NCBI GenBank assembly: GCA_963813715.1 | Contig: CAWFAK010000005.1 | Span: forward strand, 480,001 to 544,000 | Source: an uncultured Planctomycetaceae bacterium | GTDB lineage: Bacteria; Planctomycetota; Planctomycetia; Planctomycetales; Planctomycetaceae | Direction of reading: 5' to 3' | Length of the DNA stretch: 64,000 nt | Part shown: positions 1-64,000 of the stretch, piece by piece | Numbering within the stretch: the stretch's first letter is position 1 | Layout: each line of letters begins with the position of its first letter | Notes under the pieces: generated by a model | Told to the model about the DNA's origin: nothing | Seen by the model: the letters and a program-made list of their open reading frames with translations, nothing else | Databases searched by the model: none | Program-made: the position numbers and the translations under genes

Positions 1-189
1 ATACTCGATCGAATCGCCCGTCATCGTGATGCCGAAGATCGAACCGCCCCAGGCCACCAGCAGCAACAGCACGAACGTACCGACGAACTGCCGGCTCTTG
101 AGCGATTGCCGCACTTCTTTCACGACGATGGCGTTGCAGTGATCTCCAAAGCGTTCCAGCCGACGGATCGCGAGCGGCAGGCTGCTCAT
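1..189 (-). CDS. ABC-2-type permease-like membrane protein (N-terminal part; runs off window)
   Basis: Own translation from ATG at 189: MSSLPLAIRRLERFGDHCNAIVVKEVRQSLKSRQFVGTFVLLLLVAWGG. ATGA overlap with the stop of the ABC ATPase. Confidence 0.7.
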   Translation of the reverse strand, partial: MSSLPLAIRRLERFGDHCNAIVVKEVRQSLKSRQFVGTFVLLLLVAWGGSIFGITMTGDSIEY

Positions 190-1205
190 TGGGTCACCCC
201 CTTGGTGATCGCCAGGAAAGCGTCCTCGAGCGTTTCGCTGCGCCCCCGGAACTCCACGACGTCCAGATTCTCCCGCACCATGAGACGCAGCAGATCGCAC
301 AGGCCCGCCTCGTCGCCGGTGAATTCGAACGTCGCCGTCTGGGCCACCACGGTCACGCCGCTGGCCAGCGGCTGTTCCAGGAGCAGGCGCTCGAGTCGCT
401 CGACGTCGCGGAGCACGCGGACACAGACGGCGGCGCCGGTCGAGCGTCCCTGCGAGGCGCGTTGGGCTTGTTGGATCTCGTCGATCGTCCCGCTAGCCAG
501 GATGCGGCCCGCTTCGATAATGGCGGCCGAATCACAGATTTCACCCAACTCGGTGAGGATATGCGAACTGATCAGCACCGTCTTTTTCAGTTCCCGCGCC
601 AAGAGCCGCACCAGCTCTCGAAGCTCGATCCGGGCTCGAGGATCGAGACCGGCGGCCGGCTCGTCCAGGATCAACACGGCCGGGTCGTTGATCAACGTGC
701 GGGCCAGCCCAAGACGCTGCGACAGGCCCTTCGACAGTGAAATGACCGGCTTTTCGACAAGGGGTTTCAACTCGGTGAAGACAAGCACCCGCTCGACGGC
801 GTCGCGACGGGCCGGCGGCGACAGGTTATAGGCCCGCGCAAAGTAGTCGATGTACTCCAGCACGTTCATGTTGGCGTATTTGCCAAAGCTGTCGGGCATG
901 AAGCCGACAATCTTGCGGACTTTGTCGGGATCGTCGATCACCGAGTAGCCGTTGATGAAGGCGTCGCCCGCCGTGGGCACGTCGAGCGTCGCCAGAATTC
1001 GCATGGCCGTCGTTTTGCCGGCACCGTTAGGGCCGATGAAGCCAATCACCTGCCCGCGATACGCGCGAAACGAGACATCGTTGACGGCTTTCAGCCGGCC
1101 GAAATAGCGGTGCAGATGCCGACACTCGATCGCCGGCGTCGCGTTGCCGTTCGAGGCAACCGCGGGGGCGGGTGGAGTGCCGATTCGGGTTTGGCCGTCG
1201 CTCAT
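186..1205 (-). CDS. ABC transporter ATP-binding protein
   Basis: Walker A GPNGAGKT, signature LSKGLSQR, Walker B LILDEP, H-loop SSH. Confidence 0.95.
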   Translation of the reverse strand: MSDGQTRIGTPPAPAVASNGNATPAIECRHLHRYFGRLKAVNDVSFRAYRGQVIGFIGPNGAGKTTAMRILATLDVPTAGDAFINGYSVIDDPDKVRKIVGFMPDSFGKYANMNVLEYIDYFARAYNLSPPARRDAVERVLVFTELKPLVEKPVISLSKGLSQRLGLARTLINDPAVLILDEPAAGLDPRARIELRELVRLLARELKKTVLISSHILTELGEICDSAAIIEAGRILASGTIDEIQQAQRASQGRSTGAAVCVRVLRDVERLERLLLEQPLASGVTVVAQTATFEFTGDEAGLCDLLRLMVRENLDVVEFRGRSETLEDAFLAITKGVTQ

Positions 1206-1253
1206 GGATCGCGCGTGATTGAGGGATTGAGTGAGTTTTGAAATCGAGACATT

Positions 1254-3389
1254 TCAAAAATATCCGTTCAAGAGATGCAGGCTCATTTCGTCGGACGTCG
1301 CAGGGACGCCCGTTTCCACGCCCGGGTTCTGTCGCAGCACGGCGACGTAGGACCGCGGGGCAAGTCCCTTCTTGCGCGGCAGCTCAATTCGCCAGCGGCC
1401 GATGCGGCTTTCCATCAGATTTCCCGAAAAGTCCGTCATCACGCTGCCGTGCATCATGTAGGCCATCCAGGCGCGGCCGCCGCGAAACGCGCTGGGCGTC
1501 GGCTCGACAAAACCGGTCGGCAACGCGGGGGCATTGCGATTGAGCAGCGCCACGAAGTCCGCCAGGTCGTCGGTCGTGGGCTCGGCGAGCGCGACGGTCG
1601 CGCCGGCGGCGACGGACCGACCCACATAGAAGTGCCCCGACTCGTCGCTCGCGACGACCATCTCCAGTTCCCAAGGAAGCCCGTTCGAGAACTCGGCCTT
1701 GCCCGCAGTCTTCTTCAGCTCGACGCGCGATCGCTGTTCGGCGTTGCGGACGGTGAAGAACTGCGTCCGCGTGCGGGCGGGCAGCCAGCCCGACGTCAGG
1801 TTCTGAGTTTCCGACCAATCGACGTAGCCGCTCGCCGGGTCGTTGGTCGTCGGGATCACCGGATAAACGGCCGTTTCGGGAGAAAACCGCATCCCTCCCG
1901 AAGGACTGACTCCGGCGAAGAGCGCGAGGCGGGCCATTGTCACGGCTGTGTGGTTTCGCTGGTCGAGCACCGTCAGGCTGCGAATCCGCGATTTGGTCGC
2001 AAAGCCATGGGCGGCGACCGAGTAGCCGAGCAGCAGCACGCTGGTGCCGCACGCCAGCGCCGGCACCGTGAACAGCAACAGCCAGAGCATCTTTTTTCGG
2101 GACAGGTAAAGGTAGTTCACCGGCCCGATGAGAATGCTGAACAGCGTGATCAACACCAGAAAGGCGATGGTCGGAACGCCATGGATTCCCGGGTTCATGA
2201 ACTTAAAGAAGTCTTTGGTCCCGATGTGCGGCGAAAAGCCATGACGCACCGTCCAAGACGGCTCTCCACACGATTTGTCGAACCAGAGCCAGTCGTTGAT
2301 CGTGCCCGGAAAGGGATTACCCGGAAATGCGCAGACAGTACCCAACATCAGCGAGCGCGTGCGAAAGGCATCCTTGCCCCCCGGCCAGGGAGGCTCGGGT
2401 GTTTTCGTCTTCGTCGTAGCGGGCTTTGTGGACTTTGGGGCGGAAGATGTCACCGTCGGCATTCCCGGGCCGGTGGAGTAGACCACGCTTGGCGAGCCTT
2501 CCTCTGTCACCGTGATCTCGCCGCTGGGTCGGTTGGTCGGCTCAGGGTGCTGCCACGTCGTCGTCGTCGATTCGGGCGCCTCGATCAGTCGATCGAGCCG
2601 CGAGAGAACATCCGCGTCTTTGCCGACGTCATACACCAGCAGGCTGCCCCCGCTCTGCACCCATTTCAGGATGGCCGTCCGCACGGGATGCTCGAGTCGC
2701 TCCAACTCGTCCCGCGGGATCGCCAGATAGTCGAGACCGCTGTAATCGATCCACGATTCGGGCAACAGGTCCGATGGCACAACGTTGGCCAGCTGGGATG
2801 CGTCGATGGTGCCTCGTCCGTAGCCATAGCCGTAACGGGGGGTCGCGCTGGCGCCGGACTTGTGATTCGCCATATCGACAAAGCGGGCGCAGTCGACGGT
2901 CACCGGAGAAACGACGAGCATGGCCGGCGGCGAGGGACTCAGATACAACCCCGACGGCACAGAGATCGACCGTTGATGACCGTGAAGCGGACTCGACCCA
3001 TCGTAGACGTGCAAGGTTCCGTCTCGCGGTTCCACGAGCGGCACCGAGAGCGTGAAGTGCACCGTGGCATTTTGATCGACGCCGATGGCCCGCCGCACCC
3101 GCACAGAGTTTCCCTCTCCGTACGATTCGAACTCGAAGGTCAGGTCGCGGGGCTTGCCGTGATTGGTCACGCGGACGCGAATCGGCAGGTAACCCCCCTC
3201 CCCTCCTCCGGCCCAGCGCGTGTCGCTACGAATCGTCAGGTCGTCCGCGTTCGTCGTGTGCTCGTTACCCGATCCGAATGCCGGAAGCGGCCCAATGGCC
3301 GCCACCAGCACGAGCACGAGGCCCACCGCGCGCAGGAGGCTCCCGGCGGCGTGCAGGCGAAACCAAAAGTGTGGTCGCTGTGGCTTCAC
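1254..3389 (-). CDS. Membrane/secreted hypothetical protein of the MoxR-ABC operon
   Basis: Long ORF with a signal-like N-terminus and two TM segments (FLVLITLFSILIGPVNYLYL; LWLLLFTVPALA). GTG start at 3389 overlaps the MoxR stop (GTGA). Confidence 0.75.
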   Translation of the reverse strand: MKPQRPHFWFRLHAAGSLLRAVGLVLVLVAAIGPLPAFGSGNEHTTNADDLTIRSDTRWAGGGEGGYLPIRVRVTNHGKPRDLTFEFESYGEGNSVRVRRAIGVDQNATVHFTLSVPLVEPRDGTLHVYDGSSPLHGHQRSISVPSGLYLSPSPPAMLVVSPVTVDCARFVDMANHKSGASATPRYGYGYGRGTIDASQLANVVPSDLLPESWIDYSGLDYLAIPRDELERLEHPVRTAILKWVQSGGSLLVYDVGKDADVLSRLDRLIEAPESTTTTWQHPEPTNRPSGEITVTEEGSPSVVYSTGPGMPTVTSSAPKSTKPATTKTKTPEPPWPGGKDAFRTRSLMLGTVCAFPGNPFPGTINDWLWFDKSCGEPSWTVRHGFSPHIGTKDFFKFMNPGIHGVPTIAFLVLITLFSILIGPVNYLYLSRKKMLWLLLFTVPALACGTSVLLLGYSVAAHGFATKSRIRSLTVLDQRNHTAVTMARLALFAGVSPSGGMRFSPETAVYPVIPTTNDPASGYVDWSETQNLTSGWLPARTRTQFFTVRNAEQRSRVELKKTAGKAEFSNGLPWELEMVVASDESGHFYVGRSVAAGATVALAEPTTDDLADFVALLNRNAPALPTGFVEPTPSAFRGGRAWMAYMMHGSVMTDFSGNLMESRIGRWRIELPRKKGLAPRSYVAVLRQNPGVETGVPATSDEMSLHLLNGYF

Positions 3390-4468
3390 GCCCTGAGATC
3401 CCCGGGAAGGGAGCGATCGACTTGAGGCACCGCTTCCAAGAGACGATCGATCAACCGCACGGTGGTCCAACCCTCGAGACGGGCCGCGTAATCGAGCAAC
3501 AGCCGGTGCTGCAAAACGCTGGCCGTCACGCGGCGGACGTCGTCGAAGCTGACGTTGGGACGCCCGGCCAGCAGGGCCGATCCGCGGGCCGTCTCCGCCA
3601 GCGCGATCGCCGCTCGCGGCGACGCTCCGAACCGCACGAAGCGGCGCACCTCGTCCGGAGCGGCCTCCGATTTCGGATGGCTGGCGTGTACGAGTCTCGC
3701 GATGTAGTTCGCGACGGCCGTGGGCAAATGGATCATGTCGGTCAATTCAAAGAGCCGGCCCAGCTCGGCGGCGGAGATGGCGACCGAGAGTTGCGGGGCC
3801 CGGCCGTGCTTGCGCGTCGAGATGATTTCCTCGAGCGTCGCCGACGAGACCGACTCGACGTTGATCTTGAACGTGAAGCGATCGAGCTGCGCTTCGGGCA
3901 GCGGGTAGGTTCCTTCCAGCTCGATCGGGTTCTGCGTCGCCAGGACGAAAAACGGCCGTGGCAGCGCGTGCGATTCGCCCATCACGGTTACCCGGTGCTC
4001 TTGCATCGCCTCCAGCAGGGCGGACTGCGTCTTCGGAGTGGCCCGGTTGATTTCGTCAGCCAATACCAGGTTCGCGAAGACGGGCCCACGATGAAACACG
4101 AGCTTGCGCGTCCCGCCCTGGTCTTCCAGAATGGGCGAACCGACGATGTCCCCGGGCAACAGGTCAGGTGTGAACTGGACCCGCCGAAACTCCAGCCCCA
4201 GCAACGACGCCAGCGCCTTGACGAGTTCGGTCTTGCCCAACCCGGGCAAACCCTCCAGCAGGATGTGCCCGCGGGCCAACAGGCAGATCACGACCAATTC
4301 CAGCAGCTCGCGTTGGCCGAGGATGGAAGTGCCCAAACCGTCGAGCAGGCGCTGGACTTGAGTTTGCGCTTCTTGCACTTCCGCCGGGGTCAAAAGCCGC
4401 AGTGTGCTCGCAGCGGAAGTCGCTCCGGCGGGTCGCGTCTCGTCAAGGAGTTGGCTCAAGTTCGTCAC
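3386..4468 (-). CDS. moxR: MoxR-family AAA+ ATPase
   Basis: GHILLEGLPGLGKT, RVQFTPDLLPGD, LADEINRATPKTQSALLEAMQE, ATQNPIELEGTYPLPEAQLDRF. Confidence 0.95.
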   Translation of the reverse strand: MTNLSQLLDETRPAGATSAASTLRLLTPAEVQEAQTQVQRLLDGLGTSILGQRELLELVVICLLARGHILLEGLPGLGKTELVKALASLLGLEFRRVQFTPDLLPGDIVGSPILEDQGGTRKLVFHRGPVFANLVLADEINRATPKTQSALLEAMQEHRVTVMGESHALPRPFFVLATQNPIELEGTYPLPEAQLDRFTFKINVESVSSATLEEIISTRKHGRAPQLSVAISAAELGRLFELTDMIHLPTAVANYIARLVHASHPKSEAAPDEVRRFVRFGASPRAAIALAETARGSALLAGRPNVSFDDVRRVTASVLQHRLLLDYAARLEGWTTVRLIDRLLEAVPQVDRSLPGDLRA

Positions 4469-4642
4469 CGAATCCTGGTTTCGCCGGACAGATTGCTGGT
4501 TTCAGGTTGATCGCGGGTGAGGCAACGGGGCAGGCCAGTCGCGCGAGTCGAGTGCGGCCACCTTACCGCAGGGATTGACTCCCGAATCGGTCGGTCGCGC
4601 AGCGCGCAAGCGGAAAACGGGCCGAGCCTGCCATGCGAGTTC

Positions 4643-6061
4643 TCAGCGGTCGTTGCCGGTTGGGGTGCGCGTGTCGAAATAGCGGCGGACTGCGGCACGG
4701 TGCCGCGGACTCAGCGTGCGATTCCAGGTTTGGCGACCGCTCTCGGGCCCCGCGGCTCGACCGGCGGTGCGCGGGGCCGAGGAAGCCGGCTCGACCTCCG
4801 GCGCGGACGCACTTTGCGAAATGATTTCCTTGTCGGGCTGATCCGGCGTTCCGGGCGGCAATATGATCTCTTTGAACTTGGCACCGTTGGCCTCGGCCTC
4901 GTCGCCCCACGTCAGCTTGGCGGCCCCTCCGCCGCGCGTCCCGCCGCGGCCCGCTTTGCCGTCGCGATCCTCTTTGTCGGAGTCGGAATCGTCACCCTCC
5001 GAATCGTCGGGGTCGCCCTCTTTATGGCGTGACTTGGCGATTTTCTTGGACTCGTCTTTGAGGAATTTCTTGAGGTCGCTCAGCATCTTCTCGCGTTCCT
5101 TCGCGTCCTTCGGCAGGCTGAGGTGGTTGTCCTTCATCAGTTGTTGCAGTTTCTTCTGCAGCTCGGGCGACGCCTTGCTGAAGCGGCCGCTCTTCGACAG
5201 TTTGCGCAGCGATTCAGCCACTTCTTGCTCAAGCTGGTCGCGCCGCTCAGCCGACAGCGACGAGGCGTTTTGCTTCGCGTCCTCGCCCAGGCGATCGAGC
5301 GCGTCCTGCGCCTTGGAGGCAGCCATCATTGATTCCTCCGCTCGCACACGCATGGTCTCGCGGAGCGAATCGACGACTTCCCACGATTCGTGAGTGAGCG
5401 GCGTGCTCTTCGTCTCGGCTGCCAGTTTGTCGATCGCCTGCTGGAGGTTTTCCGACTCTTTCTGTTCGAGCACTTCGTTGTCGCGGAGCACTTGCAGCGT
5501 CTGCGCCAGAGACTCGGCCGCCTGCGTGCCAACGAAGTTCGTCCGCAGGCTCTCGGTTCGGGCTTCGCGGAGCGGCACGCAACAGCAGCCGACGACGAAC
5601 AGGACCGGAAGCCACAGCCGGCGCGCCGCCCGCACCGGCCGCAATCGGGGCAAGCCCGTCCGCCAATCCGGATTCTGGGCAGCCAAACATTCGGCCCACC
5701 CAGACTCGACGGCCGTGTGTCCATTAACCCCATGCCCGCCGTTTGACTGGGGGCCGGTCGTCTCGCACAGCGTCATGAGCAGGCCGTTGACACCCGTCTT
5801 CGAATCGAGAAGGGCCACCGCCTGCGAGCGAGAAAAGCCCCGCCGCCGGCTCGTCCACCATGCCCACGCCAAAAGGGGCAGAACCAACGCGGCCAGGCAC
5901 AGCACACCGGGCCACAGACCCGGGCGGGCGAGCTTCACCAGCAAGACCGAGCTGCCCAGAATGAGCAGAAACAGAGCCATCGCGTCGGTGAAGGCCGTCA
6001 AAAAGACCCCCAGCGACAAGCGTCTCCGCTGCCGAGCAATCCACTGTTCAAACTGGTTCAC
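4643..6061 (-). CDS. Hypothetical membrane protein with coiled-coil C-terminal region
   Basis: GTG at 6061 preceded by GGAGG. TM segments followed by an E/K/Q-rich helical region; co-oriented with moxR. Confidence 0.75.
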   Translation of the reverse strand: MNQFEQWIARQRRRLSLGVFLTAFTDAMALFLLILGSSVLLVKLARPGLWPGVLCLAALVLPLLAWAWWTSRRRGFSRSQAVALLDSKTGVNGLLMTLCETTGPQSNGGHGVNGHTAVESGWAECLAAQNPDWRTGLPRLRPVRAARRLWLPVLFVVGCCCVPLREARTESLRTNFVGTQAAESLAQTLQVLRDNEVLEQKESENLQQAIDKLAAETKSTPLTHESWEVVDSLRETMRVRAEESMMAASKAQDALDRLGEDAKQNASSLSAERRDQLEQEVAESLRKLSKSGRFSKASPELQKKLQQLMKDNHLSLPKDAKEREKMLSDLKKFLKDESKKIAKSRHKEGDPDDSEGDDSDSDKEDRDGKAGRGGTRGGGAAKLTWGDEAEANGAKFKEIILPPGTPDQPDKEIISQSASAPEVEPASSAPRTAGRAAGPESGRQTWNRTLSPRHRAAVRRYFDTRTPTGNDR

Positions 6062-6443
6062 GGGCGCCTCCGGCCTGGGACGACGGATCGCGGCGTTGGG
6101 GCAGAGACTTGCGGGTAGACTCGACGATAAAATCCTGGCAGGGCTCTTCCTAAAGAGTTGGCGCAGGTTTTTCGAGAATATCACACTCAACGTCGCTTGG
6201 CGCTACCCGGATCAAGGAATGGGCTACTCACAACGCCCCGTCGGCCAATCTCTAGACGGCGGTTACACTTGGCGAATTCCCGTCTCTTCGCCGCCCTAAT
6301 CGTTGGCTTCGCGGCGGGAACGTTCGCTGGGCTCTCGTCTGGGGACAATTCTTAGGACACGGCATCCAGGGCAATTCGTCTAGCGTACGACGTCGGTTTC
6401 CAGTTGCCGAAAGCACCACCGTTCGCCGATTCAAGGCTTTGAG

Positions 6444-6648
6444 ATGAACCGCGGGCGTCGGGAAATCGTCTGACTGGAATGGGAGCGGGTGACGCCGCTC
6501 GGCGTCGGCGTGACTCCCCTCTGGGACGGGGGTGAACGCGGGCGGCAGCACGATCATCGGCCGCGAGCATCCGGTGCAGAGGCCCTGTCGAACTCGTTCG
6601 CGTTCGGCGGTAACAATGCGTGTATCCTGGGTGGGAAAGTCAGCCTGA
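6444..6648 (+). pseudogene. fabF: Internally deleted beta-ketoacyl-ACP synthase (FabF-like) remnant
   Basis: Allowing single-base indels it reads MNRGRREIVxTGMGAVTPLGVGVTPLWDGVNAGGSTI (KAS N-terminus) joined directly to GREHPVQxALSNSFAFGGNNACILVGKSA* (KAS C-terminus). Confidence 0.75.
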
Positions 6649-6719
6649 GCCGACTTGGCGGTCCGCAAACGCCCCCCAGGAGTCCGGAAATTACCCAATC
6701 GCCGGTGGTTTGGTTCAGC

Positions 6720-6748
6720 TTGCAAATCGTCGCATGGGTCCTGATACT
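6720..6748 (+). promoter_or_regulatory. Putative sigma70-type promoter of tRNA-Met
   Basis: TTGCAA-17 nt-GATACT ending 27 nt upstream of the tRNA. Confidence 0.45.
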
Positions 6749-6775
6749 TTCGGAGCGACTTCGGTCGCGCCATTT

Positions 6776-6849
6776 GGCGGAGTAGCTCAGTCGGTTAGAG
6801 CAGCGGATCCATAATCCGCGTGTCGGGGGTTCAAATCCCTCCTCCGCTA
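6776..6849 (+). tRNA. tRNA-Met (CAT), probably elongator; CCA not encoded
   Basis: Cloverleaf: acceptor GGCGGAG/CTCCGCT, D arm GCTC/GAGC, anticodon stem GCGGA/TCCGC with CAT at 6810-6812, T arm GGGGG-TTCAAAT-CCCTC. Confidence 0.95.
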
Positions 6850-6871
6850 CTCGACGACACGCATAGCAAAC

Positions 6872-7627
6872 TCAGCCCAGTAACGGCCATCGCCCCCCAT
6901 CGGAGAGGTAGCGTCGCATCCGGTCGCATTCCACTGCGACGCCATGGGTCAGCGGCTTCCTGTGTCCGGGGCACAACACTTGAATGTCGAGCGCTAGGCA
7001 GCGTTCCATCGACCGTCGCGCCGTCGGCACGTCCAATGTCACGGGGCGCACCATGAACCGCACCCGGCCACCAATGACCGCCAGCGCATCCCCTGCAAAG
7101 AGAACTCGCTCCGGCCGATAGTAAAAGCTGGCGTGGCCGGGTGTATGACCGGGCGTTTCAACGACCTCGAAGCCGCCAGCGACAATTTGCCCGTCTTTGA
7201 GGTAATCCGCCGCCTGGACCGCCTCAGGGACCGCTTCACCCAACAAGCCGATCAGCAGCACGCCCACTCCCCATTCCGGGACGCGTTTTGCGATCCAACC
7301 CCGGAGCCCGCCCCGGGCGGCCGCTCGCGACAGCCACGGCCGCTCGTCGGCGTGGTAATAAACGGAACAACCTGATCGCCTCTGGATGGCCCTCGCGCCC
7401 GCGGCGTGGTCGTTGTGCCAGTGAGTCAGCAAAACGGCTTTAACAGACTTCTCCGTCTGTCCCATCGCGGCGAGGAGCGCTTGGATGTCCGCACCGGTCG
7501 AGTCCATGCCCGCATCGATGAGTACGACTCCGTCTCGCGTCGTCACGGCGTATGAACACGTCAAGTACGACGGCCGACGAACGCACCAAACGGAATTGGT
7601 TACTTGAAAGACGTGCCGCGCAAACAC
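6872..7627 (-). CDS. MBL-fold metallo-hydrolase
   Basis: THWHNDH, TPGHTPGH, FAGDA and PGH motifs. Confidence 0.9.
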   Translation of the reverse strand: MFARHVFQVTNSVWCVRRPSYLTCSYAVTTRDGVVLIDAGMDSTGADIQALLAAMGQTEKSVKAVLLTHWHNDHAAGARAIQRRSGCSVYYHADERPWLSRAAARGGLRGWIAKRVPEWGVGVLLIGLLGEAVPEAVQAADYLKDGQIVAGGFEVVETPGHTPGHASFYYRPERVLFAGDALAVIGGRVRFMVRPVTLDVPTARRSMERCLALDIQVLCPGHRKPLTHGVAVECDRMRRYLSDGGRWPLLG

Positions 7628-7736
7628 CCGCCCTCAGATCGTGCGGTCCATTACTAACGATCGCGGCGAAGTCGCTCCGCCAACTGCATGTTTCTTGCGC
7701 CCGGAGACGAATCCGCAGCAGAGAAACTGATTGTGT

Positions 7737-8976
7737 CTACTCGTACCGTAGCGACTCAATCGGATCGAGCTGGCTCGCCCGGCGGGCCGGATAGAAGCCG
7801 AAAAAGATGCCGACGGCCGCGGCAAAGAGGAACGCCAGAAGGGCCGCGGTGAATGAGAACTGCTGCGTCCACTTCTGGCCGGCCGAGACGGCGTTGATGA
7901 GCGAGACGATGCCGATCGAGGCTCCCAATCCGAGCAAGAAGCCGATCATTCCGCCGACACAGGAAAGCATCAGGGCCTCGATCAGGAATTGACGGAGAAT
8001 ATCGCCGGGAGTCGCGCCGACCGCCATGCGGATGCCGATCTCGCGGGTCCTCTCGGTCACGGAAACCAGCATGATGTTCATGATGCCGACTCCCCCGACG
8101 ACGAGTGAAATCCCGGCGATACTGGCCAGCATCAGAGTCAGCGTGCCGGTCACGATGCCGAGAACGTTGGCGATTTCGGTCGTATTGACCACCTCGAAGT
8201 CGCGTTGCTGGCCGGGCTGAATGCGGTGTCGCTCATTGAGCAGCTCCTCGATTTCGTGCTGCGCTTGCGTCATCAGCGACGTCGACCGAGCCGAAGCCAG
8301 GATTGCGCTGACGTTATCGAACTCGGATCCCTCGAGTCGCTTGCGGACGGTCGTGACCGGGATGAGCACAATGCTGTCCTGGTCATCTCCAACCATGTTG
8401 GCGCCCTTCGAGGCCAGCACGCCAATCACGCGGAAGGGAATGTTCTTGATGCGGACCGTCTCCCCAATCGGATCGGTCGTCTGGAAGAGCTTGGCAATCA
8501 GCGTGTGGCCGATGACGCAGACCTTATTCGCGCTATGCACATCGCGGTCGGAAAAGAATTCGCCGTTTTCCATCGGCCAGTTGCGGACGGTTAAATAATC
8601 GGCGTTGACCCCGTGAATCTGCTTCGGGCTGTAGTTCGAGCTGCCGAAAATCACCTGCGCGGTCGTCCCGATGAGCGGGGAGGAGGCGAGCACCGACGGG
8701 CAATCTTGTGCGATCGAATCGGAGTCGCGTGCCGTGAGAGTGACTTGGGCTTGCATCACGCCGCTACGTCGGCGAACCGCGGGTTGGACGATGACGACGT
8801 TGGTCCCCAGTGCGGCAAACTGACTTTGGACCAACATGCTGGCGCTTTGGCCCACCGACACCATCGTGGTGACGGCGGCAATGCCGATCACGACGCCGAG
8901 CACGGTCAGTCCGGCTCGCATTTTGTTCTTGGCGAGCGCTGCGCACGGCGATGCGTACTGTAACGGGAGAAATCAT
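7737..8976 (-). CDS. MacB/FtsX-like ABC permease (frameshift ~8940)
   Basis: MRAGLTVLGVVIGIAAV, GGVGIMNIMLVSVTERTREIGIRMAVGA, DPIESLRYE. N-terminus MISPVTVRIAVR lies in another frame. Confidence 0.9.
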
Positions 8977-8995
8977 GGTGTTTCGCGAAGGATGC

Positions 8996-10276
8996 CTACC
9001 AGGAGCTGGGCGGTGGGGGCTGAAAGCCGATCACAAGGACGTCAGCACTTTTAACGGCTCCCGATGCAACTTCCGTGTATTGACCGTCGGTCAGTCCTGT
9101 CTTCACCTCGATGGCCCGCAACAGATCTCCGTCGGTCACCCAGACGTGATGGCGCGACCGTTCCTTGCGGAGCCGCGCCCGTTCCGAGATCGAGAGGGAT
9201 TGCAGCGAGACGCCTTCATTACCGTCCTCGTCGACTTTTGTTTCCTCTTTCCCCTCCAAGATCGGGGCGTCCACCGGTCGCACCTGATTCGCAACCGGAT
9301 AGAAACGCAACGCGGCGTTCGGCACTTTGATGACGTCGGCGCGCTCGTCGACCTGAAACGAAAGACTTGCCGTCATGCCGGGAAGCAATTCGAGGTCTGG
9401 ATTCGAAGTCGTCACCACGACCGGATAGGTGACGACGTTTTGGGCCGTTGTCGAGCTGAGGCGGATCTCCAGGATGGATCCCTTGAATAACTTGTCGGGA
9501 TAAGCGTCGACCGTGAACGTCACGGGATATTTCTTCTTTTGGGCGTCCTTGATCAGGCCGATGTCCGCCTCATCGACCGAGGCGTGGACGTGAATTTCCT
9601 TGCGGATGTCGGGGGCCACGATGAACAGCTCGGGCGTCTGGAACTGGGCCGCAACGGTCTGACCCGGGTCAATTTTGCGATTGATCACAATACCGTCGAC
9701 TGGCGAGCGAATCTCGGTGTAGTTGAGGTTGGCCAGCGACGTGTCGAGCGAGGCTCGAGCCTGATCGACGGTGGCTTGGGCCACCTTGAGCTGGGCCTCT
9801 GACGTCATGCGGGAAAACTTGAATTTGTCGAAATCGGCCTGGCTGATGTACGACGTCCCTCGATTTCGCAAGGCAATGGCTCGTTTCTCGTCCTCGATCG
9901 CCTGCAGCAGCTGTGCCTGCACGCGAAAGACGTCCGATTCCTGGATGGCCAGGGTGGCCCGATCGTGGGCGACGGCTGCCTTGCAAATCTGCGGATCGAT
10001 CTTGGCGAGCAGATCCCCTTTCTTGACCTCTTGATTAAACTCGCAATAGAGTTCCTGGACTGGTCCCGACACGAAAGAGCCGACCGTGACTTCGATCTTG
10101 GGTTTGACTGTCCCCGTGGAGTTGACCACCGCGATAATATTTCCCTGTTCGACCTTGGCCGTGCGCCAGATCGGACGGTTGCGTTTGGCCCAATAATTGG
10201 CGGCCGGACGGTATGCGACAGCCCCGACGGCAGTCAGCACGCCGAGCAGGACGAGTAATCGGAGGAGCGTCTTCAT
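8996..10276 (-). CDS. MacA-like efflux periplasmic adaptor subunit
   Basis: VGSFVSG, VKKGDLLAKIDP, IRSPVDGIV, VDEADIG, LLPGMTA. Alternative start at 10288. Confidence 0.92.
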   Translation of the reverse strand: MKTLLRLLVLLGVLTAVGAVAYRPAANYWAKRNRPIWRTAKVEQGNIIAVVNSTGTVKPKIEVTVGSFVSGPVQELYCEFNQEVKKGDLLAKIDPQICKAAVAHDRATLAIQESDVFRVQAQLLQAIEDEKRAIALRNRGTSYISQADFDKFKFSRMTSEAQLKVAQATVDQARASLDTSLANLNYTEIRSPVDGIVINRKIDPGQTVAAQFQTPELFIVAPDIRKEIHVHASVDEADIGLIKDAQKKKYPVTFTVDAYPDKLFKGSILEIRLSSTTAQNVVTYPVVVTTSNPDLELLPGMTASLSFQVDERADVIKVPNAALRFYPVANQVRPVDAPILEGKEETKVDEDGNEGVSLQSLSISERARLRKERSRHHVWVTDGDLLRAIEVKTGLTDGQYTEVASGAVKSADVLVIGFQPPPPSSW

Positions 10277-10306
10277 GCGAATGAGCATTCTTTTGGAAGG
10301 CGGAAC

Positions 10307-11077
10307 GTGGCCCTAATCGAAATCCGCGATGTTTCGCGAGTGTATGATCTCGGCGAGGTCAAAGTCGAGGCCCTCATTCGGGCCTCGCTTTCGATCGAAA
10401 GCGGGGAATACGTCGCGCTCATCGGGCCTTCGGGCTCCGGCAAGAGCACGTTGATGAATACGCTGGGGTGCCTGGATCGACCCACTAGCGGTAGTTACCA
10501 GCTGGGCGGCGAAGAGGTTGCAACTATGTCGCGCCAGGAGCGGGCGCATATCCGCAACCGCCGAATTGGGTTCGTGTTCCAGAACTTCAACCTGTTGGCG
10601 CGAACGTCGGCGATCGAGAATGTCGAGTTGCCATTGCTGTACGCCAAAGGCATCTCCGCGTCGGATCGTCGTCGCCGGGCGATCGAAAAGTTGGAGCTGG
10701 TGGGCCTGGCGAATCGAATGCATCATCATCCGAACCAGCTTTCGGGGGGACAGCAACAGCGTGTGGCCATCGCCCGTGCCCTCGTGAACGAACCGGCCAT
10801 CCTGCTGGGCGACGAGCCGACCGGCAACCTCGATTCGCGGACCAGCCGCGAGGTGATCGCCCTGTTCCGGGAACTCAACGAAAAGTCGGGCATCACGATC
10901 ATTCTGGTGACTCACAACCAACGGATCGCCCGCGATGCCAAGCGAACGGTCGTCATGCGCGACGGACACATCGTTTGCGACACGACCGACTTTCGCCTGG
11001 CGGCCGAGGCATTGCGTGAGGACTTGGACGAATACGCCGCAGAGGCCTCCAGCGACGGCGTGGCGACTTCAGGCTGA
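10307..11077 (+). CDS. MacB/LolD-type ABC ATP-binding protein
   Basis: [44 protein letters not shown]. Confidence 0.95.
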
Positions 11078-11185
11078 ACGCCCGCCGAACTGCGACCTCA
11101 CTCACTTTCGACGCGACCACCCGATTCGACCTGACAGCCCAATCGACTCTCCTGTTCGCCGCTATCGCCGGCCGCCCTCGGCTCC

Positions 11186-12145
11186 ATGACTCAAAAAACG
11201 CTGCAGGAATACGCGGAGTGGCTCGACGAGCGGAAGCTCCTCTGGCCGGCACCGCCCAAACGAGTCCCAGTCAAAGCCAAGGCGTACACCGAGCCATTGG
11301 TGGGTATTCGCGGCGTGGCCTTCAATATTTACGGGACTTTGCTGCGAATTTCCGACGGCGAGCTGTTTCTCCGGCATCCCCAGGACGTGCGGATGGAAAT
11401 CGCCCTGGAGAAGACCATCAAAGAATTCGGCATGTGGAACAGCATGACTCGGCAGCCCGGCGCGCCCTGGAAGGGCATGCTCGTCCGCTACGAGCGGGCG
11501 CTGGACGAGCAGCGTCTGTCGACCACGCACGGTCCAGGCGAGATTCCCGAGGCCGACTCCGTGCAGATCTGGATCAAGATGGTTCGGCTATTAGAGCATA
11601 AAGAATATTCGTACGACGTCGCCCAATATGGGCCGCTCGAACAGTTCAGCGAGAAGATCGCCTACTTCTTTCACTCGAGTCTGCAGGGACTGGAAGCCGA
11701 GGAGGGGGCCCTTGCATCGCTAACGAGCCTGTTCCAAGCCGGCATGCGCGTTGGACTTGTGGCCGACGCACAACGCTTCACGCCGGTGCAGATGTTGCGG
11801 GCCTTTCGGCAGCAGGGTACACTCCGCTCGCTGGACGAGTTGTTCGATCCGGCGCTTGTAACCTTGTCCTACCGGGAAGGAGTTCGCAAGCCGTCGCGGT
11901 CGTTGTATCAACACGCCGTCGAACGGTACCGACGGATGGGAATTGCTGCCAGCCAGGTCTTGGCCGTTGGCACGCGGATCCGCGAAGACCTCGCCATCGC
12001 CAAGGAAGTCGGGATGCGGACGGCCCTGTTGGCGGCCGACCGAACGAGCGTGGCCGCCAAGAAAGAGGAGCTGGCCAACCCGGAATTGCGTCCCGATCGG
12101 CTGCTGACCAGCCTCACCCAGCTCCGGGAAATTGTCACTCATTGA
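11186..12145 (+). CDS. HAD-superfamily protein with degenerate catalytic motifs
   Basis: FNIYGTLL (motif I-like), GVRKPS, VGTRIREDLAIAKEVGMRT, PDRLLTSL. Confidence 0.8.
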   Translation: MTQKTLQEYAEWLDERKLLWPAPPKRVPVKAKAYTEPLVGIRGVAFNIYGTLLRISDGELFLRHPQDVRMEIALEKTIKEFGMWNSMTRQPGAPWKGMLVRYERALDEQRLSTTHGPGEIPEADSVQIWIKMVRLLEHKEYSYDVAQYGPLEQFSEKIAYFFHSSLQGLEAEEGALASLTSLFQAGMRVGLVADAQRFTPVQMLRAFRQQGTLRSLDELFDPALVTLSYREGVRKPSRSLYQHAVERYRRMGIAASQVLAVGTRIREDLAIAKEVGMRTALLAADRTSVAAKKEELANPELRPDRLLTSLTQLREIVTH

Positions 12146-12244
12146 CTCGGGCGCGGCGGCTGGCAAGAGAATTGCTGCATTTTGGGGGCGTTCATCTGTC
12201 GCGAGTTGTTCCTCCGTTATCTTTGACTTTGCCCAACGACTGCC

Positions 12245-12760
12245 ATGCCCGCACCACCGCTTTACGATTACTCGAAATTTGACTTCGACAAACCGCTGTT
12301 CAGCATCGACGATATCCGCCGCACCAATCCGCAGCGACATGAAATGGAGCAGTTGAGCGGCGTGGTCTACGTCGACACCGAAAACCACGGCGTCGTCGGA
12401 TTCAAGGACATCACCGAGCACGAGTTCTGGAGCCGGGGACACATGCCCGGCTACCCGATCATGCCCGGAGTCGTGCTGTGCGAATGCGCGGCCCAGCTGG
12501 CCGGTTTCTACGCCCGCAAATACGACGTGCTGCGGGGAGATTTCTTGGGCTTCGGCGGCATGGACGACGTGCGTTTCCGCTCGCCGGTCTTACCTCCGTG
12601 CCGATTGATTTTGGTGGCCAAACTCACACTGAACCGTCCGCCGCGTCGCGCGGAATTCGCGTTCCAAGGTTTCGTGAAGGAGCGAATGATCTTCAGCGGC
12701 ACGATGATCGGCGTGCCCATTCACGTCAGCGACCATGTCGGGCACGCTCCCAACGATTGA
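12245..12760 (+). CDS. fabZ: 3-hydroxyacyl-ACP dehydratase (FabZ/FabA hotdog family)
   Basis: GHMPGYPIMPGVVLCECAAQ, VRFRSPVLP. Confidence 0.85.
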   Translation: MPAPPLYDYSKFDFDKPLFSIDDIRRTNPQRHEMEQLSGVVYVDTENHGVVGFKDITEHEFWSRGHMPGYPIMPGVVLCECAAQLAGFYARKYDVLRGDFLGFGGMDDVRFRSPVLPPCRLILVAKLTLNRPPRRAEFAFQGFVKERMIFSGTMIGVPIHVSDHVGHAPND

Positions 12761-12762
12761 AC

Positions 12763-13392
12763 ATGAATTCCCCGCCCCCGCCCCTGCTGGACCTCAAGCC
12801 GTATTTCCTCACGCTCAACGATCTCTCGGCGCCGCTCGACTGGCCGGCCTTCTTCGGGAACGAGAATCCGGTCGAGCTGGATGTCGGCTGCGGCCGAGGA
12901 CTGTTCCTCTTCACCGCCTCGACATCGAATCCCGCGGTCAACTACCTGGGGCTGGAGCTCGATTATCACGAAGGGCGACGGGCCGCCAAGCGATTGTGGA
13001 AGCGCGAGCAGCCCAATGCGCGGGTGCTCGGCGGCGACGCGCGAATCGCCTTGGCCAAGCTCATCACGCCCCAATCGGTTGCCGCGGTGCACGTCTATTT
13101 CCCCGACCCGTGGTGGAAGCGGCGGCACAAGCGGCGGCGATTATTCACGGACGAATTTGTCGATCTAGCGGCCAGGGTGCTGCAGAGAGGCGGCTTGTTC
13201 CATTCCTGGACCGACGTGGAAGAATATTTCGGCGTGATTCGCGCTCTGATGGATCATCATCCGGCGTTCCAAAAGCTTCCGCCGCCCGAGGAGATTCGGC
13301 CGGCGCACGATCTCGATTACCGCACGAGCTTCGAGCGGAAAAAACGTCAGCTCGGCGCCACGATCTCTCGGGGGTTGTGGAAAAAGATGTGA
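12763..13392 (+). CDS. trmB: tRNA (guanine-N7)-methyltransferase
   Basis: ELDVGCGRG, YFPDPWWKRRHKRRR, TDVEEY, TSFERK. Confidence 0.93.
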   Translation: MNSPPPPLLDLKPYFLTLNDLSAPLDWPAFFGNENPVELDVGCGRGLFLFTASTSNPAVNYLGLELDYHEGRRAAKRLWKREQPNARVLGGDARIALAKLITPQSVAAVHVYFPDPWWKRRHKRRRLFTDEFVDLAARVLQRGGLFHSWTDVEEYFGVIRALMDHHPAFQKLPPPEEIRPAHDLDYRTSFERKKRQLGATISRGLWKKM

Positions 13393-13404
13393 CGGCCGGC
13401 GCCG

Positions 13405-14569
13405 TCACTCAAAGAGCGCGATACTCGCCGTGAAGCCGTGCAGATAATTCCGGTCGCCGATGGGGCCGATTTCGCCCTCGGCGAAAAAGCCCGCCAGCGG
13501 AATCGGGCCGGCGCTTTGCTGTACGGCCCCCGCGTCGTGATTGGGTGCCGAGAAGAGTCGCGTGCCCCGTCCGTTGCAGCTAAAAAGCAGCCCGGCTTGC
13601 GCGCGAGCGGCGTGGGCGGCCCGGTCGGTCTCCAACAACCCGCGCAGATCCTCGTCAGCCGTGTCGGCATCGCGAACGTGGAAACGAACCGTCTGCCCCA
13701 CACGAACCTGCGACCCCAGGGCGATCGATCCGGTTCCCGAGTCGGCTCCGATCACGTTAGAGATCAAAAAGTCGCCCCGTTCGAATCGATCCTGATATTC
13801 GTCCATCGCCAGACCGAGATGCGGCCCCCTCCGCACGAGCTCGGCATCACGGTCGGACAGCGTGTCGAACATTTCGCGCAACCGCTGCATCGGCGGCACT
13901 CCGCCCAAGGCGTGGACCACGTTCCCCTCCGCCCGCGTAACGACGTAATGCGTGCCGACCGGTCGGCAGCCCTGCGAAACGACTGAGCGAACGAGAGGAC
14001 CGCCACGAACGATCAGTCCGATCGCTCCGTGACGAACATCATGCGAGTTGTAGAACAGTCGATTTTCGCCCGCGCGGTGTCCGCCGCTCGCCATGCCTCC
14101 CAATACCGGAGCGCCGGCAGCTTCGGCATCGCAGTGGTCGAGCACGGTATGCGGCGCCGAGCTGAAAGGATCCGCCAGCAAAAAGACGGCCCGCAAATCC
14201 GGCTCTTTACTGCCAAATTCCGGCAGGCCGCTCGTCACGATGCCGTCGACCGTCCGCTCGAAATTGACGACGAACGGCTCGATGCGCGCCCCCGGCAATA
14301 GGGCCGCCCAGAGGCTGAGCAGGGCCCGACTCGATCTCGTTCGACCCTCCGATAATCGTCTCGCCCGTGCAGCCGATGAGTACTTTGGTGCCGGTCGCTT
14401 CGCAGATCCGCGAGGCCAACCGGGAAAACGCGTCTTGATGGGCGTGATTGACGAACAGGAACGAAATGTCCGGTTCGGCGCCGCGCAGCGCTCCGCGGAC
14501 CTCTTCCATCACCGAGCGGATGGCATCGGACGTGTTGGTCGCGCGGGAGAGGCTGGCGGCAAACGGCAT
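13405..14569 (-). CDS. FIST-domain signal transduction protein (frameshift ~14320)
   Basis: IGCTGE, LADPFS, GGMASGG, VSQGCRPVG, FSCNGRG, GFFAEGEIGP, LHGFTAS split across two ORFs. Confidence 0.9.
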
Positions 14570-14817
14570 GGAGTACGCAATTCCTTGGGGCCGCGCTCCT
14601 TAGGCGCCCGGGTGCGTCGCGGAAAGGGACGCCGATCGACTTGAAAAGCTAAACAAAATCGCCCCTCGACGCGTATCTTACCGCGTATGGCGCGGCCCTG
14701 TCATTCCGAGTCACGCGGTGGGTAGCACGGGGGATTCGAGCCCCTGATTGCCCCGCACTGGTAGAATTGCCGTTGTCGGCCTCGTCAGAGGCAATTGGGG
14801 CTGCCGGGAGGCATATC

Positions 14818-15867
14818 GTGTTTAGTCCGCGAATCCGCACCAAGTCGCTGGTCATCGTGTGCCGCAGCCTGGCCACGATGATCGATGCCGGCATTCCCAT
14901 CGGCAAAGCCTTCGAGCTCGCCTCCAAGAAGTCCGGCGATCTCCGCTCGACGCACGCCATGATCGAGATTGCGGCTGACTTGCGTCGCGGACTCGACGTG
15001 ACCGAGGCGATGCGAGCTCGCGGCCTGGCCTTCCCCGAAACGATGATCGAGCTGGTGGGCGTCGCCGAGCAAACGGGCAACTTGCCCGAGGTGCTCAAAT
15101 CGCTGGCGGGGCACTACGAAAATACCGTCCGGCTGCGGCGGGAGTTTGTCTCGAAGATCACCTTTCCGGCCTTTCAGCTGGTGGCGGCCATCCTGGTCAT
15201 CGCGTTGATGCTCTACATTCTGGGGATCATCGCCGAGGCTCACCCGGGCTCCAAACCGGTCGACATTCTCGGCCTCGGCTTGTACGGATCCCGCGGCGCG
15301 CTCATCTGGCTGGCGACCACGTTTGGCTCGCTGCTCGGCGCCATCGTCCTGGGAATCGTGATTCGGCGTTCGCTCTTGGGACAACGGGTCTTCGACTCGT
15401 TCATGCTGCAGATCCCGGTGATCGGCTGGTGCCTGCGCTCGTTCGCGATCGCTCGATTTTCTTGGTCGTTCGCGTTGACGCAGCAAGCCGGTATGTCGAT
15501 TGAACCGAGTCTGACCGCCAGCTTCAAAGCGACCTCGAACGGCGCCTTTCTGAAAGCGTCGCCCCACGTGTGGGCTGCCGTCCGCGAGGGAGAAACCCTG
15601 CACTCCGCGCTCGAAGAGACGCAGCTGTTCCCCGTCGACTACCTGCACATCATCGACGTGGCCGAGACCACCGGCACCGTGCCCGAAACGCTGGAACGGA
15701 TCAGCCCCGAGCTGGAGGGTCAGGCCCGCCGTGCGATGGACATGCTGGCCTCAGCGGCGGCCTGGTCGATCTGGTGCCTGGTGGCCACGTTCATCGTGTT
15801 CCTGATCTTCCGCGTTGCCATGTTCTACATCGGCCAGCTGAACGACGCGGTCAACATGGCAAGGTGA
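14818..15867 (+). CDS. Type II secretion/type IV pilus platform protein (GspF/PilC family)
   Basis: [33 protein letters not shown] and TM segments. GGGAGG before GTG at 14818. Confidence 0.88.
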
Positions 15868-15997
15868 CACGCTCGCGCCGGCGGCGCTTGCCTCAGATTT
15901 CTTCCGCCTGGGGAATCCGGGGCACGTTTGTCCACTCTCCCATTGCGGAGCCGATGGGCCACATCGTAGCCTGGGAGGAGCAATTGGGCCTCAATCC

Positions 15998-18936
15998 ATG
16001 AACGATCCGCGAAGCTCGGACGATCGCTCTCTCGACCTGCCGGCCTCGACCATGATTGGCGGTGTCGCCGGCGCCGGCCCGCCGCCGCGCGAAAGGGTCG
16101 GCAGCGTCATCGGGCCGTACAAGCTCCAGCAGCAGCTTGGCGAGGGCGGCTTCGGCATCGTCTACATGGCCGAGCAGGAAAAGCCGGTCCGCCGCATTGT
16201 CGCCCTCAAGATCATCAAGCCGGGCATGGACACGGCCCAGGTGATCGCCCGCTTTGAGTCGGAGCGGCAGGCTCTGGCCCTGATGGATCACCCCAATATC
16301 GCCCGCGTGCTCGACGCCGGCGCGACCGATTCGGGCCATCCCTACTTCGTGATGGAACTGGTCCGCGGCGTGCCCATCACCGAGTTCTGTGACAAGAACC
16401 ACTCGTCGCCCGAGGAACGACTCAAGCTTTTCATTGACGTCTGCCACGCGATTCAGCACGCGCATCACAAAGGAGTTATTCATCGCGACATCAAGCCGTC
16501 GAACGTGCTGGTAACGCTGCACGACGGTGTGCCCGTCGTGAAGGTCATCGACTTCGGGGTCGCCAAAGCAACCGTGCAGAAGCTGACTGAGAAGACGTTG
16601 TTTACAGCGTTCGGCCAGATGCTCGGCACTCCCGCTTACATGAGCCCCGAGCAAGCCGAGATGAGCGGCCTCGACATCGACACCCGTAGCGACGTCTATT
16701 CGCTCGGCGTACTGCTTTATGAGTTACTGACCGGAACGACGCCGATCGAGGCCGCCAAGTTGCGGGCCGCCGGTTACGCGGAAATGCAGCGCCTCATCCG
16801 CGAGCAGGACGCACCGCGCCCGAGCACGCGGTTTTCCAAGCTCGGAGACACGGCCACGATCGTGGCGGGCAATCGGGGTGTTGACGTCAAACGGCTCGTG
16901 CAACTGCTCGCGGGCGACCTCGACTGGGTGGTGATGAAGGCGCTCGAGAAGGACCGTAACCGCCGCTACGACACGCCCGGGGGGTTCGCCGACGACGTCC
17001 AACGCTATCTCCGCCGCGAAGCGATCGTCGCCCGGCCTCCGTCGACGCCTTACAAAGTCCGGAAATTCGCCCAGCGAAATCGGGGCACCGTGGTGACCGT
17101 GACCGTCGTCGCCATCGCGCTCTTGGCGGGTATTGTCGTCTCGACGTGGCAGGCGCTGCGGGCACGGCGCGCCGAAGCGGCGGCGATCGTGGCCGCCGAC
17201 GAGGCGCGGGCCAGTGAAGCAGAAACAAAGGAGGCGCTCTTGCGCGCACGCGCGCGGAGGCCGCGGCTCATGCCGCCGCCAACGAAGCTCGCGCTCGCGA
17301 GGCCGAGACCAAAGTCGCCCTCACGCGCGCGACCCGTGCCGAAGCGTCTGCCCAATCCGCCGCCAACGAGGCGCGGGCTCGCGAGGCGGAGTCCAAAGCG
17401 GTTGTCAGCTTTGTCGAGAACCAGGTCTTTGCCGCCGCGCGGCCGACAGGACAAGAAGGCGGCCTCGGACGCGATGTCACAATGGGAAAGGCGATCGAGT
17501 CGGCGGTGCCTTACGTCACCAAGAGTTTTCCCAGCCAGCCCCTGATTGAAGCCAAGCTGCGTTTGACGCTCGGGAAGTCGTTCTATTTCCTGGGCGAGGC
17601 ACAGAAGGCCGCCGAACAAGAGGAGGCGGCCCGCGCCATCTACACGCGCTTGTTGGGGCCCGACGACCCGTTGACGCTGTATGCGATGCACAATCTGGCC
17701 AGCAGCTATAGCGTGCTCGGTCGCGTCGACGAGGCCCTCCGGCTCCGCGAGGCAACGCTCGCCTTGCGCCGCACGAAGCTCGGTCCTGACAACCCGGAAA
17801 CACTTGCCAGCATGAACAATCTCGCGCTGAGCTACGGCGACGCCGGCCGGAACGCCGACGCGCTCAAGCTGCGGGAAGAGACTCTGGCGCGATTCAAGGC
17901 AACGGAGGGGCCCACCCACGCCGACACCTTGATGGCGATGAACAACCTGGCCAATGCCTATTTCGCGCTGAACCGATATGAGGAGGCGCTCAAACTGCGC
18001 GAGGAGGCATTCGCCCTCTACAAATCCAAGATCGGACTCGACCACCCCGACACGCTGCGGGCCATGGGTAACCTGGCCAGCAGTCTTTCGATGGCCGGAC
18101 GCAACGACGAGGCCCTCAAGCTCCGCGAGGAAACGCTGGCGCTTCGCAAAGCCAAACTCGGCCCCGACCATCCTTCTACACTGATCAGCATGAGCGCCTT
18201 GGGCGATAGTTACGAGAGCCTGGGCCGCCATGCGGACGCACTGAAGATCCGCGAGGAGAACCTGGCACTGCGCAAAGCCAAGCTCGGCCCCGACCATCCT
18301 GACACGCTGTTCAGTATGAACAACCTCGCGGACTCCTACGCCGCCCTGGGGCGTGACGCCGACGCACTGAAACTCCGTGAGGAAACGTTCGCACTGCGGA
18401 GGGCCAAGCTGGGCGCCGACCATCCCGACACGCTGATTACCATGTCGGAACTGGCGGAAAGCATGGTGGCGGCCAATCGCAGCCAGGAAGCGTCGCCGAT
18501 GATCGACGAGTGCCTCCGTCTCGCCGCTGGGAAGAATGTCGATTCGAGCGTCCTTTTCAGCGCGTACAACGCGCGCCTGCGGATTTACGAAAAGGCGAAG
18601 GATGCCGCCGGTTGCCGCCAGACCGCCGAGACCTGGGAAAAGCTCAACCGCACCGATCCCGACAGCTTGTACACGGCCGCCTGCTTCCGCTCGATAACGG
18701 CGTTCCTGCTTCGGGCCGCCGACAAGTCTCCTGGCGCCAACGCTCCGTCCGACGAAGAGGCCAACCGCGCCATGGCTTGGCTGAAGCAAGCCATCGCGGC
18801 CGGCTTCAAGAACGCGGCACACATGAAAGAGGACAAAGACCTCGACGCCCTCCGCAGCCGCGAGGACTTCAAGAAAATGATGGCCACGATGGAAGGGGCA
18901 AACACCAAGGCGTCCTCGGCCGCTGCCGCAAAGTGA
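15998..18936 (+). CDS. Ser/Thr protein kinase with TM segment and C-terminal TPR repeats (frameshift ~17250)
   Basis: [30 protein letters not shown]; seven GxDxP-type 42-aa TPR repeats in ORF 17482-18936. Confidence 0.92.
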
Positions 18937-18996
18937 CTCACTGCGGCTCGTGCCGAAGGCGATACGACACAGCCCATTGTCATGAAAGGCGATTGA

Positions 18997-21811
18997 GTGG
19001 CCAACCTCGACGACGAAGCCGAACGACTCTGGACCGTCGGCCGCGCCGGTGAGGTGCTCGCCTACCTCGACGGTCACGATCTCGTCGTCCCCGCGGACAA
19101 TCTGAAACGCTGGACGAGTTGGCAACCCCGATTCCATTCGGCTCTGGGCGATGACGATCCGTCGACGCTCGCGGTCCGCGGCAAGATCGCTCACTGGACC
19201 GGAAAATCCGGCGACGTGCCCGAGGCACTGCGACTCTTCCAGGAGCTTTTACCCCACCAGGCGCGCGTACTCGGACCCGAGGATCCCCAGACGCTTGTGA
19301 CTCGTCGCAACATCGCCATCTGGACCGGCGAATGCGGGGATGCCCGGGCTGCGCATCAGCTGTTCGAGGAACTTTTGCCGGCCCAGAGCCGAGTCTTGGG
19401 ACCCGACCATACGGACACGTTGACCACCCGGAGCAACGCCGCGTACTGGAGATTTAGAACGGGCGATCAGCGGGCAGCGCTACAATTGCTGACGGAGCTG
19501 TTGCCTCGGCACGAACAGGCCTTGGGCCCCGACCACCCGGAAGTTCTCTGGACGCGCAGCCGTATCGCGGTGGGCACACTGGAGCTGCGCCAGGTGGACC
19601 AGGCCATGCCGCTCCTCCAACAGGTGCTGGCCGACCGGACGCGCGCCCTGGGTGCCGATCATCCGGATACGCTGTCGACCCGCGGCAACATTGCCACCTG
19701 CTTCGGCCGGAAAGGGGACGTGCGCGAGGCGCTACGGCTGCTCGAGGAACTGCTCCCCGACCGCGTCCGCATCCTCGGGCCGGACCATCGCGACACTCTG
19801 ACCAATCGCGGCAACATCGCGATGTGGACCAGCCAGACCGGGGAGCTGAGAGAGGCCCTGCGCCTGCAGATCGAGCTGCTCCCGGACCAGATCCGTGTCT
19901 TCGGGCCGGACCATCCCAACGCGCTTGCCGCCCGCAACAACCTCGCGCATCTGACGGGAAGGACCGGCGACACGCACGGGGCCCTGCGTCTCTTTCGGGA
20001 ATTGGTGCCGGACGAGGAGCGGGTCCATGGGGCCGTTCATCCGTCCGCGCTGACGGCGCGCAACAACCTCGCGCACTGGACGGGCGAGGCCGGAGACATC
20101 CACGAAGCGCAGCGCCTGTTCACGCAAGTCGTGGCCGACCGCATTCGGCTCCGTGGGGCGGATCATCCGGAAACGCTCCTGGCCCGCAACAACCTCGCCG
20201 CCTGGATCGGACGCAACGGCGACCCGCGGGAGGCGCTGAGACTCCTCGAGGATCTCTTGCCGGACACTCAACGCGTGATGGGTCCCGAGCATCATCAAAC
20301 GCTGGCTGTGTTGAACAACTTCGCCCAATATTCCGGCCGCAGCGGCGACCCGCGCAAGGCGGCTCGGCTCTTCCAGGAACTCGTCCCTCTCCGCAGCCGG
20401 GTTCTGGGCCCCAATCATCCGGAGACCTTGACCGCCCGGCAGAATCTGGCCACGTGGACCGGACAGGCAGGTAACGGTCGCGAAGCACTGCGGTTGCATG
20501 CCGAACTATTCCGCGACCAGGAGCGGATCCTCGGGCCCGATCACCCTTCGACGCTGGTGACGCGGAATAATCTTTCCCTCAGCACCAACCGCGCAGGCGA
20601 CCCTCGCGAAGCGCGCAAGCTGCAGAGCCGGCTCGTCGGCGACTACGAGCGGATCTCGGGCGCGACCACCCCACAACGCTCACGGCGCGCGCCAACCTCG
20701 CCACTTTGAGTGGACAGTGCGGCGACGTGCACGAGGCCGCGGAGATCTTCCACAACCTCGTGCCCGACCAGCAACGCGTGCTGGGGCCACAGCATCCGGA
20801 AACTCTCCGAAGCCGTTCGAAACCTCGCCCAATTCACCGGCGATTTGGGAAACGCACGCGAGGCGCTGCGCCTGTTCGAGGAACTCTTGCCCGACCGAGT
20901 TGCCGTGCTGGGAGCCGATCATCCCGACACGCTGTTGACGCGGCACAATATCGCCCATTGGACGCACGAGTGCGGGGATTCCCGGACTGCCGTCCGCCTT
21001 TATCAAAACCTCTTACCCGATACGATTCGCGTTCTTGGTCCCGATCATCCCGACACCCTGAGGACCGTCAACAATCTCGCGCAAATGACGGGTGCGCTCG
21101 GCAAGTCGCAAGAACGCACTCGAACTCTCACAAGCGAATTTGGACGAAAAGGTGCGAGTTTGCGGTCCCGATCACCCCGAGACTTTGACCGCGCGCAATA
21201 ACGTCGCGCATTGGACGAGCGAGACCGGCGACCCGCGCAAAGCCTTGCAACTCTATCAAGAGCTCCGGCCCGACCAGGAGCGAGTCCTGGGGACGGATCA
21301 TCCCAGCACGCTGCGAACTCGTGGCAACATCGCGCATCTCGTCGGCGAACTCGGCGATGCAACGCGAGCCGTGGCGCTTCACCGCGGGCTCTTGGCCGAT
21401 CGAGATCGCATCCTTGGCCCCGACCATCCGGAGACGTTGACCACTCGCAATAACTTGGGTCATTGGCTCGCAAAAGTCGGCGATCGCCAGGAAGAACTGC
21501 GCGTCTATGAACAGCTTGTGCGCGACAGCGAGCGCATCCTCGGCCCGGCGCATCCCGACACGCTGCGAGCCCGAGCCAACTATGCGGTCGCACTGGTCGA
21601 GACAGGAAAGCGCGCCCAGGGTCTGGCGATGCTGAAGGAAGTCCTGCCCGAAAGGGAAAGCCTCCTGGGGGCGAATCATCCGGACATTCGACTGTTGCGC
21701 AACAACATCGACATTATCAGCAAGGCGCGACCAGGTGCCGTCGGCCCTCTTGCCCGGATGGCTGGATGGATCAGGCAGCTCATCGGGCGGCTGTGGCGAC
21801 CGTCGCCCTGA
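18997..21811 (+). CDS. Large tandem TPR protein (~21 repeats of 42 aa; frameshifts ~20655, ~20820, ~21110)
   Basis: Repeated [24 protein letters not shown] units continue through ORFs 18997, 20706, 20710 and 21092. Confidence 0.88.
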
Positions 21812-21943
21812 GAACTGAGCGCGGAACTCCCTGAGAGACGATCAAGCGAGGCGGGCACTCCGGGGGGTGGCGCTCATGCCTCACGTCGGCACGCGAGCCG
21901 CAGGTTCTGAACAGCACGACGCGCTCAGGCTCGTTCGACGCGG

Positions 21944-23131
21944 TCATTTGTCGTCGAGCAGTTCAACGGCCTCGAAGCGTTTGCCTTCCATCAGCTCCAA
22001 GCTGGCGCCGCCCCCCGTGCTGACGTGCGTGACTTTGTCAGCCAGGCCAAGTTGCTGGATGGCCGCCGCGCTATCGCCTCCGCCAATAATGCTCGTCGCG
22101 TGGCTGTTGGCCACAGCCTCGGCCACCGCGCGGGTGCCGGCATCGAAGGGAGGCATCTCGAAGACGCCCATCGGGCCGTTCCAGATGACGGTCTTCGCCG
22201 TGCGAATCGTGTCGGCAAACAGGCGGGCCGTCTGCGGTCCGATGTCCAACCCTTCGTAACCGTCGGGGATTTGCCCCGAGGCGACGACCTGCTTGTTGCA
22301 GTCGGCACTGAAGGCGTCGCCGCAGTGCGTATCGACGGGCAGCATCAACTTGCCCGCGCCGATTTTCAGCAGCTCGCGGGCGAGCTCGATTTTGTCGGGT
22401 TCGACCAGGCTCTTGCCGACCTTCCCGCCTTGGGCCAGCGAGAAGGTATAGGCCATCGCCCCGCCGACGAGCACACGGTCGCAGACCGGCAACAGATTGC
22501 GGATGACATTGATCTTATCGGAGACCTTGGCCCCGCCGAGGATTGCTAGGAAAGGTCGCTCAGGATGGGCGATCGTCTCCAGGAGATATTGCAACTCCTT
22601 GGCAACCAGGAAGCCCATCACCTTGGGTTTGTTGCCCATCGCCTTGGGAACGGCGACCATCGAGGCATCGGTGCGGTGGCAGGTGCCGAAGGCGTCGTTG
22701 CAATAGATATCGCCCAGCGCGGCCAGCGCGCGGGCGAACTCGGTGTCGCCGGCTTGCTCACCCGCATAGAACCGCACGTTCTCCAGAAGCAACACGCCCC
22801 CCGACTTGAGCGCCGCCGCCTTCGCCTTCGCATCGTCGCCGATCGCGTCTGGGGCAAAGTCGACCGGACGCTTGAGCAACTCGGCAAGCCGCGTGGCGAC
22901 AGGTTTCAGGCTGTATTTCGGCTCGGGTCCTTTGCCTTTGGGCCGTCCGAGGTGGCTCATCAGGATCAACTTGCCGCCGCGCGACAGAACCGACTCGATC
23001 GTCGGCAGCGCCATTCGAATCCGCAGGTCGTCGGTAATCTGCTGCTGGTCATCAAGAGGCACGTTGAAATCGACCCGCATGAGCACTGTGCGACCGTTGA
23101 CATCAACGTCGGCAATCGAACGCTTGGGCAT
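21944..23131 (-). CDS. pgk: Phosphoglycerate kinase
   Basis: [49 protein letters not shown]. Confidence 0.98.
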
Positions 23132-23189
23132 GAGGAAACTCGAATCTCCAGGAATCGGGACGAGGGGAAGTCGCGTCGCCCCAGCGCGA

Positions 23190-24464
23190 TCACGGCTTGC
23201 GGCCGTGGGATTTCAGCCATTCCTTATATTCGCGACTTTTCGCGAAGCCCTCGAACGCTTTGACCGCGGTCAGGTCACCGAACGTGACTCCCAGCGACTC
23301 GGCCTTCTTCAGCCATTTGACCGTGTCGGCATAGTTGTGTGCCGCCAGCGAAATGTCGATGAGCGCGTAGTAAGCGCGGAGCAGATTCGGATCCGTGACG
23401 AGCGCGTTCTGCACCATCTCGCGGGCCTCTTTGAGTTTGTTTTCACGCAAGAGGACGTTGCCGCGCAGCACGTTCAGGTACGGATCGCCGCCGATAGCCT
23501 TGTCGACCCGTTCGATGGCCTCGAGCGCCTTGTCGAACGACTTGCGGAGAATGTACGCGTCGACCGAGATCAGATCGATCATCGGGTCGTTCGGATAGTG
23601 CTTACGAAAGTCGTCGATCGTCGCCAGGTATTCTGCGTCGCTGATGGACTGCGTCGCCAACAGCCGCATGGTCATCGCCGGCTTCGATTCTTGCACCGAG
23701 GCGGGAAGCTCCTTGTAAATATTGAGGGCTTGTCGCCAGTTGCGCTCGCGCGTGTACTGTCCCATGAGCGCGAACTGGCCGAAATGCTCGACAAAGTCTT
23801 TCTCCGGACCCGAGAGATTATCGATGCTGGCACCCCCCGATTTGTGCGCCAGCGGCAGGAACGAACGCCTTAAGTTTTGCGAATACATCTCGCCGACCAG
23901 GAAGATATAACACTCCACGCCGACGACCGCTCCGCTTTTCGAGCGGCCCAGCACCCAATCGTGGTAGTTGAGGGCGCCGGTGGAGCTGATGAGCCGAAAC
24001 AGCACCCGCGTCTGTCCCCCTGCGCTATGAATGCGAAACGCCCGATAATCGCCGGAGCCCTGGATCGCAGACATGATCGCTCGCCCGAACCCGGACGTTG
24101 GCGAAGTGGTGGCCGACTTCAAGCCGCGGCTGAACTCGGTCCGAAACTCCTTAAGCTGCGGCGAGTTGCCCGGCAAGGCGGTCGCTTTTTCCACGAACGC
24201 ATCCCAGTCGACCAGCGTGTTGAACGCATCGACGTCCTGTCGGCGAACCGCGCGCTGCAGGGCCACTGCCCACGTCTTCGCCTCCTCGGCGGTGATCGGT
24301 TTGGCAGACGTTTGCACAGGAGTTGTGGTTGCCCTCGCTGGCGGGAGCGCGCTGTTGGGCAACAAGGGAGGAGCGGGCGGAGCAGCCGGTGTCGAATGAA
24401 CAGGTCCGATCCACACGCCAATGCAGAGGACGCTCAGCGCCAAGAGTCGGAGGGGCTTTTTCAT
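23190..24464 (-). CDS. Secreted hypothetical protein with C-terminal TPR-like region
   Basis: Signal peptide [16 protein letters not shown], Pro-rich linker, helical TPR-like C-terminus. Confidence 0.75.
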
Positions 24465-25069
24465 CGGGACGACTCGCTGTGAGGGATGGAGACGGTCACC
24501 CGGCACGACGACGTGTTTGAATCGACTCTGCGGCGTAAGAACTGGCATGGCCCGGCTGCTGGCGCCGTGCAGCATAGCAGAATGGCGGGCCGCCTCAATC
24601 GTGCCGGTGCGGGCGGCACGCGAGGCGCAGTGTCAGCCAATCGTGGGACGTGGACTGCGGCGCCTCCCCCTTTCGCGGCCTGCCAATTGGCTCCCCAGAG
24701 CGACGGGTCGCCGGGATTTGCGGTTGGCTGGCCGCTTTGATCAAGAGGTACTCGCGACTACGATGCGGCCGCTCCTTCGAGAGGGGAGTGAACGCTCCTC
24801 TGCGTGTAATTTATCTAAAGGGGCATTCGGCCTGAGGAGGCATCCCGACAAACCGCCAAAGTCCTCTTTTCCCGTCGCTTTCGTCTTCATCCCGCGGCCT
24901 TTCAGGTGGGGGGCCGCGTCCCGGGCGATTTCCTGGACCATACTCTAGGGGGAAACACCGGCGTTCTGTCCGAATCTATCGCGCAAACCGAAACGATCGA
25001 TTGGGACAAAGTTGGCGATTCCAGCGGCCGTTCGAAAGGGCGCCGCGTCGGGAGTTGGAGAACGGGACA

Positions 25070-26011
25070 ATGAACTGGGCGACCATCTGTGAGGAGGCGC
25101 TCGCCGGGTTCCAAATATCGTCGATGCCGCCGACGGTGGAACTGCCGGCGTTGCCGTACGTGGTCACCCTGTTCGCGCAGCGCTCCCGCGATGAAAAGGT
25201 CCCCTTGAGGGAACTGGCCGGGATTCTGGAGACCGATTCAGCACTCACGGTCGAACTCCTGAAGTACGTCAATTCCTCGGCGTGTGGTTTGCGCAGCAAA
25301 GCCAAGACGGTACTGCAAGCCCTCTCGTTCCTGGGCTGCGCCCGCAGCCGACTGTTCGTGATCGCGACCGGCATCGAGGCTGCCATGCGAGCCCGCTGCT
25401 CGAAGCTTATCGACCAGACTGCGTTCTGGAGCGATAACCTTCAGAAGGCCATGTTCGCCCGTGAAATCGCCCTGCTCCTGCGAACCGATCCCGATATCGC
25501 GTTCATCGGTGGCCTGTTGCAGGATTACCTGCTCCCCTTTTTGACAAATGACCTGGCCGACGAATATCGCTACTTCCTGCAGGCGCCAGAGACGCCGACC
25601 AAGACGCTGAGTGAGTTCGAGCAGGAGCGCTTCGGCTGGGACCACGCGTTGGCCGCCGCCTGCCTGGCCCACGCCTGGAAACTGCCTCCCGAGCTGCCGT
25701 GTTGCATCCTTTACCATCATGGCGGCTTGCAGATCTTGACCGATGCGCGGCTGGGGCGATCGCCCGTCGCCGCCACGGCGCTCTCAGCCCTGCTTCCCGA
25801 CCAGTTCTGTCCGGGGCAGCGCGGCTTGCAGCTCTTGGCAAAACTGGAACGGAAATGGCCCGCCTTTCGTTTGGAGCGGTTGGCCCAGTCTGTTGACCAG
25901 CAATACCAAGACATGGGCCTCGGAATTCGCACCGACTCTTCACTCGTGCAGCGTTGCCAGAACCTGGACATCGAGCGGTCTGGCGTTCCCGCCGAAGCCG
26001 CCGCCCACTAA
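25070..26011 (+). CDS. Stand-alone HDOD-domain protein
   Basis: LPALP, LETDSALTVELLKYVNSS, QALSFLG, GGLLQD, EQERFGWDHA, WKLP, YHH. Confidence 0.9.
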   Translation: MNWATICEEALAGFQISSMPPTVELPALPYVVTLFAQRSRDEKVPLRELAGILETDSALTVELLKYVNSSACGLRSKAKTVLQALSFLGCARSRLFVIATGIEAAMRARCSKLIDQTAFWSDNLQKAMFAREIALLLRTDPDIAFIGGLLQDYLLPFLTNDLADEYRYFLQAPETPTKTLSEFEQERFGWDHALAAACLAHAWKLPPELPCCILYHHGGLQILTDARLGRSPVAATALSALLPDQFCPGQRGLQLLAKLERKWPAFRLERLAQSVDQQYQDMGLGIRTDSSLVQRCQNLDIERSGVPAEAAAH

Positions 26012-26256
26012 GTCCGCGGCGCCGAGTCTTTCGAGGCGAGCGGTCCGCCGCGGCGGATCAGCCCGCCGGTTCTTTTTCTCCGCGATTGTTCCTTACCAAC
26101 GGCAGAGTCGTCTGCTCGAGCACGGTTGAGCGACGCAGCACCCTTTTCGCAGTCTGCCAATTCAGCTACATATCACCTCCAAGGATGAACACGGTCGAAG
26201 TTCGCTCACCCCGGTGAAACTTGAGCGCCGACCTGGCACAGCTAAACGCTCGTCGC

Positions 26257-27390
26257 ATGGATAACCTGGTCCGCCGAGAGATCATCGCCGACGCTCGGAC
26301 GTTCGTGATCAAGATCGGCACCAACGTCCTCTCGCGCGACGACGACACGATCGACGTCGACCGCATCGCCCAGCTCGCCGAGCAAATCCATCGCGTGCGC
26401 GAGACGGGCCGGCAAGTGGTCGTGGTCTCCAGCGGGGCGATCGGTGCGGGGATGGGCCTGTTGGGGCTCAAGACGCGGCCGACCGATCTGCCGCACTTGC
26501 AGGCGGCAGCGGCAGCCGGGCAGGCCCATCTCATTCGCCTCTACGACGACTGCCTGCGCAAGCATGGCTACCACGCTGCCCAGGTACTACTCACCGCCAA
26601 CGACTTCAAGAGCCGCACGCGCTATCTCAACGTCCGCAACACGCTGCACACGCTGTTCGAATACAAAGCGATCCCCATCGTTAACGAGAACGACACGGTG
26701 AGCGTGGCCGAAATCAAGTTCGGCGATAACGACCAGCTCGCCGCGATGGTCACCGGGCTATTGAGCGATCCGCTGCTCATCATCCTCTCGATTGTCGACG
26801 GCCTGTATGACGGCGACCCGAAATCGCCCACCAGCAAGTTGATTCCGCTCGTCGATCAGTGGAACGATTCGCTGCTGGGGCTCGCGGCCCCCGGCCGCAG
26901 CTTGCGGGGGATCGGCGGGATGCCGTCGAAGCTGGAGGCCGTGCGAACGGCGACCGGCGTCGGCGAGAGTGTGATCATCGCGAACGGCACGCGTCCCGGA
27001 GTGCTCGACGAGATTCTCGCCGCGCAGGAAGTCGGCACGCTCTTTCTCGCGAAGGGCAAGGATTTACCGGCCTGGAAGCGCTGGATCGGTTTCACGGTCC
27101 GACCGAAAGGGCGTTTTATTCTCGACGAGGGGGCCCGCCGCGCCGTCGAAACCCAAGGCAAATCGCTCTTGGCCATTGGCATCACTGCCGTGGAGGGCGA
27201 GTTTGCCAAGGGCGAGGTCGTCTCGCTGGTCGACCGCGCCGGAGAAGAATTCGCCCGCGGCCTTTCCAACTACAACGCGCACGATGCCCGGGCGATTGCA
27301 GGCAAGCGCTCGGAGGAAATCATCCAAGCTCTGGGCAGCCTTCCCTACGAGGAAGTCATCCACCGCGACAACCTCGTCGTGACGACGTGA
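26257..27390 (+). CDS. proB: Glutamate 5-kinase (with PUA domain)
   Basis: [50 protein letters not shown]. Confidence 0.97.
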
Positions 27391-27589
27391 GTTCGACGCG
27401 GCATTCACCGTCGTCCGGATGCGGGCGCGCGACTCTTCCCGGTCGCCCACGCCGCCCAGCTGAGTGGCTCGCTTCCGGTAAGGTTCCTATGCGTTTTTCT
27501 GCGTGTTGCCCAGCGGTATCTTTCTGACCGCGGTCAACTGTAGCGTCCCGATCGGCGGCTTTCTGCCGTCGGCTTGCTCCTCGCATCCC

Positions 27590-30500
27590 TCAAGCGGCCT
27601 TGGGCCGAGGGGCAGCGGCGGCTTTGACCGGAGCGGGAGTCTTTGGCGCGGCATCCATCGGCGGGACTTTGACCTTCATTTGTCGCAGCAGCTGACAAGC
27701 CAGGGCATGCTCGACCCCCTGCCAGTCGTTCGCCTTGGCACAGCGAATTAGGTACTTCTTGGCCGACTCCAGGTCGCCGCGATCCTTGAGGAAGATGGCC
27801 ACGAAGTAGGGCAGCACCGATTGATTGAGCGTGCTCTTAGACGAAGCCAGAATCCGGTCGACTTCGCCAAAATCGAGCTGTTTGGCTTTTTCCGGCGGCA
27901 GCGCGTGCCGCATCTGCGCTGCGAGCGGACCGTAGAGCTGCGTCCCGCCCTCTCCGCCGCTGGGTTTCGCGGGAGCGTCCACGATCTTCTTGAGAAGGGC
28001 GTCTCGATCGGCGGTCTTGCCGATCGAATCTGCCGCGATGGCCGCGTGCAATCCCGAATCGAATTCGTGCGAGGCGTCGTAGCTCTGCTGCAAATGGGGC
28101 AGAGCATCTGCAGTGTCGCCCAGGATGAGGAAGTAAAAGCCGAAGTCCCGGCTTTGCCAGGGCGATAGATTTTTCCCCCACGCGGTCAACCGTTCGTGAG
28201 CGAAGGCATCGGCGGCATGGATGTCACCGTGCCCCGTGCGATGACACCAGCACATCCAGTTGAGGCGCGCGCGATCATCGTTCTCCGAGACAGTTTTCAC
28301 GAGGTGTTCGGCCTGATCCCACTCGTCGAGCAGTTCGTGGCAGCGGGCCGCCGTCATCAACGGCCCGGTGGAACCGCTTTTGGCTGCCGCATCGGCATAA
28401 ACCACCGCCTCCTTGACTCGATCCTGCTCGAGCAAGACCAGGGCAACGTCGTTTTGAAGTTGGGTGCGTTCGATTTCGTGCCCCGGTAGCTTGACCGCCT
28501 GGTCCAGCGTGGCTTTCCAATGCGCGTCGTCTTGCTTGGCTTTGTAAGTTGAAGCGAGCAGACGGTAGGCCGCGTAGCTGGGAGCCAATTCAGTTTCGCG
28601 CTTGGCACAGCGCTCGGCATCGTCGTAACGCTTCATTTCGTAGTAGCGCCGGGCCAGCGCGTTCATCACCAACGGATCATCGGCATAGGTGCGCTCGTAC
28701 TTGTCCGCCTGCTTCTGCACATGGTCCCAATCTCGCGAAATCCGGGATCGCAATCACGATGGGAAGCGTGTCGCTGGTGCTCCACAGCCGTTCTAAATTC
28801 TCCTTGGGAATCACGCCGTGATTCACCGAGCCGTTGAGCCCCGATTCGACATACCGCATTTGATCGCCGAGAGTCAGGTCGACGTGAGCTCCCGCCCTTT
28901 TTGAAAAAGGGGCCAGGCGAGGCCGCTTGGCAATCACAGAGATCCACTTCACGACGGGGACCTCCTTGTCGGTGAGCTCGTAAAGTCTGAATTTCCTCAA
29001 TGCTGCGGCGGCACCGGCCTTAATCTTCCCTTGATCCTGGGTAAACGAAGCGAGGTAGCCGCTGTCCGGGTGATCGACGACAAGCGGACCAAACGTGTCG
29101 ATGGTGTTCTCCACGGAAAGACCAAGCCCGCTGTGCTCGATCGTCAGCTTCCGCATCAGCTGGGCGAAGTTGATCTCCTCGATCGAGTGCGCCACCGCGG
29201 ACAGCGATGGTTCGGCGCGATCGGACGTTCCGGCCTGTTTGAGGTCGGCGATTGCCAGTTTGCCGAACTCGATGTCGGCCGCGCTGTCCTTGGAAGTATC
29301 GCTGCTCTTGAGCCGCTCCCTGAGAGACGTGGGAAGGCCGGGAACAGCAAGGAGCTGCTTATGCAGCAATTTGCCCGTCGCCGCCAGCCCTTTATTGGCC
29401 TGCTCGCGCGCCGATCCGGCCTCGCTGAACGAAGCAATCAAGTCGTAGCCGCGAGGGCAATCGGGACATTCTTCAAGAAACGCCTGGGCGGCTTTGACGC
29501 GCACATCGTTCAAGGAGCTGAACATCACGGCTTGCAGGTCGAGGTAGCGGGCGAGGCCGCGCTCGGGCGGCGTCTTCGCCAATTTCAGCATTCCCGCCAA
29601 TTGCCCTTGAGAAAAGGCGTCGAGGATCCCGGTCCAAAATGGGAGTGCCGTCGCCGCATCGCCCGATTTCTTTTTGGCTGCCGCGATGTCCGTCGCCGCC
29701 AGGGAGTCTGCGCCAAACAGCGTGCGCGCGTAGGCGCGATGCCAAAGCGCCCAGGGGGAACCGTCGCTTTCGTGCATCAACCGTTCCGCATAGAGGAGCG
29801 CGCGGGCATGGTAGGCTTTGTGCGCGGCGCTGTAATAAAACTCGGTCAGCGATCCGAGATTGGCGTAGCCGACGACCAGCGCCGCCAGCAGTTGGGGTGA
29901 TTCGCCCTTCTCGTGAATCTCGCCGTGAATTTGCCGCAAACCGCCCAAGACCGAGAGCTCGTTCCAACTCCAAAGTAAATCGGTCGCCTCGGCAGGCACT
30001 TCCGAGGAGGCTCGCGCCGCAGGCACGGATCCTTTTGCGCCGACTTGCGTCAGCACCTCTTTGAAATCGGTCCGCGACCAGGCTTCGGCCTTCGCGGCCG
30101 CGGTCGCGATCGATTGCGGCTCATTGAGGTCCACGTTGATGATGCCGCGCCAGATGCGTTCCTCCTCCGGACCGCGAGCGATCGCATAATCGATCCGCGT
30201 ACGCCGCGCCTCGCCCGACGGATCGACCGTCATCTGGAAGGGAACCGATTTCTTGTCCGGAGTCTTTGGAAAGTCTTCTCGCAATAAGCTGTCGCGTGTG
30301 GCGAGTCCCAGCTCATCGCGCGCGGTCAGTAAAATGCCCTGTCGCACCAGTTCTCGCAGCGCGAACGGCACGGCTTGGGTCGGTTGATCTCCAAGCTCTC
30401 GAACCGAGACGTAAATCGTGTCGCCGACTGCCTGAGGTTTGAGAGGCAAGGCGTCTGTAGCAGTCGTTGAATCGGACTTTATTCCCAGCGAGGGATCGCG

Positions 30501-30590
30501 ATCCATCTCCCGAACCCAATAACCGGCGGCCCCGCCGATGGCGATCAGGACAGCGACAACAACCAGCGAAATCACAAAGCTGCGTGACAT
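27590..30590 (-). CDS. Large membrane-anchored TPR-like hypothetical protein (frameshift ~28745)
   Basis: Two overlapping same-strand ORFs (28677-30749 and 27590-28753) join; N-terminal TM segment; GAGG before ATG at 30590. Confidence 0.7.
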
Positions 30591-30905
30591 GCGATACCTC
30601 AGGTCGACCAGAGCCGGCAGGCCGAGAAGCGAGTTTAGGGGAGGCGAATGTTCCGGCGCAGAGCGGGCAAAGCGAACCCGTCTATCGTGGCGCGACGACC
30701 CATTTCCTGCAACCATTCTGCGTCGCAAAACGGTGGGAAAGCTGACCAACCGCCCTCCACGACGTGGAACCCGGGACTGACGGACGCGCCGTCGCGACCG
30801 ATGCGTCGCTTGCGGGTCGGGTGGTTATAATTGGCTGCTCGTCAGGCACCTTATTCCTCGCAGATTCTTGCGGACAACACCTCCCCAACGAAAGAGCGCC
30901 CCCCA

Positions 30906-31886
30906 ATGAAGGCCGTCGTCTGTCGTGCGTTTGGTCCGCCCGAGAGTCTCACGTTGGAGGATGTGCCTGATCCGCGGCCGGCGGAAGGGCAGGTGCTGAT
31001 CGACGTTTATGCGGCCGGGCTCAATTTTCCCGACGTGCTGCAGATTGCCGGCAAGTATCAGTTTCAGCCTCCCTTCCCTTTTACGCCGGGAGCGGAGGTC
31101 GCGGGCGTGGTCGCGGAAATCGGACCGGGAGTGGCCGGAGTTGCAAAGGGCGACCGGGTCATGGGGATGACGGGAATCGGTGGGATGGCCGAGCGGGCCG
31201 TGGCGGCCGCCGACTCGGTGAATCCCATTCCCAAAGGGATGGACTTTGCCGAGGCCTCCGGGTTCGAGCTGGCCTACGGTACGTCGTACTACGCCCTGAA
31301 GCAGCGGGGCCACTTGCAACCGGGCGAGACGTTGCTCGTCCTCGGGGCCAGCGGCGGCGTGGGACTGGCCGCGGTTGAGATCGGCAAGGCCTTCGGTGCG
31401 CGAGTCATCGCCGCGGCGGGCAGCGACGAAAAACTGCAAGTCGCCAAGAGCCACGGGGCCGACGTCCTCTTGAACTATGGCACCGGCAGCTTGAAGGACA
31501 GAGTGAAGGAGTTGACGGGCGGCAAAGGGGCCGACGTGATTTTCGATCCCGTCGGCGGTGACCTCTTTGATCAGAGCACTCGTTCGATCAATTGGAACGG
31601 CCGTCTGCTGGTCGTCGGCTTCGCCAGCGGTACGATTCCCAAATTCCCCGTCAATCTCGCCTTGCTCAAAGGCTGTCAAATCGTCGGGGTGTTTTGGGGC
31701 GACTTCAAGCGGAGAGAGCCGGACGCGTATCGCCAGAATGTTCGCGAGCTCTGCGATCTGTTCGTTGCCGGGAAAATCAAGCCGCTGGTCTCGCACGAAT
31801 TTCCCCTCGAGCAGTATGCCTCGGCGCTCAACCTGTTCGTCAACCGGCAGGCGATCGGCAAGATCGTGCTCCGCGTTAGAACCTAG
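30906..31886 (+). CDS. NADPH:quinone oxidoreductase family (zinc-independent MDR)
   Basis: GLNFPD, FTPGAEVAG, LVLGASGGVG, FDPVGG, GKIVL. Confidence 0.93.
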   Translation: MKAVVCRAFGPPESLTLEDVPDPRPAEGQVLIDVYAAGLNFPDVLQIAGKYQFQPPFPFTPGAEVAGVVAEIGPGVAGVAKGDRVMGMTGIGGMAERAVAAADSVNPIPKGMDFAEASGFELAYGTSYYALKQRGHLQPGETLLVLGASGGVGLAAVEIGKAFGARVIAAAGSDEKLQVAKSHGADVLLNYGTGSLKDRVKELTGGKGADVIFDPVGGDLFDQSTRSINWNGRLLVVGFASGTIPKFPVNLALLKGCQIVGVFWGDFKRREPDAYRQNVRELCDLFVAGKIKPLVSHEFPLEQYASALNLFVNRQAIGKIVLRVRT

Positions 31887-32172
31887 CACGTGCTCCGGCG
31901 GCGCAGCCCTCAGAAGCGCGGCCCCGCCGATCGGTCGCCGCGATCTGCAGAAAAGATCTGAGCTTCCTCCGGAGCTTTCGGCAATTTGACCCTCGGCCGG
32001 CCGAAAACCGTGCTTGTTCCTACGAGGGGGCCGGTCGCTCGCTCCGCAGCTGTCGGGCGCCCGCCGGACTGAGCCGGAGGCAAAGCCCGATTTACGCAGA
32101 GGGTCTGGATTTTGAAGCTCGAGAAAGGTCACAATCACGGCTCGACGAATGTGAAATCGCGAGGGCCAGACG

Positions 32173-33558
32173 ATGAGCGATGAGTGGTACTCAGTTGTGG
32201 TCAGCGGGAACCGTGGTCCAATTGCGATCATTGGCCGGGCGTTGATTCTCATCGCCGCGGGCGGAACGTTGTTTGCCGCGACGCAGCAGTCGCTTGAGCC
32301 GGTCCAAAAAGCCACTGAAATCGCCGCTGTCGCGAGTCAGGATTCGCCCACCCGCAGCTCAAACTCGGCACAACCCGCCGCCTCTCGCGACAGTTTCGAC
32401 ATCCCTTGGCCGAGTGGCGAGCGCGAAGCCACTACCGACCAGGTCGACACGGGGAAGCTTCAAAAAATCATCCACGAGCACAACAAGCTGTACGCGCAAT
32501 GGAAGCGGGAGCGCCACAACTACCAAGAGCTGAGCAACCGGTTGACGAAAATCGGGACCAATCTACAAGGACTGATGAACCGGGCCGACGCCGTCGGCCA
32601 GACGATGAACAAGATTCGCGGCGTCCTCGGCGATCAGAATCTCTCAGACGCAGAAATCTTCGCGCCCCCGGAAACGCCGCGATGGGTGCAGTCGCTGTCC
32701 AAAACTTACACATTGCGAACGGGCGAGATGGGGAGGCTGAATGCCAAAGCGACGCGCGCAGTCAACGATTTCAACGCGACGCTGACCAAGCTCGACACCA
32801 ATATGGCCAACCAGCGACAGACCCTTTCCCGGGCGACGGAGTTGCGAGGCGAGTGGGTTCGGATCACGCGGCCATTCGGACTTTGGACCCGGCAAGACGT
32901 GCCGATCTCGATCGAAACCTCGACGCGGTGGATCCTCGACAATGAGGTCTTCGCACCGGCCTATCTGTCGCGGTGCGTCGCCGAGATCCGCCAAAGAAAG
33001 TTCGACAAGGCCAGCGAGGACATCGAGCTGGCCATCAAACGCGACCCCACCTGGGTTGAGCTCTACGGACTGCAGGCCGTGTTGCAGGATCGAGCGGGCA
33101 AGCATGCGGACGTCGACAAATCCCTGCGAATGATTCGTCGCCTCAAGAAAAAATCGGCCTTCGTCGAAGTGTGCGAAGGAATCATTTCGTCGTGGCACCA
33201 AAATCTCGAGGGAGCAAAAACCAAGTTTGGCGCGGCGACCAAGCACGATGCCTCCGATCCGGCCGGACAGGCGCAACTCGCTCTCTTGCTGATGACGTTT
33301 CCCAAGAGCGAGCTGCGCGATCCCGCGGCCGCGGTCGAGGCGGCGACGGCGGCGTGCAAAACAACGTCCTGGAACCAGTGGTGGTGCCTCGACGTCTTGT
33401 CGCTGACTTATGCCGCCAGCGGCGACTTCGATCGGGCCATCGGCTGTGCCAATCGGGCCAAGGAGGCAGCCCCCAGCGACGTCCAATCGCTTCTCGACGA
33501 GCGAATCGCCAGTTACAAGAAGAAGCAGGTCCCCGGAGCCGCCGTTGGCGACTTGTGA
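32173..33558 (+). CDS. Coiled-coil/TPR hypothetical protein
   Basis: N-terminal hydrophobic segment; C-terminal LRDPAAAVEAATAAC...LDVLSLTYAASGDFDRAI TPR-like module. Confidence 0.75.
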   Translation: MSDEWYSVVVSGNRGPIAIIGRALILIAAGGTLFAATQQSLEPVQKATEIAAVASQDSPTRSSNSAQPAASRDSFDIPWPSGEREATTDQVDTGKLQKIIHEHNKLYAQWKRERHNYQELSNRLTKIGTNLQGLMNRADAVGQTMNKIRGVLGDQNLSDAEIFAPPETPRWVQSLSKTYTLRTGEMGRLNAKATRAVNDFNATLTKLDTNMANQRQTLSRATELRGEWVRITRPFGLWTRQDVPISIETSTRWILDNEVFAPAYLSRCVAEIRQRKFDKASEDIELAIKRDPTWVELYGLQAVLQDRAGKHADVDKSLRMIRRLKKKSAFVEVCEGIISSWHQNLEGAKTKFGAATKHDASDPAGQAQLALLLMTFPKSELRDPAAAVEAATAACKTTSWNQWWCLDVLSLTYAASGDFDRAIGCANRAKEAAPSDVQSLLDERIASYKKKQVPGAAVGDL

Positions 33559-33661
33559 GTCCGGCCCAGACCATGCCGTTCTGCCACGATCCAACCTCTC
33601 GAGCTTCGCTCGGTCTCGACAAGGAGCCGCCGTGTACGTCCGCCGGTTGACCGTCCCTCGA

Positions 33662-34696
33662 TTGATCGCCGAAAAACTGAAAACGCGATTCGTGTTCCTT
33701 ATTCTGGGCGCCGCCCTCTTCTTGTCCACACGCGCCGCGCGAGGCGACGAGCCTTGGGTCGTCTACGAGGGGCATGACGGGCCGGGTCGCGGCAAGAAGG
33801 TTGTCTTCGTAAGCGGGGACGAAGAATACCGCTCCGAGGAGGGGCTGCCCCAGCTCGCCAAGATCCTGGCGGCCCGACACGGTTTTCATTGCACCGTGCT
33901 GTTCTCCATCGACCCGAAGGACGGCACGATCAACCCCAACCAGTCGAACAACATTCCGGGACTCGAGGCTCTCGACTCGGCTGACTTAATGGTCATTTTG
34001 ACCCGCTTCCGCGATCTGCCGGACGACCAGATGCGACACATAGTCAATTACGTCGAATCGGGCCGGCCGATCGTCGCCTTGCGGACGGCGACGCATGCCT
34101 TCGCCATCAAGAGCCACAAGACGTTCGCTCGCTACGACTGGCAGAGCAAGGAATGGGACGGCGGTTTTGGCCGGCAGGTGCTGGGAGAAACCTGGATCGC
34201 CCACCACGGCCATCACGGTCAGCAAAGCACGCTCGGGCTGATCGCACCGGGAATGCAAGATCATCCGATTCTCCGCGGCATTCATAACGGAGACATCTGG
34301 GGCCCAACCGACGTTTATGCCGCCCGGCTGCCTCAACCTGCAACCTGCCGGACGTTGGTGTTGGGCGAAGTGCTCTCCGGCATGCATCCGACCGATCCGC
34401 CGGTTGAAGGCAAACAGAACGATCCCATGATGCCGATCGCCTGGATCAACGCGTTTGCGTCGCCCTCCGGCAAACAGGCCCGCGTTTTCACCACGACGAT
34501 GGGCGCCTCCAAGGATCTCGAGAGCGAAGGCCTCCGCCGCCTCCTCGTCAACGCCTGTTATTGGGCCGTCGGTATGGAAGGCGAAATCGCGGCGAAGTCC
34601 AACGTCGACCTCGTCGGTTCCTACCGCCCGACTCCGTTCGGCTTCAACAAGTACACCCGCGGGATCAAGCCGTCCGCGCACGCCTGGTCTAATTGA
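33662..34696 (+). CDS. ThuA-like (class I glutamine amidotransferase-like) secreted protein
   Basis: VVFVSGDEEYRSEEGLPQLA, LRTATHAF, RVFTTTMG, RLLVNACYWA. Start uncertain. Confidence 0.8.
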   Translation: MIAEKLKTRFVFLILGAALFLSTRAARGDEPWVVYEGHDGPGRGKKVVFVSGDEEYRSEEGLPQLAKILAARHGFHCTVLFSIDPKDGTINPNQSNNIPGLEALDSADLMVILTRFRDLPDDQMRHIVNYVESGRPIVALRTATHAFAIKSHKTFARYDWQSKEWDGGFGRQVLGETWIAHHGHHGQQSTLGLIAPGMQDHPILRGIHNGDIWGPTDVYAARLPQPATCRTLVLGEVLSGMHPTDPPVEGKQNDPMMPIAWINAFASPSGKQARVFTTTMGASKDLESEGLRRLLVNACYWAVGMEGEIAAKSNVDLVGSYRPTPFGFNKYTRGIKPSAHAWSN

Positions 34697-34699
34697 TCC

Positions 34700-35188
34700 C
34701 TAGAGTCCGAGCCTTGTGCGGATCTCGGCGGCGATGGCTGGCGGCGGTTGCTCGATGTCGACGCGGATCGCGTCTTCCGGAGGCTCGAGCGCCTCGAACT
34801 GGCTCTCCAGCAGTGCCGGGTTCATGAAATGCCCCTTGCGGTCGGCCAAGCGCTCCCGGAGCGTCTCTCGCGAACCGGACAGGTAAACGAATCGGATCGC
34901 CGCTGGATCGTGACCCTCGAGGTAGTGTTGGTAACGGTGTTTGAGGGCCGAGCAGGCGAGGACGACGTTCTCGCCCCGGCGGACGGCCTCATCAAGGCGG
35001 TGCCGAATGGCGTCGAGCCAGGGCCCCCGGTCGTCGTCGTTGAGCGGAATGCCCCGCCGCATCTTCTCGACATTAGCCGGCGGATGAAAATCGTCCCCTT
35101 CGACGAACGTCCAGCCCAACGCGCCGGCCAGGAGCTTGCCGACGGTCGACTTGCCGGTCCCGGTCACTCCCATCAGAACGATGATCAC
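34700..35188 (-). CDS. gntK: Gluconokinase
   Basis: MGVTGTGKST, EGDDFHP, LNDDDRGPWL, CSALK, GHFM, LLESQFEALEPP. Confidence 0.95.
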   Translation of the reverse strand: MIIVLMGVTGTGKSTVGKLLAGALGWTFVEGDDFHPPANVEKMRRGIPLNDDDRGPWLDAIRHRLDEAVRRGENVVLACSALKHRYQHYLEGHDPAAIRFVYLSGSRETLRERLADRKGHFMNPALLESQFEALEPPEDAIRVDIEQPPPAIAAEIRTRLGL

Positions 35189-35322
35189 GCTCAGAACTCC
35201 GAAGGACAGTTTCCAATTCTAGAATCGGTCGCTGGGGCTAGTGGGCGCGGCAGTTCCCGCCGACTCCAATCCGGTCCAACGTCCCATCGAGTCTCGTATC
35301 CCGTCCCAATCCCAGAGACTTT

Positions 35323-35364
35323 CCCCCCTCGCCCCTTGCGGGAGAGGGGTCGGGGGTGAGGGGG
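35323..35364. repeat. REP-like palindromic element, copy 1
   Basis: CCCCCCTCGCCCCTTGCGGGAGAGGGGTCGGGGGTGAGGGGG. Confidence 0.7.
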
Positions 35365-35480
35365 TCCTCCCGTTCCATGTCCCGATCCCCGCCCGTCCCG
35401 TGCAATTCAGTCGTGTCCCGTTTCGTGTCCTAGTCCCGCGGTTCTCCCGACGATCTGCTGACAGGTCAAATTCGCCGGCA

Positions 35481-35673
35481 TTTTCTCGGTGAAACAACGT
35501 GTCCCGTCCCGCGGTGAGTTCCAAGTCCCGCGGAAGCGGCCAGTCTCTTTCCGTCTCGACTTCTCGGTCCCGTCCCTGTCTTTCCCCCTCGCCCGCCCGC
35601 TTCGGGTGGGAGAGGGTTGGGGTGAGGGCCAAATTCGTCGAGTTTTCTCGGTGAAACAACGTGTCCCGTCCCG
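35481..35673. repeat. 31-bp exact direct repeat (35481-35511 and 35643-35673)
   Basis: TTTTCTCGGTGAAACAACGTGTCCCGTCCCG occurs twice, each copy preceded by CAAATTCG. Confidence 0.9.
35584..35628. repeat. REP-like palindromic element, copy 2
   Basis: CCCCCTCGCCCGCCCGCTTCGGGTGGGAGAGGGTTGGGGTGAGGG. Confidence 0.65.
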
Positions 35674-35877
35674 TGTCCCGACCGCGCCGGCCGCTCAGAG
35701 AACCTGGGACCACGCGCCCGCGTCCGACCTCCATGCGGCCCGCGCGGTGGGTCCAGTTTCGCATTCCCCCCTTATGTTAAATGTGGTCCCGTCCCGCCGG
35801 GACCGGTTTTTACAGGACCCGCCGGGACCACTTGTCCCACCGGCAACTTTCTTTCCGCGTGTCCCGTCCCGCGTATC

Positions 35878-35967
35878 AGTCCAAAGTCCCAGGTCCAAAG
35901 TCCAAAGTTTCCGAGAGGCGGGTCCGCCGGTCCCCGACCTTGGACCTTGGACTTCGGACCTTGGACT
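35878..35967. repeat. Inverted blocks of tandem heptamers
   Basis: (AGTCCAA)-like units at 35878-35908 face (TTGGACC/T)-like units at 35937-35967. Confidence 0.7.
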
Positions 35968-36049
35968 CACCGGAAAGCGTCCGGACCGGACTTCGACCGT
36001 CCGCAGTCGGCTCACCGACGCTGCCGGGAATCTTTTTCTCCCCTATGTG

Positions 36050-36085
36050 AAAAAGGATCCCCACCACCGCCGGGGATCCTTTTTT
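36050..36085. terminator. Bidirectional intrinsic terminator-like hairpin
   Basis: AAAAAGGATCCCC-accaccgcc-GGGGATCCTTTTTT. Confidence 0.6.
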
Positions 36086-36279
36086 GTCCCGGCGGGGATC
36101 CTTTCACCAGCGGCCGAGACTCTGCAGACCGCAGACGCCGCGCAACCGCGCCGAGAGAAGCGGATCGCAATCCGCGCGCAGGCGATCGCTCGCGTGCAAA
36201 AGCCGCTCACTCTATTGAGCCACAAAAGCCCGATTCGGCCAAGATCAGTTTCGCGAAATTCGGGAGTGGCCAGCCGCGC

Positions 36280-36301
36280 GAGTTTGGCCGCTGGTCGGAC
36301 A
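36280..36301. repeat. Left copy of direct repeat flanking the defence-like cassette
   Basis: GAGTTTGGCCGCTGGTCG (36280-36297) is identical to 40945-40962; both continue into GACA after a 2-nt indel. Confidence 0.8.
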
Positions 36302-36303
36302 CG

Positions 36304-36334
36304 CCCGCGCGTCTGCCAATTCCGCCACAGGGCC
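36304..36334 (-). other. 5' fragment of a tRNA-Leu-like gene (att-like scar)
   Basis: Minus strand reads GGCCCTG-TG-GCGGAATTGGCAGACGC-G-CGGG (acceptor 5' strand, Leu-type D arm, start of anticodon stem), then similarity stops. Confidence 0.75.
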
Positions 36335-36341
36335 ACGGGAG

Positions 36342-37055
36342 TTACAGGGCGACGCCGGAATCTCTGTACTGCTTTCCGTTTGTAAAGGTCTCAAGACTCG
36401 AAAGAACGCCCCGCATAAATAGCACGATCTCGCTCGTCGCTTTGATGAGGTCGGCCGCAGTTACTTGCCTGCCACATTCCGCAAACGACTCGTCCCCGTG
36501 TGCCAAATTGTTTCGCTTGGACTTTACCGTGACTAGGGCTGCGCCTCCCAGTGCCGCGCTGTCTACGGCCATCGGCACACCGTGAGCATGGCATAGCTTT
36601 CGGATCTTTTCCGCGTCGAGGGTTCCTCCGTACGGAAGAAGATCCTTGCGCAGCGCCGCGACCGTCTTCTTCGCGATCTCGTCCACAATGCTGTTGGCAA
36701 TCTTCATGTACACATTTGGAGATCCGTCGAGCGGCTTGACCACTCGGTTCTTCTGTACAATCCATTGATTTCTCAGCGTTGCGGTTAACTCGATGCCGCA
36801 CAGCTGATCGCTTTTTATTGCCTGAAAGACCTCTTCAAAACCCTTCCTGATAAACGCTTCCACTAAGTTGTACAGGACCAGGTACAAAGACCCTTTGAGC
36901 ATCGGCCCCCAGTCCTGTGGTACCGGCTGTATCTGCGTCCCTCCCTCATCGACGTATGCCACTGCGTCGAACTCAACGGCAACGAGGAGGTCGCAGAACA
37001 ACTCGATTTCGCGCACCCGCTCTTCGAAGGCGTCCATCACATCCGCAAACATCAT
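36342..37055 (-). CDS. HEPN-domain protein (MAE_28990/MAE_18760-like), putative RNase
   Basis: LKGSLYLVLYNLVE, GTLDAEKIR and the RxxxxH motif RNNLAH followed by GDESF. ATGA overlap with the DUF262 gene. Confidence 0.85.
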   Translation of the reverse strand: MMFADVMDAFEERVREIELFCDLLVAVEFDAVAYVDEGGTQIQPVPQDWGPMLKGSLYLVLYNLVEAFIRKGFEEVFQAIKSDQLCGIELTATLRNQWIVQKNRVVKPLDGSPNVYMKIANSIVDEIAKKTVAALRKDLLPYGGTLDAEKIRKLCHAHGVPMAVDSAALGGAALVTVKSKRNNLAHGDESFAECGRQVTAADLIKATSEIVLFMRGVLSSLETFTNGKQYRDSGVAL

Positions 37056-38107
37056 GCCTCCCCAGCCAGTAGCTGATCGCGAACGAATTCAATGCGGCCA
37101 GCGAGGCGCGTTGCGGAATTGCTTCCGTGTGTCGTGGTGTGCTCTTTGAATTCTTGGGATTCAGTCCAGAGTGGCACGCCAGTCGGTACTAGATCGGGTT
37201 TTTTGCGTAATGCGAGATTGGTCCCGACTGCGATTGCCTCGAATCGCACGCGAGGAGTGGTCGTTGCATTCGCCGACTTCGCAAATCCAAACGGAAAGTA
37301 CTTTTGGACAAAGCGCATCGTTCTTTCGAACTCTTGCGAGAGCTTAGGTTCGTCGAAAGCGTCCTTATGGTCCTTGACAAAATCATCGAGAAAGTTGTCC
37401 ACGTCATGCGTGAATGACTTGTATCCTTCCGAGTATGCGAAGAATCTGGTCACAAGCTCTAGCGGCTCTCTCCGGAGATTCATTCTCTTGCTGAAGGGAC
37501 AAGTTTGCTTGAAAACCGGATCGTCCGCGCACTTCTCGAGAAAATCGACGAATGGCCCCTTGATGGCACCGCGCCGACGCTCGCTCGCCGTGATGGGGTG
37601 TCCCGACTTGTTGATCCTCTCGAATAAGTCCCGTCGGCTCTCTTCTGTGGTTTCCTGATCGAGAATCACGATTCTGAGTGCACGGCTTGTGAATTTCTCC
37701 CTTTGGCTCTCGGAGAGGCTCCTGAAGCGAAACCCATTAAGAGCAGTAAGCTTCTTCAGTCCGCTGAGCTCAAGGCTGTTCGACACAAAATCATCCAGGG
37801 TTTGGATGCGTTGAACCCCATCGACGATTTCAAATGTTCCTTCGTCGTCCTCGGCCAGGAACATCATAGGAATGGGGAGGCCCATAATTACCGACTCGAC
37901 GAAGTAGCTCTGGTCTTGTTCATTCCAGATGAATTCACGCTGGTATTGCGGGATCGTGAACTTGTTCTTCTGGAAGCGCGCGACAATGGTTTCGACCGGG
38001 AAATCCCGGGTGTCAAAGCGGACTTCTTTCTGGATTTGCCGAATTTGGTGTTCGGCCTTAAGGCGTTCTTCCGGACTTTTTGGCTCGTAATCTGGAAAAA
38101 GGGACAT
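37052..38107 (-). CDS. DUF262 (ParB/GmrS-like) domain protein
   Basis: IPQYQREFIW, FVESVIMGLPIP, IVDGVQR, FERINKSG. Confidence 0.9.
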   Translation of the reverse strand: MSLFPDYEPKSPEERLKAEHQIRQIQKEVRFDTRDFPVETIVARFQKNKFTIPQYQREFIWNEQDQSYFVESVIMGLPIPMMFLAEDDEGTFEIVDGVQRIQTLDDFVSNSLELSGLKKLTALNGFRFRSLSESQREKFTSRALRIVILDQETTEESRRDLFERINKSGHPITASERRRGAIKGPFVDFLEKCADDPVFKQTCPFSKRMNLRREPLELVTRFFAYSEGYKSFTHDVDNFLDDFVKDHKDAFDEPKLSQEFERTMRFVQKYFPFGFAKSANATTTPRVRFEAIAVGTNLALRKKPDLVPTGVPLWTESQEFKEHTTTHGSNSATRLAGRIEFVRDQLLAGEA

Positions 38108-38213
38108 CGGCTCGGCTCCCCTTGGAAATGGGCTCGAGGTTTCGGAGTCATTCTGTCATACTTGCCGCGCGGCCACTGACACAATCTGCGCTTGGACAAT
38201 CGCGGCTTCAACC

Positions 38214-39410
38214 ATGACCGAACGCGCGACGGCCCGAATTTCACTAAGAACCGCCGGGATTTTCGCTGGCATTGGGGGCCTAGAACTCGGTCTCCGCAGG
38301 CAAGGACATTCGACGCGATTGCTGTCAGAAATCGACGCTACAGCTCAAGCCGTGTTGCGCAAACAGTTCAAGGGCGTGCCGATTCTAGGGGACGTCCGAG
38401 CAATCCAGGAACTTCCCGAATGTGATCTAATTGCAGCGGGATTTCCCTGCCAGGATCTGAGCCAATGCGGAAAGACAAACGGTATCAGTGGCCGCCATTC
38501 TTCGCTCGTAAGAGAGGTTTTTCGGCTAGTCGAGACTGCTAATCGGCGGCCGGAATGGATTCTTCTCGAGAACGTTCCGTTCATGCTCAAACTCGACGGC
38601 GGTCGCGCACTGGCCTTTATCACAAATGAGCTTCAACGATTAGGGTATCGTTGGGCGTACCGAACCGTGAATGCGATGGCCTTCGGAGTGCCGCAACGGC
38701 GGCTGCGAGTAGTTCTCCTAGCCGCGCGGGGAGCAGCCAAAGAACGCAATGTTCGCAGACAATGCCGTAGAGCCGGATCACCCGAATGTGGCGGCAGGTT
38801 ATGGCTTCTACTGGACAGAGGGTGCGAGGGGACTCGGATGGGCCGCTGACGCTGTTCCGACACTCAAGGGAGGATCGACGATTGGGATTCCTTCGCCACC
38901 CGCGATTTGGATACCAGCCGAGCGCCGACTGGCGACCATTGACATCAGAGATGCCGAACGGCTCCAGGGGTTCCCGGTGAATTGGACCGCGGGTGGTGCC
39001 GTAGGTGCAAGAGAAGGAGCGCGATGGAGGCTTGTCGGAAATGCAGTCTGTGTGAGAGTCGCATCGTGGCTTGGAAAACAGCTAGCCCATCCTGGCATAA
39101 TGACGTGTGAAGTTGGATCGTCCGTCAAGCGGGGTGATCGATGGCCCAGCGCCGCCATTGGGGACGACGGGGACGTGAGGGAAGTGCTGGCGTCGACTTG
39201 GCCGGTTGCCCGTCGACAACGACCGATTCTTTCGTTTTTGCGATTCCCCCTGCGCCTCTCTCCGCTCGTGCCACGGCTGGATTTTTAAGTAGAGCGAGGA
39301 AAAGCAACCTCCGATTCGAATCCGATTTTATTCCGGATGTCGCCCATCATCTAAAGACGATCTCGGCCGGAAGTAAAAAACGTGTTCGCCGATCGGCGAT
39401 TCGGTGCTAA
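38214..39410 (+). CDS. dcm: DNA (cytosine-5)-methyltransferase (frameshifts ~38730, ~39252)
   Basis: Motifs I FAGIGG, IV GFPCQ, VI ENV, VIII PQRRLR, IX RLQGFP and X VGNAV across three consecutive ORFs. Confidence 0.9.
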
Positions 39411-39413
39411 ACG

Positions 39414-39818
39414 ATGGATACGCTAACGCCGGATAAACGCAGCCGGCTGATGGCCAAAATCCGCGACAAAGACACCAAGCCGGAATGGATCGTCCGTCGC
39501 TTGATCCATTCGATGGGTTTTCGGTTTCGCCTGCACAGAAAGGACTTGCCGGGAGGGCCAGATCTTGTGTTCCCTGCAATGTCGAAGGTCATCTTTGTTC
39601 ACGGGTGCTTCTGGCATCGACATCGATGCCGCTTGACTACGACACCGAAAACCAACGTTGGATTCTGGAACAATAAGTTTTCCGAGAATGTGCTGAGGGA
39701 CAAGAAAAACATTCGGAGACTCAAGGGATCCCACTGGCGGGTGCTGGTGATTTGGGAGTGTCAAACAAGAAATGCCGCACTTCTCAAGAAGCGAGTGCGC
39801 GAATTTCTCGAGAAGTGA
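39414..39818 (+). CDS. vsr: Very-short-patch repair endonuclease
   Basis: MDTLTPDKRSRLM, DTKPE, FVHGCFWHRH, FWNNKF, WRVLVIWEC. Confidence 0.95.
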   Translation: MDTLTPDKRSRLMAKIRDKDTKPEWIVRRLIHSMGFRFRLHRKDLPGGPDLVFPAMSKVIFVHGCFWHRHRCRLTTTPKTNVGFWNNKFSENVLRDKKNIRRLKGSHWRVLVIWECQTRNAALLKKRVREFLEK

Positions 39819-40153
39819 AACCGCCAGAGGCGATTTCGAACATTCGGGCTCGTCCTCTGGGCTTTGACGCTCATCGACCCGCACAGCCTCGACCGCTCCT
39901 CTCTGGAGCACTCGTGGTTTCGGGACTGCAATCTAAACGCCCGTGATTCAAACGTGCCCTACAGTAGTGCCTGCCAGTTGAAACCGGATTTTTAGGGTTT
40001 GGCACGGGAGTTCAGAACAGATCTGGCGAAATCAGAAAAGACGCCGTCGCCAGAACCCCGAGAACAGGCAGCGCGGCTGGAATGACGAACCGGATTCGGT
40101 CCGCCCGCCGGGAGCCGTGCGGGGCTCCATAGGAGTATCGCTGCGGCAATCAT

Positions 40154-40459
40154 CTAGAGAAGGACGGCTACCGTGCAGCCGATCGCATGTCGCGCGAATC
40201 GTGTGCTTATGCCGTCATTTCTAGCGGAGCTCGAATCGCGCCAAGCGGCGAAGGGACCGCTTTGCTGCGGCGAGCTTGGGGCTCGCCCGACTCCGCTTTT
40301 GCAGGATAGATCATGGAGCGTGATCGAAAGGTCGCGGGCCGTGTTGTAAGCCTTGTCTGCGGCCCGCAGCAGTTCGTCCGCGTGCGGAAAGCCCCGCGAG
40401 TTCATCCGCCTTCTCAGGGGGCCGAGATAGTGCACGTAAGGCGACACAAACACCGACAT
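40154..40459 (-). CDS. Small hypothetical protein, possibly 5'-truncated
   Basis: YLGPLRRRMNSRGFPHADELLRAADKAYNTARDLSITLHDLSCKSGVGR reads as protein-like and recalls a small planctomycete family; not verified. Confidence 0.4.
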   Translation of the reverse strand: MSVFVSPYVHYLGPLRRRMNSRGFPHADELLRAADKAYNTARDLSITLHDLSCKSGVGRAPSSPQQSGPFAAWRDSSSARNDGISTRFARHAIGCTVAVLL

Positions 40460-40543
40460 TTTCCCGTGCTCAACGTGGTCAAGATTAACGCTGACGGCAG
40501 CGTTAACTCTGCTGCCGTGCGACTGTGCGACGATGAACCGCGT

Positions 40544-40900
40544 TCACGCTACGCGCAGGCTGGTGATGCCGACAAGGCTTAGGAAAATGGTGCCGTCAAC
40601 GTCGTCCTTGCAATACTGGACTCTTGCCGCACCTGTCCTGCCGTCCGCTAGCTCCACGCGAACGCAAATACTGAGCGGGCCGCCCGCCACTCGCATCGGC
40701 TCGCGAAACTGGTCGTAGGTGCATTCGATGTGGGCCACTCCGTACCAGAAATGCACTTCGTCAGAATAGACGTGCTCGAACAGATGGAATTGGCCGTGAA
40801 ACTTCTCACTTAGCAGTTCCGCTGTCTCGTTGTCTGCCGTGAATTGGAAACGGGCATCAATCTTTGAGTACGGAACGCTTACGGTTTCCATGTTGCCCAT
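40544..40900 (-). CDS. Hypothetical protein
   Basis: TAAGGA immediately upstream; 118 aa with globular composition. Confidence 0.65.
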   Translation of the reverse strand: MGNMETVSVPYSKIDARFQFTADNETAELLSEKFHGQFHLFEHVYSDEVHFWYGVAHIECTYDQFREPMRVAGGPLSICVRVELADGRTGAARVQYCKDDVDGTIFLSLVGITSLRVA

Positions 40901-40944
40901 TCCTTACGGCTCACAATCCCTCGATGACGAAGAAATCGTAGCCT

Positions 40945-40968
40945 GAGTTTGGCCGCTGGTCGCGGACA
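40945..40968. repeat. Right copy of direct repeat flanking the defence-like cassette
   Basis: GAGTTTGGCCGCTGGTCG(CG)GACA. Confidence 0.8.
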
Positions 40969-41155
40969 GGGAGGCGGCCCTCTTTGCGCGGGCCGGCCAC
41001 GATCGACCTGCAGCCCAGGGCACGTCGGTCTCGCGGCACGCGGCGATCAAAGTCGATAATATCGACAAGTGGGCATCAATGATGGCCCGCTCGACATCAA
41101 CCCGCGACAAGTCGCCTCGACAGCGGACCATCTCCCTGCCCGACGGCATGCAATC

Positions 41156-41944
41156 ATGTGGGACGCCAATCAGTACAACAAGTTCGCCGCTGAGCGAGCC
41201 CGCCCGTTTGTGGATCTGCTCGCGCAGGTCCAGCGCGGTCCCGACGACACGCGGCACATTGTCGATCTGGGCTGCGGTCCGGGAACGCTGACGCGGGAAT
41301 TGGCTGAACGCTGGCCCGAAGCGCGCGTCGTCGGCATCGACAATTCGCCCGAGATGCTCGCCAAGGCGCGGCCGCTGGCCATTCCTGGCCGGCTCGATTT
41401 CGTGCAGGTCGATTTGTCCCAGTGGTCGCCGCCCCAGCCCGTCGATTTCATTTTCAGTAACGCGGCTTTGCATTGGATCGACGACCATGCGGCGTTGCTC
41501 GCGCGTCTGGCTGGCTGGCTGGCGCCGGGGGGTACGCTGGCGGTGCAGATGCCCAACCGCTTCGATGGTCCGATTCAACGAGCGATCGACGCGTCGGCGG
41601 CTGACCCGCGCTGGGCGGCACAGCTTCAGGGAGTCGGCCTGCACAAAGCGTCGGTGCAGTCGGTCGAGTGGTATGCCCGGCAACTCGAGGACCTGGGATT
41701 CACCGTCAACGCCTGGGAAACGACCTACGTGCACGTCCTCACGGGCGAGAATCCTGTGCTCGAATGGTTTCGCGGCTCAGGTCTGCGGCCCTTGCTGGCG
41801 CGGCTGAACGACGCAGAGCGGGAGCAGTTTTCCGGGCAACTGGCCGATCGCTTCCGTGCTTTATATCCGCCGCGCAAAGGCACGACGCTCTTCCCGATGC
41901 CGCGGCTGTTCTTTGTGGCGATCCGAGCGACGACAGTGCCTTGA
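41156..41944 (+). CDS. tam: Trans-aconitate 2-methyltransferase
   Basis: MWDANQYNKFAAERARPFVDLL, DLGCGPG, SNAALHW, LAVQMP, WETTY, RLFFVA. Confidence 0.9.
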   Translation: MWDANQYNKFAAERARPFVDLLAQVQRGPDDTRHIVDLGCGPGTLTRELAERWPEARVVGIDNSPEMLAKARPLAIPGRLDFVQVDLSQWSPPQPVDFIFSNAALHWIDDHAALLARLAGWLAPGGTLAVQMPNRFDGPIQRAIDASAADPRWAAQLQGVGLHKASVQSVEWYARQLEDLGFTVNAWETTYVHVLTGENPVLEWFRGSGLRPLLARLNDAEREQFSGQLADRFRALYPPRKGTTLFPMPRLFFVAIRATTVP

Positions 41945-41955
41945 GCAGGGATTGA

Positions 41956-42354
41956 CTAGGGGTGGGAAGGAGGAACGGCTGCACCAAGCGCCGGGTAGAT
42001 GTAAACGTCGTCCACGCCGTAGCCCCCAAATGTTCCACCCTGGATGCGAGTGCCGGTCTTCACGGGGAACCGCGCCTGGATGTTCATTGCCGCCCGGATC
42101 CACTCCGGCTTGACTTGCAACTTGACGCGGAAGGGATCGAGATTGGGATCCTGCATCACCTTCGCGACGTTGAGCACCTCTCTATAGGCGTCCGTGAGAT
42201 TCGTGTCCTTGATATGATCTGAGGCGATGAAAAGATACCAGAATGGGTCGTCCGCCTCTTTGAGCCAAAACGCTACTTTTACCGGGTAACGCTGGTCGAA
42301 TTCCTTAAGGAACTGAGCGCCGGCATCAATCCATTCTCGACTGACGTAGTCCAT
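41956..42354 (-). CDS. Hypothetical protein, putative partner/antitoxin of the adjacent HEPN protein
   Basis: 132 aa with VAFWLKE...WYLFIASD and DDVYIY; downstream of and co-oriented with the HEPN gene. Confidence 0.7.
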   Translation of the reverse strand: MDYVSREWIDAGAQFLKEFDQRYPVKVAFWLKEADDPFWYLFIASDHIKDTNLTDAYREVLNVAKVMQDPNLDPFRVKLQVKPEWIRAAMNIQARFPVKTGTRIQGGTFGGYGVDDVYIYPALGAAVPPSHP

Positions 42355-42449
42355 GCTCTCGCCTTCGTTGGTCGCCGCGAAAGTCCGCTCGCCTCTTTAT
42401 CAAGCGACCGGCCGATTATTTCGGGAACGGAGGTCCCGATCGTATCGAT

Positions 42450-42869
42450 TCACCAATGAATCTTTATCCAAGGAAGAACGCCGTCCGCGTTGTTTGTAAC
42501 GGCTTCATACAACCTCCGGGCTTCGATTTCATTCCATTGGTTGTAGCGTGCCTCTTCATCCCAAGCCTTCACGATCGCCCAATTTTGGAATAGCGTCGGA
42601 TTCAGTCCTGCATCCCGGTCACGGTCGATCTTGAGATCGGCTGCCTCGACCAGCTGGTCAATCTTGTGAGTCCAGCAGCGTTCGGCAAATTTCTTGTCCC
42701 TGAAGATTATTCCTGTCCTTTCCACATACGCCATAACGCAGGCCTTAAGCGCGCATTCAACCGAGTAGCCCGCGAGGTAATAGGCGCCGGACCAGCGTTG
42801 GGCGTCCAAAAGTGCTTTGGCGTCAAGCGTGCGGTCTGCCGTCAATTGTTGCAAATCGGCTCTGTTCAT
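42450..42869 (-). CDS. HEPN-domain protein
   Basis: DAKALL...AYYLAGYSVECALKA, THKI, WDEEARY. Confidence 0.85.
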   Translation of the reverse strand: MNRADLQQLTADRTLDAKALLDAQRWSGAYYLAGYSVECALKACVMAYVERTGIIFRDKKFAERCWTHKIDQLVEAADLKIDRDRDAGLNPTLFQNWAIVKAWDEEARYNQWNEIEARRLYEAVTNNADGVLPWIKIHW

Positions 42870-43188
42870 TGCCCTCGTCTACTGGCAGATGAGCGATTGA
42901 GGCGGCTTCCGCGATTGCTTTTGATTTGCTGCCCGGTCGAGCTTCAGCACTGTGCGGCTTTCAACCAGGCCCGGGAATCGAATTTTAACGCAATGTCACG
43001 TCCGGTGACTCGTTCGCGAGGCGAATTCCCGGCGATTTCGCCCCCGCCTCCAGTGGATATGTCCCTCCGTTTCGCGTTTAGTCCTGTAGGTGCTTGGCGA
43101 TCGCGTGGGCAGACCGTGACATCCGCTCGCACTCGTTTAGGAGATTTACACAGCACCGACCAACCGCGGGCCGCGGAAGGGTGAACCG

Positions 43189-44134
43189 ATGACCCCTCGA
43201 ATTCTCGCATCTCTGGCTGCCGGCAGCCGCACTCGCGTCGCTGGCCGGAGCCGCCCTGGCCTGTCCGCCGGGAAATCAAAAGAAGGACAGCAGCGCGTCG
43301 CAGCTCGACGTCGCGCCCGACAGCATTCGGTCCAACAGCGTCCGCACAGATAGCCCGCGATCAAGCGGCAGCTCCGACCGGCTGAAGTCCGCGCAGAACA
43401 AGTTCCGCACGATGGTGCTCGAGCAGTTCGACGCCAATCACAACGGCCGCTTGGATTCCAAAGAGCGACAGGCGGCCAACCGCGCCCTCTCGGGCAAAGG
43501 AGGCAGCGCGGCCATCGATGCCCTGCAAAAGGAAGCGCTAGCCCAGTTCGACACGAACCACAACGGCAAGCTGGATAAGACCGAGATTCATAAGGCCCTG
43601 AATTCGGTGAACGCGCCGAAGACCGCTCCGGTCGTAGCGAAAAACTCGTCACCGCCGACGCGCACGGCCACCGCGCAGTTGCAGCAGCAGCTCCTGTATA
43701 ACGGCGTCAACACGACGTCGAGCCAGATCCAGACACTGGAGAATCTGCTGGCCAACAACAGCGGGACCCTGTCGTCCTCCGAGGTCGCACTAATTCAGGC
43801 CTTGCTCTCGCAGCTGCTCACCCAGAACTCGACCGCAAGCTCCGGAACCGGTTTCTTGCCGGCGGCAGTCACCACGACGACTCCCACCACAACCACAACC
43901 GGGAGCAGTTCGACAACGGGCAGCGGCATGTGCAGCGGGAGTTCGTCATCCTCGAGTACCGGATCGTCGAGCTCGGGGACGTCGAGCGGTTCGACCACTA
44001 GCGCCACTCGCTCCGCCAACAATCAAAACTCGAGCGGTGACTTCCTGAGCAGCGCCGGCGGACCCGGAGCGGGCGGGGGCGGCGGATTTGGCGGCCCCGG
44101 CGGCGGTTTTCGCGGAGGCTTCCGAGGCCGCTAA
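43189..44134 (+). CDS. Secreted EF-hand protein with S/T-rich and Gly-rich tail (frameshift ~43222)
   Basis: Loops DANHNGRLDSKE and DTNHNGKLDKTE. Signal peptide MTPRILASLAAAAALASLAGAALA after correcting one indel. Confidence 0.8.
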
Positions 44135-44254
44135 GCCGCACGACTGTCGGTCACAGTCGACTCACAAACATTCAACCCGACGGGTGGCTGGGGCGGAACG
44201 GCGAAGAGTCCGACCCCAGCCGCTTGTTTGCGCTCGATGCCGATCTCGCTCGAC

Positions 44255-47200
44255 TCAGTTCGCGCTGGGCGTCGGTTCGGTCGGTTGAGCTGAGGCCGTT
44301 TTCTCGGCCTCTTTCTGGTAGACGGGAATCAGCTCGGCCCGGTACGAGCGTAACGGTCGCGTCAGCTCCCGTTCGACCACGGCGCGGCGGGCCGACCAAT
44401 CCGATTCCCGCACGCCGACCTCGCTTCTCAGCCGATCCATCAGCGAAAGCGTCGATTCGACCGCGTCGATGCAACGTTCCAGATCGTTGAGCACGACTTG
44501 CGGCAACGCCGGTTTGCCCATTCCGCGGTTCGCCCAGCGACCCTGCAAGAAACCCAACATGGCATTGAGGTAGTCCCACCGCTGTTCCGCTGAGGCGAGC
44601 CGCGGCTCTTGAATCAGAAGGTCCATCGCATCGACGACGTCCCGGACGGAGTGGTCGCGCGGGTCGCTGTAATAGATGGTGTAGAGCCGGTGCTGCAACT
44701 GCGCGAACGAACCGGACGCCTCTGACCGGGCATAGAACGCGGCCAGCTCATGATGGAGGAAATAGGTCAGCACCGGGTCGAACGGTTCGGCAAATTCTTC
44801 GAGATGACGCAGTGATTCCAGCGACGGGTGTGCCGCGCTGGCAACCTTGCCGAGCGCCGTGAAGTAGTCGACCCGTCGACGATCGACGGGATCCAGCCGA
44901 CGCTCAAAGCCCGCTTCACCGTTCTCGATGGTCGTGTGCGGATGTTTGGTCAATTCTTCGCGCAAGAGCTTGCGATAGGCCCACGGTTGATCGGTGTAGG
45001 AGGTCATCATGTCGTGCTCGCGCATCACGTCCGATAGTCGCCGCAACAGCTCCGGGTCGTTCCCGTCGACGTTGGGCCACTGGGCGATCCGGCCGGCGTG
45101 GGGCGCGAGGACGACCGCCAGCTCCTCGTTCTTCGGGGCCCAGCGCATCGTTTCTTGCGGCAGCCGAAACGCGAACAGTCCGTTCGCGGCCGTATTGACA
45201 GCCGCCCCGCGTGTGAGAGCCTGGCAATCATCGCCCGCGTAGGCCGCCAGGTTCAGCGCGATCGACCAGTCCCAGCCGAGGTGGGCCAACGTCCGTCGTG
45301 CCTGCGGCGTTTGAAACCGCTCGAGCAGGTTGGGGCGAGCGAGCCCTTTTTCTGACCGCGTGGCCACCAGGGCCAGTTCTCCGGGAGCGACCTCGAGCGC
45401 AGCGACGTGCGGAAAGACCGATTGCAATGTCGCCAGGACGCTCTGGAGCGGCCAAGGGCCAAAGTCGACCTCTTGGAAGCGCTGGGCGAAGATTCCGTCT
45501 TTGGTCAGCTGCCGGGCGGCGGCGGCGTAGAATTCGCGCGTGTAGTGCGACGTGCCCTGTGAAACGCCCGACTGCCCCAAGTCGGCATAGATCACGTCGT
45601 ACGAGCCGCCCTTGGACTGCACAGCCAGGCTCGGTTCGACGCAGAGGATTCGTGCGCGGTTGTCGAGGCGCGGGTTGGGCTCTGCGGCCGACCAGACCGT
45701 GCTTTCGAGAACGTCGATCAGCGCTCGGTCCGCCTCGACGCAGGTGACGTCTTCGATAGGAAATTCCAGGCAAGACGCCAGACCGCTGCCGCTGCCCAAC
45801 CCCAAGATCAACACGTGACGCGGCGCCTCGTGCAGCACCAAAGGCAGGACGGACGGGACGATTTCGCCGGAAAATTGGGGGCCAATTTCGGGCCGCGGGC
45901 AAAAGGTCCCGCAGGGGACGCCGCTTTCCCTTAGCGAAAGCTGCATCCCTCGTTGCTTCCACACAGTGTAAGTGCCGCATTCCCCTTCCCGCTGCGCGAG
46001 CAGGCGGCTGTCGTCGAGAAACGGGAGCAGGCGGCTCTCCTCCGCGTTTCGCCAGGCCATGAAGACGTTGGTCGAGAACAGGAGCCGCGCTGAACGCGAC
46101 GGCTCATAGGTATGGCCCAAGGCACCCACCGCCAACAATGTTGCGGCAGCGATCCATCCGGCGCCCGCGAGCAACTTGCCGCGAGCCGCGACCGCGCGGA
46201 ACACAGCAACGCTGGCAAATGTCGCCGGCAACAAAGCGCCGACCGCCACCAAGAGAGGCAGCGACACTCCGAGCAAAATCAGCCAACGCGCGCCGATCAG
46301 ACCTGCAACAAGAGCCGGGCCGCTGATTGCCAGAAACCTCGGGTGCCGGTCACTTGCGCTCTCGCGGGCCGCCGCCTCGCTCACTGTCCCCCAACTGACA
46401 AGCGCCGCCCAAAGAGCACCGGCGGCGGAGAGGACAACGGCGACGGCCAATCCACGGACCAAGAACAGAAGCGCAACGTTCGAGAGGGTCGCCGTGGCTG
46501 CGAGAAACAGATCCGTCAAAGACCAGAAGAACACGACCGGCAGCGCAGCAGGTCAGCGCCGAGACCACGACAACCAGCGCCATTCGCGGCAGCCGCCATT
46601 CGCTGCGTTCGGCGTAAACGAATCGCCAACTGGCCGCGGCTCCGAGCAAGAAGCCGGCGCAGGCCGTCCACTCGATCGCTTCGGTTCCCGGCATCAGTTG
46701 TTGGACCAGTCGCGCCAGCGAGCCGGCAGTCAGACCGGCGGCAACCGAAGCGAAAACAATCGCCGCAAACGTCAGCGCTCCCGGCGTCTTCGACAGTCGC
46801 GACGGCCACACGCTCGTCGGTCATCAGGTCGTGGTTCGAGGGTCGATGGACCGCCGCCCGCGCCACCCAAGCCGCTGTTACGACGGCAGCGAATCCACCG
46901 GTCCACTGCAGGCCGATCCACGGGCCCAATCCGTAGGCCGTGATCAGGCAGCCGACGCCGGCGCCAAAGCATCCCCAAGCGCCGTCGAATGTCCTGTTTC
47001 CCAACGCCAGTCGTGCCCCACAGGCGGCTGGCACCGCCACCAGCAAAAGAGCCGTCCCCAGCGCCGCTGCGAACTGCGCCTCCGGAGAGGCGAGGGCACT
47101 TAACTCAAAGGATCCATAAACCGATCCCATTCGGTCGGCGAACCAACTGCTGAGCAAGATCCAAATCGCGGGGACGAGAGCGACGATCGCTGACGCCGCG

Positions 47201-47469
47201 CGGGATCGCCCGAGCCGTGATCCGACGGCTCCCATCAGCAAGCCAATCGACATGGCCGCTGCCGTCGCCGCGGAAGTCATCAGGCCGCTGCCTAAGCGGG
47301 CGAACATTTGATGGCAAAAGACGACAGAATACAGCGCGGCAAGCGCTCCGCCACAAAACGAGGTGCCGGCCGTCGAGCGGACCCACGCCAACAATCGCAG
47401 GGAGGTCCGCGCTGCGGGCATCAGGAGAGGGATGCGCGACGTAATCGGTTGGGCGAAATTTCTCGACAT
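44255..47469 (-). CDS. Membrane protein fused to a spermidine-synthase-like SAM-fold domain (frameshifts ~46775, ~46550)
   Basis: Multi-TM N-terminus; VLILGLGSG, CVEAD, YDVIYAD, YTREFY, LQSVFPHV. Confidence 0.8.
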
Positions 47470-47772
47470 GGCTTCCCTGCCTTGCTTGGCTTCAGCCCGC
47501 TCTGATCGGGCGGCCGTCCGGAGTTCGACGGGCGTGTTGTAATGAAACTCGCCTTTTGCCCCAAGATCAGTGCCAGCTTGACCCTACGCCAGAGCCCGTG
47601 GTCGAGGGGACCGGGCCGACACGCTTGCTTGGACCGGTTGTTGGGGGCTGTTACGATGAATTTTCGCCAGTCCCGACGAGCGACGAACTTACGACGAAGC
47701 CAACCTGTGACGAAGGAGGGCTGGCGGATTCAAGCGCGCGGCGGCCGTGCCGTGACGTCTGTGGAGGTGAGG

Positions 47773-48771
47773 ATGCGCTTTTTCTCGGGAACGGTTCTGG
47801 CCTGCGCGGTGCTGCTTTTAGGAGCGGGCTGCGACTCCGGCGGCCAATCAGCCAGCAGCAAGCCGGGCGGGAAGAAGTACACGATCGCCGTCATCCCCAA
47901 GGGGACGACGCACGAATTCTGGAGGGCCGTCCACGCCGGCGCCGCCAAGGCAGAAAAAGAACTGGGCGACACCGAGATCATCTGGAAAGGCGCGCAACTC
48001 GAGAGCGACCGCGAGGGTCAGATCTCAGTGATGCAGAACTTCATCACCAAGCGCGTCAACGGGATTTGTCTCGCCCCCAACGATTCGCAGGCGCTTCTCG
48101 AGTACGTCGACCAGGCGGTGGGGCAGAACATCCCCGTCGTGATCTTCGACAGCGGCCTCAAAGACGAATCGAAGATTGTCACCTACGTCGCCACCGATAA
48201 CTACAACGGGGGCGTGATCGCGGCACGCCGGATGGGCGAAGTGCTGCACGGGCAGGGCAACGTGATTTTGCTGCGTTACTTCCCCGGCAGCGAGAGCACC
48301 GAGCGCCGCGAGCAGGGCTTTCTCGACACGCTGCAGAAGGAATTCCCCAAGATCGTCATCCTCTCATCCGATCAGTATTCCGGCACGACTCCCGAAGAGT
48401 CGCTGACCAAGGCCACGCAGGTCCTCAACAAGTACAAGAAAGAGGTCAACGGCCTGTTCGCGGTCTGCGAGCCGAACGCCAGCGGTTGCCTGGAAGCGCT
48501 CGAGCAGACCGAACTGGACGGCAAGGTCTGCTTCATCGCCTTCGATCCAAACGCCGCCCTGATCCGCGGGCTGGCCGCCAAGAAAGTGCAGGGGATCGTG
48601 CTGCAGGACCCGGTGAAGATGGGCTACGAAGCCGTGATGTCGATGCACAAACATCTGCAGGGCGAAAAAGTCCCCAAGCGGATCGACACGGGCTCGACCG
48701 TCGCCACGCCGGAAAACATGTCCGAAGCCCGCATTCAACAACTTCTCAAGCCCGACCAGTACCAGGATTGA
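47773..48771 (+). CDS. Sugar ABC transporter substrate-binding lipoprotein (RbsB-like)
   Basis: Lipoprotein-like signal ending [34 protein letters not shown]. Confidence 0.92.
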
Positions 48772-48781
48772 CGGCCCTCGC

Positions 48782-49834
48782 ATGTCCGAGCCGCTTCGGC
48801 TGCCGAACCCGATTCACTTCGGGCCCACGTCGTGGTTGCTGCACCTGATCGCCCGCCTGGGGCCGCTGTTTGCCCTGATGCTGGTGATCATCGTCTTCGG
48901 CGCGGCAGACCGCTGGAAGAACGGCCATGACAGCCAGTTTCTCACCGCGGGCAATGCGCGAACGGTGAGCGCGCCGGTGGCGACCGTTTTCGTCGCCGCG
49001 CTCGGCATGACAGTCGTCATCATCGCGGGGGGCATCGACCTGTCGGCCGGGACGGCCCAATCCCTGGCGGCCACCGTGCTTGCGTGGGGCCTGATGCAGC
49101 CGAGTCTCGCCGCAAGAAACCCTTGGGTCGCCATCGCGTTGACCCTGGGCACGGGCATCGCCTGCGGTTGCGTCAACGGAGCCGTGATCGGCTGGCTGCG
49201 TGTCGTGCCCTTCATCGTCACGTTGGGGACGATGCGCGCCTACCTGGGGTTTGGGAACGGGTTGGCACACGAGACGACGCTGCGCCCCGACGTGGCGACC
49301 GAGGTCCCGAGATGGCTGCAGCACTGGCTGAGTGTGCGGGCTGAGGCGCTCTATTGGGGCTTTCCGCTTGGCGTATGGGCCGCCATCGCCTTGGCGATCG
49401 TGACGGCCGGCGTGTTGCGCTACACGGTGTTCGGCCGACACGTTTTCGCGCTGGGGTCAAACGAAACGGCTGCGCGACTGTGCGGCATCAACGTGATCGG
49501 AATGAAGATCGCCGTCTATTCGCTCGCCGGCCTGTTCTTCGGCATTGCCGGGCTCTACCAGTTCTCACGACTTTCGGTCGGCCAGCCGACGTCGGGGCTG
49601 GGCGTGGAGCTTCGAGTGATTGCCGCGGTCGTGATCGGCGGAGCCAGCTTGAACGGAGGTCGGGGCTCGATCCTGGGAACGCTGGCCGGGGCCGCAATCA
49701 TGGGCGTGATCGACAGCGGCTGCACGCAGCTGGGCCTTTCGAACCCGGTGCAGGATATCGTCCTGGGCGTGGTCATCGTCGCGGCCGTCGTCGTCGACCA
49801 GATCCGGCAGAGCCGAGCCGACCGACGGATTTGA
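48782..49834 (+). CDS. Sugar ABC transporter permease (RbsC-like)
   Basis: [44 protein letters not shown]. Confidence 0.93.
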
Positions 49835-50352
49835 TGCCGACCGACGGGATTTAATTGAGTCAATCGACTCCGACAATCACATCGCTGGCTTGGTCATGGC
49901 GTAGCCGTTTGCCCTCGGCCAGACCCAGGTTGTGGACGGGAGTTGATTGGCCCGCGTTCGCGTCGCACCCAGAACGCCCCGCACACGCGGCCAGGTTCTG
50001 GACACCTGTCACAGGTGCAAATAAAAGCGCAGACGCACCGCGAGACGGTTCTTTCCGGCCAGTTTTTTAGCGCTTTCTTAACAATCCACTCGCGCAATTT
50101 TCAACAGCCAACTGCGCATTTTGTGGCACAAAGGTGCTCATTTTCCGGGCGGACATGAGATTGTTAGATTTCCCACATCTATTCAGATTTCCAGCATTTC
50201 TTGGTCTCTGAGCGTGTTTTCACTGTTGACGGTGAAAAAGCGATGCTGTCTGATCGCAAGTTAAGGCATTGCAGAACTCCAGGTCATCTCCGTAGTTGCG
50301 CTGTTTTTTTGCCAGTCAGATCGATGTCTCATAGCGAATAAGGGGGACGCTC

Positions 50353-51528
50353 ATGTCGCAAAAGAGGTCGGGATTTACACTGATCGAACTTCTCGTGGTG
50401 ATCGCCATCATTGCTGTCTTAATTGCGCTTTTATTGCCCGCAGTTCAGGCAGCCCGGGAGGCGGCCCGGCGAACGCAGTGCCGCAACAACCTGAAGCAGA
50501 TGGCGCTGGCCGAGCACAACTATCACGATGTGAACCAAATGTTTACATCCGCGATGACCTTTCAGAATGGGCCCTACCTCCCGGTTCCCTGCCCGTGCCT
50601 AGGCTACCTCTGCATCGGCTGCGTGAACTTGCATTTCGCCGAGGAAAAGTTGCTTCCGTTCATGGAGGCGCAAACCGTTTACAACAAAATCTGCATGAAC
50701 AACCCGATGTTGCCTCCGTGCTGCGAGCACCCTGGAGGCGCGGCCGCTTGCATCAGCTGCATCTATCTCCCGTGGAAACTCCCGCCGTACACGTACAAGA
50801 ACATCACTTGTCCGTGCCAGGATGCCTGTGCCAACATTAGGCCGGGCGCACAAGTGATTCCGGGGTACGTCTGCCCCTCGGCACCGCGCAGCAGCAATCC
50901 GTTTGTCGAGCACATCTCGTCCTCTGATCCCTGTTTTGCCTTCCCCGGCTCTTGCAAGTTCTTCGCCCCCATGCTCGCCGGTGCCTCCGACTATGTGCCC
51001 AACGCCGGTTACTGCGACGCGGGTCCCTTCGGAAAGTCCTACTTGTTTCAGAACTGTTGCCAAAAAGAGACTTCCCGGATTGGGTCGATCAACATTTACG
51101 AGCAGGGCGTTCCCATCGACAAAATTACGGACGGCACCTCCACCACGCTGTTGTTCATGGAACTGGCCGGCCGCCCCGACTACTGGGTTCGTGGCGTCAA
51201 ACAGGCGGCCGGAGTCCAGAAGACCAACCTCAACATGCCTTACAACTGGGGTGGTTGCTGGGCTTGCGAGGACAACGTCTTCGAGACCTTCATCGGCACG
51301 AATTACCAGGGGCTCTCGATCGCAACGTACACGCCCGGCATGCCGGTTTGTCTGGTGAACTGCACCAACGTCTGGTCGCTCGGCTGGTACAGCTTCCACC
51401 CGGGATCAGAGGGTGTCGCGTTGTGCGACGGCTCGGCTCGGATGATCAGCGAGAACGTGAGCCTCACGGTGCTCGCGCGGTTGCAGAGTTATCGAGGCGG
51501 GAAGCCCGTTCTCGACAGCGCTTTCTAG
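50353..51528 (+). CDS. DUF1559 prepilin-type N-terminal cleavage/methylation protein (Cys-rich)
   Basis: [53 protein letters not shown]9-DG motif ([12 protein letters not shown]). Confidence 0.95.
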
Positions 51529-51635
51529 GCCGAAGATCGAGTCAGCAGGCCTGAACGCTTCCCACTTTTTTGGTTGCGACACGAGCCGGGATGGACCGAT
51601 CCATCCCGGCTTGTGCCAATCCTGGAGACCGAAGC

Positions 51636-52250
51636 ATGCGTTCCTTCGCGCGCTGCGCGCCACGATTCTCGCTGACCTGTGTTGTGCTCGCGTTCTTCGC
51701 GGCGGCTGCCCTCGAAGGGTGCGGCGGGAGGCCGTCAGAACAGCAGGCAGTTGATGAATTCTTCAAGAATAATTCAAAGTCCAAACAGGAAGCTGTGGCC
51801 AGGTTCGCGGGGCGGGTGACCGTCGACGGCCTGCCTCCTTCCAGAGAACTGTCTCGCTTGTTCGTCATCTTGAGCGACCCGCAGAAACTCGAGAAGCCTA
51901 AGGATGGATCGATACGATCTGTAAGCTGTGACGACCAGGGCAACTTTGAATTTACGACTTACGTCAAGGGCGACGGCGTACCGTACGGGAAATACGTCGT
52001 GACGTTCGTCCAACTGCACAAACCTACGCGGGCAGGACAGCGCGGATTGGGGTTCATTCAGGAATTCGTCGGCCCGGACGGTCTCAAGAATCTCTACAAC
52101 GATCCGCAAAAGAATCGAAACGAAAAGGATTTCGTCGTCGAAGTCCAGTCACCCGGCAAAACCGATTATGAGTTCGCCTTGTCGGTTGCGGGTAAAGACC
52201 CGGTTCCGGCGCCGAGCGAGTATGCCGTGACGCGCATGCGGGGCAACTGA
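51636..52250 (+). CDS. Lipoprotein partner of DUF1559 protein
   Basis: LEGC lipobox-like; GRVTVDG, GNFEFTTY..GDGVPYGKYVVTF. Confidence 0.8.
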   Translation: MRSFARCAPRFSLTCVVLAFFAAAALEGCGGRPSEQQAVDEFFKNNSKSKQEAVARFAGRVTVDGLPPSRELSRLFVILSDPQKLEKPKDGSIRSVSCDDQGNFEFTTYVKGDGVPYGKYVVTFVQLHKPTRAGQRGLGFIQEFVGPDGLKNLYNDPQKNRNEKDFVVEVQSPGKTDYEFALSVAGKDPVPAPSEYAVTRMRGN

Positions 52251-52298
52251 GTTGCCCTGCCACACCGCAATCCTGTCGGGGCTGCGTGACCGATCGGT

Positions 52299-52508
52299 CT
52301 AATCGACGCCGACGATCACTTCGCTGGCCTTGATGATGGCGTAGACCGTTTTGCCCTCGGTCAGCCCCAGGTTGTGGGCCGACTGCTTGGTGATGATCGA
52401 GCTGATCTCCTGGCCGCCGGGCAATTCGATGATCACCTCCGAGTTGACGGCACCATCGACCAGCTTCTTGAGCGTCCCCTTCAGCACGTTGCGAGCGCTG
52501 ACTCTCAT
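52299..52508 (-). CDS. mop: Molybdenum-pterin-binding protein (Mop/TOBE)
   Basis: MRVSARNVLKG...SIITKQSAHNLGL..GKTVYAIIKASEV, 69 aa. Confidence 0.93.
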   Translation of the reverse strand: MRVSARNVLKGTLKKLVDGAVNSEVIIELPGGQEISSIITKQSAHNLGLTEGKTVYAIIKASEVIVGVD

Positions 52509-52620
52509 CTTGACTCTCCCGGGAGTTCGCACGACATCGTGAGGGATCGGAAAAACTCTTTGACGCGTCGTCATCCCCGTTGTATCTAGTCAAGCATGCG
52601 CACGACACCCTCGACGGCAA

Positions 52621-54047
52621 TTGAACGGGCGACAACGCTCGTGGTTACTCTGCAGTTCCCTCTGTCTGCTGATCGCGGACAACTGCGCCGGCCAAGCGCG
52701 GCCAGAAGCGTCGCCAGTGCCCGGAGGCATCGTGCGATCCGCCGCGCCGCACCCGGCCGACCGACACGCCGACTCAATCACCGTGACGGTCGTTTGCGAA
52801 ACCCCTGAAGGCAAACCGATTGCCGGAGCCGAGGTGACTTGTTTCGAGATCGACGCCTGGACCATGCAGGAGCGAGTGAAAGCGACGCACAAGACCGACG
52901 CCACCGGGACGTGTCGCTTTAATGGTGTGGTGCTCCCACTCGCGGACGTCACTCGGGAAACGCCAACAGCCTCTGCGCCGTGGCAGCCAAGGCGCCGGGC
53001 GCGCTTCCGTCGTCCGTACGTTGTACCGGCAGGGTTCGCCCAAATTTCAGCAGATCAAGGGGTCGACGGGCTCGATGAAATTCGTCATGGAACCCGCTGA
53101 GACGCTCCACGGTCGAGTGACCAATTCCAAAGGTGAGCCGATCGAGGGAGTCGCGGTTTATACCGAACGGCAGCTCTTGTCACGGCCCTATGACGGGTTT
53201 TGCAGTGCAAGAACGGACAAGAACGGCGAGTACAAGATCGCCGATTTGAAGCGGTGGGCTCGACCGAACGACGCCGGCCGCATGGCGATCGATTCGCGCA
53301 AGGGGAACACGGGCACAGCTCACGTGGTGCCGGATTCTTTCGTCGTTCACGTGTGGCATCCGGACTATGGCTACAAATGGGCGTTCGGGCGCGAGCTGCC
53401 CGGCGAATTGAATGTGCAATTCCCCGAAACCGGCACGATCACCGGGCGTGCCATCGACGCGACGACGAAGCGCCCTCTTGCGGGCGTCCAGGTTTATGCG
53501 GAAGTCGACAACGCGAATCGGGGCGGCGGCGATTTTCGCCTGTGGCACTCGAGCAATTGGGCAATCACCGACAACGAAGGCAAATACCGCGTCGCGCTCC
53601 GCGCCGAAAACGATTATCAGGTTTTCGCGCGATTGGACGGCCACCACTCCGTCTCTTTTTTGAAGATCCGTGCGCTGCCGGCAAATACGACGGTGACCGC
53701 CGATGACCTCGAATTCGTTCGAGCGGGTATCGTCCGTGCCCACTTGATCAATGCCGAGACGCAAGCAACGGATTCAGTTCTCCGCGAAGCCCAAGAAAGT
53801 TTCAGTCGTGCTGCGCTGCCAGCCCAAGGGGAGCAAGAACGACCAGCTCTTCCCGGCTGAGTTCACGGAAGGCAGCTCGTTCTTGATGCGAGCAGCCATT
53901 CCGGACTGCACCTATTCAATCGCCGTTGAGGGCAACGACCCGACGATTTCGCCTCAGCCGGGGACCATCGTCTTCAATGTCCAACCGGGCGAAACGGTCG
54001 AGATCGATCTGCCGGTCGATGTCAGGAAGCCGGCCTCGGGTTTGTGA
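52621..54047 (+). CDS. Secreted protein with carboxypeptidase-regulatory-like beta repeats (frameshifts ~52975, ~53765)
   Basis: GKPIAGAEV, GRVTNSKGEPIEGVAV, TDKNGEYKI, TDNEGKYRV across three ORFs. Confidence 0.7.
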
Positions 54048-54528
54048 GGTACAAGTTCGGCCGGTGCATCTCCTGGAAGCGGCTTGGATCGCCGAGAGGC
54101 GTGAATCCGAATTGTGAGTACAGGCCGTGCGCGTCGCGCGTGCCCAGGAGAATTCGCCGCAGTCCTTGCAGGTCGGGATGCTTGAGCAGGTTTTCCACCA
54201 TCCACTTGCCGAGTCCCTGGCCGCGATACGCATCGATGACGAAGACGTCGGCAAGCCAGGCGAAGGTGGCCCGATCGGTGACCATTCGCGCAAAGCCGAT
54301 CTGACGCGATTCGCAAAATAAGCCGAAGCAGAGCGAGTTCTTGATCGACTTCTCAACCACTTCGCGCGGAATGCCGGGCGCCCAGTACGACTGCTCGGAG
54401 AGAAACGCATGAATCGCGGCGACGTCGATAAGCGCCGCGTCGGTCGAAAGAAAATAGGGACCGCGCCGCGCCAACTTGCGCGGCTCGGCCCGCGACCGAT
54501 CGGATTCGGACTGCGATGGTTCGCTCAT
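54022..54528 (-). CDS. GNAT-family N-acetyltransferase
   Basis: QIGFARMVTD, LADVFV, YRGQGLGK, DAHGLYSQFGF. Confidence 0.93.
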   Translation of the reverse strand: MSEPSQSESDRSRAEPRKLARRGPYFLSTDAALIDVAAIHAFLSEQSYWAPGIPREVVEKSIKNSLCFGLFCESRQIGFARMVTDRATFAWLADVFVIDAYRGQGLGKWMVENLLKHPDLQGLRRILLGTRDAHGLYSQFGFTPLGDPSRFQEMHRPNLYLTNPRPAS

Positions 54529-54576
54529 GTTACCGAACTGACTCCGTTCATCGCCGGCAGGTTCGCTCCCGCACTC

Positions 54577-54948
54577 CTAGGCTCGTTCCAGGAAGATCAA
54601 GAGACCAGCCTGAAACAGCATCAGGGCCGACGCCACCGGGTAAGCGAGCCGCGGCGACCGGCGGTAAAGCACGGCGAGCGCGGCCAACACCAGGGCCGTT
54701 CCTGCCGCTTTGATCGTCAGAAACAGGGCCGGATTACCGTGATCGCACTGAATCAAGAAGAGTCCCACCGGGTTCTTCTCAAAGTGAACGATTTCGTCCC
54801 CGGTGCGAACCACGAGGTAGCCGTCATACACCGAAACGGCCCCCACGAACAACAGGACACCGGCGAAAACGAGCGAACCGAGTGTGAGCCGCGGCAGTTT
54901 GGATCCGCGAGCGGCAAACGCATCGGCGGTAATTGTGGCGGTGCACAT
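54577..54948 (-). CDS. Small membrane protein
   Basis: Three hydrophobic segments, D..L...EKNP motif. Confidence 0.7.
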   Translation of the reverse strand: MCTATITADAFAARGSKLPRLTLGSLVFAGVLLFVGAVSVYDGYLVVRTGDEIVHFEKNPVGLFLIQCDHGNPALFLTIKAAGTALVLAALAVLYRRSPRLAYPVASALMLFQAGLLIFLERA

Positions 54949-55350
54949 GGTTGGTTCCCCCTTTCACAGATGTCGTCTGAATCTGTCTCCGGTTATTGCG
55001 AGCCTCTAAGCTTCTGAGCGTAAAACGCGGTCAGGGCGTTACAGGTTCATTTCCCAAAACGTCTCAACTGGCCGGAAACGGAACGATCGATTCCAAATCA
55101 TTACGCAGTGCGAAGTTCGCCCCGGTGTCCGCCTCATGCTCCGGAAATGAGATACGGGAGTTGCGCCGACCGCAGACGGCCTGACGCGTCGGGCAAGTTG
55201 AAGAGTTGATCTCTTACGGGAAGAACAGCGTTGAGAAAGAGGCCGCTCATGACTTCTGCGGGATCATCCGCCGCGAAGTCGGGACATCGTGCGCAAAAGA
55301 CGCGCTCGGCATTCTCTGGCCGAGCGCGTCTGAGCGACTGAAGGTCTTGA

Positions 55351-56107
55351 CTACTTCACTTCCAGCAGCTCGATCTCGAAGATCAGCGTGGCATTGGGGC
55401 CGATCGGTTCCGGGCCGCGGGCGCCGTAGGCCAGGTCGGCCGGAATGTAGACCCGCCACTTCGAGCCTTCCTTCATCTTTTGCACCGACTCGGTCCAGCC
55501 GGGGATCACCTGGTCCAACCGGAAGGTGGCCGGCTCGCCTCGGTTGACCGAGCTGTCGAACACGGTGCCGTCGATCAGCGTCCCGTGGTAGTGCACTTTG
55601 ACTTCGTCGGTCGCCTTCGGCTGCTTGCCGGTTCCCTCTTTCAACACGACGTACTGAATGCCGCTCGGCAGCGTTGTGACGCCGGGCTTGGTTCTTGTTT
55701 GCGGCCAGAAAGGCTTCGCCTGCCTTCTTGTTCTTTTCGGCGACGCTGTTGGCGGCTTTCATCGAACGGGCTCCCAGCTCGGTTTGAAACGCGTGAAACG
55801 CACGCTCGCGCTCGGCATCGGTCAGGCTCTTCCCCTTGCCGCTGAATCCCTCCTGCAGTCCGAGGAACAAGGCGTCCAGATCGATCGCGTCGGCGCCGAC
55901 CTGGCGATGCATGTTGGAGGCAATCTTGTAGCCCAGGGCGTAGCTGCCCTTCTGTCGATCGGTCTTCAGTTCAGCCTTGCCCGCGGGAGGCGTGTCGTCA
56001 GCGGCCACGACTGTCGATTCGAGTGACGATGTCGACGGCAGAACCGTCCAAACCAGCGCGCCAACGGCGGACACACCAAGCAAAGCGAGGGAAATGCGAC
56101 GACCCAT
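55351..56107 (-). CDS. fkpA: FKBP-type peptidyl-prolyl isomerase (frameshift ~55690)
   Basis: SYALG, GEAFLAAN; VHYHGTLIDGTVFDSS, VIPGW, LAYG, LIFEIELL. Confidence 0.93.
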
Positions 56108-56457
56108 CGAATCAGCCTTTCAGGAAGCAATGCGTCTTCGGGGCGGGCTTGCCGCGGGTCCGCGATTTAGCTCTAACGCAGCTAGCGGCAAAAGGCGGCC
56201 CGACCGCAGGACGGCGGGGGGCGGGTGAAGGAACGACCGTTCGGTCGACAGGGAGCGAACGGGTCATTTAAACATATGCGGTGGCCGAGCCGTCTGGCAA
56301 GGCGTGACGGCCGGTTGACCGCTCTCAGCTACCGTTGTGGTGTTCGGCTGGCCGGGCTTAGGGTGGTTAACACATTTCCGCCCGAGATGCCGGTTTTTCT
56401 CGGGACGGCCGCGGTCACGGCTGAGGCCCGATCGAAGCTCTCGAAGTGAGGCGAGCC

Positions 56458-58478
56458 ATGCGGCGACGAACGATCGAGATTTTTCTCGCAGCGTGCGGAG
56501 CCCTGACCGTTTGGCTGGCGGTCCCGCCGCACCATAGGGCCGAGCCCAGCCACCAAACCAGTGAGGTCAAGCGGGTGGCCGACGCGCTCGATCGGCACCT
56601 GTTCGAGACGATCATTCCGCTGCAGGAAGTGACCGACTTCGTTTGGAGCCATTGTCCGCCGATGCCCGAGGTCCGCTCGGTCGCCGAGTGGGAGCGGTAT
56701 GCCGCGCGAGCCCGCAGCCAGGCGCTCGAGCGGGCCGTCTTTCGCGGCGAGGCAGCCCGCTGGCGCGTCTGCCGACGCGGCCCGTCTGGGGCGAGACGAT
56801 TGCCGGCGGCCCCGGCTACACAATCAAGAAGCTGCGTTACGAAGCGGTCCCCGGCCTGTGGATCCCCGCGCTCCTGTACGAGCCGACGGTCTTCAAGGAA
56901 CAAAAAGTCCCGGTGTCGTTGGCGGTCAACGGACACGAACCCCTCGGCAAGTTTGTCGACTACAAACAGCTCCGCTGCATCAACCAGGCCAAGCGGGGCA
57001 TGATCGTCCTCAACATGGAATACCTGGGGATGGGCGAACTGAAGATCCCCGACTTCGACCACGGACGGATGAACCAGATCGATCTGTGCGGCACGAGCGG
57101 GGTGTCGACTTTCTATCTGGCGATGTCCCGCGGTCTCGACATCTTGCTCGCACACGAACATGCCGACCCGTCGCGCGTCGCCGTGCAGGGGCTGTCCGGC
57201 GGCGGCTGGCAGACAATCACGATCAGCGCGTTCGACACGCGGGTCACGCTCACGAATCCGGTGGCCGGCTATTCGGCGCTCACGACGCGCGTGCATTACG
57301 GGCCCGACCTGGGCGACTCGGAGCAAAATGCGGTCGATCTGGCCGCCGTCGTCGACTACACGCAGATGACGGCCCTACTCGCGCCGCGGGCCGCACTGTT
57401 GACCTTCAACTTCAAGGACAACTGCTGCTTCAAGGCCGATCACGCGCTGCCCCCGCTGCTCGGAGCGGCCGAGCCGATTTATCAGCTCTATGGCAAGCCC
57501 GAGCGACTGCGCACGCACGTCAATCACGATCCCGGCAATCACAACTACGGGCTCGACAACCGGCAACAGTTCTACCGCCTGCTGAAAGATTTCTTCTTCG
57601 CGGACCGGACGGACATCGACGCCACCGAGATTCCGTCCGAAAAGGAACTGAAAACGCCCGACCAGCTGAAGGTCGGGCTGCCGGCTGACAACTTGAATTT
57701 CAACTCGCTCGCGCGAAAGCTGGCGGCCGGACTTCCACGCGATGCGGCAGTCCCCACACAGCCGGCCGAACTCGCCCGCTGGCAGGAGCGCAAGCGGGCT
57801 CTACTCCGCGAAACAGTTCACGCGCACGACTGGGACCTGGCGGCCGCGGCGGTTGACGCGGAACGAATCGGCCCGTGGAGCGAGACCGGTTACTGGCTGC
57901 GGATCGGCGGCTTGTGGACCGTGCCGGCCGTCGAACTCGCGCCGGAAAAGCCGCGGGGAACCGCCATTGTGCTAGCCGACGGCGGGCGTGTGAAAGCCGC
58001 CGACGAGGTGACCGGACTGCTCAAAGAGGGACAGCGGGTGCTGGCGGTCGACCTGTTTTCTTTCGGCGAGTCGAAGATTCGGCTGCACCCCGATTTGTAC
58101 GCGATTGCCGTCTCAAGCATCGGCGAGCGGCCGCTGGGGATCGAAGCCAGCCAACTGGCGGCCGTCGCGCGGTGGTTGCACAAGAAGTACGGGGCGCCGC
58201 TCCGCGTAGTCTCAGTGGGGCCGCGGAGCAGTCTGATCGCGACGGTGGCCGCCGCCCTCGATGCGGCGCCAATCGATAGGGCGGCGATCGACGAGCTGAA
58301 TTTGCATTCGCCGCTCAAGAGTCTGAAAGACGTGATCGACAACAATATGAAGATCGATCAGGCCCCCGAGCTGTTTTGCTTCGGGCTACTTGAGCGATTC
58401 GATTTGCCGCAGCTTTACGCGCTGGTGGCCCCGCGCCCGATCCGCGGGGAGAGCACGCCGGTCTCTGCCGGCCGCTAG
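56458..58478 (+). CDS. Secreted alpha/beta hydrolase (acetyl-xylan-esterase-like; frameshift ~56770)
   Basis: VNGH, nucleophile motif GLSGGG, APRAAL, HNY. Confidence 0.8.
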
Positions 58479-58730
58479 GCAGACTCTGGCTGCAACAATC
58501 GATATTGGAACTACTGGCTCAATCGTCTCCAGCGCAAGGTTCAATCAGTTTCGACCCTCGCCGCGCACCACTCACCCGGCGGTCGCACACCTTGTGAGGT
58601 CACAGGGGATGTGCCATACTTTGAGCCGGGCTTGGCTCCAAGGCGGCAGCGAGCGGACTCTCTTCGCGTCAAGCCATTGTCCCACCTGAACTTACGCATC
58701 TAAACTTACGGAGTCGGGCCGATCCCTGCG

Positions 58731-59978
58731 ATGAAGTTGCAGACCATCGAAACTCGGACGCTCCCCAATGGTCTGACGCTGATCATCGAACCGATGGAGG
58801 ACGTGCAGTCGGCCTCCGTCTCGTTTCTCGTGCCGGCCGGCAGCGTCTACGATCCCGCCGGTCAAAATGGCTCGGCTTCGGTGCTCTGCGAACTGATCCC
58901 CCGCGGCGCCGGCGATCGCGACAGCAAGCAGCTCTCGGCCGCCCTCGACAACCTGGGCGTGCAGCACAGCGAGAGCGTGGGCACCATCCACCTCACGTTC
59001 ACCGGCGCGACGCTGGCCGAGAACCTGCCGCAGGCGCTGCAGCTGTACGCCGACCTCATCTTGCGCCCGTGGCTGCCCGAGGACCAATTCGAGGCGTCTC
59101 GCGCGGGGGTCGAGCAGTCGCTGATGGCGATCGAAGACGAGCCGCGGCAGAAGATCATGGTCGAGCTGCGTCGGCACGCGTTCGACGCGCCGTGGGGCCT
59201 GCCATCGGAAGGGTCGCTCGCCGATTTGCCCGCACTCTCGCCGGAGTCGATCGCCGCTCACTACCGCCGCTGCTTCCGCCCCGACGAATCGATCTTCGGC
59301 ATCGCGGGGAACGTCAACATCGACGAAGTCTCGGACCTGATCGGCGATCTGTTCGGCAACTGGAAGCCGCTCCCGGCTCCGACCTTTGAGACCGCGCCGG
59401 CCGGAGCGAAGCGGCATCACATTTCGCACGACTCGACGCAGACACACATCGGCATCGCCTACGACTCGGTCCCTTATCGCGATCCGGAGTATTACGCGGC
59501 GTGGGCGGCCGTCAGCGTGCTTTCCGGCGGGATGAGCTCGCGGCTCTTCACCGAGGTCCGCGAGCGGCGGGGGCTCTGCTACTCGGTGCACGCCAGCCTT
59601 GCCAGCCTGCGCGAGGAGGCCCGCGTCCTCTGCTACGCCGGCACCACGGCCGAACGCGCGCAGGAAACGCTCGACGTCACGGTGAGCGAACTTAAGAAAC
59701 TCGGCAAGGGAATCGGCGAGGACGAGCTGGCCCGGTGCAAGGCGCGAGCAAAGAGCGCGCTCGTCATGCAGCAGGAATCGACGGTCGCCCGCTCGTCGTC
59801 GATCGCCCGCGACTGGTATCACTTGAACCGCGTGACGACGCTGGCCGAGGTCCGCGAAAAGATCGACGCCCTCTCGGTCCGCGACGTGCTCGACTGTGTC
59901 CACGCGCATCCGGCCGATGATTTCACGATTCTCACGATCGGGCCCAAGGCACTGGAGGATCCGCGTGAAGTTTCATGA
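58731..59978 (+). CDS. M16 peptidase family subunit lacking HxxEH
   Basis: [29 protein letters not shown] in place of HxxEH. Confidence 0.9.
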
Positions 59979-61192
59979 GGCCACCCTCGACAACGGCCTG
60001 ACCGTCATCGCCGAGTTGAATCCCAGCGTCCACTCGGTGGCGGCCGGATTCTTCGTGCGGACCGGGGCCCGCGACGAGTCGATGGACGTCAACGGCGTCA
60101 GCCACTTTCTCGAGCACATGGCCTTCAAAGGGAACGAAAAGCATTCGGCCGACGACGTCAACCGCATCTTCGACGAGCTCGGCGCCCGCTACAACGCGTC
60201 GACCAGTGAAGAAGTCACGCTGTTCTACGCGGCCGTGCTGCCCGAGTATCTGGCCGATGCGTTCGAGGTCCTCTCCGGCCTGATGCGCCCGTCGCTCCGC
60301 GACGCGGATTTCGAGGTCGAGCGGAAAGTGATCCTCGAAGAAATCGGCATGTACGAGGACCAGCCCTCGTTCATCGCTTACGAAAACGCGATGAAGACGC
60401 ATTTCGACGGGCATCCGCTGGGACAGAGCATCCTGGGCTCGTCCGACAGCATTTCCCATCTCAAGCGCGACGAGATGGCCGACTACCACCGCGAGCATTA
60501 CCGCGCGGGCAACATCACGGTCGCCGTCGCCGGCAACACCGATTGGAACGACGTGCTGCGGTTGGCCAACCAGTGGTGCGGAAAATGGGAGGCCGGCAGC
60601 ACGCCGCGAAAAACGGACGAAGCCCGCGCCAAAGGTGGAAAGACGCTGACGACCAAGGAAGCGTTCACGCAGCAGCACGTGATGCAGATGTCACCCGCTC
60701 CCTCGGCCACAAGCCCTCTGCGGATGGCCGCCGAGCTGATGTCGGTGGTTGTGGGCGACGACTCGGGCAGCCGGCTCTATTGGGACCTGGTCGACACGGG
60801 CCTCGCCGAGTCGGCCGATCTCTCCTACAACGAGTACGACGGCACGGGCGCGTACCTCACCTACGTCTGCTCGACCCCCGAATCCGCCGGCGACAATTTA
60901 GCAACGCGTCCACGACATCTACGCCGACGTCAACGCCAAGGGCGTCACCGAAGAGGAACTGGAGCAGGCCCGCAACAAGGCCGCCTCGCGAATCGTGCTC
61001 CGCAGCGAGCGACCCATGGGCCGCTTGTCATCGCTGGGCTCCAATTGGGTCTACCGGAACGAATACCGCTCCGTGCAGGACGACCTCACCGCCTACCGCG
61101 CCATCACCACCGACGACGTCAAAGCGGTCCTCAAAAAGTACCCGCTGGGCCAACTCTCGACCGCCACGGTCGGACCGCTCAAGTCGCTGTAA
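59965..61192 (+). CDS. M16 zinc peptidase catalytic subunit (frameshift ~60908)
   Basis: [26 protein letters not shown]-terminus in ORF ending at 61192. Confidence 0.9.
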
Positions 61193-61302
61193 CAGCGATC
61201 GTCTTCGTAGCCTTCGTAGGGTAGGCCCAGACCCGCCAACTTCTCCGGCACCAATCTTCTCTTTGGCGACTTGGCGTCCGCGCAAATCCCGGCCCGCCCT
61301 GT

Positions 61303-61737
61303 TTAGTGATCCAACACGCCGGCGAGCGAACTGAGGATGCCGCCCCAACCCTCGGTGGTGCGGTCGAGCCACTCGGGCAGCACGCCTTCGTGGGTCAGCG
61401 TCAGCTCGCATCCCTTCGACAGGGCTTTGAAGTCGAGGCTCACACGGGTCGCTTCTGTGGAGAATTTGGGCACTGCGAATGTGAAGACCAGGCGACGCGG
61501 GCGATCGAGTTCCAGATAAGTTCCGACGTGCTCGATGTCGTCGTTGCCTTCCCGCCGCGTGATGACGAACGATCCGCCGACCCGGGCGTCGATCTCCACG
61601 CGGACGATCTGACCCGTCGGAGTGGCGAACAGCCAGGTTCCCGCTTTTTGGGGATCGAGCCAGGCGTCGAAGACGCGCTCGATCGAGGCGTCGAAGCGGC
61701 GGGTCACACGCGCAGTGCGGTCGGGATCGAAGGTCAT
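61303..61737 (-). CDS. SRPBCC/AHSA1-domain protein
   Basis: RRFDASIERVFDAWLDP, DARVGG, PRRLVFTF, EGW. ATGA overlap with the ArsR gene. Confidence 0.9.
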   Translation of the reverse strand: MTFDPDRTARVTRRFDASIERVFDAWLDPQKAGTWLFATPTGQIVRVEIDARVGGSFVITRREGNDDIEHVGTYLELDRPRRLVFTFAVPKFSTEATRVSLDFKALSKGCELTLTHEGVLPEWLDRTTEGWGGILSSLAGVLDH

Positions 61738-62162
61738 CGCGAGGCTCCTCTCTTGGATGGGCGGGTGGGTTGCGGGGAGCGCTTCCGATCGGGCTTCCGC
61801 GCGGCGGCAGCGTCCTCGGCCTTGAGCAAGTCGTCGAGCGCATCGAGCTGGGCAGACCAGAAGGCGCGGGTCTTCTCGACCCAGGCCCCAATCTCCTCGA
61901 GCGGCGCCGGGTTGAACGAGACAAGATGCTCGCGCCAAACCCGCCGGCGGCGGACGAGTCGGGCCCGCTCCAGCACGCGAATGTGCTTGGAGACCGCCGG
62001 CAGCGACATGGCAAACGGTTCCGCCAGTTCTGTGACGCGCGTCTCCCGCCGCATCACCCGCTCGAGAATCGCCCGCCGTGCGGGGTGCGCGAGCGCCGAC
62101 ATGGCGAGATCTAGGGCTGTGTTCCCGGAGCCACGGCCCGGCGACTGATCATTTAACTTCAT
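61734..62162 (-). CDS. ArsR/SmtB-family transcriptional regulator
   Basis: ALAHPARRAIL, VTELAEPFAMSLPAVSKHIRVLERARLV. Confidence 0.93.
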   Translation of the reverse strand: MKLNDQSPGRGSGNTALDLAMSALAHPARRAILERVMRRETRVTELAEPFAMSLPAVSKHIRVLERARLVRRRRVWREHLVSFNPAPLEEIGAWVEKTRAFWSAQLDALDDLLKAEDAAAARKPDRKRSPQPTRPSKRGASR

Positions 62163-62172
62163 GGTTTAATGA
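62149..62172. promoter_or_regulatory. Putative ArsR autoregulatory operator
   Basis: TCATTTAAC-N6-GTTTAATGA (8 of 9 palindromic) overlapping the start codon. Confidence 0.6.
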
Positions 62173-62308
62173 TACGCGGCGCGTGAGACTTCGTCAAGCG
62201 TGGCGCCGAACCCAAGGGCAGGCTCCGCGAGAGCCAAAGTCGCCTAGCCTTGCTGCCGCAAAACTGCAAAGATTCCCGCCCTAAAACCGTCCGCATGCGG
62301 AGCGAACC

Positions 62309-63223
62309 ATGGCCCGGATCACGCTGAATAATTATCGGACCGGAACGGCCGCGAGCGACGAGCAGTGCCGCGCGCTCGAGTGCGGCGACATCCTCTACTT
62401 TCCTCAGATTCCGTTCGCCTTTCCGATCGAGGATCAACAATTCCTGCTCGGACAGAAGCAAACCGCGGGCAGCCTGCACAAAAATGTGAGCTACCGTCCC
62501 GTGCAAGATCGCCTCACGGGCATCGATCAGCGCGACGAAGCGCAGCGGAATCGAGTACACGCGGTGATGCAGGCCTTCTCAAAGCAGGCAGTCTCCTTCC
62601 TGGCAGCCTTCTTTCCGTCGTACGCCACGTCGTGGAAGGTCGACTTCGCCAGCTACCGGCCGCTCGAGGAACAGGGGCGCGACGTTTCGCAGCGCTCGCG
62701 CAACGATTTGATTCACGTCGACAATTTTCCGTCGCGGCCGTCGAACGGCGACCGATTGCTCCGCGTGTTCGCCAACATCAATCCGGAACGTCCTCGCGTG
62801 TGGGTCACCAGCGACGCTTTCGAGGCCCTGGCCCGCCGCTATGCCAAGGAGGCCGGACTCCCTGTGCAGCCCGGCGTGATCGACCGCCTCCGCGGCGTCG
62901 CCATCGATGCGCTGGCCCGTGCGGGGCTGCCCGTCGTCAATCGCCCGCCGTACGACCGCTTCATGCTGCGATTCCACCACTTCCTCAAAGAGAACGCGGA
63001 GTTTCAGCGGCTCTGCCGCAAGGACCGCTGGGAGTTTCCGTCGGGATCGTCGTGGATCGTCTTTACCGACACCACGAGTCACGCCTGCATCAGCGGGCAA
63101 TACGCGCTCGAGCAGACGGTGATTGTCCGACATGAGAGCCTGGTTTATCCGGAGAAGGCGCCGATCACCGTGCTGGGCGAACTGGCGGGTTTTCCGCTAC
63201 GGGCACACGCGAAAGCGGCGTGA
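62309..63223 (+). CDS. kdoO: Kdo hydroxylase family protein
   Basis: LECGDILYFP, KNVSY, NDLIHVDNFPSRP, LRVFANINP, YDRFMLRFHHFLK, FTDTTSHA, GQYALEQT. Confidence 0.85.
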   Translation: MARITLNNYRTGTAASDEQCRALECGDILYFPQIPFAFPIEDQQFLLGQKQTAGSLHKNVSYRPVQDRLTGIDQRDEAQRNRVHAVMQAFSKQAVSFLAAFFPSYATSWKVDFASYRPLEEQGRDVSQRSRNDLIHVDNFPSRPSNGDRLLRVFANINPERPRVWVTSDAFEALARRYAKEAGLPVQPGVIDRLRGVAIDALARAGLPVVNRPPYDRFMLRFHHFLKENAEFQRLCRKDRWEFPSGSSWIVFTDTTSHACISGQYALEQTVIVRHESLVYPEKAPITVLGELAGFPLRAHAKAA

Positions 63224-63233
63224 GGGTGAGCTC

Positions 63234-63321
63234 GAATAACGAAAGAATGACCAAATGTTCAAATGACCGAGGGAGGAACCGAGCCGTCTTTACTTAGTGC
63301 TTCGTGCTTCTTTCGTCATTC
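63234..63321. repeat. Long inverted repeat between convergent genes
   Basis: GAATAACGAAAGAA (63234-63247) versus TTCTTTCGTCATTC (63308-63321), 13 of 14 complementary. Confidence 0.6.
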
Positions 63322-63326
63322 GTGCG

Positions 63327-63699
63327 TCACCCTGGCAGCGGTTCGACCCGCACCCCGAGCGGAAACGTCACGGGTTTCATCGCGTAGGTGTCGGGGCCGA
63401 AGCCTTTGATCTGATCTCGCTTGAGCTCCGCCAGCTCGAGCGCGCCGCTCCACACAAGTGCCTGGCCGGCGTGATGCACCTGCGACGTGAGAAGGAAAGC
63501 CTTCTGCAGGTCGTAGCCAAAGACCTTCTGCAAGACTTCGATCACGTACTCGAAGGTGTGGAGGTCATCGTTCTCGACGATGACGGCATAAGGCGGCTGC
63601 TTCTTCGGGCGAGTCTTCTCACGCTCGGTCTGGCGTTTTTTGAGTCTCGGGCTGTGGAGGCTCGAGGACGACTGTTCCGTCAGAATCCGGTTCGGTCAT
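63327..63699 (-). CDS. clpS: Clp protease adaptor ClpS (frameshift in A6 run ~63638)
   Basis: PPYAVIVENDDLHTFEYVIEVLQKVF...VHHAGQA, FPLGVRVEP. Confidence 0.88.
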
Positions 63700-63794
63700 C
63701 GTGCTCTCCGTCTCATTGGAGCGAGAGGCGATCGGTCCGCTGGGCGGACAGCTCGCCACATCAAATCGTACCAGGGCCCGGTTATGCAGCCAGA

Positions 63795-63899
63795 TCAATT
63801 TGGTTCGTAGCCCAGGTTGGGCCCGAGCCAGCGTTCGACCTCGGCAATCGGCATGCCCTTGCGGGCGGCGTAGCTTTCGACCTGATCGCGGCCAACCCT
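63795..63899 (-). pseudogene. metH: C-terminal fragment of B12-dependent methionine synthase
   Basis: [34 protein letters not shown]; the upstream in-frame sequence is not MetH-like. Confidence 0.75.
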
Positions 63900-64000
63900 T
63901 GGCTGGCTTGGCCTTTTAACGGTGCTGTCGCCGCGCGACTTGATTAGCCCTTTGGCATTTTTGGGTAGTGGGACGAACGCTTCGATTATTGAGCGGAGTC

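Follow-up and report, generated by a model that had tools for sequence, protein, structure and literature searches.

The window analysed here, a 64,000-nucleotide stretch of DNA from an uncultured Planctomycetaceae bacterium, carries what is probably a horizontally acquired, methylation-linked defence cassette, in which, as we infer, a DUF262 protein would serve as the sensor and a HEPN RNase as the effector of an abortive-infection-like response. Cassettes of this type do exist and occur widely, and their DUF262-HEPN pair is a conserved unit. The window cassette is a further example of a type predicted in 2013 and has a tested anti-phage system among its relatives; beyond that prediction, the present analysis contributes frequencies, arrangements, structure models and the carriage by phages.

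A strain-specific insertion houses the cassette

The cassette and the insertion around it comprise the following features.

36263..40443, no strand: strain-specific insertion housing the cassette (about 4.2 kb; blastn against the relative G002)
36342..37055, minus strand: HEPN (MAE_28990 family) predicted RNase gene (237 aa; Rx4H = R181..H186)
37052..38107, minus strand: DUF262 / ParB-Srx-like NTPase-type gene (351 aa; helical C-terminal domain; no nuclease domain)
38108..38213, no strand: intergenic spacer separating the divergent DUF262 and methyltransferase genes (106 bp; ORF coordinates)
38214..39410, plus strand: C5 cytosine DNA methyltransferase gene (frame interrupted twice in the assembly)
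38728..38731, plus strand: methyltransferase frame break 1 (GGGG run, one base extra compared with intact homologues)
39255..39256 (approximate), plus strand: methyltransferase frame break 2 (one base short compared with intact homologues; first frame restored)
39414..39818, plus strand: vsr, very-short-patch repair endonuclease (134 aa)

In the window ORFs, the DUF262 and HEPN genes share 4 bases where the stop codon of the former meets the start of the latter, and this pair stands head-to-head with the methyltransferase-vsr pair at a distance of 106 bp, the read-through methyltransferase stop lying at 39408-39410 and vsr beginning after 3 bp. No sigma-70-like promoter was found in the spacer by a simple scan. 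The GC content of the cassette is 0.546, compared to 0.621 for the window and 0.617-0.623 for the flanks. The original prediction had described this head-to-head layout and the lower-GC DNA correctly, and its domain calls at 36342-39818 agree with the Pfam, PADLOC and NCBIfam matches at those coordinates. It had also claimed that a classical restriction enzyme is missing, and indeed no DNA endonuclease bar Vsr was recognisable in any ORF of the insertion using Pfam, PADLOC and NCBIfam; the PADLOC REase_II match of the DUF262 protein spans residues 46-190 only, corresponding to the ParB-like N-terminal domain. The cassette differs from a classical type II restriction-modification system in that no recognisable DNA restriction endonuclease gene lies beside the methyltransferase.

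A relative with 92-97% identity, G002, is without the insertion and has 80 bp at the corresponding place, as evidenced in blastn of G002 C16 against the window (L091 2544 to 36262 and L091 2624 to 40444). The insertion has a GC content of 0.559; neither direct or inverted repeats at its edges nor an integrase or transposase were found. A search of 40 other genomes (41 with G000) detected no orthologue of the cassette, the best non-self match being 30% identical. DUF262-HEPN-C5 methyltransferase triads also occur in an E. coli P2-like phage, adjoining gene A, and in Moraxella phages, an intact homologous triad is carried by phage P2_4B2, and relatives of the cassette were found on prophages and plasmids. 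The absence from G002, the lack of an orthologue, the low GC content and the phage-borne triads indicate that the cassette was horizontally acquired. The window copy shows the cassette cleanly, in the form of a discrete 4.2-kb insertion, with no novelty in kind.

The HEPN and DUF262 proteins

The HEPN protein matches Pfam HEPN_MAE_28990 (PF18737) with 62 bits (cut-off 26.8). Its RxxxxH motif, R181-NNLA-H186, is intact as claimed in the original prediction, the R, L, A, H and G residues being invariant in 36 aligned homologues. The nearest structural neighbours of its AF2 model (pLDDT 93.7) are HEPN proteins with Z values of 6-7.8; Foldseek with the model gave no match in the PDB, and a PDB sequence search returned designed helical proteins only. 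None of the PADLOC models matches the protein, even at E<=10, suggesting that standard defence finders probably under-call cassettes with MAE_28990-type HEPN proteins. A full-text literature search for MAE_28990/PF18737 returned the 2013 paper alone and no experiments on this family.

The DUF262 protein matches Pfam GmrSD_N with 87 bits and has no Pfam match outside residues 46-179. Its invariant residues are YQR (55-57), D96 G97 x Q99 R100 and F162 x R164 x N166, and the C-terminal helical domain is likewise conserved. Foldseek analysis of the AF2 model (pLDDT 89.7) placed SspE, BrxU, ParB CTPases and DndI in the top rows, all with E>0.001, DndI being identified by its entry title.

The methyltransferase frame

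Both pieces of the methyltransferase match Pfam DNA_methylase and PADLOC MTase_II PDLC03324, and tblastn of the intact homologues L005, L012 and L015 aligned the gene in frames +1/+2/+1. Two frame breaks inside 1.2 kb could mean that in this strain the gene is genuinely a pseudogene and the cassette a decaying remnant, no longer functional as a unit. Four public read runs carry fragments identical to the cassette, the coverage of which excludes both frameshift sites, so that independent public contigs span neither break and leave room for such decay. However, each break is a single-base change within a short run of G or C, the two offset each other in phase, and HEPN, DUF262 and vsr have their full length and retain every invariant residue. 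In addition, three genes undisrupted in G002 shift between 2-3 frames when aligned to the window, with four frame breaks in all, and the alignment contains 37 single-base indels in 25.4 kb; the four breaks suggest an indel-prone assembly. A decaying remnant is thus unlikely, and the two methyltransferase frame breaks are most likely assembly errors rather than inactivation, judged from these alignments.

Downstream, vsr is supported by Pfam Vsr (102.8 bits), NCBIfam TIGR00632 (139 bits) and a PADLOC Vsr match. The order of C5 methyltransferase followed by vsr, with the 3-bp spacing in the window, resembles Dcm-Vsr pairs and type II restriction-modification systems, and vsr accompanies the window's methyltransferase subfamily at 56/80 metagenomic loci. 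At 24 of 54 methyltransferase-Vsr loci a gap of >450 bp between the two genes holds an ORF, and 14 of these 24 ORFs (~280-380 aa) form one homologous cluster, with no Pfam or PADLOC match and no trace in the window.

Conservation of the pair and its methyltransferase partner

Relatives were counted in one-genome-per-species contigs (430 in total), and the pair statistics come from 80 HEPN loci outside the window's own genome. At 78/80 of these loci, from many phyla, the gene immediately upstream of HEPN is DUF262, in the same orientation, the remaining two loci being interrupted by a contig end. This supports the DUF262-HEPN coupling that had been claimed for the window. Among 63 loci with both genes at full length, the genes overlap at 50 (by exactly 4 bases at 34) and lie within 10 bp at 58. 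No fused DUF262-HEPN proteins were seen among the longer proteins examined, which is weak evidence.

A C5 methyltransferase is present within 3.5 kb at 51/80 loci, frequently overlapping the pair or sharing its operon, and likewise at 35 of the 52 loci that have 1.5 kb or more of sequence on each side. The pair and the methyltransferase occur in at least four arrangements, and the arrangement has changed at least 10 times on the DUF262 tree, which argues for functional linkage and against inherited synteny. At the other 17 of these 52 well-flanked loci a neighbouring C5 methyltransferase is missing, and these loci form persistent clades on the tree. The pair can therefore stand alone, and a dedicated methylase for self-marking is not obligatory. 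Across the 29 loci without a C5 methyltransferase, an N6/N4 methylase was found within 3.5 kb only at L023 and L050 (Pfam, neighbours). In two methylase-less clades, near-invariant DUF262 residues are altered almost solely at C-terminal positions 203-343, the only NTPase-motif change being F/Y31, and one HEPN residue is altered; these two independent clades only give a weak hint that the C-terminal domain may be the methylation-related part.

The existence of stand-alone clades also bears on whether the cassette is chiefly self-stabilising in the manner of type II restriction-modification systems, where loss of the methyltransferase would dilute m5C and free the RNase, causing post-segregational arrest, with phage defence being secondary. 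The mobile low-GC insertion, the carriage by prophages and plasmids and the restriction-modification-like layout would suit such an addiction module. Nevertheless, clades lacking the methyltransferase speak against it, as does the real phage protection given by the related PD-T4-2 pair (PMC9519451), and we regard it as very unlikely.

The linkage of the methyltransferase with DUF262-HEPN that the original prediction had put forward holds for C5 methyltransferases generally but not for the subfamily in the window, which is present at only 6/80 DUF262-HEPN loci; conversely, only 3/80 metagenomic loci of this subfamily have DUF262-HEPN and 77/80 are without the pair. In a PrrC-like guard function, DUF262-HEPN would watch the methyltransferase or the methyl-donor supply and trigger the RNase once either is disabled by a phage anti-restriction factor or a SAM-degrading enzyme. 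This accords with the model put forward, by analogy with PrrC-EcoprrI, for HEPN families linked to restriction-modification in section 10 of the 2013 paper (PMC3710099), and corresponds to the second option of the original prediction. Partner methyltransferases that are of differing subfamilies, or missing, do not readily suit a guard based on specific protein-protein contact, and the conserved architecture of the DUF262 protein is of DNA-binding type, making a guard quite unlikely.

Relation to known systems

The neighbourhood of MAE_28990 HEPN, ParB/DUF262 and DNA methylase is listed in Table 1 of Anantharaman, Makarova, Burroughs, Koonin and Aravind (Anantharaman 2013, Biol Direct 8:15; PMC3710099), and the window has all three features, i.e. 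a MAE_28990 HEPN with Rx4H, a same-operon DUF262 and an adjoining methylase. The possible novelty raised in the original prediction is thereby lost, both to this listing and to the validated PD-T4-2 pair. As here, an RNase linked to restriction-modification was proposed as a suicide or second-line arm in the 2013 paper, which is computational only, labels the ParB-like protein a nuclease and has no counts, Vsr or stand-alone forms.

PD-T4-2 is a two-gene operon of E. coli ECOR65 described as 'DUF262, HEPN' by Vassallo et al. 2022 (PMC9519451, Table S1), validated against T4 both natively and in K-12 (PMC9519451), and its two genes were cloned, and function, in the absence of a methyltransferase (PMC9519451, Table S2). 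PADLOC matches PD-T4-2_A to the window DUF262 protein with 1.1e-29 (residues 45-333 on positions 47-348 of 363), although NsnA outscores it. PD-T4-2_B (168 positions), compared by its PADLOC profile, gave no match to the longer window HEPN (237 aa) at E<=10, nor did this profile (PDLC04028) match anywhere in the genome at the same threshold. Two further pairs of P2-like or temperate phages (Klebsiella, Vibrio) also match PD-T4-2_A and not B.

NsnA (PDLC03877) of Menshen (NsnABC; Millman 2022) is the best PADLOC match of the window DUF262 protein (3.4e-61). It is described as a ParB-DUF262 protein with a DNA-binding domain that acts as a sensor in the Menshen paper (Li et al. 2025 NAR, PMC12065111), where HEPN has 0 occurrences. 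Unlike Menshen, the five cassette proteins include no NsnB ATPase or NsnC effector in PADLOC, and HEPN lies downstream instead. Membership of Menshen was rejected: an NsnA-like component is present, with no NsnB/NsnC immediately downstream.

GmrSD, BrxU, SspE and DndI (DUF262 with DUF1524) share with the window protein the N-terminal ParB/Srx-like DUF262 domain with DGxQR. Unlike these, the window protein has no DUF1524/His-Me nuclease domain and is 351 aa long, compared to 560-818 aa for the solved relatives, and the effector is a separate protein of HEPN RNase type. In addition, the modification linked to the window protein is m5C and not phosphorothioate. According to PMC10952713, SspE couples sensing of host DNA modification to an effector, and GmrSD and BrxU target modified rather than unmodified DNA. 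Going by its entry title, DndI likewise couples host-modification sensing to an effector.

A type IV-like activity, in which DUF262 would sense hypermodified cytosines (hmC, glucosyl-hmC) like GmrSD/BrxU and activate HEPN, with the C5 methyltransferase and Vsr being separate or accessory and often co-travelling, draws on the N-terminal similarity to BrxU and SspE, and on the 17 well-flanked loci without a methyltransferase and the scarcity of the pair beside the window's methyltransferase subfamily. T-even phage DNA contains glucosyl-hmC. PD-T4-2 was selected on T4, and T4-selected systems generally protected against T2 and T6 too (PMC9519451). Against this, many loci place the methyltransferase within the operon of the pair, with overlapping or near-abutting ORFs, the linkage has been established anew in at least four arrangements, and it is C5-specific, as seen from the rarity of N6/N4 methylases at the C5-less loci. 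We consider a type IV-like activity somewhat unlikely.

A possible mechanism

The preferred reading remains a methylation-linked defence cassette, for which the precedents are the HEPN proteins linked to restriction-modification, as presented in the 2013 paper (PMC3710099), and PD-T4-2 acting against T4 (PMC9519451). The DUF262 protein may be a DNA-bound sensor with an NTP-driven switch, comparable to SspE, BrxU and ParB, and would keep the HEPN RNase inactive. The partner methyltransferase would put m5C on host DNA, which the sensor would read as self, while Vsr would mend the T:G mismatches arising from m5C deamination. Upon encountering a wrong cytosine-modification state, such as unmethylated or hypermodified phage DNA, the switch would flip and HEPN may then cut tRNA or mRNA, halting growth of the infected cell in an abortive-infection-like response. 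The methyltransferase-less loci (17/52) and the activity of PD-T4-2 without a methylase run counter to this scheme, as does the action of GmrSD and BrxU on modified DNA (PMC10952713), which would be a poor match for an m5C writer next door.

A more specific version, possible though doubtful, is that the DUF262-HEPN-methylase triad would be a restriction-modification system with an RNase restriction arm, in which a ParB-like NTP-driven clamp would read m5C as self via its C-terminal domain, and unmethylated DNA would license HEPN to shut down translation, with no cleavage of DNA. If true, this would represent methylation-gated abortive infection without any DNA cleavage, in a family of DUF262-HEPN(-C5 methylase) cassettes that is common, with the 430 relatives counted here including copies on prophages and plasmids.

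Gene content of the cassette

ORF listing and translation gave the following four genes:

36342–37055, minus strand, HEPN gene (237 aa)
37052–38107, minus strand, DUF262 gene (351 aa)
38214 (start), plus strand, C5 methyltransferase gene, whose frame ends with the stop codon at 39408–39410
39414–39818, vsr

The HEPN start shares 4 bases with the DUF262 stop codon, a 106-bp spacer separates the DUF262 gene from the methyltransferase start, and vsr begins 3 bp past the methyltransferase stop. Pfam assigned HEPN_MAE_28990 to the HEPN protein (62 bits, cut-off 26.8), GmrSD_N/DUF262 to its partner (87 bits), DNA_methylase to each of two methyltransferase pieces and Vsr to the vsr product; NCBIfam assigned dcm and vsr only. 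With a GC content of 0.546 for the cassette versus 0.621 for the window, the predicted four-gene DUF262/HEPN/methyltransferase/vsr unit was confirmed in its ORFs, domains, motifs, spacing and lower GC.

Among 36 aligned homologues, YQR (55-57), D96-G97-x-Q99-R100, F162-x-R164-x-N166 and several C-terminal residues are invariant in DUF262, as are R181, L184, A185, H186 and G187 in HEPN (36 homologues). At the sequence level, the domain identities are thus clear and the catalytic-type motifs intact. AlphaFold modelled both proteins with high confidence (pLDDT 89.7 and 93.7 for DUF262 and HEPN, respectively). The DUF262 model, which has no nuclease domain, resembled SspE, BrxU, ParB CTPases and DndI in weak matches (E>0.001, probability 0.9–0.99). 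Foldseek returned no match for the HEPN model, and an all-against-all aligner ranked HEPN proteins top (YutE, 4nqf, sacsin HEPN, HEPN toxins, Csm6, SO_3166, HepS and AbiA; Z 6–7.8), values that are middling alone and consistent with the Pfam assignment and motif.

Methyltransferase reading frame

Intact homologues from three other loci (L005, L012 and L015) align along the methyltransferase in the successive frames +1, +2 and +1, which gives two breaks:

38728–38731, first break, one extra G in a GGGG run
~39255–39256, second break, one base missing

Identical cassette fragments are present in public runs, all outside both sites. Compared with G002, a relative's genome 92-97% identical, the window shows 37 single-base indels in 25.4 kb of aligned sequence, and three ORFs of G002 (530, 772 and 870 aa) fall into two or three frames here, with four breaks:

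13372–13403
28749–28765
29689–29756
46546–46551

Given this background, from which they are indistinguishable, the methyltransferase breaks are treated as probable assembly errors. The assembly looks indel-prone, and any frameshift in the window should therefore be read with caution.

Conservation and mobility of the DUF262-HEPN pair

A search of a large protein collection recovered 129 HEPN homologues at E<=0.001, all with PF18737, and a one-genome-per-species scan recovered 430 relatives, for which 80 loci were kept for counts. DUF262 lies directly upstream of HEPN on the same strand in 78 of these 80, the remaining two being cut by a contig end. With start codons picked by a heuristic, the ORFs overlap in 50 of the 63 loci with full-length DUF262 and HEPN, by 4 bases in 34. 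Coupling of the pair is therefore conserved. A gammaproteobacterial locus (L010, 2259–5508) carries two more DUF262 genes in tandem after the pair.

The cassette is mobile. With tblastn, relatives of the DUF262 protein turned up in P2_4B2, a P2-like phage of E. coli (40% identical), and in nine Moraxella phages (37.5% identical); after DUF262 in P2_4B2 and in Mcat32, the one Moraxella phage examined, come a PF18737 HEPN gene and a C5 methylase gene in convergent orientation. On ten plasmids, HEPN relatives bear the annotation 'MAE_28990/MAE_18760 family HEPN-like nuclease', and some of them adjoin DUF262 genes. Two temperate phages, Klebsiella phage ST16-OXA48phi5.4 (2363–4266) and Vibrio phage PE003 (2393–4665), carry DUF262 and a second gene without a methylase, one locus lying between P2-like phage tail genes and the other having a 355-aa partner annotated RiboL-PSP-HEPN. 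Their DUF262 proteins match PD-T4-2_A, and the partner proteins match no PADLOC model.

Linkage to C5 methyltransferases

A C5 methyltransferase lies <=3.5 kb from the pair in 51 of the 80 loci: convergent downstream in 25, co-directional upstream only in 15, co-directional downstream only in six, co-directional on both sides in two, and divergent as in the window in three (including L005). Where both flanks extend >=1.5 kb (n=52), such a gene is present at 35 loci and absent from 17. For the 29 loci lacking a C5 methylase, Pfam analysis of 128 neighbour ORFs revealed mostly housekeeping genes, with N6/N4 methylases only at L023 and L050. Vsr is present at 7/80 loci. On a DUF262 tree built by a quick method, the methylase-less state requires 3 changes and the arrangements 10; that state is concentrated in two six-locus clades, and one of these counts a locus at a contig edge whose state is unknown. 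Linkage of the pair to C5 methylases is thus frequent and re-invented.

The original prediction also expected conserved co-occurrence with this methyltransferase's own subfamily. This did not hold, as among 80 metagenomic subfamily loci (49-89% identity) only 3 have DUF262-HEPN and 56 have Vsr; the pair is therefore linked to C5 methylases generally, not to this subfamily. An ORF-holding gap of >450 bp separates methyltransferase from vsr in 24 of the 54 subfamily loci with both genes. Fourteen of these ORFs are homologous (~280–380 aa stop-to-stop, mostly ~290; L101:5346–6239, L110:2048–2941, L136:5627–6520 and 11 further metagenomic loci). Representatives (4–8 checked) gave no Pfam or PADLOC match, and by position they are candidates for an uncatalogued restriction endonuclease.

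In the two methylase-less clades, residues 90-100% conserved elsewhere are altered almost only in one part of DUF262:

37079–37501, minus strand, DUF262 residues 203–343, C-terminal half

Replaced residues include P204, F232, P285, R288, W314, T324 and N330; the N-terminal NTPase motifs are unchanged, and one such residue is altered in HEPN. With two independent clades only, a tie between these C-terminal changes and methylase absence is a lead from sequence comparison.

Insertion site and surroundings

The flanks at 36262 and 40444, 4181 bp apart here, are 80 bp apart in G002; the flanking genes encode gluconokinase and trans-aconitate methyltransferase. No DUF262 orthologue was found in 40 other genomes (41 counting G000; 11 from the same genus), where the best non-self match is 30% identical. 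The insertion showed no integrase, transposase or terminal repeats, and its insertion point is the edge of a non-coding stretch (35213–36262) built of dispersed short repeats. Its elements of ~46 bp (35319–35364) and ~90 bp (36021–36113) recur, 80-100% identical, dozens of times in three genomes from the same genus (G002, G003 and G004), and look like a REP/MITE-type family. A 1.6-kb stretch with a TPR-repeat ORF (31887–33461) is also missing from G002. To the right of the cassette (40208–43070), alternating segments match two different G002 contigs, indicating a mosaic, variable region.

Relation to known systems and proposed mechanism

The DUF262 protein best matched PADLOC NsnA of Menshen (3.4e-61), followed by PD-T4-2_A (1.1e-29), whereas the HEPN protein matched no PADLOC model even at E<=10. 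MTase_II and Vsr models also matched within the cassette, and the REase_II match on the DUF262 protein was confined to its N-terminal domain. Anantharaman et al. 2013 (PMC3710099), the only paper returned by a full-text search for MAE_28990/PF18737, has an entry for this HEPN family in its Table 1, with a ParB/DUF262 gene and a DNA methylase as neighbours, and proposes PrrC-like action for R-M-linked HEPN RNases in its section 10. Vassallo et al. 2022 (PMC9519451) lists PD-T4-2 from ECOR65 as 'DUF262, HEPN', protecting against T4 natively and in K-12. PD-T4-2, Dazbog and Menshen are described in a review (PMC10952713) and the Menshen paper (PMC12065111) as uncharacterised DUF262 systems without DUF1524, and in a preprint from 2026 PD-T4-2 is again mentioned simply as one of the systems with a HEPN protein. 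No mechanistic study of DUF262 with HEPN and a cytosine methyltransferase was found in the literature from 2022 onward. The original interpretation thus has partial support, and the cassette is no new type of system: it belongs to a kind already predicted in 2013, with an experimentally validated relative.

We propose that the DUF262 protein may sense DNA in an NTP-driven manner and thereby control the HEPN RNase, that m5C would serve as the self mark, and that RNA would be cleaved and growth arrested as the outcome. The stand-alone DUF262-HEPN clades and PD-T4-2 show that the pair does not require a methylase of its own, and two other models therefore stay alive, in which the pair would respond to a modification-dependent (type IV-like) trigger or act as a PrrC-like guard.
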